Assembly (NCBI GenBank): GCA_038087875.1
Contig: CM075993.1
Coordinates: forward strand, 4,590,001-4,654,000
Length of the DNA: 64,000 bases
Direction: 5' to 3'
From: Malacoraja senta
Lineage: Eukaryota
Below are positions 1-64,000 of the stretch, piece by piece. The position numbers and the translations under genes are program-made. The notes under the pieces were generated by a model. The model was not told the DNA's origin, did not search any database, and saw nothing but the letters and a program-made list of their open reading frames with translations. Numbering within the stretch: position 1 is the first letter of the stretch; every line of letters begins with the position of its first letter.

Positions 1-129
1 ACCACCTTCTGACTAAAGAAATTTCTCCTCATCTCCTGTATTTGCCTGGCTATTTTACTACCAATAACTGTGGTAAACATCTTATAGAAACACACTTTAT
101 TCAATATTCATGGATAGATGAAACAAAAT

Positions 130-490
130 ATTTGCATTTATGGCCTTTGAAAACTTTAGGATATTGCAAAACATGATACCCAAAGAAGTACCTTTGTGAT
201 GTAGGAAATGTGGTGGCCAAAATAAGTACAACACAAAGACCAATGTAAAAATGACCATGTGAGTTGATTTTACGTGATATTTATGAAGGCATAACTGTTG
301 CCTGGGTCACAGGGATTAATCTCGCTGCTTTGCTTTGAAATAATACCAAGGAAGCACGAGCTGATAGAGCCTCAGTTTGATGTCTTATCCAAAGATCTCC
401 ACCGTCAGAAGAATAGAACTTTCTTGCTGATACCATGGGACATTTTTGGTACTCAAGTCTCTGGAATGGCAGTGAACTCTCAACCTCAGG
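130..490 (-). mobile_element. Degenerate Deu-domain SINE (SacSINE1-like)
   Basis: The reverse complement resembles the recalled SacSINE1 layout (…gggttgagagttcactgccattccagagacttgagtac…ggataagacatcaaactgagg…cctacatcacaaaggtacttc…ataaatgcaa). Confidence 0.55.
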
Positions 491-684
491 ATAGGAAAGG
501 CTATGGGTAAGAAAGATTAAGAGGGATATGTGTCATATGGGAACCGTCAGAAGAATAGAACTTTCTTGCTGATACCATGGGACATTTTTGGTACTCAAGT
601 CTCTGGAATGGCAGTGAACTCTCAACCTCAGGATAGGAAAGGCTATGGGTAAGAAAGATTAAGAGGGATATGTGTCATATGGGA
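401..684. repeat. Perfect 142-bp tandem duplication (401-542 / 543-684)
   Basis: Direct comparison: both units run accgtcagaagaatag…gtcatatggga. Confidence 0.95.
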
Positions 685-1584
685 TGCGTTTCAATGGGGC
701 ATCTTGGCCAAGTTGGGTCGAAGTTGTGTTGTATAACTCTAGGATTCCGACGAGAGGCACAAGTAATAACCACAGAGCTACAGCTAAAACAATCTGCCAA
801 TCCCAAGAGGGATCCAGGATGAGAACCATGGTTATGTTTCTTACCCGAAGACCACACTAAATCTCGGCCCATAGCTGGCCAAGATTGGCTATCTCTATGA
901 GGAATGTGCAACGCCTATGCACAGGGCCTTCGAGACTTGATTCTCTCAAAGCTATAATTTCTGAAAAGCTTTTTAGAAGATTAAAGGCTCAGAACAAGGA
1001 GTGAGTGGTAAGTGGGGGAAAAAATAAACTTTTGAATCTACCAAATTCATAAGCCATGCTGCAGCAGTGAATCTGCAGCTACAATACAATTAATCAAACT
1101 CGGAAATTTCTGAGACAACTTAAATTAACAGGTAATGGAATTTTTAAAAAACATGGAACAAAAACTAACTTTCAAGTGTTATTTGGCTCAATCTGTCCTT
1201 TCATCTGCACTTTTGCACTGCTCACCATTATTCTCAACACTAATCTGAGGCAAGAACATCGGGTTCCCTATTTAGTTTCACTAAAATTACAGTTCTCTAT
1301 TTCCCAATGTTTCCATTTTGTTGAAACCAGCCCACTGATTAATTAATCCCGTCAGAAACCACGATGTTTAAAAAAAAAAAAAATTTGAACTTCAAGGCAC
1401 ATGGCTGGAAAAGTGTCTAACCAGCATCCTTCATCCAAAAAAAAGCGAGACAAAGACTGAGGGACGGAACACAAGCCACAAGGAAGGAATTGGGGAAGAA
1501 AATTGACAGCATCTGCCTCATTTCTCTTGGATTTTTTAAAACTACCCCAAGGCGATGGACACCTAAACTGGATTTGAATCAAGG

Positions 1585-1940
1585 GTACACAAAAAAATGC
1601 TGGAGAAACTCAGCGGGTGCAGCAGCATCTATGGAGCGAAGGAAATAGGCAACGTTTCGGGCCAAAACCCTTCTTCAGACTGATGGGGGGTGGAGAGAAG
1701 AAAGGAAAAAGGCAGAGGAGGAGCCCGAGGGCTGAGGAAGGGGAGGAGACAGCAAGGGCTAACAGAATTGGGAGAATTCAATGTTCATGCCCCCAGGATG
1801 CAGACTCCCCAAGCGGAATATGAGGTGATGTTCCTCCAATTTCCGGTGTTGCTCGCTCTGGCCATGGAGGAGACACAGGATAGAGAGGTCGGATACGGAA
1901 TGGGAGGGGGAGTTGAAGTGCTGAGCCACCGGGAGGTCGT
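1585..1940 (-). mobile_element. Penelope-like element 3' fragment (pLTR with hammerhead motif plus degenerate GIY-YIG C-terminus)
   Basis: ggtacacaaaa…gcaacgtttcgggccaaaacccttcttcagact, followed by sequence homologous to the endonuclease-coding copies at 26909-27230 and 50416-50700. Confidence 0.75.
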
Positions 1941-2630
1941 TCCTCGGTCTACTGTCAAGAGATACCTTGAATTATCGTTCTGGATTTGCCTTGACCATAT
2001 CATTGTATCACAAACCATTTGTTAAAATTGTATTTTAATCAATAAATAGTAAAAATTGCAGGTGAATTTTAGATAATATCGCAGCACAGTTCTTAGACAA
2101 GTAGGGTGCAGTATGTGGAGATGTTATGAAGGGAAAGGGTGCTTAGAAAAATCATTGTATGATTGTTGGAATCAATATACATTGATTGAAGGTTGTCATA
2201 ATCAATTCCAGAGTTCCTCCCCGTAGGTCAAGTTAAACCCAGAGTGTGGAAGCAAAGATAGGAGAGTGGGTTAAATGGTACCAAGGAACATGTAGAAACA
2301 AAGAACCGCAGATGCTGGTTAATATACAAAAGGACACTGTAAAGATTTGTCATAACGCACTGTGTCTTTACTACTGTTTATTCATAATACACATTATACA
2401 CATACTTTGCTGCCCTAGCTGTCCGTGGTCTGTCACTGGAACCAGAGAGAGAGAACTGGGTGGGAAGGTTGCAATTATATCAGTGATGTGGGGAGTGGTT
2501 AGTAGTGGTGAGGTCACTATGTTAAAGGTACATGCACATATCATCTACATCCTTCCCCTTGGAAATAATAAGCAATACCGAAGTGACAGGGCGACCACGT
2601 CTCATACGCTACGAGCAGGTGAGCAAACAG

Positions 2631-3536
2631 TTAAACAAATTCACCATAACGGATAGGCGGCCTGACCACCCGCCCGGACCGGGTACGCAGTTCGCCATCC
2701 CCCCCTTCTGCAGGCGGAGCATGAGTTGGAGCCGGCGCGGGGGAGAGAACCGGGGAACCAGGAGGAGAATGAGAAAACGGAGAAGGAGCAGTAGCGGGAA
2801 GACGGGCAGGCGAGGGAGGACTGGCCGGAGGGGCAGGCAGCGTTGTCGACAGTGGGGGGGAAAAGGGATCCGCAGGCGGCGGTGGTGGCTCGTTAACAAG
2901 CCGCAGATGTTGCCGGGACCGGCGGTAAATGGTACCGTCATGGTCGACAAGGTAGGACCGCGGCGAACCAGCAGTACCGACGACGATGGCAAGCCTGGGG
3001 TGACCGGAGGGGGACTGCATTCGGACGACTTGGCCTGAGAGCAGAGGCGGGAGAGGACGACAAGACTTGTCGTGGGAGCGCCGTTGGATTTCTTGTTTGA
3101 AGGCAATGTGCTCCTGGACGGCAGCGGGACGGAGGACAGAGGGAACGAGGGACCGCTGGGTCACCGGGATCGGAGGTCTCGTAGTGCGAGACATCAGCCG
3201 TTGAGCTGGGGAGCCCAATGCAGTGTCGCGGCAAATGTTTCGAAGGTTGAGGAGGGCCAAGTAAAAATCAGAATGGGACAGTCTACAATGTTCCAGCAAG
3301 TCCTTAGCACTGCGGACAGCGCGCTCTGCCAACCCGTTGCTTTGTGGGTACTCTGGGCTGCTGGTGTAGTGTCGGAAGTTCCAACTGGCAGCGAAACTCT
3401 GAAATTCTGCGCTCGAGAACTGGCCGCCGTTGTCCGATTGAAGACTTGCCGGGGTGCCATGGGTTCCGAACTTCTGGTCTCCAAGTGCAGGCGTGGGTTC
3501 GTATCCCACTTCTGACACCATGTAAAGATGTGTCAT
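2631..3536 (-). pseudogene. Truncated Gypsy integrase ORF (second half of DDE core plus C-terminal region)
   Basis: LQSDNGGQF…F…W…H.TSSPEYPQSNGLAERAVRSAK is the rve core (second D and E present; HHCC and first D absent), followed by SPAQRLMSR, PRSYLV…G..YRRSRQHLR and TRSGRVVRPP.R motifs. Confidence 0.88.
3472..3520 (-). other. Extended primer-binding site; the plus strand reads as the 3' half of tRNA-Leu(CAA) including CCA
   Basis: ttctggtctccaagtgcaggcgtgggttcgtatcccacttctgacacca directly abuts the LTR and matches the recalled vertebrate tRNA-Leu-CAA from position 38 to CCA. Confidence 0.85.
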
Positions 3537-5016
3537 AACGCACTGTGTCTTTACTACTGTTTATTCATAATACACATTATACACATACTTTGCTGCCCTA
3601 CCTGTCCGTGGTCTGTCACTGGAACCAGAGAGAGAGAACTGGGTGGGAAGGTTGTAATTATACCAGTGATGTGGGGAGTGGTTAGTAGTGGTGAGGTCAC
3701 TATGTTAAAGGTACATGCACATATCATCTACAGACACAAAGTGCTGGAGTAACTCAGCAGGTCAGACAGCATCTATGGAGAATATGGATAGGTGATGTTT
3801 CAGGTCGATACCTTCAGACTCAGAAATGTTGCCTATCCATGTTCTCCAGAGATGCTGCCTGACCTGCTGAGTTACTTCAGCACTTTGTGCCCATTTGTGT
3901 ACTGAGGAATATGTTGGATTTAAGGAGGGCTTTGAAAATGTGAAGAGATTCAACAAAGACTTCCAGACTATGAAGACAACAATGGCTGAGTAGAACACAG
4001 ATAAAAAGAGCCAGAGTTGGGTTTGATCAGGCGGGCCATGAAGATGAAGAGATAACAGGGATAGGGGATTTTACATGGAGTGCATTTGATACGCTTTTGT
4101 GCAGAAAAGGAATGTGGGTTGAGATAAATATTGGGGTCAATGTGCCCGTGAGACCAATAACCTGGTAATGAGGGAAAATTTGCACAGGTTAGTTAATGCC
4201 TCTCTTTGGTGATTGGATTGAGTATGATCCTCAAATAAGATATGGTTCCACAAAACTGGAAAGAAATGTCTTATAATTGTTCAGCTCAGAACTCAATTAC
4301 CAAATACCACAAAATTCTGCTTCTATTCATCCGTCGGCTTGTTTTGATGGCAAACTATGGAGCAAGAAAGCGGGCAAAATCCAGGGACTCATCAGTGCAT
4401 AATTATCAGAAAATGTCAGGCTGTGTTCTAAGTGTTCTGCCGTGAAGAATTACATGCTGCAAGTCTTTCCTTACCCTGTAACTGGGGTGAGAATTACCAT
4501 CACAGCTGATAATTAACAAATTCTGAAGAAAGCAAGATGAAAAGCAAGAAAAACAAAATAGGGGAAGGGGATTCAGGTTGTTATCTGAAAGATCAAGGAA
4601 AACTTACTACTGAAGGAATTGTAATAGATTACCTATACATGGCAACCTTGAACCATAATTAACCTGGCAAAACTGCCAGTGAAGCAAGCAACTTCTTTTG
4701 AAAGAATCCAAGATGGGCTGCTTTCCTGTACTTTTGTTACTTTCATCTATGAAGGTGCCAAATCATGCAAGATATAGTTAGAAAGAATTACATAGACGTT
4801 ACACGCAGAAACAGCCCCGTTCAACTGGCCTGTTCTCCACCTGGCCCTTATGATTTCAAAGCTATCGCAAAAAATTAATGCAAAGAAGCACAGTCTAATT
4901 TGGTTTCACCCTATTCAAGACATCCTCTTTGCTCTGTCAACCCTTCCTCCACCTCTTCTGCTAATGAAAACTACTGTTTTTCTCTTTTTGCCAGTCGGTT
5001 GTCCACCAGCTATCAC

Positions 5017-5293
5017 CTGGCACGGCGGCATAGCGATAGGTTCAATCCTGACTATAGGTGCTTTCCTGTACAGACTTTATACGTTCCCCCGGTGACCTGC
5101 GTGGGTTTTCTCCGAGATCCCTGGTTTCCTCCCACACTCCAAAGACGTACAGGTTTGTAGGTTAATTGGCTTGGTATAAATGTAAAATTGTCCCTTGTGT
5201 GTGTAGGATAGTGCAAGTGTGCGGGGATCGCTGGTCGGCGCGGACTCAAAGGGCCGAAGGGCCTGTTTCCGTGCTGTATCTCTAAACTAAACT
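5017..5293 (+). mobile_element. HE1-type V-SINE (head partly deleted)
   Basis: V-domain cctcccacactccaaagacgtacaggtttgtaggttaattggc; tail gggccgaagggcctgtttccgtgctgtatctctaaactaaact. Confidence 0.85.
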
Positions 5294-6483
5294 ATCAAGG
5301 ATCCAGTTACACTGTTCTCATTTTATGCTCCCAACAACTCCATCAACTCTCCAAATTCTACCACTCTTCAGATTGGCAGTAATTGACAGTGACTGATTAA
5401 TCTGTCTCACCACACCTTTTGGGTTAGAAGGAATTCAGAGCCCTCAGGGGAAAACCATGCTGTTACAGGAAGAACATTGCAAACTCCACACGATGCACAG
5501 AATGTCGGGATTGAAGTCAGTCCACTGGAGCTGTGAGGCAGCAACTCTACTCGCTGTGCCACAGTGAGCTACTTAACCCATCTGTAAGGACAACATTGAT
5601 AACTCTCTCTGGATCTTAGAAATGCCGTGTTGAAATGGTACCAGTACCTCAGTCTTCCTCCTTGTTTCCAATGCATAAACTTTATAGGGTGTTTGGTTCT
5701 GGCTATGCGACACGGAGAACATAGGCTTTTGCCTAGAAAGAATGCAACTGCAGAAACCAGCCACGTTCTAAACAGGATTCAGCCATACAGGTATTACCTC
5801 ATAGTTAGCAAGAGAACCATAAAGATTCGTATGGGTGTAAAATTGTAAGACTCAATGGATGACTTGAACCACTTGAGGGGAAATGAGCTAAACACTCAGA
5901 CTTCAAAGTCCACTGACCCATGTAAACTGGGACTGGCATTCACTGTCAGTCTGCTAGGGCGAATGGTTATGAACTTCTTCATTCATCAGGAGCCAAAAAA
6001 AACACAAAGCCACTACTGGGCGCTTACAAAGTACAAGCAATGACACGTTTGTCCTGGATGGATCGGAAATAATTAAAAGTTGCACATCAATGTCAAAACA
6101 CTATCTTTTTCTGTGCTGTAACTTTAATCTAAGTTGCGCAGTGCATAAATGTTTTATTGAAGAAATGAGTTCAGCACAAAGTTCAAACAACAGACATTAT
6201 TTGAAACACCATGCCATGTAGTTACAGATCCATTCCCCCAGCTGGAAAGTCTGCCTACTTCAGCACCCAATTTTCTTAACAAGTTCCAAAATTTTCACCG
6301 ACAATGAAAATCTTTTCCATGCATTATATGTATAAGAACAAAATTGTTCTAAATGTGCCTCCACTAATTTGCCTCCACTCCTCCTGTGAGAGAGTGTTTA
6401 TAAATAAATATAGGTTAATACATTTATCTAATCCCTCATTAGTACCTTGAAAATGAAAAGCCTTTCCAAAATTCATCAAGTTG

Positions 6484-6790
6484 ATTTAGTTTTAGTTTTA
6501 GAGATACAGCGCAGAAACAGGCCGTTCGGCCCACCGAGTCCGCACCGACCAGCGATCCCCGCACATCAACACTACCCTACACACACTAGGGACAATTTAC
6601 ACTTATACCAAGCCAATTAACCTGCAAACCTGTACGTCTTTGGAGTGTGGGAGGAAACCGAAGATCTCGGAGAAAACTCTCGCCATCACGAGAACGTACA
6701 AACTCTGTACAGACAGCACCCGCAGTCGGAATCGAACCCGCGTCTCCAGCGCAGAAAGCCCTGTAAGGCAGCACCTCTGCTGCTGAGTCA
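6484..6790 (-). mobile_element. HE1-type V-SINE
   Basis: Reverse complement of the same consensus with B-box-like gggttcgattcc and (taaac)n tail. Confidence 0.88.
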
Positions 6791-7202
6791 CCGGTGATTA
6801 AATATAAACCAGTTTTTAATACAGACTCTGCCAAAGAACCCATAAAATTCCACCTACTGTGAACAAGTTTTCAAGAATTACTTCTGTCCTTTATAAAAGT
6901 GTCAGGAGTTCATTACATTATACAACTGTTTCTTAGCAGGTAAATATCTGATCCTCACCCTTGCCTCCCACCAACCCCCCACCCCACAACCAGTGTTGCA
7001 CGGAGTTAAACAGATCAAGAGAGCACCAGATTTATTTACCATGCTGCACTAAACCAGCTGATTTCAGTCAGTAGCCCACTACTTAGCTGGGTTGATGGGA
7101 AACCAAACTGAACTTTGGAACACTCTCAAATAGCATCAGATGCAACGCCAATTCAGATTCATACTGTGTTCCAATTGAACTGTGATTGATATTGCATCTA
7201 TT

Positions 7203-7432
7203 GTAGAAACCAAAAACTGCAGATGCTGGTTAATACATGAAAATACACAAGCTGCTGCAGTAACTCAGCGGGTCAGGCAGCATCTCTGGCGAACATGGAT
7301 AGGTGACGTTTTGGGTTGAGATGCTTCAGACCCTTCAGTCTGGAGAAAGGTCCCGACTCGAAATGTCATCTATCCATATTCTCCATGATGCTGCCTGACC
7401 CACTGAGTTACTCCAGCACCTCATGTCTTTTT
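7203..7432. mobile_element. Penelope-derived palindromic mini-element
   Basis: Two inverted pLTR arms meet at a degenerate hammerhead motif; imperfect direct flanks attgcatctatt/atagcatccatt. Confidence 0.75.
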
Positions 7433-8261
7433 ATAGCATCCATTTGCGCTGAATGCAGTGTGTGAAATCTCCCTTTTTAATATCTTCTACCATTTGCACA
7501 AGCACAAAATTGTGCCTTTTGTTAAAAAATGGTTACAGCGCCAAATGGATCTTTTCATCTCATACATTGTTCCAAGCCGAGTATATGCAGGAGGCATCGT
7601 CACTATTTCCTGTTTGAACGACAGATGAACGGGAATCAGATTTAAACTGACTAGGAGGAAATCTAAACATCTTCGGTTTTGAACGATGTGTTATCTAATA
7701 TCTGCCATATAACTCAATTTTTAACAAAGCATTCCATGCACTTAAATAAGTGGACCATCAGTTTTGGGTCATCGTCACACAGCTCAGAAACAGGCCATTT
7801 GGCCCACCACATCTATGCTGACTATTAAGTGCTTTGCTTGTTCGCTGTTAGTTTTAAATCACAATGGTGCAAAATAAAACTGAAATAATCTAAACGATAA
7901 CTTTACGCAGCTGGTCATGACATGAATTTTATATAACAACCTTATTGAGTTGTGTTAGTTGGAATGTGTTAGATTGTCAGTTCAATGGTAATCTGTCACG
8001 TGTACCTAACTCCATTGAATTTTTTCAGTGACAATGACAGTTCAGTGACAATCCTGCATTGTTTAGAATTGTTTAAATCGTCAGAATGCTAAATCAATAT
8101 CAGTGATAATATGGTAATTGGCTTGCATAACATGTCACTGGAACTCTTGGTAACCAAATTCCATCATTCTATCAGGTTGCGATGACATTCACACACAACG
8201 CATGGATTTAAAATACATGTGAAGGAGAGTGCTTTATAATAAAGCTGTTTGAGATGTTTGG

Positions 8262-8800
8262 AAATCATTAATGAAGGAATTCATGATGCAGCTCTGTAGG
8301 ACTTTGGTTACGCTGCATTTGGAGTGTTGCGTACAGTTCTGGTTGCTCCATTACTGGAAAGATGCGGAGACTTTGGCTAGGGTGCAGAAGAGGTTTACTA
8401 GAAAGCTGCCTGGATTAGAGGGTTTCAGCTACAGGGAAGGTTTGACAGGCTTGGATTGATTTCTGGAATTTCAGAGGTTGAGGGGAGACGATGGAAGAAT
8501 TTAAAATTATGAGAGGCACAGGCAGGGTAGACAGTAAGGGCCTTTTACCTAGGGTGGAAATGTCTGACACTAGAGGGCATAGCTTTAAGGTGAGAGGGGG
8601 AAAGTTTAATGAAGATATGCAGGGCAAGTTTTTTTTTCACACAGCGAGTAGTGGGGACCTGGAACACATTGCCAGGGGTGGTGGTCGAGGCAGATTCGAC
8701 GTTTAAGAGGAATTTGGAAAGCCACATGGATGTGCAGGGAATAGGGGGATATGGATCATGTACAGGCAGATGAGATCAGTTTTACTTGGCATCATGTTAT
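8262..8800 (+). mobile_element. CR1/HER1-type LINE 3' fragment
   Basis: Frameshifted RT C-terminus (QLCRTLV..HLECCVQFW…RVQKRFTR.LPGL; TRGHSFKVRGGKF). Confidence 0.85.
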
Positions 8801-9136
8801 ATTGAGCCTGGAGATATAAGGACTCCTTTTGTGCAATTAATTCCTATGTTGCTGGAAGAGTAAAGAGTTTTCATCCCTAACCTTACTTCTTTTAAATATA
8901 GATAAAGATGTTAAGATTATTGATTTAAAACCACAAAGTGACAAATTGAAAGAATATTAAAACAACATTTGGGGAAATTATTGCAAAAACAATATATCAT
9001 TGAGGCAAATTAGTGCATGATGACACAGTAATCTTTGAGGATGGCCAAAATTAAAATTGGTAGCTAGGATTTTGTTCTAATTGATTTGAAGGAAAGTTTT
9101 CAATCGTGCTCCTGCAGCAGAGTGATTGTCGCTTAC

Positions 9137-9286
9137 CTGATTGTCGGGGTGGTTTATAGTAAAATACCCCACGCAGACGATGACTTCATGAAGCAGGTCC
9201 TCACTGGTTTGATGGTAGCAATACCATAGCAGTGAACTAACAATGTGGCGGAATGCCAGGGAGAGGCCTTCTGCACCACACACAGC
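9137..9286 (-). CDS. SCAPER: SCAPER coding exon (AVCGAEGLSLAFRHIVSSLLWYCYHQTSEDLLHEVIVCVGYFTINHPDNQ); last exon found in window
   Basis: Acceptor cacacag|GCT, donor CAG|gtaagc; 150 nt, phase 0->0; GAEGLSLAFRH and LLHEVIVCVGYFT.NHPDNQ are characteristic of the SCAPER C-terminal region. Confidence 0.96.
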
Positions 9287-9535
9287 CTGTGTGAGAGAAA
9301 AAACGGATAGAATGAGCAAGTGAAGCACAGCACCAGCTGAAGAAGCAGGCTTGTGTCACTGTTTGACTTATGAAATATGAGCAGGAACAAAAAAACAGGA
9401 AATGCTAGACAGAGGAGGTAGCGAGACAAGCATCTTCTGTGGAAGGACCGTCCACTCGCCAACTAGAGAATGGTCTTGACCTCCCATCTACCTCATTGTT
9501 TTTTTTAATTATCATGCACTAAATGTTATACCCTT

Positions 9536-9741
9536 GGTACACAAAAAAATGCTGGAGAAACTCAGCGGGTGCAGCAGCATCTATGGAGCGAAATAGATAG
9601 GCAACGTTTCGGGCCGAGGGTTTCGGCCCGAAACGCTGCCTATCTCCTTTGCTCCATAGATGCTGCTGCACCTGCTGAGTTTCTCCAGCATTTTTTTGTG
9701 TACCTTCGATTTTCCAGCATCTGCAGTTCCTTCTTTAACAC
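9536..9741. mobile_element. Penelope-derived palindromic mini-element with 15-bp TSD
   Basis: TSD aaatgttataccctt at 9521-9535 and 9742-9756; inverted arms joined at the hammerhead stem II; inserted in a Rex1-type tail. Confidence 0.88.
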
Positions 9742-10548
9742 AAATGTTATACCCTTTCTCCTGTATGTGTACACTGTAGACAGCTTGATTGTAAATATGT
9801 GACCTTTTTTCGCTAACTGGATAGCATGCGACAAAAAGCTTTCCACTGTACCTCGGGGCACGTGACAATAATAAACTAAACTAAAGGAGGAGCAGTTAAC
9901 TAATCTGGTTAGACCCCTCAAAACATTAACTGTTTCTCCTTGACCTGACCTGCTGAAAGTTTCCAGCATTTTATGCTTAAGATTCCCAGCATCTGGTATC
10001 TACAGTTTTGTTTAATTTTTAAAGAGGAGCAGGAAAAGGTCATTCAGTCCTTTGGCCCTGACCCATCAGTTAACAAGATTGTAGCTGATTTTCTATTCAA
10101 ACGCCATTTTCCAATGTCCTTTGATTTGTTTAATATTCAGAAATCTATACTAGTTTTGTTAATGGCTGAGCACAACCCTCGGGAATGGAGATTTCCATGG
10201 ATTCACCCTCTGAGTGAAGAAATGTCCCCTCACTTCAATTAGTGTCATAGTCATACAGCGTGGAAACAGGCCCTTTGGCCTAACCTCCCCTTGCCAAACC
10301 AAGATGTCCCATCTATACTAACCACCTGCCAGCGTTTGGCCAATATCCCTCTAAACCTTTCCTACCCATGTTCCCGCTTCAACTACCTCCTCTGGCAGCT
10401 CATTCCACATACCCAGCAACCTCTGTGTGAAGGACAGCACGAGCTGAATAAGCAAGCTTGTATTCGGAATGGTTACCATGTATTTTCAGATTGTGACCGC
10501 TATTTAATGATTACTTAGCTGGGAAAACAATCCACCGAGGCTATCATA

Positions 10549-10637
10549 GGTAGACAAAAGTGCTGGAGAAACTCAGCGGGTGCAGCAGCATCTATGGAGC
10601 GAAGGAAATAGGCAACATTTCGGGCCGAAACCCTTCT
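10549..10637 (-). mobile_element. Single-arm Penelope pLTR fragment with 18-bp TSD
   Basis: tccaccgaggctatcata (10531-10548) versus tccaccgatgctaccata (10638-10655). Confidence 0.82.
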
Positions 10638-10849
10638 TCCACCGATGCTACCATATCTCACCCGCTAAGAATTTTGTATTTTTGCAAGTGGTTAATAAAT
10701 AACTCAACTGAAATGGGTAGCCCAAGTGAACTATACAATTTGCATCACTACCTTCATCTGGTATTTAACTGCCCCACTGTGGCAAACACTCATTTAAGGA
10801 AGAGAATGTATTGAAGCTGCAGAAACAGTCATAGTTTCAGCTGCTTGTT

Positions 10850-11140
10850 CAGAGAGCGTGGAAACAGACTCTTTGGCACACCAAGTCCACGCTGACCATT
10901 GATAACCTGCACACTAGTTCCATGTTATCCCTCTTTTGCATCTACACATAAGGGGCAATTTACAGAAGCCAACAAACCCGACAAACCCGCACGTCTTTGC
11001 GTTGTGGGAGGAAACTGAAGCAGCTGGAGAAAACCCACGTGGACACAGGGAGAACGCAAGAACTCCGCACATACAGAACCCGAGGTCAAGATCAAACCCA
11101 GGTCTCTGATGCTGTGAGGCTCAGCTCTACTGCTGCGCCT
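10850..11140 (-). mobile_element. HE1-type V-SINE (diverged)
   Basis: Reverse-complement V-domain acgtctttgcgttgtgggaggaaac and HER1-like tail. Confidence 0.75.
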
Positions 11141-11183
11141 CTTGTCTGGATCAATAATTCACCGGTACTAAAGCTCGTCTCAC

Positions 11184-11421
11184 CTGAAAAGTGGGAAGAT
11201 CCAAAAATGCAAAGCTGTTCAGGAAGCGAAGACTCTGGATTGCGACATGAATAGTGTGTTGAGGGTAGATTTCAGCCGGTGGGGAGGTGTTGTGGTCAGG
11301 GACTGTACCGTGGAGGAGGATGCAGTAAAGCATGTTGAGAACGCCCACCAGCTCCGTAGACTGCAACACTGCCGTTAGTCCAGTTGGGTCGTGCCTTTTG
11401 TTCTCAAATATGTTGTGCGAT
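11184..11421 (-). CDS. SCAPER: SCAPER coding exon (SHNIFENKRHDPTGLTAVLQSTELVGVLNMLYCILLHG...LDLPTFQ)
   Basis: Acceptor ttggcag|A, donor CAG|gtgaga; 238 nt, phase 2->0; DPTGLT..LQ.T.L.GVL.MLYC.L.HG motif. Confidence 0.95.
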
Positions 11422-12818
11422 CTGCCAAAATGACAGGCTAACTCGTTAGGGTAAACACATTGATGTACTAATACGTTAAGGCCATGAGATTGGATAAACC
11501 TTACAACAACTTATTTCTCCTAAAAAATATATATACTTAGGTCCATTCACCTTGCTCTTTCCTCATTTTTGAAATTGGTTTATTTTCTGGCCTATATTCA
11601 ATTCTCTTTTGAAAATTAATATTAATCTGCTTCATCAACTTTGCTTGCAGTGAATTTCATTGCAATAACTCATTGCAATATAAACTATTGTACTCATTTC
11701 CCCATCGGGTCAATATGAAATGGTTTTAATTTTCTAAGGACAGACTATATTATGTAAAAAAACATAAAGAGACTGGAGGAACTCAGCAGGTCAGGCAACA
11801 TCTGTGGAGGGAATAGAAACATAGAAAATCGGTGCAGGAGGAGGCCATTCGGCCCTTCGAGCCAGCACCGCCATTCATTGTGATCATGGCTGAACGTCCC
11901 CTATCAATAACCTGTGACAGGCAATGACCTGAAACATCATCTGTTAGAGTCTGCAGAAATGTGGTCTGCCCATTCTCTCTACAGATGCAACCTGACCCGC
12001 TGTATTCTGCTCAAGATTCCAGCATCTGCAGCTTATTGTGTCTCTACACGATGTGGGCTGACTGTGGCACAATCTAGGGTACATTTATTCAAGAGATGTG
12101 ATACCCCTTCCAGACAGGTAATTTCAGATTCACCTCAACAACTGCTGCAGTTTAATTTGAGTGTAAAGCAATCTGTTGCACCCACCCTGTGTCCAGGTCA
12201 CTTTACTCGCTTTTTCTTCCATCATCAATTGCCCATTCTTAAACGTTGGCATGGTTTACTGGGTCGACTGCCAACTCTGAAGGTTCACTAGGGGCACTGA
12301 ATCAGGTATCAGGACCATGGTGCGTATCACCATACAGTTACAGATTCTCAGCTGCTGCCTCAACTGACTATTTCTACTGTGAAAAGGCAAAACAAAAACA
12401 AAAAAAACTTTCTACTATATATAGATCAAGAGCAACAAGTAAATCAAATCTTAAAACTTAAAAAGATTGTTGCAAGATAGTTTTAGTTTCTATACGATGC
12501 AAAACCTGTTCTTTCAGAAAGGTAAACTGATCGAATGAAAAGTTCCCTTTCTTCAACAGCTCAGCTTAGATGCCTAATGTCATCTATGTTACTTGTGATG
12601 TCAGTTGACAGGCAGCTTCTTGTACTGGAGCCATAACAGATCAGAGGTCAACACTTGATTCCAGTCATACAGACTTTGCTTCAGACTAACTGAGTCGCTT
12701 GATGCGTTTCAAACGGAGATTTAGGTTTGCTTAACAAAACTTGCTGTAATCAGTGTGGGAATGATACGAATCTACAGTTGAATCAGATTTAAAGTATGCA
12801 GAAATAACTTTTACTGTA

Positions 12819-13527
12819 GAGTAAACCCTCACTATAACGGACCACTGAGGGGGGGGGTGGGGTGGGGGGAATGGCATGTTATTGCCGATTGTCCATTATA
12901 ACCGAGTGAGGGGGGTAAATTTAACCCAAGGCAGGGCAGTAATATGTGCTGTGTTGGGGGGGGTTAAACAAGCGGAAATTCACAGGACGGGGTGCTGTAG
13001 CGCCCCCGGCCCCACATGCTGTGCACTGGGGACAGGCCCAGTATTCACGCCACTTTCATGCTGCTCGATCTCTCCGCTCCCACAACCGGGAGCTTCTGCC
13101 ACCTGGCTCCAACACACGTGGGTAACTGGTGGAAGTGGAGGAGGGCAGTGGAACGGGAGCCTCGGTCCATCCGCTATAACCAAAATCCGCTATACTGAGG
13201 TCAGTTATTGCAAGGGTTTAAGTAAAGGGCCACAGTTTAAGAATAAGGAGTAAGCCATTTAGAACGGAGACGAGGAAACGCTTATTCTCACAGAGAGTGG
13301 TGAGTCTGTGGAATTCTCTGCCTCAGAGGGCGGTGGAGGCAGGTTCTCTGGATGCTTTCAAGAGAGAGCTAGATGGGGCTCTGAAAAATAGCGGAGTCAG
13401 GGGATATGGGGAGAAGGCAGGAACGGGGTACTGATTGGGGATGATCAGCCATGATCACATTGAATGGCGGTGCTGGCTCGAAGGGCCGAATGGCCTACTC
13501 CTGCACCTATTGTCTATTGTTTTACTG
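12819..13527. mobile_element. Tc1/mariner (pogo/Tigger-like) MITE interrupted by a CR1 3' fragment
   Basis: Left end ta|gagtaaaccctcactataac; right end gttattgcaagggttta…ctg|ta split by CR1 sequence at about 13221-13520; TA flanks. Confidence 0.65.
13221..13520 (+). mobile_element. CR1/HER1-type LINE 3' end
   Basis: gggccacagtttaagaataagg…cagagagtggtgagtctgtggaattctctg…gggccgaatggcctactcctgcacctattgtctattg. Confidence 0.88.
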
Positions 13528-14177
13528 TATCTTAACAAACTCAAAATATTGCAAGGCAATCTATAAACTATGAAGTACTTCTCCCATTGTGGTTGGAGTA
13601 AAGGACACAGAAGCCAATTTGCACACAGCATGGTCAATAGGCAATATCATGATCATCACCTTATAATTATTTAGATTGACAAACTAAAACTGCAGATGCT
13701 AGAAACATCAAATAAAAACTGAAATACAGATATTCTGCAGAGTGTAGCGTGAGCAACAAAGTTCTTAGTACCAGTCATTGACAGAACCAGAAAAGTAATG
13801 AAATATTGAGAAATGCATAAAAAGATACCAAGTATTGGAGTAACTTAGTGGGTCAGGCAGGATTTCTGGAGAACACATATAGTTCATGGGGAACAGGGCA
13901 AGTGTTTAAAGCACCACAGATACAACAGTACTTTTACTTTTCCTATCTGCTATTAACTTTTTATGCGCAGGAAGGAACTGCAGTTGCTGGTTTTCACCAA
14001 AGATAGACAAAACGCTGGAGTAACTCAGAGGGACAGGCAGCATCTCTGGGTAGAAGGAATGGGTGACGTTTCGGGTCAAGACCCTTTTTAAAATTCCAGA
14101 TTTGTTTGTTTTGTTGAATTTAAGTTCTTCCGCGGCTGTGGTGGGAGTCAAATTCATGCCATCTGGTCAGCGGTCTA

Positions 14178-14478
14178 GGTTTAATTTAGAGATAGGCCCT
14201 TCGGCCGACCAGGCCCACGCCGACAATTGATCACCCGTACACTAGTTCTGTGGTATCCCAGTTTCACATCCTGTACACTAGGGACAATTTACAGAAGCCA
14301 ATTTACCTACAAATCTGCACGTCTTTGGAATGTGGGAGGAAACCGGAGCACCCGGAGTAAACCCACGAGGTCACAGGGAGAATGTGCAAATATCCACACA
14401 GACGGCACCCGTTGTCAGGATCGAACTGGGGTTTCTGGCGCTGTGAGGCAGCAACTCTACCGTTGTGCCACTGTGCTG
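14178..14478 (-). mobile_element. HE1-type V-SINE
   Basis: Reverse-complement tRNA-like head, V-domain and tail. Confidence 0.82.
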
Positions 14479-14734
14479 CTCTCTAAGTCTCTATATTTAG
14501 TTGGGTAACTTAATAACATAGCACCGTACCCTGGCAAAAATGCAGGAACCCACCCTCCTTGTTTGTAGGCATGATAATTGGCGATTAGCAAACATTCTGT
14601 GTGAAGTCCAGAAATGACAAATTAAGAATACATTCACGATAAATTGATTTAAAGAAATCTATAGCTGTGAAAGGTTTGCTTGGTGTCTGTGCACTTAGAT
14701 AAAACTCCCAGCAATTTGCTACCTCGTCACTTAC

Positions 14735-14890
14735 CGATTGACAATAACGAAGCAAAGACGACACATACTGTGCAACAGGGCTGTAACATTCTGCAGGAAG
14801 GAGGCAATTTTAGGTTGTTCATCGACAGGCCCTTGTATGGAGAGGAAGCAGCCATACAACTTGTCAGTGAGTCCAGTATACACCACATAG
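14735..14890 (-). CDS. SCAPER: SCAPER coding exon (YVVYTGLTDKLYGCFLSIQGPVDEQPKIASFLQ...VIVNR)
   Basis: Branch point TACTAAC (14914-14920, minus), polypyrimidine tract and tctcag|C acceptor, donor CG|gtaagt; 156 nt, phase 2->2. Confidence 0.95.
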
Positions 14891-14940
14891 CTGAGAAAGA
14901 GGAGAAAATCTACGTTAGTAAAATAATTGAATATAGACTT

Positions 14941-15575
14941 TTTTTTTTTTTTAATTTTTAAAAAAAATTTAAAAAAATATATTTTTATTTTATTAGAAGT
15001 AAGTACAATTGTATACAATCATATTTTCATAATACCTTTTATGTACAGCTTCTTATTTAATTTTTTTTTGAAATAAAGAAGAAAAAGAAAAAAGTTAGGT
15101 AATGAAAAATAGAAAAATGTGAGATATATAGTGTGTGAAAAAGAAAAATAAAGAATGAAAAAAGAAAGTTGAGACATAGAAAATAGAAGAAAGAGAATAA
15201 AAGAAGAGAAGAGAAGAAAAGAAAATAGAAGGAGATCATTTATAATCTTGACCATCCGCAGTCACGGATTAGCTTTTACACCTGTTTTGCACCATATGTT
15301 TCCAAAAAGACGACAAATGGAGACCAACTCGTTATGAATTGGTCAAATTTATCTATTAGGAGGAATCGCATTTCCTCAAGATGTGCGGTATCCAACATAC
15401 TTGCAATCCACATTTTGAGCGTTGGTATTGGTGTATTTTTCCAAAATTTCAATATTAATTTTTTTGCTATTATTAAACCATAATTAAAAATTGACTTTTC
15501 AGATGAGCTCAATTTGTTCCCGTCTTCCATTACCCCAAATATAATCAATTCATTATTGGGTTCCATTTTTGTCTT
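14941..15575 (-). mobile_element. 5'-truncated L1-clade LINE with 20-bp TSD
   Basis: TSD aaataattgaatatagactt at 14921-14940 and 15576-15595; ORF2 C-terminus (…AKKLILKFWK…PTLKMW…LEEMRF…F..SWSPF), T-rich 3' UTR, AATAAA and poly(A) on the minus strand. Confidence 0.9.
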
Positions 15576-16397
15576 AAATAATTGAATATAGACTTAACTA
15601 GCATTCCCAAAAATATGTACACCATTTTCATTCTAAATTTCCTAACCATTCTCGTAAGGGAAACCACCCATCTAATTCTGGACGGGTGAAGTCCATGATG
15701 GAAGAAGTTTATGCAGGTATTTTGCTTTATAAATGCAGAGAAAGATTTATAAGATATATGAGAAATTAAGGACAGGATGCTGCTGTAAAATAGTATCTCA
15801 ATTGATTGGCTTTTCACTTGGTTTTGACTTTTCATCTGCAATGATAAGGGAGATTAATTGATTGAGTCTTCTTCTTGCGTATGGCGTGCACAGCCTAAAG
15901 TTGTAGGACAACTTGTTCTATTTGATCTTATTTGATTGTGCACGCTGGGTTGATTGCATTCGTCGAAACAGGTTGCAATCTCCCACCCCCAACTGATTGA
16001 GGAAAATAATTTTTCCTCAAAGTGAACTTGGATATGGTTTGGAATGTGAAAAAAAAAGGTTACAAATTCAACTGATTTTTGCAAAACAACGCTAAAATAT
16101 GCTCAGCAAAATTTGAATCATACCTGGGAACCCCATTGTAACTGTTCTAATAAAAGTTGTTAAGGAACAAGAAAGCCCAAACTTCCACTTTTTATTTGTA
16201 TCAGGTGAGACAATATGACATGACTGAACAGAATACAGGTTCCCAAACAGCTTGCCCATGGATTGGAAATGTTGTTGGAGGATTGGCCTCGGGGATATTT
16301 ACTCTCTGTTCAAATATGATCAAGTATATGGAAACCCAATAATTAAAGAGGCAATCCGGTGTTTGGGAACAAAAGTATTCCAATACTTTGTAACAAC

Positions 16398-16688
16398 TGG
16401 GCAACACAGTGGCGCAGCGGTAGAGATGCTGCCTCACAGCAACCCAGGTTCGATCCTAACTACGGGTGCTGTCTGTACGGAGTTTGTACATTCTCCCTGT
16501 GACTGCATGGGTTTCCTTTGGGTGCTTTGGTTTCCTCCAAGATTCCAAAGAAGTGGAACTTTGTAGGTCAACAGACTTCCGTAAATTGCCCCTAGTGTGT
16601 AGGACATTGAGCTGGTGTACGGGGTGATGGATGGTCGATGTGTGCTGAAGAGCCCGTTTCCCTGTTGCATATATAAACTAAACTAAAT
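16398..16688 (+). mobile_element. HE1-type V-SINE
   Basis: acagtggcgcagcggtagag head, ggttcgatcc B-box, (taaac)n tail. Confidence 0.82.
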
Positions 16689-17884
16689 TGCATGGGTGCA
16701 GCCTCTCCTTCTACAAAGTGGGTAAAAATAATAACATTATTATTATTAAGCATAGTCAAAAAATTGTGTTGCCATCTCTGTACATGTAACCTGTCTTCAA
16801 GGCTGGCAAACTGAATTTGAAGAATTCTGCTGTCTATAACCAGCACAGACCAGTCAATTCCTGGCCAGAACATTTGCGAAAGGTTTCACGACAGAACCTC
16901 GATTGTCGGATGGAGGCAGGGATAGGGGTCGGATAATCAAGACGACTTGTTTATTTGGGATAGACACAAAAAGCTGGAGTAACTCAGTGGGACAGGCAGC
17001 ATCTCTGGAGAGACGGAATGGGTGACGTTTTGGGTCGAGACCCTTCTTTAGATTTGGGATGTATGTTCATTCCGGCTACTATGGACTTGGGGAAACTGTG
17101 CCTGTAGCTCTTCCCACCACAATCTTACCTCAAGAGAAAGTAATTGGATGACAAGCGTTCTACAAATTTACAAGTTAGCTTGAGTATTCGGACTGGAATG
17201 AGGGAAGGAAAACAGATAAACTCTTTGTTCAAATTAAGAAGTAAATTTGAACTAATGAAAGATCTGGTGTCATTGCTTGGGATTAATCCCACTCCAAACT
17301 CAGTCAATGTCACAGAACCACAGTGAAATCTTTATGTAACTTCCTGTACCATTTATCCCTCTTCTCATCTCACACTGTCTTCATCTTTCATGAGTAGAAA
17401 TTGGATCTATTGGCAGCCGTTTTCATGAGCAAATGGAGAATAAAAGCAATTGTATCAAGGTTAGATTGCACTAGGAATTTTACTTCTGGTGAAATTAGGT
17501 TGGCTATGTCTGTGTGTAATTCATTTTGGCACAGCTGATGTTTCCTTGGTTTCAGTTGTGCCATTGCTAGTATAAATTGAAACCTCTGGGAACTTCTGCA
17601 TTGGAGTAAATTGCACTGATATGGGCAATGAGTCTTCAGTTAAAGGGACTGGTCACATCTTTTGCAAGTCTCAGTTTTTAAAGCTCAGGGTAAGGGATAA
17701 AGGCGTTGTTGGTTGTTCCATCACTGCTCATTGCTTCTTTACACAAATCGTGCGATCTCTGCCCTCTTGATCATATTCTACCTGTGGCATGGAATCAGCA
17801 CAGGACTCAACTGGGCAGACTAATATGTCAAGGAGGAACTTTTCCCCCTCTCTCCCACATCTTCCCTCAGTTTCATAGCAGCCA

Positions 17885-18645
17885 TTTAGTTTCACTTTAG
17901 TTTATTGCCATGTGTACCGAGGTACAGTGAAAAGCTTTTGTTGCGTGCTATCCAGCCGGCAGAAGGACAATATATGTTTACAATCGAGCCATTTACATCT
18001 TATAGATACATGATAAGGGAATAACGTTTAGTGCAAGGTAAAGCCAGCAATGTCCGATCATGGATAGTCCGAGGGTCACCAAATAGGTAGACAGCAAAGA
18101 TCGTATAGCAAGCAAGATAGATCACTCGACGAAAAAGACGTAGTACGGTCATGGGCAGATTCATGGGTAATTTTCGGCCCCATTTCCGTAACCGGCTTCC
18201 GTCTCCGCACCAAAGATCCCATAGCGGAGCAAAGATACTAGTGCGGAGACGGAAGCCGGTTACGGAAACATCCTCGTAAAAATTAAAGTTATTTGGTAAA
18301 AATCTTCTCCTCATTTTCAGAATTATAATTTATTAACACAAACTGTTCCCCCGCAACGTTGATTACACTACGAGGCGGGTCGGGTCGGGTTACGGAAATG
18401 GATGAAAAAAAGGCCCACGTTCCGCTCCGTTGCGTACTACACGTCAGCCCATTGCATTTAGAGAGAGTGATCTATCTTGCTCCGCTATAGGATCTTTGGT
18501 AGACAGTAGTTCAGCACCGCTCTCTGGTTGTGGTCGGATCATTCAGTTGCCTGATAACATCTGGGAAGAAACTGTGTCTGAATCTGGAGGTGTGTGTTTT
18601 CACACTTTTGCCTGATGGGAGAGGGGAGAAGAGGGAGTGGTCAGG
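17885..18645 (-). mobile_element. Rex1/Babar-type LINE 3' end (host of the 18095 MITE)
   Basis: tttagtttattgccatgtgtaccgaggtacagtgaaaagctttt tail shared with 9835-9885, 45425 and 52680; continues after the MITE with gggaagaaactgtgtctgaatctggagg. Confidence 0.7.
18095..18498. mobile_element. Non-autonomous DNA transposon with 8-bp TSD and about 34-bp TIRs (P- or hAT-like)
   Basis: TSD gtagacag (18087-18094, 18499-18506); TIRs caaagatcgtatagcaagcaagatagatcactc / gagtgatctatcttgctccgctataggatctttg. Confidence 0.9.
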
Positions 18646-18910
18646 TGCACTATGCCTGTCATGGGGAGAGAAGCTTTAACGGTCTGATATGTTCCCCAGT
18701 AAATGGGGTCAGCATGATGCAGCAGCCGTGAGCTTGTCAAGCAGCTCACTCTAGGAACTGTATGTCGAGCTGCTATTTTAGCTGATGCGACAGTGCACAA
18801 TTTCCCACAGCACTGTTTCTAATGTGCTTTTGCCAATTAAACAGTTGATTCAAATGGGTATTCCTGCTGCAACGCACACATGCTCAGTGCTTCAAAACAA
18901 AAATGCAATT

Positions 18911-19760
18911 TCAGATTCAGATTCAACTTTATCAGATTCAGATTCAACTTTATTGTCATTGTGCAGTGTACAGTACAGAGACAACGAAATGCAGTTAGCA
19001 TCTCCCTAGAAGAGCGACATAAATATGAGCAATAAATAAATCTAATAAATCCTGTTGGGAGGAGTGTCCGGGGGGTGATTGGCAGTCACCGAGGTACAGT
19101 GTTGAGTAGTGTAACAGCCGCAGGGAAGAAGCTGTTCCTGGACCTGCTGGTCCGACAACGGAGAGACCTGTAGCGCCTCCCGGATGGTAGGAGGGTAAAC
19201 AGTCTGTGGTTGGGGTGAGAGCAGTTCTTGGCGATGCTGAGCGCCCTTCGCAGACAACGCTTGCTTTGGACAGACTCAATGGAGGGGAGTGAGGAACCGG
19301 TGATGCGTTGGGCAATTTTCACCACCCTCTGCAGTGCTTTCCGGTCGGAGACAGAGCAGTTGCCATACCATACTGTGATGCAGTTGGTAAGGATGCTCTC
19401 GATGGTGCAGCGGTAGAAGTTCACCAGAATCTGAGGAGACAGATGGACCTTCTTTAGTCTCCTCAGGAAGAAGAGACGCTGGTGAGCCTTCTTGACCAGA
19501 GTTGAGGTATTGTGGGTCCAAGAGAGGTCATCGGAGATGTTGACCCCCAGGAACCTGAAGCTGGAAACACGTTCCACCTCCGTCCCGTTAATGTGGATGA
19601 GGGTGTGCGTGCCGCCCCTAGACTTCCTGAAGTCTACAATGAGCTCCTTGGTCTTCTTGGAGTTAAGGGCCAGGTTGTTGTCAGTGCACCATGCTGCTAG
19701 GAGCTGGACCTCCTCCCTATAGGCCGACTCATCGTTGTTGCTGATGAGGCCAATCATCAT
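18911..19760 (-). mobile_element. 5'-truncated Rex1/Babar LINE with uninterrupted RT C-terminal ORF (224 aa)
   Basis: ORF 19086-19760: NDESAYREEV…WC.DNNL.LN..KTKELIVDFRK…FLGV.ISDDLSW…KKAHQRLFFLRRLKK…FYRCTIESILT.CITVWYG; (atctga)n tail with a 21-bp duplication at 18911-18952. Confidence 0.92.
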
Positions 19761-20274
19761 TTCTAAACGCTACGTTTTATTTTGTAGTAACAGTAGAAAT
19801 TTTGGTTACAATAAAACTTTAATGTAGATGAAATCCAACTTTGCTTGACAAATGGTGGCGCAATAAAAAGACAATTGGTTAAAACTCCTTGTATGTAATA
19901 AATGTTCTTCAGGGAGCCATGTTGCATAAGACTTCAACTTCAATGTGATGAATGGTGAAGTTGATTTATAGAACATACAACATAGAAACAGGCCTTTTTC
20001 TCTACGATGTCGGTGACGAACATGATGGCAAATTAAACTCATTCCTTACACATGATCTATATCCCTTCATTCTCTGCATTTCCATGTACCTATCTAAAAG
20101 CCTCTTAAACATCACAATCATATCAGCTTCCACCACCACAACTGGCAGTGAGTTCTACACATGTACCACTCTCTGTGCAAAAAAACCTGTCCCACACATC
20201 TCCTTTGAACATTCCCCCTTTTACCTCAATGCTACACCCTTGAGTATTTGACATTTCCTTCCTGAGAAGATTAC

Positions 20275-20822
20275 AGAGAGTCGGTATGTCAAGGAGGACT
20301 CTCTCTAACTTCTACTGGTGCACAGTAGAGAGCATGCTGACTGGTTGCATCGTGGCTTGGTTCGGAAACTTGAGCGCCCTGGAGCGGAAAAGACTACAAA
20401 AAGTAGTAAACACTGCCCAGTCCATCATCGGCTCTGACCTCCCTTCCATCGAGGGGATCTATCACAGTCGCTGCCTCATAAAGGCTGGCAGTATCATCAA
20501 GGACCCACACCATCTCCCCACTACCTTCAGGTAGAAGGTACAGGAGCCTGAAGACTGCAACGTCCAGGTTCAGGAATAGCTACTTCCCCACAGCAATCAG
20601 GCTATTAAACTCGGCTCGGACAAAACACTGAACATTAATAGCCCCTTATCTGTTAATTTGCACTTTATCAGTTTATTTATTCATGTGTGTATATATTTAT
20701 ACAATGGTATATGGACACACTGATCTGTTCTGTATTCGTGCCTACGATGTTCTGTTGTGCTAAAGCAAAGCAAGAATTTCAGGGACACATGACAATAAAC
20801 TCTCTTGAATCTTGAACTTGAA
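20275..20822 (+). mobile_element. Rex1/Babar LINE 3' fragment nested in a minus-strand CR1 fragment
   Basis: NFYWCTVESMLTGCIVAWFGN…RKRLQKVVNTAQSIIG; tail gacaataaactctcttgaatcttgaacttgaa; CR1 sequence on both sides. Confidence 0.85.
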
Positions 20823-20974
20823 CATGAACATTTCTACCCTATCTATGCCTCTCATAAGTTAATAAACTTCTATCAGGTCTCCCCTTAGTAGCCACCATTG
20901 CTCCAGAGAAAACAATGCAAGTTTGTCCAACTTTTTCTTATAGCTAAAACCTTCTAATCCAGCATCCTGGTAAA

Positions 20975-21211
20975 ATGTAGAAACAAAGAACTGCACATGC
21001 TGTTTTACAAAAGAAAATGGAGCGCTGGAGTAGCTCAGCAAGTCAGGCAGCATGTCAGAGGAACATGGATAGGCGAAGTTTCAGGCCAGTAACCTTCCTC
21101 AGACTCCAGTCTTCTCCAGCCTGAAGGGTCCCGACCCAAAAGATCGCCTAATCATGTTCCCCTGAGATGCTGCCTGACCCACTCAGCTACTCCAGCAGTC
21201 TGTGCCTTCTT
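20975..21211. mobile_element. Penelope-derived palindromic mini-element with 15-bp TSD
   Basis: TSD cagcatcctggtaaa at 20960-20974 and 21212-21226. Confidence 0.85.
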
Positions 21212-23094
21212 CAGCATCCTGGTAAACATCTCTCACAAGCCTCTACATTCATCTTTCCTGTAATGGGGCAACAAAATCACAATCAGTTAGTTGAAAGAAG
21301 ATGGACGTAGGCCATGGGGACAATTCAATGCCCTTACTATTGCTGCATGATGTTCAGCATCCATTAGAGCACACATACTGTCTGATAAAAATGACTTGCA
21401 AGACAACATAAGCTCTCAATTTTGCTACCCTTTCCTGCCTCTTTCCTCCAGACTGTCTACATCAGTGTGATGACCTGCATATATACTCAGCCTTGCAGTG
21501 GGGCACAAATACAACATAATCAGGCTCAGCAGGAATTCAATCCAGCTTTTCACAAAAACCCTGCATGCATCATGAACTGAAGTAATGTGGCGTTGATTCC
21601 AAAGACACAGCTGGTGCTGACAGCATCCTGTGCTACGGGTACCGATCGGGCAGCGTATACTTTCAGACTATCGGGAAATGACATGATCTGGGATTTTGAT
21701 GCCATGGACCTAAAAGTCTAGAAATGGATGTAATCCGTAGCAGTGGACTTAAATCCACCGTGGAACCCAATCTATACTTCTCGGACATAACCCTATAGAA
21801 ACTAGACATTGAAAGACCAAACAGAAAACGACTTCGTTATCAAACAAATGAACTCAAAATATCATTCTTTTAGGATATGTTATGATAGGGTGGGAGGGAT
21901 AGAAAGGGGAAAATAGTTAGCCAAAGACTACCTTGCTGCCAGTGATATATCACAGGTTTACATATGAATGAATGTTTGAGGAGGCGTAGATTGGCTCTGA
22001 TGTCTATCGCTGTTCAATATCTTATTGAAATTTAATGTCATTACCAAGGTACCCCAGGATCAGTGATAAATGAAGTTTCTAGGCGATGAGAGGAAGGGGG
22101 GGGGGGGGGGGGAGAAAGAGTTTATTTAAAAGGAAGTTTTGAACAGATGATTTTCTGTCACTACCTACAAAAGAAACTCGAATTAAAAAGCGGTTTGGTT
22201 TAACAAATGAGACAATTTGATTTTGAGATTAATAGAACAGATTATCTTTCTCCAAGGATGAAAGCTTTTTCCTCCACCCAACAGCCAAGTCATTTAATGC
22301 AACATACATTCGTGTAATTTGTACCTAATAATAATCCTAAAGGAAATCCAATACTTTTACCAAGAAAATGGCTTTCCAGACAGACTTGTCATTATACCTT
22401 CTGTCTATTTGTGACCAAGTGCTTCCACGTTCTCTCACTGCCCCACAACTTCAACTCATTCCTAACTGCATCTGCACCCTGCCATAGATTCTACGCCCTG
22501 CCCATCCCCTGCAATGCCATGGGTAGCTGTCTCAGCTTACTCTGCCTCTGGCATTAACCAAGTTCAGTCCACCTGAAACCTTCACAGCACAGTTCCATCA
22601 ATCAGCAAACCTTCCCACTTTTTACATATTCCTTTCGCATTCATCGAATAATTGCTCACAACTACATCAATATGGCAGAATTGTTTAATCAGCTAACATT
22701 TGTCAGGCTATTTTTCCGTTCTGGTAACCTGCTTGTGTCTCTCTTCATTAGTGATAGCAAGTGTTAGCAATATTTTTATTAACAAAAGGTGAAGGCAGCG
22801 GCAATTACAGCCAGGCCTGACCCTCTCCTGGATTCCTGAACCTTATCTTTCCAAGTCATTGTTGGAGGATTTTAATTAAGAAAAGGAAAACCTCTCCTGA
22901 CTTTTTTTCCCTGCCCCAGCACTGGAGCGATGAGGCATTACTATCTAGTATCACCCTGCCTCCTGATTACTCCCTGAATAAAACTAACTGAGAGTGTGCT
23001 TAAGAAGGAACTGCAGATGCTGGAAAATCAAAGGTAGACAAAATTGCTGGAGAAACTCAGTGGGTGAGGCAGCATCTATGGAGCGAAGGAAATA

Positions 23095-23129
23095 GGCAAC
23101 GTTTCGGGCCGAAACCCTTCTTCAGACTG
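23095..23129 (-). ncRNA. Minimal type I hammerhead ribozyme motif (Penelope-type), GUU variant
   Basis: Minus strand: cagu CUGAAGA A GGGU-UUCG-GCCC GAAA CG UU gcc. Core boxes intact; helix III reduced to the ACGU palindrome. Activity not shown. Confidence 0.7.
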
Positions 23130-23419
23130 TGCTTATATGTGTTTCTATTATATAGAATATAATATAAGTGTTGTAGAAGGCTAAGGCCAAGGGTTTACTG
23201 AAATTCCTGGGCATATTTTAAAAGTTGACTTAAGATCCTGGGCAATGTGGATGTTGCTGTGTTCTCCACAACCAATTTCATTTTAAATATTAGAAGGAAA
23301 GTTCCACATACATTTATAGCCAGGTTTGTGGAGATATGAACAGGAATATAAACCACTGCTAATATGATACTTCAGAACATTGCAGACTGGACTCCCTGAC
23401 TCTGATTTTCTCTCTTCAG

Positions 23420-23645
23420 ATTCTTACTGGTTGGCATCCGTCCATCTGCGACAGAAGATGTTGCGGCTTTGATGTTGTCCTGCTTGGGGAGGCTAATGTT
23501 TCATCTGTGGTTGCATCTCCTGCTGTGGCTGACTAGGCCTATCCTTGACAGACCAACCCACCCACAGCTTCCACAGGTGAAAGCGTCTCTGGCCGTTGGA
23601 CTGGGGAGTGTGTTGCTGTTGACCATTTGGTGCCGTTCGTGCAAA
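23420..23645 (-). mobile_element. RTE-clade LINE 3' end
   Basis: Minus strand encodes …FTCGSCGWVGLSRIGLVSHSRRC (terminal C2H2-like motif typical of RTE), followed by a gacggatgccaa 3' tip. Confidence 0.6.
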
Positions 23646-24419
23646 ACTATCTTCTCTCTTCAATTTCTTAATAACCTGTGGAATAGTTCCAATATTTTCT
23701 ACTTTCATTTTAGACAGCCTGCATGCATGGCATTTGGCCTTTGTATAAACAATACTTGTTCTTACCCCTGTTTTAATTAAAAAGAAGTGCTGATTGGGGT
23801 TACCATTTGTCCATGATACGCCCTCTCTTGATTTGATTGGAAAGGAAAATAGAAGAGGTCATGAACGGAATATCCTCAATCTTTTGTCAGTGGAGACAGG
23901 GAACATTGCTATATATCAAAAATTAATGTTATCTTTGTTCAAGTACAAAACTAGATTGCTGCAAATTTAATGTCATCTGATGCGAGGTTTCATGTTGGCT
24001 TCTTTCCCTTAATATAGACTAATAATACTAGGCTTGCACAGATACTGACATGGTTGCTCTTAGTTATTGTTTTGATATTCCTGGTTTTCACTGGTGGAAG
24101 GCATCATAACATGTGCAGACATCCCTAATATCTTTAAAGAATATTCTTGATTGCATCTTGTGTGGAATTATTTCCTCTATTTGATTCCTTTACCGAGAAA
24201 GAAAATCAATTAAAACCACTTAATAACCTCTTACCTCCTCCTCCTCTCCCTTTCCTTCTCTGACAGAGCTTAGTGGGTGAAGGATGACTTGCTTCCACCC
24301 TTGCTCTGTGGACTCAGAGGCTCGAGTGGAATCTACAGATTCTGCCACAGGTGAGCAACTGGCTGCACATCTCTGGGCAAACTCATTGATTTCCCATTCC
24401 CAGTAGACTGGTGTCTACT

Positions 24420-24735
24420 GGGGTGGCATGGTGGCACTGCAGGAGAGTTGCTGCCTTATTACAGCACTGGAGACCCTGGTTCGATCCCGACTACGGATGC
24501 TGTCTGTACGGAGTTTGTACGTTCTCCTCGTGACCGTGTGGGTTTTCTCTGAGATCTTCTGTTTCCTCCCACAATCCAAAGACGTGCAGGTATGTACGTA
24601 AATTGGCTTGTTATCAGTGTAAATTGTCCCTCGTGTGCGTAGGATAGTGTTAATGTTCGGGAATCGCTGGTCAGTGTGGACTTGGTGGGCCGATGGGGGC
24701 CTGTTTCCGTGCTGTATCTCTAAACAAAATAAAAT
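24420..24735 (+). mobile_element. HE1-type V-SINE
   Basis: Full head, V-domain and tail. Confidence 0.87.
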
Positions 24736-26271
24736 ATGCTGAGTGACAGCACAGGCTGGAGAAAGAGCTACATCACTGCAGCAACGATTTCCTCATCCGG
24801 ATTCCTTTCAACCTTGGCTCCTTGCCGGGAGCATGACGCCAATGAATTTATTCTTGTAAGAAAAGCTGACATTGTCAATAGCTGCAGGTTTATTATTGTC
24901 ATGCGTATCGAGATGCAATAAAAAGCTATGTTTTGCATGCTAGCCAATCACAACAGATAATACTATACATAATTAATATCAAGCTAAATTCATGTACAAC
25001 AGATAGAGCAGAGGTAAAGAAACAGAGTGCAGAATATCATCCTCAATATCGTGCCGCACCAGTTCCAGAAGCAAAGCCCAATGTCTGCAATGGGGTAGAG
25101 GTGAATCGGACAGAACGCTAGCTAATGGAAGGACTGTTCAAAAGTATAACAGAGAAGAAGCTATTCCTGGGTCTGCTGGTGAACACTTTCAAGCTTCTGC
25201 TCAAAGTACGAAGAGAGAATGAGGAATGACCGGGGGTTGGACTAGTCTTTGATTGTGTGGAAAGAAGGAATTGCAGATGCTGGTGTACCAAGGAAAGACA
25301 TGAAATGCCGGAGGAGCAGGTGAGGCAGCAGGTGACGTTTCGGGTTGGAATCCTTTGACACACTGATTAATGTGGGCAAGTTGGGCTGAAGGGCCTGCTT
25401 CCACGTTGTATGTCTTTGATAATGTTGGCTACTTTTCCGAGGCAGCCTGAAGTAACGCACAGCTAAATGGCAACCCCCACCTGCATTTTCTGTACAACAG
25501 TGACATTTCAGTGGAAACTCAAAGAAGTGTTTTATCTCTCCATCTCAAGGAGGACTTGAAAAAATTCAAATGCCTGATACCAAACCATGGTGTTAATTGT
25601 GCAAAACCCAATGATGTAAATCAATACTAACAAAGAGCTCTGCAATGATGTCTGAATGGGGCTGAATTTGTCACTTCATGTATTCTTTCAAGCTTTGGAT
25701 ATTTCAGTAATTTCCTCCCTTCAGGCTACCCGAATCTGCTTCAGTCATTTCTCACCTTACTATAGAATCTGTTGCTTACTCTACATGATCTTTGGCCTCG
25801 GCCTTCCTGAATGCCCTTGGCTATGGCTGCCATGAATTACTTCAAACTACCAGCACAGGAGACACTAAACAATCTTGAGCAAAGACCACAATGGAGAAGG
25901 AATCCATCCCCGTCCTTTTGTCCAGAATTTCCTCTCAGCCTGAAAAAACTTTCACGTCTCAGATAGAAAAAAAACACAAATGAAGGTGGTTTCTTTTTTT
26001 CCCCTTTCAAAAGAAAGAAATCCCATTTGTACATGCATGATTGCGAAATTCGGAATTGAACAAATTAGCTTTATTACACACAAGATCAAAATTATGCATT
26101 AAAGTTGGTTTGTATTTCAAATGCTCCACAGATTGTGGTGATATAGCTAAGTTTTACCAACCAATAACTTTAAAACAATAGCTTTATAAAATATTCTACA
26201 TTTTAGAGAACAATAGTCGGCATGGTCCCAGTGGGTCGAAGGGCCTGTTTCCATGCTGTTGCTCTGAACTT

Positions 26272-26585
26272 AGTGGCACAACAGTAGAACTGCTGCCTCA
26301 CAGTGCCAGAGACCCGAGTTCGATCTTGACTACGGGCGCTGTCTGTGCGGAGTTTGTACAATCTCCTTATAACATTGTGGGTTTTCTCCAGGTGCTCCGG
26401 TTTCTTCCCACATTTCCAGTGACGTACGGGTTTGTGAGTTAATTGGCTTCTGTAAATGACCCCTAGTGTGTAGGATGTGAAAGTGGAATAATAAGGAACT
26501 AGTGTGCGGGTGATCAATGGTCGGCGTGGACTCTGGGCTGAAGGGCACGCAGTATCTCTGAACTAAATTAAACTAAACTAAAACT
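26272..26585 (+). mobile_element. HE1-type V-SINE
   Basis: Head gctgcctcacagtgccagagacccgagttcgatc; (taaac)n tail. Confidence 0.82.
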
Positions 26586-26716
26586 GGAGCAGGATATAAC
26601 TGCAAAATTTATAATCAATGTGTTTCATTTTTTTTAAAGGTCAGTTTCTTCCCTTTCTTTCTCAACTGGGGCAAAGGGAGGAATTTGATTAATTGAATCA
26701 AACTTTCAGAAAGGAA

Positions 26717-27232
26717 GGTAGACACAAAATGTTGGAGTAACTCAGCGGGTGAGGCACCATCTATGGAGAGAAGGAATGGGTGATGTTTCGGGTCAAGACC
26801 CTTTTTCAGACTGATGTCAGGGGCGGAACAAAGAAAGAATGTAGGCAGAGACAGTAAGGCTAGTGGGAGAACTGGGAAGGGGGAGGGGATGGAGAGAGAA
26901 AGCACGGGCTACCCAAAGTTAGAGAAGTCAATGTTCATACCGCTGGGGTGTAAACTACCCAAGCGAAATATGAGGTGCTGTTCCTCCAATTTGCACTGGG
27001 CCTCACTCTGACAATGGAGGAGACCTAGGACAGAAAGGTCAGATTGGGAATGGGAGGGGGAGTTGAAGTGTTGGGCTACCAGGAGATCAGGTAGGTTAAG
27101 ACGGACTGAGCGGAGGTATTCAGCGATCGCCGAGCCTGCGCTTGGTCTCGCCGATGTAGAGAGGTTGACACCTGGTACAGCGGATGCAGTAGATGAGATT
27201 GGAGGAGGTGCAAGTGAATCTCTGCCTGACTC
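26717..27232 (-). mobile_element. Penelope-like element 3' fragment with GIY-YIG endonuclease C-terminal coding remnant
   Basis: AE.LRSVRLNLPDLLVAQHFNSPSHS..DLSVLGLLHCQSEA..KLEEQHLIFRLGSL.P.GMNIDF, followed by the hammerhead-bearing pLTR. Confidence 0.85.
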
Positions 27233-27605
27233 CGCTTTCAGAAAGGAAGTGCTGGTGCAATACAGCAAATGCTCATCCTCCTTTGCTGCAAAATTCTATT
27301 ATTCTAACCCCAACTTTTCAATATTGAGAATGCAATACAATTCAGTCAGCACTGATACACAAGGGCAAGCAAGGTCCTTAAGGGGGCCTAGTGGCTTTGA
27401 GATAATGGATGAAAATTAAGTTGACTCTCTTTGGCAGTCTGAGTAATCCAACCCCTGAGGAAAGCAGTTCTACAATATCACGGGCCATTTCTAATGATTG
27501 GTCAAATATCTTAGCTTACAGCTTACCAACAGAGCCAAAAGACGTGGACCAGTTTTCCTGGTATTTGGTTCCATATGCAATCACAAACAGATGATTTAAT
27601 CAGTT

Positions 27606-28041
27606 AAACACAAAATGTTGGAGTAACTCAGCGGGTGAGGCAGCATCTCTGGAGAGAAGGAACAGGCGACGTTTCGGGTCGAGACCCGAGACATCGTCCA
27701 TTCCTTCTCTCCAGAGATGCTGCCTCACCCGCTGAATTACTCCAGCATTTTGTGTCTACCTTCGATTTACACCAGCATCTGCAGTTCTTTCTTAAGGGCC
27801 TGTCCCACTTGTCGATTTTTTCGGCGACTGCAAGCATCATTGACTGACGTTTCAGGTCACTGAAAAATTTGCGGTGGTGACGCGATGTGATGACGTATGA
27901 CGCGCGGCGTTTTTTCAAGTGTCTCAACATTTTTTTTGTCGCCGCTAGATTTTGAAATGTTCAAAATCTTTTGGCGACACTGATATGACACCGGCAGTCG
28001 CCGAAAAAATCGCCAAGTGGGACAGGCCCTTTACACACTTA
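27606..28041. mobile_element. Penelope-derived palindromic mini-element with 15-bp TSD, carrying a nested MITE
   Basis: TSD atgatttaatcagtt at 27591-27605 and 28042-28056. Confidence 0.85.
27795..28030. mobile_element. PIF/Harbinger-like MITE
   Basis: TIR agggcctgtcccactt…aagtgggacaggccct; TTA duplicated on both sides. Confidence 0.88.
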
Positions 28042-28504
28042 ATGATTTAATCAGTTGGCTGATATTGCTTGGCGAAGCAGCAAGAGGTTTACTAATTGTT
28101 TGTATTGGTTAAACCATTAAGATTCAGTTTGTTAAACTGCAGCATGCATTTGAGTGTTTGGCTTAAGCTGCCCAGACTTGGATCAATGGGGTCTACTTCT
28201 GTGGAAAGTGAAGATAGATTCCACATCAGACGCGGCAAAGCGAAGGAATGGAAAAACTGAAAAAAAGTGATGCAAAGAGAATTATACTTTATCCAGTAAG
28301 TGGTTAGGGATTGGAATCCATTGCCAGCAGCAGAAGTGAAGGCAGATTCAATAATAACTTTCAAAAGCGGGTTAGGTAAGAATTTGAAATGAAAGACTTT
28401 GCAGGGTGACCAGCTGGACTGCTTTTACTCAGACAAGCTCTGGGTTAAGGCTGGTCGGCTAATGGAAATTAGCTTTTACAGAACTCACAAATCACTACCC
28501 AAGG

Positions 28505-29261
28505 AAGTGGCGGCGCCTAACGGCAGCGGATCTACTGCGGTCCGTCTGTCTTTTTTTAATTTTTGTCTAGTTAAATGTAGTTGTTTGTGTTTTTTATACT
28601 GTTTTTAATTGTGTATATGTGGGGGGCGGGGGGGGGGGGAGGGGGAAACTTTAAAAATCTCTTCCCCGACCTTTTCCCTGTCGGGTCTCCGTTGTCGTTG
28701 GGGCCTAGCTCCGTGGAGCGGCCTCCGACCGGGACGACCTGGGGGCTCCAGTCGCGGAGCCTGTGGAGCTGCGGACTCATCATCGTGGGGCTGGCCGGCC
28801 TCGGAGCGTGAGGAGCGGTGGTGGCTCGCTGCTGCGGCCCGACTCCGGAGCTCCAGCTACAGCTGCAGACCCGTGGACTGTGACATCGGGAGCTCGCGGG
28901 TCCGGGTGAGAGACCGCTTTCCGGAGCTCCCGCAACGCAACTTCTCCCGCCCGTGTCGCGGGGTTGGATCGACTCGGAGCGGGGCCATAAATCGCCCGGT
29001 GCGGCCTCAACGGCCGTGGGACTTAACATTGCCCGCCTGGGGCTTCAACATCGGGAGAAAAATGGTGCAGGGGAGAGAAAAGACTTTGCCTTCCATCACA
29101 GTGAGGAGGAGATTCGCTGTGATGGATGTTTTTCTGTAGATTGAATTGTTTGTGTGCCGTGTAGGAATTGTTTTGTTTGTATGGCTGTGGAAATGGAATT
29201 TTGTTTGAGCCTCTTTGAGGTTCAAATGACAATAAAATCTAATCAATCAATCAATCAATCA
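28505..29261 (+). mobile_element. GC/CpG-rich non-coding retroposon-like element with aataaa-(caat)n tail
   Basis: Abrupt GC-rich block ending tcaaatgacaataaaatctaatcaatcaatcaatcaatc, a tail type like the Rex1/Babar copies; no recognisable protein. Confidence 0.55.
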
Positions 29262-29304
29262 AAAAGCAGAGGGAATGGGAATTCAATGTTGATGAACAGG
29301 GTTA

Positions 29305-29603
29305 AGGTCATGTCCCACTTTCCCGAGTTACTCACGAATTCTCCCGAGTTTTCCCCTTGATTCAAACTCGGAGATGCCAGCCGCAGGTACTCGGGGCTAT
29401 TTTTTTTTACTCGTGGACATTTTTCAACATGCTGAAAAAACGTCCCGACTTACCTGATGCCCCGAGTACCTACGGCTGGCATTACGAGCCGCAATGAAAT
29501 ATCTACGGACTCCTACGGCCTCGCTACGGACATTCTCCGAGTTTGAATCAAGGGGAAAACTCGGGAGAATTCGTGAGTAACTTGGGAAAGTGGGACAGGG
29601 CCT
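29305..29603. mobile_element. PIF/Harbinger-like MITE with about 70-bp inverted arms
   Basis: aggtcatgtcccactttcccgagttactcacgaattctcccgag… inverted at the right end; TTA TSD. Confidence 0.85.
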
Positions 29604-29808
29604 TTAATCAGACGACTGTATATGACATTTAAATGGGTACACGGATAGGAAAGGTTCAGAGGGAGGCAAATAGGAGCAGCTTTGACTTGTACAAGTTCGA
29701 CAACGTGGACAAGTTGGGCCAAAGGGCCTGTTTCCTTGCTATCTGGCTTTATGCACGCTGTATACAAAATACCAAATATTCACACTTCATTCCAGTCATT
29801 GCACTCAC

Positions 29809-30035
29809 CTGATAAGATCCTGTATCCTGCTGTGGTAGAGTTCACTATGCGAAAGATTATTTTTTACTTCTTGCCCCGATTTCTTTGGTGACCCTAGGTG
29901 GCTGTTGGTCTGATTGTTGGCCAAGCAACCAAGCACTGTAGCACAGGTCTGCAGCAGTCCTGTGGTCAGCCCTTCAAACACCTGCTTGTTCACACTTCTT
30001 CCAAAGATGGCATCATCATCAGCAGGGACAAAAAG
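29809..30035 (-). CDS. SCAPER: SCAPER coding exon (LFVPADDDAIFGRSVNKQVFEGLTTGLL...RIQDLIS)
   Basis: Acceptor tttacag|CTT, donor AG|gtgagt; 227 nt, phase 0->2; NKQVFEGLTTGLL motif. Confidence 0.95.
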
Positions 30036-31134
30036 CTGTAAATAAAAAAAATAAAGTCTATGAACCACCAAGCCATCTTCAAATTATTTACAATGTGAAA
30101 CTCTTTCACACTTCAGTGGGTTTTTGATACCATTTGAGAGTGGAAAGAGTTACATTTAACAATTGAGTTCTTCATAAATTCATGTGATAGTAGCAGAATT
30201 AGGCCATTCGCCCCATCAAGGCTACTGCCATTCAATCATGGCTGATCTATCTTTCCCTATTAGCCCCATTCTCCTGCCTTCTCCCCATGGCACCTTTGGG
30301 CTTTATTGTAGAGTGCAAATGCAAACTGCAAATACATCTGAAATGTTCCTTGCTGTCACTAATATTGCCACAGTTCCATAGATTGGCACCAGTTTATTAT
30401 TGTCATGAGTAGCGAGATGCTGTGGGAAACTTTGCTACTTGCTTTTCGGGCAAATCATACCATGCAAAAGTGCATCAAGGTCGGTTAATACTGAAAAAAT
30501 GAAACAGAGTGCAGTATATAGTGTTGCAGCTACAGAGAAAGTGCAGATAGTAAAAAGGGCAAAAGCCACAATGATGTAGATTGGAAGATTAAGAATTCAT
30601 CTTTGGCATACAAGAGATATGTTCAAGAGCCTATAACTTGTCACTTAGACAACAGAAAAATAAGCACAGCTTTAGAGTACACTATGCTACATTATGTAAA
30701 GGTGATTATGTTTGCCTTGGACACTGATGTACCCTCTGCTCTGTTTTGAAGCAGGTTCCTTTGCATTTGCAGGAGGATTTGCGTACTAGCTTAGGAAAAT
30801 GTGTAATAGTAAGGTGGATTCTGTAAATTCCATAGATCAAATGAACAGAGAGCGAGAGAGAGAGAGACTTGTTCGCTATTGATTGCATATCCCTTTTAAA
30901 AAAAAAGCACTTCAAATTCAATATTAAAATGTCAATGATTTTTTCCCCCACTAACTCACAGAAGGGGTTAAACACTGACTTTTAATAAATTGTCCCAAAC
31001 AGCAAGGCTAACTTTAGAACTCGTAGCATAATCCATTCCTATTCTGGTTTGCCCCTAGGTAGCAAGAATAAAGCCCAAATGCCGAGGCGAGCTGTGCTCA
31101 AGAAACACAACATATAGTGTCAGTTTGATTTTGT

Positions 31135-31580
31135 GGTGGCACCCTCACCTCTGTGTCAGAGGTCGTAGGTTCAAGCCCTACTCCAGAGCCTTGAGTGCAC
31201 AATCCAATCTGATAATTCAGTGAAGTATTGAGGAAGTGTTGCATTGTCAGAACTGCTATCTTTTAGTGGGGACATTAATCAAGGCTCCGGCCTGCTTGGT
31301 TCCTCTGAATGTGTATATCAGGGCACTTTTTGACAAGGTATCGGGAATTTGCTCTTCCGTTGTTTGAGACGAGACTATAAATCCGGATTCATTAATCTCT
31401 TTCATTCACTGGTGACTGTGGGGTCTTGCTCTGCATAAACATGCTCTTGTCTTCCTGTAAATAATAATAGTTTAAAAATGGATGCGAAACACTTTGTGAC
31501 CTCTTAAGAATCTGAAAGGTTCTGTATAAATGTAGACTGCTGTTATTGAGCTCACTACAGGACATTTTTTCACAAATTTG
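31135..31580 (+). mobile_element. Deu-domain SINE (SacSINE1-like), degenerate, with adjacent minus-strand tail fragment
   Basis: cctcacctctgtgtcagaggtcgtaggttcaagccctactccagagccttgag…cagtgaagtattgaggaagtgttgcattgtcag. Confidence 0.65.
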
Positions 31581-32036
31581 TTCTTCCATATGCATCAGCT
31601 AAAGAACCTGCTTCACAACGTAATGGGGGTAGCATATCGGGATATATCTGTCGCCATGGCAGCATCTCTGGAGAGAAGGAATGGGTGACGTTTTGGGTCG
31701 GGACCCTTCTTCAGACTGACTGTAGGTGGAGGGGGGAAGAAATCTAGCAGGTAATAGGCGAGGGTTTGATTAGCTGAAGTTTGGATAGAGGCTAGAAATG
31801 AAAAAAAAAGGTGTGAAGCAAAGGATTCAGGGTGGCACAGTGGCGCAGTTGCCAAGTTGCTGCCTTACAGTGCCAGAGACCCGGGTTCAATCCTGACTAT
31901 TCAGTGCTGTCTATTTGCCAACGTGTAGTGGACTGAGTGTGTAGGAAGGAACTGCAGATGCTGGTTTAAACTGAAGATAGACACAAAAAGCTGGAGTAAC
32001 TCAGCAGGACAGGCAGCAACTCTGGAGGGAAGGAAT

Positions 32037-32072
32037 GGGTGACGTTTCGGGTCGAGACCCTTCTTCAGACTG
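32037..32072 (-). ncRNA. Minimal type I hammerhead ribozyme motif (Penelope-type), GUC variant
   Basis: Minus strand: cagu CUGAAGA A GGGU-CUCG-ACCC GAAA CG UC accc, at the end of a pLTR arm (31940-32072). Activity not shown. Confidence 0.72.
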
Positions 32073-32577
32073 GCACAGAATTGTTAATTCCATTAATTTG
32101 TGGAGATTGCAGCAACCTGGGCGGTGAAAATATTCTGAACTGCAAACTGTCTGGTGTACTGCCCACCCTAACTACAAGATTGCTAACTTGAGACCAATGG
32201 AATTAAACTTGGTTAGGCTAATATTTCTTTCTTAACTGATCCCAAAAATCCTATTGAGGCTAAATCACCATTTAAAAAAAAACTTAATCCATCACGGTCA
32301 GAAGTTCAATTGTGTGTTTTGTTCCAGCTTGTTTCGCTGACTTTGCAGCACAATCCACTTTGGGATAAATCTGCAAATGATGCCATATAAATGCAAATCT
32401 TGTTTTAAAATTTCATTATTTACCTGCTATCTAGTTCCAATTTTTCATTGTCCAATCTAAATATATTTTCTGTTTTAATCCTCCATATATTCTCCTCTTG
32501 CTGTTTGCCAATGCACTTGTGAAGTGCCTTGGAATTTTTTACCGTGTTAATGCAGGGTGTTCAGGCCTTGATCCTAA

Positions 32578-32792
32578 AGGGCCTGTCCCACTTGGGCGTC
32601 ATTTACGCGGCATCCTTTACGCGTCACGACGCACGACGTGACGCGCGCATGGTGCGCATTAAGCGCGCATGGTGCGTGGTGACATAGGCAGTGACGCGCG
32701 GTTGCGCGCGGCACCCCAGGATTTTGGGATGTATAAAATCTTCGCGCGCCATCTGCGTGACCCACAAATGACGCCCAAGTGGGACTGTCCCT
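32578..32792. mobile_element. PIF/Harbinger-like MITE (CpG-rich)
   Basis: TIR agggcctgtcccacttgggcgtcattt / aaatgacgcccaagtgggactgtccct; TAA TSD. Confidence 0.87.
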
Positions 32793-34321
32793 TAACTGGG
32801 TGAAGTCCAAAGATTTGCTTTAAAAGCATCTATAAACATGCAAAATTAGTTCCTTTTAAGTTTGGATTTCATTGATTCGTAAGAAAGCCTAAGCATCTGT
32901 AATGGTGGTTGTTTGATTTTGTTAAATAAATTCTCGACCACAAGTGAGGATCTCGTTTTGAAAACATGCAAAGGCACATGTTTCAGTCATCTTCAGTGTG
33001 TTGTGATCACGGACAAGTGTTTGAGCTATTCTCTTTTTACCAAAACTAGAGTTGAGAGGAATGTTTGAAATCTGCACTATATCTAATTTTGTATAGATTA
33101 AGCAGGAAAGCTAGGTCCTCCATCAATAGCTTACTCTAGATACTCCTCCATAGCTTCATGGAGGACAGGAGGAGTATCTTGTTTCCATGTTCCAGGTTAA
33201 TATTTCTTTATATCTATGGTGTAAGCCTCCCCACCATTAAAACATTACTAGGGGTCCTTTCTAATCCCCTCCGATTGTGAGATAAACATAGTAAAAAAAA
33301 CATTGTCCCCTGTTACCTCGTGTCTTTCAAATTAGTGGCTCATTGAATCAGATCAAGTTACAAATGTAAACCTTTTAACAATCTGTTACCATGACAATAT
33401 AATCAATAGATAGCACAATGTACATTAAGGTTGACAAGCTGGTTTCACCGCGCTCTAGTTTGGCCTGCAAGACTTCACACTTAAGATGGCTGATTCTTTC
33501 TCTCAAACACCTTCACATAATTTCTCCTCATTCCTCTTTTATGACCACAATAAGGTTGAAACTTGTCTCTTTCATACACAATGAGAAGCATCTGTTCCAA
33601 AAGCATATAGATCCTTTATGTTTGAGATGATAAGCCAGCTGCAAGGCCTCCTTTAACATTTTATGATCTGTGCTTCATCTTAATGGTCTCACTCTTTAGC
33701 TGAAAGGGGCTGGGGAATAAAAGGTGGCTTAAAAGGCCGACATTAGAGAGGAGGATGAAGTACTTGAATTGTTAAGTACTTATCTCTTATATATACATAA
33801 AAGTACAAGTCAAAAGGAGATATATTATGAAAAAATGCCAGGATTCTAAACTATGCAGAACACATCGGTGACTTGAAGATGCACTAAGTGAAGAACTTGC
33901 TAACCAGTGAACCCAAAACAAAAACATGATTTTTCACACCTCTATTTGTAACTCATCTACTAATTGCTTTTGCTGAGACATAATGTGGGATCTATAACCT
34001 GCTTTACAGTGATGCTTCTCTTCAGATGTTCACTGCAGTATTGGTTGCTTTTAAATGGCAATAATAAGAGTACACAACATTCCTTTCGAAGAGCAGAGTG
34101 TTGTGTATTATTTCCATTTAGTCATCAGTTACCTATTTTAAAAAAGTGCAAGGATAATAGATATATCATGTGCTCCAAATCTCTGCCCATGTATTTACCA
34201 TTGCACCACTCCCACTATCAGAGCAACTCAGGGCTCACACTCACTACAAACCCTTGTTAGACAAAAGTGCTGGAAAAACTCAGCGGGTGCGGCAGCATCT
34301 ATGGAGCGAAGGAAATAGGCA

Positions 34322-34956
34322 AGGACCATAAGTGGGGGGCTACCATCGACTCCACAGTCAAAAAGGCACAACAGAGGATGTACTTCCTACGGCAGCTGAG
34401 GAAGCACAATCTGCCACAGGCAATGATGGTCAATTCTATATGGCCATCGTAGAGTCTGTCCTCACCTTCTCCATCATGGTCTGGTTTGGCTCAGCCACCA
34501 AGCACGACACCTGGAGGCTGCAGCAAATCGTCCGATCAGCTGATAAGGTTATTGGCTGCAACCTTCCCTCCATTGACGAACTATGCACTGCAAGGGCCAG
34601 GAAGCGAGTGGGTAAGATCATCTCTGACCCCTCTCACCCTGGCCACAAACTCTTTGAATCACTTCCCTCTGGAATGCGACTCCGGACTGTCAAAGCTGCC
34701 ATAGCCAGACATAAAAACAGATTTTTTCCACGAGTAGTAGCTCTACTCAACAGCCAAAAATATGTAGCCTCCCTTTGCTCTGGTATTTGTTTGGTTCAGA
34801 TGTTTGATCAATGGTGTTTTATTATTAATGTTTTATTGTTTTATGTGTCATTCGTAACTGTCATTGTATGTCATGTTGTCACTTGAGGGAGGAGCACCAA
34901 GGCTTATTCCTTGTATGTGAATACTTGGCCAATAAACTTATTCATTCATTCATTCA
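34322..34956 (+). mobile_element. Rex1/Babar LINE 3' fragment
   Basis: KKAQQRMYFLRQLRK…(frameshift)…FY.AIVESVLTFSIMVWFGS…DPSHPGH.LF..LPSG.R; aataaa and (attc)n tail. Confidence 0.88.
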
Positions 34957-35470
34957 ATGTCCCAGCTACACTAGTCCCACTTGCCTTCGCTTGGTCCATA
35001 TCCCTCCAAACCTGTCCTATCCATGTACCTGTCTAATTGTTTCTTAAACGATGGGATAGTCCCTGCCTCAACTACCTCCTATGGCAGCTTGTTTCATACT
35101 CCCGCCACCCTTTGTGTGAAAAAGTTACTCCTCAGATTCCTATTAAATATTTTCCCCTTCACCATGAACCTAGGTGCTCTGGTCCTCGATTCCCCTACTC
35201 TGGACAAGAGACTCTCTGCATCTATTCCTCTCATGATTTTGTACACCTTTCTATAAGATTCCCCCTCATCCTCCTGCGCTCCATGGAATAGAAACCCAGC
35301 CTACTCAACCTCTCCCTGTAGCTCACACCCTCTAGTCCTGGCAACATCCTCGTAAATCTTTTCTGAACCCTTTCAAGCTCGACAATATCATTCCTATAAC
35401 ATGGTGCCCAGGAATGAACACAATACTCTAGATGTGGTATCACCAGCGTCTTATACAACTGCAACATGTG
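34957..35470 (-). mobile_element. CR1/HER1-type LINE 3' fragment
   Basis: LQLYKTLV.PHLEYCV..W.P.YR.DI..LERVQKRFTRMLPGL…RGNLIE. Confidence 0.87.
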
Positions 35471-36319
35471 GAATGGCCTTATACTACTCCTATAACTTGT
35501 GAACTTGTGAACAAGACTTCTCTATTGTAAACCCCCAATTCCTCTGCAACAAAGGGCAATATGTCCTTTTCCTTATTTATTCCTATAGTCTCCACCAGCT
35601 TGCTAACTTTTTGTGATTCATGCACAATAACATCTCCATCCCTCCGCATTACGCGCATCTGCCATCTTTCCAATCCACCTCCAGATTCTCTTAGGGCTCC
35701 AGGGATTAAGGTTCTCAAAATGTAACATTAAAGATTTATATTACCTTAATGCATTAAATAAATTGTGCAGGATACGCAGACAGTGGGGAAGAATAATTTG
35801 GTTGAAACTAGTAAATATCCTTAAGAGGCACATCTGATTAGCCAAGATATATAACCAGACTAAAACATAGCAACAAGTTGAAAGAAAAGGTTTATTATAA
35901 TGCAAAGTGAAAATTGGGTTGAAATGCCAAAAACTACAGGTATACAGAGATTAAAAAATAAACTGCTGGGTTTATTCAGGAAGTCAGACAGCCTCTGAAA
36001 TAAACAGAGTTAACATTTCAAGTCAATAACCCCTTCTATCATGCTCACAGTTTCAGCTCTGAAGAATGTCCAGCATATTTTGTTTTAATTTCCTATTCCT
36101 AGTACCCGCAGTTTTACTTTTTGTGGGTAAAGTGTGGGTAATTTAACAGGAAAAATAAAGAGCAAACTATCCTAGTTCGCAGCTTGTATTTCTATCATAA
36201 AAGATAAACGGAAATGTGGGCCCTTTTCTTAATTTCACATTTGTTTGAGTTCAACAGTTGACAAATGTAAAAGAGGCAAAAATAATTTTAGTGTCCCATT
36301 TTAAAATTAATAAATTTTA

Positions 36320-36632
36320 GGCGGTCACGATGAGGCAGAGGTAGTGTCGCTGCCTTACAGCGAACGCAGCGCTGAAGACCCAGGTTCGATCCCGACTACG
36401 GGTGCTGTCTGTACGGAGTTTGTACATTCTCCCCGTGACCTGCGTGAGTTTCCTCCGAGATCTTCGGTTTCCTCCCACACTCCAGAGATGGACAGGTTTG
36501 TAGGTTAATTGGCTTGGTAAATGTACAAATTGTCTCTAGTGGGTGTAGGATGGTATTAATGTGCGGGGAATCGCTGGTTGGCGCGGACCCGGTGGGCCTG
36601 TTTCCACGCTGTACCTCTAAACCAAACTAAAA
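36320..36632 (+). mobile_element. HE1-type V-SINE
   Basis: Head, V-domain and tail present. Confidence 0.87.
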
Positions 36633-37609
36633 AAAGCATCTGCCTTCGCACATCGAAGACGCAATGCTGCACAGTGGAACCTTGAAACAATGGTAAAGGA
36701 ACAGCGAAAACGATACAAGTTGGGGAGAAATGACAAAGGAGGCAATGAAAGGTGCAGACAAATACCAGCATCAGATGTTCTCCGCAAAAGGGAACTAAAA
36801 TAGGTATATATCAATATGTAGATGTATCAGCCATGATATTCCAAAATTCCCCAGATGATGTTTTTTGCCTAAATGTTATTCCATTATGTAAAGCGCGATA
36901 GAGAAATTCTATAAGGTTATAAAGATGCCAGATTAGAATCAGCTATGGGGAAGTTTCCATTATCTGTCAGATAATGAACACTCGAACAGGTGCATTTTGA
37001 CCTATGAATAAGCAACGGGATATAAAGGGCCCTTTAAATAAATCATGAGCAGCAAGAATGTAGGTACAAGAAGGAATATTTACTTCAATATCAAAATTTA
37101 AAGTGAGGAATTGCAGCTTTAGTTATGCACGGCCAAACTCCATTTGTATTTGAACCCTGGTAAATATCTGAATAATTCGCAAATAAAAGATGTGTAAAAG
37201 ATATAATTGGGAGGGCAGGGAATTTAAAAATGGCTTTATTTTACTGAATTTAGAAGACTGAACAGAGATCTAATTGTGTGGCTAGATTATGGTAGTGGTG
37301 GGAAAGGCGGAAGTGGGTCAGATGGAGACAATGAGGTATAATTTGCTAACTGAAAGCAGTAGAAACAAGGAACTGAAGATGCTGGTTAACAAAAAGACAC
37401 AAAGTGCTGGAGTAACTCAGTGGGTCAGGCAGCATCCCAGGAGAACATGGATAGGTGAAGATTTGAGCCTCTTCCTGACTCAAAACATCACCCATCCATG
37501 TTCTCCAGGGAAGTTGCCTGATCCTCTGAATTACTCTAGCACTTTTTTTTAAAAACTTAAAACAACATCTTAGTCAGTTCCAAGCATCTAATGCCATAGA
37601 TATTGGCAT

Positions 37610-37850
37610 GTGTAAGAAAGAACTGCAGATGCTGGTTTAAATCGAAGGCAGACACAAAATGCTGGAGTAACGCAGCGGGTGAGGCAGCATCTCTGGATAG
37701 GAGGAATGGGAGACGTTTCGGGTCGAGACACTTCTTCAGACTGATGTCAGGGGAGGGGCGGGACAGCTATAGAATGTAGGTGGAGACAGTAAGACTAGTG
37801 GGAGAACTGGGAAGGGGATGGAGAAGGAGAGCGAAAGCAAGGGCTATCTG
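37610..37850 (-). mobile_element. Penelope pLTR fragment with 16-bp TSD
   Basis: agatattggcatgtgt / agatatgggcatgtgt flank the insertion. Confidence 0.78.
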
Positions 37851-39200
37851 AAGATATGGGCATGTGTTGTTTAAATGCCAAGGAAACAGGTCACCTTTTC
37901 ATCGTGAAGGCTTGTTCCTCAACAAGTAGCCTGCTATTGCATGAGTGACCTGCACTGCCCATGGGCCAAGTATGAACAGAACCGTTCCAGGACATGGTGC
38001 CAAACTTAGTTAAGTCTTTTTGTTCTGCTTGCAGAAGAATCAAAATCAACTTACAAATAAGATGTTAAGAAGTCCTATTAAAAGTTCAGAAGGATCTGCT
38101 CATCTACTCTGCATAAAGTTTGAAATCTAGATTGGTCCAAATTGGGAGGTCTGGAACTGGATCTGGAAGGTGCAGGTAAGTGTTGAGGAAACACATGTGG
38201 CAGTGGGAGCGAGTCCGGGTCAGAATATGGTTGTAGAGCAGGAGAGCAGTGAGAGGGGGTCTCACAGATCTCTCTTCGAGAGAGGAGAGCTTTTTCAAAG
38301 TGGGCATACCTTGAGCAGATTTCGCAGTGTAGCAGTCTAAATGTAGAAACAAGGAACTACAGATGCTGGTTTATAGACAATAGGTGCAGGAGTAGGCCAT
38401 TCGGCCCTTCGAGCCAGCACCGCCATTCAATGTGATCATGGCTGATGACGGTTTACAAAAGTAAAGTGCTGGAATAACTCAGTGGGTCATGTAGGATTCC
38501 CAAGTGTAGGATTATTAGTCTGAAGAAGGGTCCTGACTTAACGCTACCTATTCATGTTCTTCAGTGATGACGCTTGGCCCGCTGAGATAGTTCAGACTTT
38601 GTCTCTTTTCTTGTAAAGAATCTGTAGTTCCTTGTTTCTACCAATATTCTGGGGCTAGGGGACCGTTTTCAAACAATCAGAATTGTCTGGAGACAAAAAT
38701 TCCAATTTTTGTCCATGGGTCAGGGACATAGTGAAAGGCTGCACTGTGCTACCTCCAAGTTCAAAGTTTGCCCACACTTCGCTTTCAGGCTCACACTAAA
38801 GGAATGACATTTAGAATTGCGGATGGAGCCTCCAGAACTGTTTTAGAACAAGAAACAGATGAAATGAAAATTGGGTAAGAAAGCAAAGAGCAAAACAGAA
38901 AATCAAATTAGATAATTGAAGGAGTAGATTTAGATGATGCCAAAACATTTAGAACACATGAAATAATTCAAATGGTTGTGGCCACAAACAGATCACAGGG
39001 AGAAAAAAAATGGAAATATCTATGTATCTTAACGTTGCCTATTTCCTTCGCTCCATATATGCTGCCGCACCCGCTGAGTTTCTCCAGCACTTTGGTCTAC
39101 CTTCGATTTTCCAGCATCTGCAGTTCCTTCTTGAACAGTCTAAATCTTCACAAAGCAGTTAACTTACAGATGAAATTGAAAATCTATTTACCAGACTTAA

Positions 39201-39875
39201 AGGGCCTGTCCCACTTACGTGTCCTTGGCACGCAAATTACGCGACCTCGTGGTCGCGTTGAGCCGCGATGGTCCCGCGAAGGTCGGGCGCGATTACATGC
39301 GTACGCACAGCCGTCTGGAGCACGTGACGTCATTTGAAGATGGACACAAAGCAGGAGTAACTCAGCGGGACCGGCAGCATTTCTGGAGAGAAGGAATGGG
39401 TGACGTTTTGTGTCGAGACTCTTCTTCAGTCTGAAACGTCACCCATTGCTTCTCTCCAGAGATGCTGCCGGTCCTGCTGAGTTACTCCTGCATTTTGTGT
39501 CTATCTTCAATTTTCTTGGCCCCGCTCTGGGAGTAGAAGTGGGGGCGGATCCGGACTGCAACGGCCGTGAGCCCCAAGCCGAGTTCGGCGATTGTATGCC
39601 TGCTTCTGCTGCTGTTGAAGGTGAGACGTTGCGTCGTGCCAGGGTCTTGGGCCTGTCCCACTTTGGCCGTCAGTTCCGCGACAGGCCGTTGGCGCGCGAA
39701 GATTTCGTTCACTACAAAAATTCCGGAGCCCCGCGCGTTGTCACGCACAACTACATACCCCCCCGCGCTTCTAAGTGGGACCGGCCCCGCGCGGTCATAC
39801 GAGGCCCGTACGCCTCAACGTGACCACGAGGTCGTGTAATTTGCGTGCCAAGGACACGTAAGTGGGACAGGCCCT
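39201..39875. mobile_element. Composite PIF/Harbinger-like MITE (contains a Penelope palindrome and an inner TIR pair)
   Basis: About 62-bp TIRs starting agggcctgtcccactt, TAA TSD; palindrome at 39334-39510; inner gggcctgtcccactt (39649) … aagtgggaccggccc (about 39787). Confidence 0.88.
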
Positions 39876-40582
39876 TAACTTGCTCCCTCAAACAGTGTGA
39901 ACAGTGAAGATTACTTCTACTGGTTGATGATTTGGTAGCAAAGGACATGAATTCAGAATATGTACTAACTATATAAAGGCTTAAAAGATGAAGGTTATTT
40001 TAAAATAGGTAGGTTACCGGTGTAGAGTGCTTTACTATGAATGCTTTAAAAGCCAATAGAGTTATGGCATTTTGGAGTCAATTAGAAAAAAAATATTAAG
40101 GACAAAGGAAAGTGACAAGGAAATGTGATTAGAGTCGATAGCTATAAAGTAGCCGAAGTAGTGTTGGAAGTGAAATTGGCTGAATAACTTCTTTTAACGC
40201 TGGAATTCTGTGACTGTCTGCATATGGATCTATGAATCAAGCTGCAGAGACTGTTTTAGTGTGAACTGTCTGATGGCAAAGTAATAGGAATGGATCAGCA
40301 GAGTGTTTTACAGTATTTGATTTTAGTTTTCACCGACTGATTTTGTCAGATTCCCATGCAGTGGGTCGCATCAAAATTATTCCACTGGATATATAGTCTG
40401 CCTGAAAAATCAGTTTGATTATTTCAGTGCAATTGCTAGCAGAAGGAGGTGCAGGCCACAAAAATGGTTCAACTGGCAATCTTGGTCTGGGAGGTCATGG
40501 GACTTTGGGAAATAGAAGATTACAGGTAGCCCTCCACTTTCACGGCACTTAAGCACATCTCAGCAGGGCACAATAAATTCAT

Positions 40583-40846
40583 GATGAGAAAAACATTTTT
40601 CACACAGAGAGTGGTGAATCTCTGGAACTCTCTGCCACAGAAGGTAGTTGAGGCCAGTTCATTGGCTATAGTTAAGAGGGAGTTAGATGTGGCCCTTGTG
40701 GCTAAAGGGATCAGGGGGTATGGAAAGAAGGCAGGTACAGGATACTGAGTTGGATGATCAGCCATGATCATATTGAATGGCGGTGCAGGCTCGAAGGGCC
40801 GAATGGCCTACTCCTGCACCTATTTTCTATGTTTCTATGTTTCTAT
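40583..40846 (+). mobile_element. CR1/HER1-type LINE 3' end
   Basis: FTQRVVNLWNSLPQKVVEASSL-type coding remnant and (tttctatg)n tail. Confidence 0.87.
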
Positions 40847-42013
40847 GTCCCTTGTTATCAATTCAGCGATGAGAACAAAAAACCTTTCATTATCTACATG
40901 GTTTGAGGGAGTTGGTGGTGTCAGTTATGTCTGGTATAATTAGCCTAAACCCAACTGCTTCATTTAAGCTGGGAGTATTATTACAGAAGTGGAATAATAG
41001 TGTTGATCATTTGAAATACAGAACCTATTGCCACCACTAACCTATGTTGGCTCTAAGTCAATGTCGGCATTAGATCAATTTGTAAATGATTTATCCAAGC
41101 ACTCGAATCTTTATAAGCCTCAGCCACGCAATTCACAACATAAAGTCATAAGTGATAGGAGCAGAATAAGGCCATTCGGCCCATCAAGTCTACTCTGCCA
41201 TTCAATCATTGCTGATCTCTCCTTCCCTCCTCACCCCATTCTCGTGCCTTCTCCCCATAACACCTGACACCCGTACTAATCAAGAATCTATCTACCTCTG
41301 CCTTACAAAATAACTATTAACTTGCCCTCCACAGCCTTCTGTAGCAAAGAATTCCACAGATTTACCACCCTCAAGAAATTCCTCCTCATCTCCTTCCTAA
41401 AGGAATGTCCTTTAATTCTGAGGCTATGACTTCTAGTCCTAGACTCACTGGTGGAAACAGCCTCTCCACATTCACTCTATCCAAGTCTTTCCCTATTCAG
41501 TAGTTTCAATGAGGTCCCCCCACCTCATTCTTCTGAACTCCAGCGAGTACAGGCCCGGTGCCATCAAACACTCATCATATGTTAACCCACTCATTCCTGG
41601 GATGCCAAATTTGACTGTCACCTCTCTCATGGATAATCTTCAGTAATATTTTCCTCCCTCTTTTCCCGCTACTGCATCTGTGCGTGTTTATTGCTCTTGC
41701 GAAGACCCAAGAGGCGATTTACTGTTGAAGGTGCCGCGTTTAACAGAAATGTTAATAGGAAGAGACTGACCGTGTCACCTAATCTCCGACAACGATGATC
41801 AAATTATTTTTCCCATCAGATTCAAATATTTGGATGGTTTTGAAGCTTGAAATCAATTAGATATTTTTCAAAATTAACAAAGTTGAATAAATGGAGGCGA
41901 GCTGCCAATGAAGGGCTCCCAGTTGCATAGTTTACACATACAGCTTTTAAGCAACTTAACAAGCACCCGTAAAAATACATCAGTGGCAGACAGCTGTAGG
42001 TACTGACTCCTAC

Positions 42014-42137
42014 CGTTAACTGATGCATCAGCAGTTCAATTAAGAAGGTGATCTTGTTACTGAACAGAACATAGTAGCAGTTGTCATAGCAGCCATTGCA
42101 GGCAAAGCAGTACGCATGAATCACATTGCACAGGGAT
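42014..42137 (-). CDS. SCAPER: SCAPER coding exon (SLCNVIHAYCFACNGCYDNCYYVLFSNKITFLIELLMHQLT)
   Basis: Acceptor tttccag|A, donor ACG|gtagga; 124 nt, phase 2->0; contains the SCAPER-like VLFSNKITFL..LL.HQLT motif. Confidence 0.94.
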
Positions 42138-42684
42138 CTGGAAAGTGACAAAAACAGAATTAGGTGAGGTCATGTTGGATGAAACATATTTAAATTTGTT
42201 GTCACCATCTTCATTCCACATTGCAATACTGCCATCTTATGAACTGAATGCATTTACTTTGATCACGATGAGATCAATTTTAAAATGATTTATCCTTGGA
42301 CAATCCACAACATAAGGTCCCACTGATATCAACTGTTCTCTGGTGCCATGTTCAAATTCCTGAAATGTGAAGTTAGGGAGTAGAATGGGTGCTGCCAAGA
42401 TATCGGGCTGTAGCAGCATCATATCAGACCGGATCTTATGCAATACCCAGAAATTCAACCATTCTTGAGGTTACTTGATAATGATCAAGAGTGTCGGCTC
42501 TGGCGAATCTTGCCCTCCTTCGACTAAACTTCCATTTGACTCCATCGCTGCTATTGCTAAGGTCTGCTAACGCAGTATAGGTAATCAATGAAATAAGTCA
42601 TCTCCTCTGAATGACTCACTTTGTTACATGCTTGCCAAGAAGCCTCAAAAGATCTCTATCCAAATGCAAACTAAAACATGTGTT

Positions 42685-43076
42685 ACATAGATACATAGAA
42701 AATAGGTGCAGGAGTAGGCCATTCGGCCCTTCGAGCCTGCACCGCCATTCAATATAATCATGGCTGATCATCCAACTCAGTATCCCGTACCTGCCTTCTC
42801 TCCATACCCCCTGATCCCTTTAGCCACAAGGGCCACATCTAACTCCCTCTTAAATATAGCCAATGAACTGGCCTCAACTACCCTCTGTGGCAGAGTGTTC
42901 CAGAGATTCACCACTCTCTGTGTGAAAACGTTTTTTCTCATCTCGGTCTTAAAGGATTTCCCCCTTATCCTTAAGCTGTGACCCCTTGTCCTGGACTTCC
43001 CCAACATCGGGAACAATCTTCCTGCATCTAACCTGTCCAACCCCATAAGAATTTTGTACGTTTCTATAAGATCCCA
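42685..43076 (-). mobile_element. CR1/HER1-type LINE 3' end (young; near-identical to 60238-60655)
   Basis: ORF 42777-43109 DLIETYKILMGLDRLDAGRLFPMLGKSRTRGHSLRIRG…. Confidence 0.9.
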
Positions 43077-43265
43077 TTCCATAGTCCTGCTAACAATTGT
43101 GAGAAGCATTTAAAATCCCCAAATTTTAATTCAGTCCATTAACCTTTCACTTACAAACTTTATAGATTCTGTGACATATCATAAGACAAAATAACAACAG
43201 TAAACCTTAGATTGTCAATTTATAAGAACATTTTTGAAGGTATAAATTAAAATGGATGCACAATT

Positions 43266-43586
43266 GGGCGGCACGGTGGCGCAGTGGTAGAGTTGCTGCC
43301 TTACAGCACATGCAGCGTCGGAGACCCAGGTTCGATCCCGACTACAGGCGCTGTACGGAGTTTGTATGCTCTCCCCGTGACCGCATGGGTTTTCTCCAAG
43401 ATCTTAGTTTTACTCCCACACTCCAATGATGTACAGGTTTGTACGTTAATTGACTTAGTATAAGCGTAAATTGTCCCTAATGTGTGTGTAGGATAGTGTT
43501 AATGTGCAGGGAACGCTGGTTGGTGTGGACTTGGTGGGCAGAAGGGCCTGTTTCCCCACTGTATCTCCAAACTAAACTAAACTAAA
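43266..43586 (+). mobile_element. HE1-type V-SINE, full length
   Basis: gggcggcacggtggcgcagtggtagag A-box head, ggttcgatccc B-box, V-domain, (taaac)n tail. Confidence 0.9.
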
Positions 43587-44292
43587 GAACTCTAATATGT
43601 AAAGTAGAGCTAATTCCTTTGTCAGCATTGGAACGACAACGGAAGGAACAAAAAAAAATAGCAGTTGTTTTTAAACAAAGTCTTTTTATGATCTCTAGTC
43701 ATCTCAGAGAACATAACAATCAATGGAGTACTTAAATACGGAAAGGCATCGCCAATGTGAACATGGCAAGATCTCAAAAAACAATGACAATGTAAAACCA
43801 AAAATGTTATTAAAAAAACTCAATAGTTCAGGCAGCATCTGCAAAGAGAGAAAAGAGAGAGCTGTTAATAATTTGGGTCAAATACTTCATTAGTTTGTTA
43901 TCTGTTCCTCACTCCGTAGAAACTGTCTGACCTGCTGAATATTTTCAGTTTTTATTTTCCCTTTTTTCTCCTGTGCATCTGCAAGATATACCTGGGAACT
44001 CTAACGTAAGTGTTCTACAATTTATTACATGTACTCTCCCTTGTTTCCAAACTTACAAGAGGACAGATGGGTGACATTTAATGTCTCAAATGAAAGACAA
44101 GATCACCAATAAGACTTCACTCCCTCAATGCTCGGCCATAGAGTCACACAGCACATAAACAGGCTATTTAGCCCAACTTGATCAAGATGCCTCATCTACA
44201 CTAGTTCCACCTGTCTGCGTTTGGCCCATATCCCTCTAAACTTTTCCTATCCATGTTGCTCAGCATTAGTCTGGATTATACCTGTATCTTTA

Positions 44293-44500
44293 AAGATAGA
44301 CACAAAATGCTGGAGTAATTTAGCGGGACAGGCAGCATCTCTGGAGAGATGGAATGGGTGACATGTCGACCCTAGACCCTTCTTCAGTCTGAGGGACACC
44401 CATTCCTTCTTTCCAGAGATGTTGCCTGTCCCACTGAGTTACTCCAGTAGTTTGTGTCTATCTTCGGTGTATAAGCAGCATCTGCAGTTCCTTCCTACAC
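44293..44500. mobile_element. Penelope-derived palindromic mini-element
   Basis: aagatagacacaaaatgctggagtaa… inverted as …ttactccagtagtttgtgtctatcttc, plus tail gcatctgcagttccttcctacac. Confidence 0.82.
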
Positions 44501-44659
44501 ATTGTCTTCAAAGCTCTGGAATAAGGCCTGAATTAAGATTTAACACATGATCACACAGTGGTTTCACTCTTCAGACTCAAGCAATTATGCCCATCCCAAA
44601 TTATTAATAAAATAATATTAGTTTCTCGGTGAAATCTTGATAATACTATCTTGACACAT

Positions 44660-45052
44660 TGGGCAAAATGCTCGAGCAATTCAGTAGGTTAGGCAGCATT
44701 TCTGGAGAATAGGAATAGGTGACGTTTCGGGTCAATATAGAAAGTAGGTGCAGGAGTAGGCCATTCGGCCCTTCGAACCAGCACCGTCATTCAATATGAT
44801 CATGGCTGATCATCCAGAATCAGTACCCTGTTCCTGCTTTTTCCCCATATCCCTTGATTCCGTTATCCCTAAGAGCTAAATCTAAATCTCTCTTGAATAC
44901 ATCCAGTGAATTGGCCTCACTAGTCTGAAGAAGGGTCTCGGCCCGAAATGTCATCTATTCATTTTCTCCAGAGATGCTACCTGATTTGCTGAGTTACTCC
45001 CACATTTTGTGTCTATCTTTGGTGTAAACCAGCATCTGATGTTCCTTCCTAC
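44660..45052. mobile_element. Penelope-derived palindrome with a CR1 3' fragment at its centre
   Basis: Left arm to gacgtttcgggtc (44733), CR1 minus fragment at about 44735-44920, right arm starting agtctgaagaagggtctcggcccgaaatgtc. Confidence 0.8.
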
Positions 45053-45426
45053 CCAACTTTTATCCTGCCAGGTGACCATAAAGTTGAGGAATAACCATTA
45101 TAGCCGCAAATATTTCTCCTCAATCACCAGCACCGTAAAGAGATTATCTGATAATTTATTCCTTTAGTTTTTTCTGATGTGCGTAAAATTGGTTGCTCCT
45201 CCACTGTCTCCCCCCTGCCCTCCGCCTTCCCCCTGTGTAATTAGAGAGATTCTCCATTCCAATAATGAGATTACTGAGAGGAGCTTTGGGACACTCCGTG
45301 TACTTGTGAAGCACAATATAAAAACAATTTCAGTAACATCTTTTACCAATGCATAATGATAACAGTGTGCAAAACACCTCCCCCTTTCATTTGTATTTAT
45401 GAACTCTCAAATTCTGAGGTTAAAGC

Positions 45427-46335
45427 TTAGTTTAGTTTATTATTGTCGCATGTAGCGAGGTACAGTGAAAAGCTTTTTTGGTACCTGCTGTCCAGTCAAC
45501 GAAAAGCCTATACATGATTACAATCAAGCCGACCATCGTGTACAGTTACAGGATCATTTAGTGCAAGACAAAGTCCGATTAAAAATAGTTCAAAGGTCTC
45601 AAATGAGGTAGATGAGAGGTGAGGACCACGATCTAGCTGGGAAGAGGATCGTTCAGTTGCATAACAGCCGGGAAGGAACTGCCCCTCAATCTGGAGGTTT
45701 CAAACTTCTGTACGTCTTGCTTGATGGGGGAGAGGGGAGGAGAGGGAGTGGCCGGGGTGAGACTGGTCCTTGTTTATGCTGGTGGCCTTGCCAAGGCAGC
45801 ATGAAGTGTGGATGGAGTCCATGGAAGGGACGTTGGTTTGTGTAATGTCCACATCTTATTGCAATTTCTTGTGGTCATGGATGGAGCCTTTCCCAAATCA
45901 TGCTGTGATGAAATACTTTCTTAGCGCATCCGTAGAAGTTGGTGACGGTTGTTGGGAATGAAGTAGAGGCATTGATGTGCTTCCTAATGAAGTAGAGACA
46001 TTGATGTGCTTTCTTGGCCATTGTTTCGCTGTAGCTGGTCCAGGACAAATTGCTGGTGGAATTTATTCCTAAGAACTTGAAGCTTTCGACCATCTCTACT
46101 TTGGAGCCATCAACATATAGTGGTGTGTGTAGTGCTTCGCTTCCTGAAAGTCAATCACAATCTCCTCTGTCTTGCTGACATTGAGAGAAAGGTTGTTGTT
46201 TTGACACCAGATATCAAATAATTACGAGATTCCCAATCTCCCTGCTGTACTTCATCTCGTAATTATTTGATATCTGGCTCACTATGGTGGTGTCGTCTGA
46301 GAACTTGTAAATTGAGTTGGATTGGTGTTTGCTGC
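45427..46335 (-). mobile_element. Degenerate Rex1/Babar LINE 3' portion
   Basis: VESFKFLGIN.TSNLSWT…KKAHQCLYF.RK remnant and the shared taccgaggtacagtgaaaagctttt-type tail. Confidence 0.78.
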
Positions 46336-49300
46336 ATGGTCATGAGTGTCATGAGCGTAAATTCTTCAAAAGAAGCAGCAATTATATGGACACACTGATC
46401 TGTTCTGTAGTCATGCCTACTATGTTCTGTTGTGCTGAAGCAAAGCAAGAATTTCATTGTCCTATCAGGGACACATGACAATAAACTCTCTTGAATCTGG
46501 AATCTCTTGAATTAATGCACATAATATCCTGCTTTGTGAAAATCAGCCCTTCTTGTCCTATAAAGGACATTCAAACGGCTATTTTTTTGGCGATTTCTAG
46601 ATCAGCATTCTATTCACTACCAAAAGGCTGCATTACAAAATAGAAATTTAGGACTAGATAAGAAGTACATCCCACATTGAAATAGTTATAAATTGAAATA
46701 GGTTAAATGATCATAATGGATGATGGCTATCACAAGCTACATAGAAGTGCTTTTCTGTCAAACAAGCTTGAAAAGAGAAATAAATGAATGTAAATGTTTT
46801 AATGTAAAGAACTGTGATTAATAATTCAACAGGGATAAATAAACAATGTGCATAGAATTTCAAATGAATGCAACGACATATTATGCCAATATGTGCCATG
46901 GCCTCATTTCTCGATAGCAATGGTTACTTAATTATGTGTTAGTCATAACATGGAAATACAACATTTCAGCCCAACTCCTCCATTCCGACCAATATGCCCT
47001 ATTTAAGCTCGTCCCATTTGCCTGTATTTGGCACAGATCTCTCTAAACCTCTCTTACTAGTTCTAATATTCCACTTTCCTACTGTATTAAACATCACTTC
47101 AGCATTAGAAATTCAGATACAGAATATATGTACTTCTGAAGAATGACTATTAATATTTTGCTTGCATCTTATACTGGTGTGTAGACTTAACTTTATCTAA
47201 GCAGAATTAATATAATATAAGACGATTAAATATGTCAAGTCTCAATCAAGCCAGCTGAATCTAAGGGTCTGAAGAAGAGTCCTGACCCAAAACATCACCA
47301 ATCTATGTTCTCCAGAGATGCTGCCTGACCTGCTGAGTTACTCCAGCACGTTGTGTCTTTTTTTCCAGCTGCATCTAAACAATGTCACACACCAGATGGA
47401 GTTGGTTCATAATCCCACGTTGTGTGTACGGTTAAATTTGGCAAAGATTTTTAGAAATCAATTTCAATCAGGGAAACAAACCTCTGTAAAGACACCTGAT
47501 TTATTCCTTTGGGTGTCCAGAGTGGACATAACCCTGAGCTGTTCACCCGTGCTGTGACTTCCAAATGTTATCTTTATATTGTGGATGCAAGGAACTGCAG
47601 ATGCTGGTCTACAAAAAAGACACTAGGTGCTGCAGTACATCAGCAGGTCTTGCAGCATCTTTGGAGAGCATGGATAGGTGACATTTCGAGTCGGGACCCT
47701 TCTTCAGACTTTCTATATGTGGGACCCTTCTTCGGACTTCGTTTCTCTTTATATTTCCTACTCTTTGTCCATATTTTAATGTTCTAGAAATATTACCAGC
47801 TCAATTTTTTTTGTATTCTCACATTCTGTGACTTGTAGTCGGACAATCATTAAGCTAAACACACTGGACAAATGGAAATGTTTGCATTTATATCCATTTA
47901 TAAGCATGTAGGTAGTGCATGTTGAGGTATATTGGACACCAGCTATCTATTTTCTCAACACTGAGATTTGGCACAAAGTGGAAAATGGTCAACTTGATTC
48001 TCAGTTAAGTGCTTGTGAAAGGCTTGATCACAGACGATCCATGGTTGAGTTGAAGGCTCATTGTTACCTTTGCAGGGCAGAGGTCAACAAACATAGCCCT
48101 GTAAGCAAAGATCATGCTGTAAGTGCAACCTATATCTTGTGACCAGGTATTTCAAGAATGTCTACCTTATACAGTGTGCCTGGCCGAATGAGAAAAGACT
48201 TGGGACTGTCAGAAGAGGCAATTGAAGTGATTCTTAAAATTGAAGGAGAAACAAAATAAAATGTAATTCAATTAGCAAAATAAAGCACTTGGGGAAGTCT
48301 AGGTGTCCGTCTGCCTCCATTAGCCCCATTCCCTGTGGCAGACCCGGTTGAAAGCTAACACGGAGAGGCTGCGTGAACAGGATAAGGCTGGCCCCAGGTG
48401 GTTTCCAGTGCTAAATGACAGATTAAAGTCAGTACAACTAATTTCTTCACTTTAATCTTATTAGAGTAATAACAGCTGTCAACTGTCACCATTTGCATAC
48501 AAGCCCTAAAATGACAAGTCCTAAATGACAATCGCAAAGTACCCCTTCCTTTTCATGAATCTCGCACTTCTCATGAATACGTCCCAATTCTCAACACGGT
48601 CACTGTAAATGAAGCAGAATATTTAACGATTTTTCACCCAAATATCAAATGAAATTAAGTGGCTCCCTGAAATAATAACACAATGGAGCTTCTCAAATTC
48701 TGATACTCATTTATATTTGTTTTTCATTGTACTGGTCTGGTTTCAGAAGGATTTTTGATCAAAATAGTTATGATTTCAAGGTAAATTCTAAGATTCAGTC
48801 TCATCATTTAAGCTGCTGTTTCAGTGAAATATGGTGACGGCATCGGCTGATCAGAGATGCCGTTTTCCACACTGACAAAGACAATCCTATATTACTAAAA
48901 GACCAAAGGACTCTTCGACAATCCTGCTACATATTCCTCCATCAACCAAACAGACTGAAGCAATTACTTCACCATTATCTGGGATCTTGCTGCTTGCCAA
49001 ATCACCGCTAAGTGTAAAAATATTATGTTATGCCCTATATTTTTTAGAATTTTGATTAGCTATTGCTGTAATGATTTTTGGTGATATGTGCTTAAGCAGA
49101 CACGCTAGTCCCATCTTTCCTTCAACTAGCTGTTGTTTATATTAAAAGCTAGTAAAATGAAAAGATATTGATAAAAAAAAGCCGTAGATGTTGAGGAATT
49201 GATTGGAAAACCACCGACTCCCACTCCATCCTGACAGCAACTACATAAAAGGTTTGCAACAGAAATCAGTGATTTATTTTCTTTCACAGGCAAGAAAAAT

Positions 49301-49344
49301 ATATGCAATTATCATACATAGCAGGTTTGCATGCAGCACATGAT

Positions 49345-49652
49345 TAGTTTCGTTTCGAGATACAGCGTGGAAACAGGCCCTTCGGCCCACAGAGCCCGCA
49401 CCGACCAGAGATCCCCGCATATTAACACTACCCTACACACACTAGGGACGATTTTTTTAACATTTGCACCAAGCCAATTAATCCACAAACCAGAAAGTCT
49501 TTGGAGTGTGGGAGGAAACCGAAGATCTCGGAGAAAACCCACGTAGGTCACAGGGAGAACATACAAACTGTGTACAGACAAGCATCCGTAGTCAGGATCG
49601 AACCTGGGTCTCTGGCGCTGTAAGGCAGTAGCTCTATGCCACCGTGTTGCCC
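49345..49652 (-). mobile_element. HE1-type V-SINE
   Basis: Reverse complement of the full consensus. Confidence 0.88.
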
Positions 49653-49899
49653 TCTTTGACTAATCTTTACATTTATTTTTGAAATTCCATGCCACTCTAA
49701 TTTCCAATATTCATCAACTCCCAATCTTATTTTTTTAGTTTTGACTAAATGAAAACAATAAACTGCAGCTTTTTCACTTTATAAAAAAGATGGTGTGTTC
49801 ACTATGAAGAGGGATTTCAGTACAGTGGAACTAGACAACTTTCTAATACATGTGAATGGCACTAATTGTAGGTGCAGGTGTCCATCTTCAAGTTGGTCC

Positions 49900-50099
49900 N
49901 NNNNNNNNNNNNNNNNNNNNNNNNNNNNNNNNNNNNNNNNNNNNNNNNNNNNNNNNNNNNNNNNNNNNNNNNNNNNNNNNNNNNNNNNNNNNNNNNNNNN
50001 NNNNNNNNNNNNNNNNNNNNNNNNNNNNNNNNNNNNNNNNNNNNNNNNNNNNNNNNNNNNNNNNNNNNNNNNNNNNNNNNNNNNNNNNNNNNNNNNNNN
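49900..50099. other. Assembly gap (200 N)
   Basis: Run of N characters. Confidence 1.
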
Positions 50100-50110
50100 T
50101 AGTGATATTA

Positions 50111-51108
50111 TTGTGTAAGAAGGAACTGCAGATGCTGGTTTAAACCGAAGATAGACACAAAAAGCTGGAGTAACTCAGCGGGACAGGCAGCATCTCTGGA
50201 GAGAGGGAATGGGTGACGTTTCGGGTCGAGGCCCTTCTTCAGACTGGTTAGGGATAAGGGAAATGAGAGATATAGACAGTGATGTGGAGAGATAAAGAAC
50301 AAGTGAAAGTATCAATGATAAAGGAAACATGCCACTGTTAGCTGTTTGTAGGGTGAAAATAAGAAACTAGTGCAACTTGGGTGGGGGAGGGATAGAGAGA
50401 GAGGGAATGCTGGGGCTACCTGAAGTGAGAGAAATCAATATTCATACCATTAGGCTGTAAGGTGCCCAAACAAAATGTGAGATGCTGTTCCTCCAATTTG
50501 CATTTAGCCTCACTCTGACAATGGAGGAGACCGAGGACAGGAAGGTCTGTGTGGGAATGGGAAGGAGAATTAAAGTGTCCAGCAACCGGGAGATCAGGTT
50601 GGTTCAAGCAGGCTGAGCGAAGGTGTTCCGCGAAACGATCGCCCAGTCTGCGTTTGGTCTCGCTGATGCATAAGAGTCTGCATCTTGAACAATGGATACA
50701 GATGAGGTTGGAGGAGGTGCAAATGAACCTCTGCCTAACCTGAAAGGACGGTCGGGGTCCCTGGACAGAGTTGAGGGAGGAGGTATAGCGACAGGTGTTG
50801 CATCTTCTGCGGTTGTGGGGAAGGTACCTGGGGAGGGGGTGGTTTGGGTGGAAAGGGATGAGATAACCAGGGAGTTGTGGAGGGAAGGGTCTCTGCGGAA
50901 GGCGGAAAGGGGTGGAGTTGAGACTAGGGGGAGGGGGAGCAAGGGTGGAGCTGGCGGGTACCGAGGAGACACAAGTGAGGGCCTCATCTATGATGGGAGA
51001 GGGGAACTCCCGTTCCCTATAGAATGAGGACATTTCAGATGTTCTAGTATGGAACACCTCATGTGCCTGCCATTGGTGTAAACCAGCATCTGCAGTTTCT
51101 TCATACAC
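50111..51108 (-). mobile_element. 5'-truncated Penelope-like (Neptune-like) retroelement: Cys-rich linker, GIY-YIG endonuclease and pLTR
   Basis: ORF 50416-51135: RRCNTC…F.CTSSNLI-CIHCSRC.LLCISETKRRLGDRFAEHLRS…VAGHFN…EEQH..F.LGTLQPNGMN; hammerhead at 50211-50245; short inverted tail copy at 51073-51108. Confidence 0.88.
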
Positions 51109-51404
51109 AATAATAGCTATACTGTTTGCCAACATAACCGATCATTTTATTTCAAAAATAAATAAAATGTATGTCCCATTTAAAGAAGGTTCAATGTGAT
51201 GTTATTTAAAAAACACATTTTTTCAACATTTCCTTTCGAAGTAAACAAATACCAGCCAGCCCCTTTCCAAAAATATTCCTTGATTCCTGGACCAAACTGC
51301 GACATCACAGTTAACACTAACAAGGCAACAAGTTGGATTCGAATAAACAGCATCTGGGCCTCTAACATCAGTCAGAATTATTTTTCCCAGGAAGGAAGAT
51401 TTAA

Positions 51405-51695
51405 ATATTAGAGGGTATAAGTTTGAGGTGAGAAGGGCAAAGTTTAAAGTAGATGTGTGGGGCAGGTTATTTTTTTACACACAGAGTGGTGAGTGCTGGA
51501 GCGTGTTGTCGAGGGTGGTGGTTGAAGCAGATAAGTCAGTGGCATTTAAAAGACTTTTGTATCGGCATATGGATATGCAAGGAATGGATGGATATGGGTT
51601 ATGTGTAGGTATATGTGATGGTCTTGGCTTCATGTTGGGCATGGACATTGAAGGCTAAAGGGCCTGTTCTCGTGCTGCATTGTTCCATGTCTAAA
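51405..51695 (+). mobile_element. CR1/HER1-type LINE 3' end (diverged)
   Basis: agagggtataagtttgaggtgagaagggcaaagtttaaag…ggctaaagggcctgttctcgtgctg. Confidence 0.75.
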
Positions 51696-51721
51696 CTTAA
51701 TCATGTATGACATTTGTGTAT

Positions 51722-51933
51722 TTAAGAAGGAACTGCAGATGCTGGAAAATCGAAGGTAGACAAAAGTGCTGGAGAAACTCAGCGGGTGCAGCAGCATCTA
51801 TGAAGCGAAGGATATAGGCAACGTTTCGGGCGGAAACCCTTCTTCAGACTGTTTCGGCCCGAAACGTTGCCTATTTCCTTCGCTCCATAGATGCTGCTGC
51901 ACCCGCTGAGTTTCTCCAGCACTTTTGTCTACC
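51722..51933. mobile_element. Penelope-derived palindromic mini-element with 16-bp imperfect TSD
   Basis: tatgacatttgtgtat (51706-51721) / tatgacagttttgtat (51934-51949); near-perfect arms of about 80 bp meet at the hammerhead. Confidence 0.87.
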
Positions 51934-53682
51934 TATGACAGTTTTGTATACAGAGTATGTAATCAATATCCATTCTTGCAGAGCAACTTATTAAGCTCAG
52001 TAAAATGATTTTGTTTTATGAATTAGCTGGCTTTAAATTTATTTGGACACTCGCATTGAATGTTTTAGATTCAAGCAAACGTTATCAAAGAAAGAAAGGA
52101 TTGAGTTGGTGAGTATTACAAGTTACAACTTGCACCCTTCTGAAACACCTAGATTATCACTCACATTTTCACTGAATGTGAAAAGAACTTTCCAAGAACT
52201 GCCTCAGTAAAATTTAAAATACGATGATCTCATTTTTCAGGTCTAAAATGGCCGCGACGTTGACCGATTTAGTAGTGAGAGCATTTGTACGCAGGCTGTG
52301 CGAGCGTTCAGCTTACTGCTAAATTTCTCGGTACACTTGGCAGCCGCCTTAAACAGGTGCTCTGCCCCCTTGCATAAGATCCAGCTGAAGGATTTCCCTG
52401 GAAGAATATGGACTTTTTTTTAATGGAAATGTCAAGGAAATACAAATGCTCGAGTTGGTTAAAAAGTAATAAAAATAATTCAATAATGGGTTCGGACATA
52501 ACTTAAGCCTGCAGCTTGGAAAGGAAACGGAGACCGTCCGTCTGCAGAGAACAGATTGAGGATGACAGCTGAGCAGCTGATCCTCGAGGGACTGCTTCAC
52601 ATATACCCACAAGAGCGAGCGAGAAATGAGGGAGAAAGTGGGGGTAGAGAGAATGGAAAGTTACTGGAAGTTCAGTTTCAGTTTGGTTTATTGTCACGTG
52701 TACCGAGGCACAGTGAAAAGCTTTTTGTTGCGTGCTAACCAGTCAGCAGAAAGACAATACATGCTTTAACTGGGTCTGTGTGGAGTTTGCATGTTCACTG
52801 TGTGGCTTTCTTTCAGGGGCCTTATTTCCTGTCAAAGGTGCATGGGATAATTGCCCACTGTGAACTGCCCCAAGAATGTAGCTGAGATGTAGAACCTGGG
52901 GGGAGCTGAAGAGACTATAAAGAGGATAAAAAGTGGGATTAGTGCAGTATAGTAATGTAGGATTAATATGAGAAGCCTCACAGGTAAAACGGATGATCTG
53001 AGAGCATGGATTAGAACATGGGATGATGATATTATTGCAACAATGGGAAGGTGGTTGAGGCAAGGGTAGGACTGGCAGCTCAATGTCCCAGCCAGGGTAT
53101 AGATGTGCAAGGTATGATAGAAGAGGTGCAAAAGCAGAGGCGGATGTTACATCACTGACCAGGTAGAGCATCATGTTAGTCCTCAAGGAGGATATCCTGG
53201 GGGGGGGGGGGGGGGGGGGTAGGGATAACTGATGAGAATTTCATTTGGACAAATGTGAAGTAATGCACTTTGTGCAGTTAAACTCTGCTCAGACATATAG
53301 AGTAAATGGCAGGGACCTGAGGAACATTGATGTACTGAGGGACCTCGGGTAACAAATCCATAGTTCACTGAAAATGGGGAAACAGGCGGATAGGGTAGTG
53401 AAGACATTTGGTAACTTTACTTTCATAGGTCAAGGTATTGAGTATAAGAGCTCAGACATTATACTGCAGCGCGGATAGGGTAGTGAAGACATTTGGTAAG
53501 GTGGAGCAGGAAAACAAACGGCAGGAAGAACTCAGTGGGTCAGGCAGAGGATTGGACAACATTTTGGGTCAAGACCCAGCATCCTGATGCACAAGAAGAT
53601 GACATTACAAGTGACTATGATGTTGATCAGAAAATAGACACAAACTGCTGGAGTTAACTCAGGCAGCATTTCTGGATAGTAA

Positions 53683-54216
53683 AGGGGGTGTCCCACTTGG
53701 GCGTCCTAATTGGCGAGATTAGAAGAGTTTGAAAAAATGACATGTTGAAGACCTCCTTTGACTATGTAGAAGACCACCTTCGACCTCCTTCGATTATGTT
53801 GAAGACTAGCTTCGACTAACTTCGGGAAAATTGGACACCGAATTGTGGAGAGTGAAGACGACCTCCTTCGATCTCCTTCGACCTCCCTTTGACTATGATG
53901 AAGACTATCTACGACTACCTTCGACTACCCTCGATTACCTACGACTAATGTGCCAACTTAATACGACTAAACCTTCGAATAAAAAAAGTATTGATTTTTT
54001 TCTATGGTGACCTTTTTTTACTTGCGGGCATTTTTAAAACATATTGAAAAAAACGCCGCGACCTAGCTGAGGCCTCGAGTACGCGGAGACCACTCTCGAG
54101 CATGAAGGAGAGTTACAAAGACCTCCTACGACCTCGTGTCGACCATGCTGCGAGTATGAGTCAAGGGCAAACTCGCCAGAACTCGTGGATTAAGTCGCCC
54201 AAGTGGGACAGGCCCT
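53683..54216. mobile_element. PIF/Harbinger-like MITE with internal (cgacctcctt)-type repeats, inserted into a Penelope pLTR arm
   Basis: agggggtgtcccacttgggcg…cgcccaagtgggacaggccct; TAA TSD; host reads gcagcatttctggatag|taa|ggaatacgtgacgtttt. Confidence 0.87.
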
Positions 54217-55289
54217 TAAGGAATACGTGACGTTTTGGGTTGAGAGCCTTCTTCAGTTGATCAGAATGGATGCTAATGGAGAAAACAGACTCAGCGTTTT
54301 AGGAAGAGAATTTCCCAATTAACACTAACTCACGGAGGCTTGCCTGATTGCTGTGCAGTGAATAAAAACTATGCAGGTGCAAAATGGTGGAAGTGAAGGT
54401 GCATTGACATTTCAAAGGAAATTACAGAGTAATTAAGTCATGAATACTTAATCGACCCTTTATTTATTTTCTGAAGTTACAGGAATATTAATGCAGGTCT
54501 TGTAAAGTTGTGGCGATCACAAAATTAACTTGCTAGATACATTAAGGATAATGGTCAAGCATTACACTGGGTGTGTGAATACTGTGCTGAAGGAGCTGGC
54601 TGCACTATCACCACATGAAGCCAATATAAAAGCTGCTACTGATGCAATATTCCAGGAATTAAGCAGCACACCACTTAGGCTGATTAGTGCAGCCACTTTA
54701 AAACATTTAGCATAGTATATGATGGGGGGGAAGCAAAGTCCAGAAGTACTTCCCCATCTATTAGGATTAAGAGTCATGAGGGAGGTTGTCAGCAGCTGCA
54801 TGTGTAGCTGGTGGAGAACAGAGGAGGTGAAGCAATGTTTCAAACATCATTTACAATTCCCTGGTCCAGTACTGCAACAAAAACAAGTACCTCGTACAAT
54901 TTTATGAGCGTCAACATTTAAAGTAAGAAATCAAAGCAGCCGAGGAATTAACAGCACAGGAACTACCTTACACTGTTGCTGCCTTCTGGACATGGGCACA
55001 GAGAAGTTGACTGGAGCCCATTTAGATACTTGGTGTAAATGGCCCAAGAAATATAACCATACAGACTATGCAGACTTTCAAACAGTAGTTTGAAAGAATT
55101 AAATCAAGATTTCTCAATATAAAATGATAAGATGGTTCTAGTGGCGAGATGAACCTCATTTGCACCCTCTCCAAAGCCTCCCCATTTTTTTCTTCTAAAA
55201 GCGGCGATCAGATCTCCAAATGTGGCTTAATAACCGCTTTATACAGCTGCAATACGACCTGCCAACATTTATTCTCGATGTTTTGACTG

Positions 55290-55545
55290 ATAGTCAATAG
55301 ATAATAGGTGCAGGAGTAGGCTATTCGGCCCTTCGAGCCAGCACCGCCATTCAATGTGATCATGGCTGATCATCCCCAATCAGTACCCCGTTCCTGCCTT
55401 CTCCCCATACCCCCTGACTCTGCTATTTTTAAGAGCCCTATCTAGCTCTCTCTTGAAAGCATCCAGAGAACCTGCCTCCACCGCCCTCTGAGGCAGAGAA
55501 TTCCACAGACTCACCACTCTCTGTGAGAAAAAGTGTTTCCTCGTC
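55290..55545 (-). mobile_element. CR1/HER1-type LINE 3' end
   Basis: Reverse complement of the 13221-13520 sequence type; resumes after the 55546 insertion (aaatggcttactccttatt). Confidence 0.85.
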
Positions 55546-55835
55546 TCTGTTTTTTTGTGTGCTGTGTCTGTTGGTCTGTGTTCAAGATGGCGGTCGGAGG
55601 GGAGAGTGGACGCTGGCGCGAATTGGTCGCCGCTGCTCTCTCCTCAAATTGTGTTTCTTATTTTCTTTTTGTGCTTTTGAAATTGAATTCTGTCCTTGAT
55701 TTGTGTACTGTGGTGTTTTTATATTTAATTTATTCCGATTATGTGTTTTGTATTTTTGTGATTCTATGCCTTGTAAGGTGTCCTTGGGTTTTAGAAAGGC
55801 GCCAGTAAATAAAATGAATTATTATTATTATTATT
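55546..55835 (+). mobile_element. Short element with L2-type 3' tail inserted in CR1
   Basis: Ends tgtaaggtgtccttggg…gaaaggcgccagtaaataaaatg(att)n; the same tail type occurs at 62158-62216. Confidence 0.65.
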
Positions 55836-56052
55836 AAATGGCTTACTCCTTATTGTTAAACTTAAATTGAAGACAAGTGAACCATATGCTTTCTATACCA
55901 CCCTATTAACTTGTGTTGCCTCTTTCAGCAAGTTATGGACTTGCATCCCAAGATACCAACTCTGCCCGGTTCCTTCCATATACAGAAAAACAAGCAATAT
56001 AGAATCGCTCATTCTTAAAAGTAAGCAAATGGCCTTGGTAGGCAATACTAAC

Positions 56053-56168
56053 TTGACTGGAATCCGAGGAGCAATGTTAGGACTGGAAACAGTGTTAACA
56101 ACGTGAAGGATCTGCTCCAGGGCAGTAAGACCTCCACCAACCTGGAATCCAATCTGATCTGCACTGTT
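56053..56168 (-). CDS. SCAPER: SCAPER internal coding exon (first in window; NSADQIGFQVGGGLTALEQILHVVNTVSSPNIAPRIPVK)
   Basis: Acceptor cttgcag|AAC, donor AA|gttagt; 116 nt, phase 0->2. The peptide resembles vertebrate SCAPER as recalled (ADQIAFQAAGGLTALEHIL...RIPPK) and joins in frame to the 42137 exon. Confidence 0.93.
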
Positions 56169-56754
56169 CTGCAAGAAAAGAAGAATAAAAGTCAAAAACA
56201 ATTACGCACTCAACACCACTTGCAGACAAAATTTCTTTTCTTTCAAATTTGCTTCCCTTAATAATCTACAAGAGAGTTGGAAGTCCTGCTGAAATTAGAT
56301 GATTTAAGTTATTCAAAAAGAGAAACCACTTAACTAACTACATTGAATTTAGAAACTCATTTTTGGTTATAATACAAAAAAGTTGTGCAAATCAAGGTGC
56401 ATTGAAAACAGCCATGGAATTACAGTTGCGTAACACACAATGGACTACCGTTTCAGCCTGAGTATCACTGCAAGACATCCCATAAACTAGTATAACACCT
56501 CTGTTCACAGTGAGCTGAAAATTTATTATAAAGTGTGTAAGAAGGAACTGCAGATGCTGGTTTACACCAAAGATGGACACAAAATGCTGGAGTCACTCAG
56601 CAGATCCGGCAGCATCTCGGGAGAAAAGGAATAGGAGACGTTTCAGGTCGAGACTCTTCATCAGTTTAAGAGACAGGGAGGGGGACACTGGAGGTATGGG
56701 AAGGTACAGAACAAAGCAGAGCCTGCATCGATGACTTATTCTAAAGTCCTGCTT

Positions 56755-57485
56755 TTAGAACATAGAACATTAAACAAAACAGCACCAGAACAGGCCCTTC
56801 GGCCCACAATATCTGTGCCGAACATGATGCCAAGTCCATCTCTTATCTGCTCCACATAATCCATATTCCTCCAATCCGTGCACATCAATGTGTCTAACTA
56901 AAAGTCTCTTAAATGCCATTATTGTATCTGCCTCAACACCAACCTCCAGCATCGTGTTCCAGGCACTCACCACCCTCGGAGTAAAAAAGTTGCCCTGCAC
57001 ATCTCCTTTAAACTTTGCTCCTCTCACCATAAAGTAATGCCCTCTAGTAATTGACGTTTCCATCTTGGGAAATAAGTTCTGACTGTCTACCCTATCTATG
57101 CCTCTCATAATGTTATATACTTCCATCAGGTCCCCCCACGTTCCAGAGAAACCAATCTAAGCCTGTCCAACCTCTCCCTGCAGCTGATACCCCCTAATCC
57201 AGGCATCATTCTGGAGAAGGGTTTCGGCCCGAAACGTTGCCTACTTCCTTCGCTCCATAGATGCTGCCTCACCCACTGAGTTTCTCCAGCACTTTTGTCT
57301 ACTATCATTCTGGTAAACCTCTGCACGCTTTCCAAAAACTCCTTATCCTTCCATTAGGACGCCCAGACATGCACGCAATACTCCAATGGCGGATTAACCA
57401 AGGTCCTATCATGCTGCATCATGACTTCCTGACGCATATGCTCAATGCCCCAACCTATGAAAGTAAGCATACCATATGCTTCATA
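56755..57485 (-). mobile_element. CR1/HER1-type LINE 3' fragment with a nested Penelope pLTR arm (57215-57302)
   Basis: EVYNIMRGIDRVDSQNLFP…TRGH.F.VRG.KF; nested arm flanked by atcattctgg duplication. Confidence 0.85.
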
Positions 57486-60087
57486 GAGCATTCATTTGTT
57501 CTCTATCTCTCCACATCACTGTCTATATCTCTCCTTTCCCTTTCCCCTGACTAGTCTGAAGAAGGCTCTCAACCCATAACGTAGAAACATAGAAAATAGG
57601 TGCAGGAGTAGGCCATTCGGCCCTTCGAGCCTGCACCACCATTCAATATGATCATGGCTGATCATATTGTCAACGTCACCCATTCCTTCTATCCAGAGAT
57701 GCTGCCTGTCCCGCTGATTTACTCCAGCACATTGTGTCTATCTGCAGTATACTTTGACAGCCTTCCTCATAGTCTGTGACCCCAGCAATATTGGTATCAG
57801 GTCAGTCAATCAGAAAGACAGGAAAATGGACTCAGTCTCATATTAACACAATATTGCTTTTGGCATTCATGTGTTTTTTTACAAGGTAAAAAGTTTTATG
57901 TTCCTTGCTGACTCGTTATTTTCCATTACTATAACATTCAGTGTTACAAGTTTAGGCACTTTCATTATTGATCCTGTGCAACAAGAGACAAGAAACAGGT
58001 ACAAAGGGAAACTTAATATATAGACATGTATTTGTTTAAAGTCAGGATAATTTATTTCCCAGAATCTAGACATGGATTGAATTACTTTTATCCGAGCAAA
58101 TATAGTGCATACAGACTTCAAATAATACCAGAGAGTATGCAATACTCTATAGAAGAATGCAAATAAAATCTTTGCAGTTTGGGCTGATGAGTAAAGATGC
58201 CATCTGCATTCCCAGTCAGCTTGGAGCTGTCTGATCTCGACTCTGTTAAGAGTTGGGGGTACGAACATATTTTATTTCACAGGATGTGGCTGCTGTGATG
58301 GCTTCAATTTATTGTACATCATCGATTCTTCCCATTTCGGAGGGCAGTTCAGAGTCAACCCCATTGACGGAGGTGGGTCACAACACACACACAGGCAGAG
58401 GAGGAAGGGATGACGGATTTCCTGACCTGAAGACCTTTAGTAAGCCACAGTGGTTCTTATGACAATGCAGGAGCTTCATGCTCACCATTACAATATTAGC
58501 TTTCTCTCTCATATTTATTTCATTACTTGAATTTAAATTCCTGAGCTGCCACAGTGGGTTTTGTACTGTTGCCTCCACAATCAATACTCTTAATAACTGA
58601 ACCATTCCTCAATGTGAAGAGAAATAAAAGTCAGCCGGGTTTCATGCACACAATTGCTATTCATAACCAAGAGTAGAATGAGAAGATTATTGTCAATGTT
58701 GTCTCATAAGCAAGACCAACTAATATGAATGATACCAGAGGAACCTGACCCAAGCTAGAGTAAAAAAGAATAAAAACAGTAGAACCCGTTGATGGTAACT
58801 ATATACTCATGCCCCAGCCTCAAGTTTTCTCAATCTAACAAAATAATGGCGCCGAAAATTGTAATGTCCTCATTGAGTCTAACCATTCATATAATTTGCA
58901 ATTTGTTAATTTTGCAATTAAAATGGGTGAGATTCCAGCAGCTTTATCTTGCTGGGGCCGGTGTTTAAAAACTAGTAGTGCTGGTAGCAATTTTGCTGGT
59001 AGCAATTATACAATTGCCGATTGTCATCCTCAAAACAAGACTTCTCCTTCGGAAACAATAGGAGGATCCAGCCCTGACCAGCCAGCTGCTCTGTGGGTTG
59101 TTCCCACTCTCCTGGGATGGCTGGTAACCAGCTGCCACATGTCTGAGTACACAAGACAGACAATATGTGCAAACTTTATGACAGGAGTGAGACAAGACAG
59201 GTGCAGGAAACAGGGAAATCAATAGAAATAATAGACAGAAAGGGGCCATTCTGCCCAACAAATTGTTGGCAACAATCCTCTTCCCTCACAAGCATCCAGA
59301 TCTCATCACCTATCCACCTTGTTCACTCAATCGTAGTCATTCAGAGTGGAAACAGGCCCTTCGGCCAGACTTGCCCACACGGAACAACATGCCCCATCTG
59401 CATTAGTCCCACCTGCCTGTGTTTGGCCCATATCCCTCTAAATCACCCTATCCCATCCATGTACCTATCTAAATATTTCTTAAACATTGCAATTCCTTTT
59501 ACCTCTATCCTTTCTTCCACCTACACAATCTGATCAAACTGATTCTCTGCCTAAACTGCCACAGATATAAATTCCAGTCTCACAATTCTTTTGCGTGAAG
59601 CGGTTTCTTCAGCATTGTGCTACATCTCAAGTACTCATGACTCCACGTGCTTGGCCACTAAAATACTAGAAGCAATTTTAAAATGCATTCATATTATGCA
59701 TCAGCTGCTGATGATACTTATCTGGTTATCCAAAGGACCAGTTTATTTCCTTCTGGAGATAGCAAAGAACTATTTTCTGTTGGGTATTACCATGGAAATC
59801 ATTTGTACAATTTCTGGTTGGTGCTGGTGGAGATTGGAAGAGTAAGAACTTGTTTGGTACAATTCCCTACAAATGGCAATAGTAAAATGCAATACATGCC
59901 ATAACCCTATTTCGGACTTGACGGTTTCTATTTTAATTATTCTTTTGTTTTATGACATGGATTTCATTTATGATCATCTAGTTTTATTTGTTAACATAGC
60001 AAAATTTTGGTTGAACTGATCATCTTATTCCTGACGCTCAGGTGCATCTATTTCTATTGTTAAAGCTGTCTCCATGTTGTGTTAAGC

Positions 60088-60745
60088 AATGTCTGTGGAA
60101 TTCTCTGCCTCAGAGGGCGGTGGAGGCCGGTTCTCTGGATGCTTTCAAGTGAGCTAGACAGGGCTCTTAAAGATAGTGCAGTCAGGGGATTATGGGGAGA
60201 AGGCAGGAACGGGGGGGGGGGGGGGTACTGATTGGGGATACATAGATACATAGAAAATAGGTGCAGGAGTAGGCCATTCGGCCCTTCGAGCCTGCACCGC
60301 CATTCAATATGATCATGGCTGATCATCCAACTCAGTATCCCGTACCTGCCTTCTCTCCATACCCCCTGATCCCCTTAGCCACAAGGACCACATCTAACTC
60401 CCTCTTAAATATAGCCAATGAACTGGCCTCAACTACCCTCTGTGGCAGAGAGTTCCAGAGATTCACCACTCTCTGTGTGAAAACGTTTTTCCTCATCTCG
60501 GTCTTAAAGGATTTCCCCCTTATCCTTAAGCTGTGACGCCTTGTCCTGGACTTCCCCAACATCGGGAGCAATCTTCCTGCATCTAGCCTGTCCAACCCCA
60601 TAAGAATTTTGTACGTTTCTATAAGATCCCCTCTCAATCTCCTAAATTCTAGCGAGGATGATCAGCCATGATCACATTGAATGGCGGTGCTGACTCGAAG
60701 GGCCGAATAGCCTACTCCTGCACCTGTAGTCTATTGTCTATTGTA
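60088..60745. mobile_element. Plus-strand CR1 3' end interrupted by a minus-strand CR1 3' end (60238-60655)
   Basis: Host reads …tactgattgggga[insert]ggatgatcagccatg…; the insert encodes RGDLIETYKILMGLDRLDAG…. Confidence 0.88.
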
Positions 60746-62591
60746 TCCAACCACAAGAGAGCATGCGTTGGGTTGAATTGATGACCACTTACCAAATTTC
60801 AATTACAAAAAGAAAGCTTGGTGAATAATTTTATGGAAAAAAAGATTTCAACCCTCAAGCTAAAGTGGTCCTTAATGATCTGATGCTAAATCCTGTAACA
60901 AGGTTAATGCAATATTTGAGAAAAGTAGAAATAAGGAACTGCAGATGCTGGTTTACACAAAAGGTGATTGTAGTAACTCGGCAGGTGAGGGAACATCAAT
61001 GGAGAACATAGGTAGGTGATATTTTGGGTCGGGACCCTTCTTCAGACTGGGGGGGGGGGGTGGGAGAAGAAAGCTGTAAGAGGGGAGAGGCAGGACAAAG
61101 CGTGGCAGGTAATAGGTGGACACAGGTGAGGGGGGGGGTTGTTGGGCAGAAATAAAAGCAGGTGTGAGACAGGTGTGAGGAATTGCGAATTGTGGAGCCA
61201 GGTGGAAGATAGGTCAGTATGGGGATTGGAAGAGGAGTTAAAATGGCTAAAAGGTAATTCAGTGGCTGCATACTGGAACTGAAATTTAAAAAAAATGCTG
61301 AAAACACTCATCCGGTCTGTGACAAGAGAAACAGTTAACATTTCAAGACCTCTCTACAAATGCCACCTAACGTACCTAACAGGTCAGCATTTTCTGTTTT
61401 ATTTCAAATTTCCAGCATCTGCAGTGTTTTTGATTTTCATTTAGTCTACATTGGAATGTGCTGCCTCAACAGTGTTGTTGATAGATTCAGGAATAACTCT
61501 CAAAATGGAATCATACAAATAATTGCAAGGAGGCTATTTTGCATGACAATGGCCAAAGAGCAGGGGAATATGGCTAATTACTTAACTAGTGCGTGCACTG
61601 GCAGCCAAATGGCTATTTACTGGGCTATTTTCCATCTCCTCTTCAGAAATAATCTTTCTGAACATTACACTGGTCCACACATCACACTCAACATGTTCAA
61701 AGCAACACTCACTTTCCTTCCTTCCCTTATGAGTGGCAAGTGTGGGTGATAAACTTGGGAAATTTGTGCAATGTGTGTAAACAGTATTGAATGTTTTGCA
61801 CGGTTCCTGTATTGTATATATTTATTACTTGAATAAAGTCTATTTTGAAATTTAAAAAAAAAAAAAATCGCTTTCCTCCTCAAATGCTTATATAATCACT
61901 TCCACAAACACATTGACTGCATAGTTTCAAACAAAAATCCACTAAAAGTGTAAAGTGGGTACATTTAGATTGTATCAAAAGATAGCTTCTGGATTACACA
62001 CCACAGGATTTACTTTTAAATTGTTTTTGGGGTCACTTACTTCAGGACCGTTTATATTTTCCACCCTCATTCCATTTTGAAAACTGAACTGCTCGTTCAT
62101 AACCATTCTGAATTAGAAACTTGTAAACTTGTAATTTGTCTGTAAACTTGTTTTAACTGTAAAGTGTCCTTGAGTGTCCTGAAAGGCGCCCATAAATAAA
62201 ATGCATTATTATTATAGCTATAATAGTAGTGTGCTTTTGACCACTTCGCTAGTAAGTAATAATTTACAGTGTACGAAAAATACATAGCTTTATTCAAGAG
62301 GAAAAATAAGTGTTTTTATTAATTAATTTGAGGAAATTTGACAGAGAAATATTGAATACTGAGGATCAGATGACGTGATGTAGCTTGAAACCAGAACAAG
62401 TCCACTTTCGCCTCTATAATCCAGGTGAGATTATACTACCTAAAAATTATCATCACCATCCATTTAATTATATTAACAATATGCTATGGAGCAATTGGAA
62501 ATATTCTATTTTCCGATTTGCATAGGCACGAGAATTTTGCACCCAATGCATTGGTGATGGAAAGTAAATGACAGTCAGTGATAATACTGTG

Positions 62592-63026
62592 TTGGAAAGA
62601 ACAGCAAGTGCTGGTTTACACCGAAGATAGACACAATATGCTGGAGTAACTCAGCGGGACAGGCAGCATCTTTGGATAGAAGGAATGGGCGACGTTACGG
62701 GTCGAGACCCGTCTTCAGACTGAGAGGGAGACACAGAGATATGAAAGGGTAAGGTGTGAAAACAAGACATCAAAAGAGACGACGATCAAGGAAAATGCCG
62801 AATAGATCATTGTTAGCTGGGAGAAAGTGACAACAAAGCAAACAGAGACAAAATGTAATCAGGGGGACAGTCAGACTGGTCGAATAACTAGGAAGGGGAG
62901 GGGGGGGGGAATGGAGAGAGAGAGGGAAAGCAAGGGTTACTTGAAGTTAGAGAAATCAAAATTCATATCGCTGAGGTGTAAGCTGCCCTAGCGAAATATG
63001 AGATGCAGTTCCTCCAATTTGCGCTG
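62592..63026 (-). mobile_element. Penelope-like element 3' fragment
   Basis: pLTR arm, purine-rich spacer and endonuclease C-terminal remnant (ttgaagttagagaaatc…cctccaatttgcgctg). Confidence 0.8.
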
Positions 63027-64000
63027 CTAACACTGCTGACAAAATCAAAGTCTGACTTGGACAAGCCACATATGAACAAACATAACAGACTTTATCGAGG
63101 ATGGTGACAGGAAGAAATAGGTTTTAGAATCTCAGTGAAAATACCATAATCTCCCAAATCCACCTTGTTTTCCCACTGGCTGCACTAAACTTGCGAATTA
63201 TAGCAGCCACCTTAAAGCACTGAAGCAAAAACACAAAGTGCCAGAGTAATTCAGCGGGTCAGGCAGCATCTCTGGAGGACATGGATAGGCAATGGTTTGG
63301 GTCGGGACCCTGCTCGGTTCACTTGTCCTGCCGGTGATTTTGGAGGATTTTGCAGTTTTATTTTGTTTTATTTCTTCAGTTTTATTAGTAGTAATAAATA
63401 GTGAAGAAGCATTTAAAAATGTGACACCTATTTTTAATATTTTGTTTCTAATATGTTGTGAACTAAAAAAAGGTGAGGGTAACCAATATCAAGGCATACA
63501 CAGCTGCCAACAGGAAGAGTTGTGATAATCAGGTGGTCCCATCTTTCCAACTTTCAAATAATCTGTTCATTGTTGTCCCATGTGAGGCAGGCTACGACAA
63601 ACATCCCTTCCTCAGTACCACCCTGACAACTGACTTAATAGAATTACAGGCTCTGCTTTAATAACACATCTCAACTACAGGCCAGCAAAAACGACACTCT
63701 CAACCTGAATTATACAGCCAGAGATTCATATCCAATTATTAGCTAAAGTAACTATTACACAATCCAATCACAGGGAAAACAGCTGTTAATCTTCAATAGG
63801 TCGCTGCATATTAGTGGCTCACATGAACAGACCGTCTTTGTACTGGCCTCCACATACAGACTGTAATTATGTCCTAGTGACCGGCTGGGTGGGGACAGCC
63901 AGCCCCCTCAGACCCAGGCAGCAGATGGGGAACAATCAGTTCAATGTTCATCATCTGGATATGTATTAGGATAGTGCCTAGCATCTCTGACACCTTTGCA

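Follow-up and report, generated by a model that had tools for sequence, protein, structure and literature searches.

The locus considered here raises the question of how the 3′ 49 nt of a tRNA came to lie in a retrotransposon, at a place where a canonical primer-binding site (PBS) would have 18 nt. The window (the whole stretch of 64,000 nt that was analysed, positions 4,590,001 to 4,654,000 of contig CM075993.1 of Malacoraja senta) contains this sequence at 3472–3520. A preliminary description, made from the letters alone, took it for a read-through copy of tRNA-Leu(CAA) scarred at m1A58, stopped at m1G37 and connected with the loss of gag-pol, and named an inherited long PBS as the alternative. 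In HIV-1, plus-strand synthesis is described as normally halting before m1A58 (PMC13191261); minor products reach positions 55, 54, 37 or the tRNA's 5′ end, the long ones being called inactive (PMC13191261; PMC8599865). Our analysis indicates that, in the present family, plus-strand strong-stop DNA was very probably over-extended through a likely m1A58 and m3C, stalled at a likely m1G37, rescued by microhomology and integrated.

The 49-nt stretch is carried by a young, 5′-deleted, 1.4-kb Ty3/gypsy copy on the minus strand, from a family that may belong to the Mag clade. Its two 212-bp LTRs with TGTA…TACA ends (3′ LTR at 2338–2549, 5′ LTR at 3521–3732, both minus strand) are identical at 208 of 212 positions and are flanked by a perfect 5-bp target site duplication (TSD; left copy 2333–2337, right copy 3733–3737). 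The insertion splits a high-copy interspersed repeat (families D2 and D10), present at 2291–2337 and resuming at 3733. An 11-nt purine run in the element sense, the polypurine tract (2550–2560, minus strand), abuts the 3′ LTR, and a canonical 18-nt PBS for tRNA-Leu (3503–3520, minus strand) has its CCA end directly on the 5′ LTR. With these LTRs, TSD, PBS and polypurine tract, the element is a defective Ty3/gypsy LTR retrotransposon. The pol remnant, an ORF at 2631–3470 (minus strand), comprises the C-terminal part of integrase and begins within the catalytic core; gag, protease, reverse transcriptase (RT) and RNase H are missing. It matches Pfam rve at positions 64–102 (E 2e-6, under the curated cut-off) as well as integrases in the PDB, and aligns from position 3281 of the 4293-nt internal region of a relative, L082, in which protease, RT, RNase H and integrase follow one another in Ty3/gypsy order, the protease match being under its cut-off. 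The window copy is dead; it serves no function itself and is of value as a record. A non-autonomous amplified (TRIM-like) family was considered and rejected, for the junction of the window copy is found in no other of 100 copies and junctions are nearly all unique.

Two pattern searches of the 1.94-Gb genome yielded the host tRNA-Leu genes with which the stretch could be compared: four intact Leu-CAA genes (L044, L047, L048 and L203), two interrupted ones (L045 and L202) and six intronless Leu-CAG genes, one of them degenerate. The CAA genes carry an intron of 30–31 nt exactly between positions 37 and 38 and do not encode CCA; all four intact ones have A58 and, at one site in the variable loop, a C that precedes UGGAG (UGAGG in L203). 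The interrupted genes L045 and L202 break off at about position 33 and at position 41, respectively, and their 3′ half was not found within 1.5 kb.

The sequence at 3472–3520, directly adjoining the LTR, is the 3′ 49 nt of the spliced host tRNA-Leu(CAA) plus CCA. Measured against L044 and L047, with the intron removed and CCA added by script, 46 of the 49 positions agree, either gene's base being accepted at two sites where the two genes differ. Alignment to the same genes delimits the over-extension as a 31-nt copy of positions 38–58 (3472–3502, plus strand), spanning the 3′ anticodon stem, the variable arm and the T arm. The mismatches, all read on the plus strand, are T for A58 at 3502 (all intact genes have A), G for the variable-loop C at 3485 (C in 4/4 intact CAA genes) and C for a variable-arm G at 3488 by comparison with the host genes. 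The first two are putative scars of m1A and m3C; the change at 3488 is unexplained and is probably a background mutation. The preliminary description, which had claimed a match to tRNA-Leu(CAA) well beyond 18 nt and a substitution exactly at 58, is thus borne out by the host genes. Among these there was neither a failure to match beyond 18 nt, nor a gene with T at 58, nor a displacement of the mismatches from 58 and 37.

Its third claim, a break at position 37, stands as far as the base is concerned, 3471 being C where the tRNA has G37, and less well as to the exact end. At the junction (3469–3471, plus strand), 3469–3470 fit both tRNA positions 35–36 and integrase, so that the end is ambiguous by 3 nt and the exit may lie at 38 or at 35. 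Base 3471 fits neither side, as it differs also from the integrase of 14/14 relatives, 13 of which carry the base that the tRNA would dictate too. Three origins are conceivable: a halt of the RT at 38 with one base added, a miscoded G37 with departure from the tRNA at 35, or a point mutation at a later time. Exact microhomology at the window's own junction amounts to only 1 nt. ARAGORN called no tRNA in the window and Rfam found no relevant family in 2500–5000, the tRNA-like piece being too short for either. When contigs of four sequencing runs were compared with 3300–3900, no listed piece bridged the junction, the neighbouring repeat having swamped the matches. Two runs from other organisms that are without this LTR (X4 and X6) displayed high summed contig depth over 3468–3530, a weak hint of the pattern in related species in which true tRNA genes are not separated out.

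The preliminary description treated as a single case a feature that is real and that proves to be the majority state of its family. Relatives were sought with a pattern blind to extension, which joined the LTR end to bases 1–16 of the PBS; it gave 224 matches and left out those ending in T. The first 100 listed (contigs C1–C7) were analysed; L113 and L125 (duplicates of L112 and L124) and a second PBS in L093 were dropped before counting (n = 98), and 30 loci from a query-biased search were left out of the rates. The match runs 27–50 nt into the tRNA in 68/98 sampled relatives and 17–23 nt in the other 30. A58 is altered in 13 of the 68 extended copies (T in eight, G in four, C in one; Fisher p 4e-9), which agrees with the read-through with misincorporation proposed beforehand, the nature of the modification being deduced from position and literature. 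A58 is unchanged in the other 55, a state that fits correct bypass and under-methylation equally. The strongest scar, which the preliminary description had overlooked, is that at 3485: the variable-loop C is altered in 27/33 copies (T in 19, A in six, G in two; Fisher p 1e-36). Other tRNA positions are altered in 20 of 1152 cases, a background of 1.7% per site, to which the median LTR divergence of 1.5% (62 copies) is close. Neither scarred site is a CpG, and CpG decay was rejected as a source of the scars, its signal falling at C48/G49 and not at 58 or at the variable-loop C.

The ends of the copies are as position-specific as the errors. Of the 55 copies at risk, 15 terminate no more than 2 nt 3′ of the variable-loop C, as compared with 1–5% per position in the T stem; since the ending rate again reaches 10–23% in the 5′ variable stem, the stop at this C is a step and not a wall. 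None of the 98 sampled copies runs more than one base past position 38. A separate search for copies reaching T38 on any LTR returned 48 rows, namely three genes and 45 copies (about 40 distinct), of which 28 were scored by script and 17 by eye. With the genes left out, 40 of the 45 end at 38, in line with the predicted stop at G37, and five run on along the spliced anticodon arm, with G37 miscoded in three. All told, the CAA read-throughs have G37 miscoded or skipped in 4/7 (L157, L169, L182 and L035, as against L175, L178 and L049); L157 bears the same G-to-C change as the window copy, and L035 skips the base. One read-through, L049:1441–1527, is a full-length spliced tRNA-Leu(CAA) with CCA on the LTR and a junction to integrase-core-like sequence; as ARAGORN reports a tRNA gene here, copies of this sort can inflate tRNA annotations. 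Farther along, the G37 read-throughs L157, L169, L035 and L175 end or are miscoded at positions 26–27, where we presume m2,2G26 to lie, while L182 and L049 pass these positions unchanged. In addition, L157 has C34 read as T, at a position which the zebrafish data list as modified (PMC11417395).

These marks are shared by at least seven LTR groups. Extensions of non-Leu primers were sought with two patterns, which gave 5 matches versus 2 in the control and 8 versus 4, that is, near control level; the recognisable matches were Leu-type, and the patterns, by requiring the LTR end directly on the PBS, made for a weak test.

Could the end at position 38 simply be the end of a template, the RT having run off the 3′ exon of a pre-tRNA or a cleaved 3′ tRNA fragment? 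This possibility, which the preliminary description had missed, is suggested by the position of the intron in all CAA genes and by the scatter of further ends along the variable arm and stem. L155, moreover, continues past 38 with 10 nt of which six match the end of the CAA intron, either from a pre-tRNA template or by chance. The Leu-CAG copies, whose genes are intronless, speak against it. Among 11 rows (eight distinct copies), three stop at 38 and five pass, reading G37 as T or A and in some cases continuing for just 3–4 nt; none retains G37 or the variable-loop C, and in the one Leu-TAG-type copy G37 is likewise miscoded. Since copies from intronless tRNAs behave alike, the stop at 38 is not a splice-site effect. 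The spliced state of the CAA read-throughs, with their frequent errors at G37, points the same way, and a run-off would leave the substitutions unexplained. We therefore regard a template end as very unlikely. About as improbable, and if anything slightly more so, is that the substitutions are unassembled tRNA gene variants or post-insertion mutations and not scars left by the RT. The copies imply two isodecoders absent from the genes found, one CAA (A at V5 with G57) and one CAG, so that the gene set is demonstrably incomplete, and some of the T class, T being the majority base at the variable-loop site (19/33), might come from an undetected gene with T in that place. Against this reading speak the three different bases at each site, on both CAA backbones and on CAG, the low background, the small LTR divergence, the non-CpG context of the sites and the stops that pile up just 3′ of the variable-loop C.

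Least probable of all, to the point of being hardly tenable, is an inherited and functional long tRNA-annealing site in the family, comparable to the Ty1 boxes, the lentiviral primer over-extension sequence or the 22-nt PBS of ETn/MusD. It derives some appeal from the native 5′ UTR behind the PBS (L080, L082 and L086), which resembles the tRNA T-arm complement in degenerate form, and from L083 and L085, which over-extend and then rejoin the native UTR there. Yet those three native-UTR copies have a PBS of 18 nt, and the 22 LTRs closest to that of the window (93–98% identical) are accompanied by extensions of 18–49 nt, mixed scars and different junctions. The inherited 49-nt form, which the preliminary description had offered as its alternative, is thereby refuted. 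A short degenerate site is conceivable; the T-arm look-alike may stem from an old read-through that became fixed, or may act in rescue much as the lentiviral primer over-extension sequence does. Over-extension occurred independently in each insertion, although nearest neighbours share the variable-loop base slightly more often than in shuffles (16/34 versus 12.3, P 0.15).

The junctions of the extended copies bear out, at the level of the population, the coupling of read-through to gag-pol deletion that had been suggested: the extended copies join pol, at sites that are distinct in nearly each of the 68. A normal 18-nt PBS–UTR junction is clearly kept in only 3/98 (L080, L082 and L086), a count to be read with the proviso that some diverged copies are unmappable (18/100 had no informative match), and the native UTR junction is absent from 27 of the 30 short-PBS copies too. 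Junction microhomology is enriched, with a mean of 3.0 nt and 3 nt or more in 20/44, part of which is chance extension of the tRNA match. The element ends and the perfect 5-bp TSD in 45/53 copies with intact ends are those of normal integration. An inverted internal segment is present in 15/66 copies with both LTRs, orientation labels set relative to other rearranged copies being ignored, and in 10/12 copies that begin with an inversion, the start of the sense part lies 3′ of that of the inversion. Some junctions recur at inverted hot spots with microhomologies of 7–9 nt (L138, L139, L160, L179 and L180, a group that spans different LTR variants; L057, L102, L122 and L128). In L112, L113 and L135 the tRNA extension is followed, head-to-head, by an inverted internal region, near full length or in pieces; in L105, L130, L156 and G000:C334:18222–18287 the end of the over-extension folds back on, or jumps to, the tRNA copy that it carries, part of which is duplicated.

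We read the 49 nt as the primer tRNA-Leu(CAA), spliced and bearing CCA, copied into DNA, in all likelihood by plus-strand strong-stop synthesis. The strong-stop DNA would find no PBS to pair with, and the RT, idling on the tRNA, would read on, pass m1A58 and the variable-loop m3C with miscoding and stall at m1G37. The over-extended end would join a partial minus strand by microhomology, in the window copy within the integrase region, or might first join leftover genomic RNA, which would give inversions; integrase would then insert the 5′-deleted product. The template was mature tRNA, because CCA is absent from the genes and the read-throughs are spliced. The CCA is contiguous with the LTR, and errors and stops lie at known RT-blocking positions, as expected of over-extended strong-stop cDNA. 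The 27 short-PBS copies that are also broken at the PBS suggest that failed transfer came first and read-through second. These copies, together with the arrangement of sense and inverted parts, favour an unfinished minus strand offering no PBS as the cause of the failure, an explanation to which we give an even chance. Selection against intact copies may account in part for their rarity.

The chemical identity of the three sites, presumably m1A58, m3C and m1G37, is deduced from position and literature. In zebrafish, m3C at e2/47d in Leu-CAG, m1G37 and m1A58 are reported as sites of RT error (PMC11417395), and RT errors at m1A58, m1G37 and m3C e2/47d (Leu-CAG and Ser) are reported to vanish on demethylation (PMC11417395; PMC9072684; PMC8062790; PMC4787781). 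In the available portions of two of these papers, m3C47d is placed in Leu-CAG and Ser, not in Leu-CAA (PMC11417395; PMC9072684); its presence in Leu-CAA would be an extrapolation from these tRNAs.

Partial precedents exist. For ETn/MusD, a PBS of 22 nt is described in which the m1A position bears a fixed mismatch (bioRxiv 10.1101/2025.05.12.650695). As here, a PBS extension is held in the genome with a base attributed to misincorporation at m1A58; it measures 4 nt and, as described, represents one inherited state common to full-length elements, whereas the present extensions measure 9–69 nt, are independent per insertion, involve three scored sites and are tied to 5′ deletion. The over-extended products of HIV-1 RT (P1, P3–P5) likewise pass m1A58 and stop at a later modified base, including 37, or copy the whole tRNA. 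They are described as minor and mostly in vitro, P1 and P5 as unable to transfer or integrate; here, in contrast, most of the germ-line insertions sampled are over-extended and owe their rescue to microhomology or inversion, with stops at the putative m3C and m1G37. With spleen necrosis virus vectors, Pulsinelli and Temin are said to have found in 1991 that errors of plus-strand strong-stop termination or transfer lead to large PBS-anchored deletions, reportedly with cellular sequence in some, as rare events selected in culture; the deletions of the window family, which start at the PBS, would resemble these. LINE-1 elements undergo 5′ truncation and twin priming, by which the 3′ part is kept and the 5′ part lost, often with an inverted 5′ segment. 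[quoted passage not shown] Our search of the open literature, with most subscription and old papers outside its scope, found neither a genome-wide multi-site record of this kind nor over-extension as a majority outcome. The error pathway itself is known from retroviral biochemistry; what is noteworthy is its being the majority state of the sampled family, and the position-specific, testable predictions of modification that it affords.

These insertions afford an in vivo, germ-line view of RT behaviour at modified tRNA bases that matches retroviral biochemistry in the tube, and they contradict what is usually stated, namely that long, over-extended strong-stop DNA is incapable of integration. 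It is likely that tRNA modifications of the germ line can be read from the genome as from a fossil record. Where tRNA-seq is lacking for a species, modifications and priming isodecoders could be inferred from its DNA by itself, and LTR divergence would serve as a clock. The question is raised why so few sampled young copies keep a clear normal PBS–UTR junction. One may speculate, at somewhat less than even probability, that Leu-primed Ty3/gypsy transposition in this lineage usually ends in failed second-strand transfer, possibly through a host defence that truncates the minus strand, and that the insertions amount to a tRNA-seq library. If so, hundreds of datable insertions would constitute an in vivo single-molecule tRNA-seq library of the germ line, covering m1A58, the variable-loop m3C on Leu-CAA, m1G37 and perhaps m2,2G26, readable from assemblies alone and comparable between ages and species.

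Elsewhere in the window, a 142-bp perfect tandem duplication lies at 401–684. High-copy repeat sequence forms close inverted pairs at 3735–3889, 9536–9704 and 7237–7434, the arms of the pairs at 3735–3889 and 9536–9704 being 88–94% complementary.
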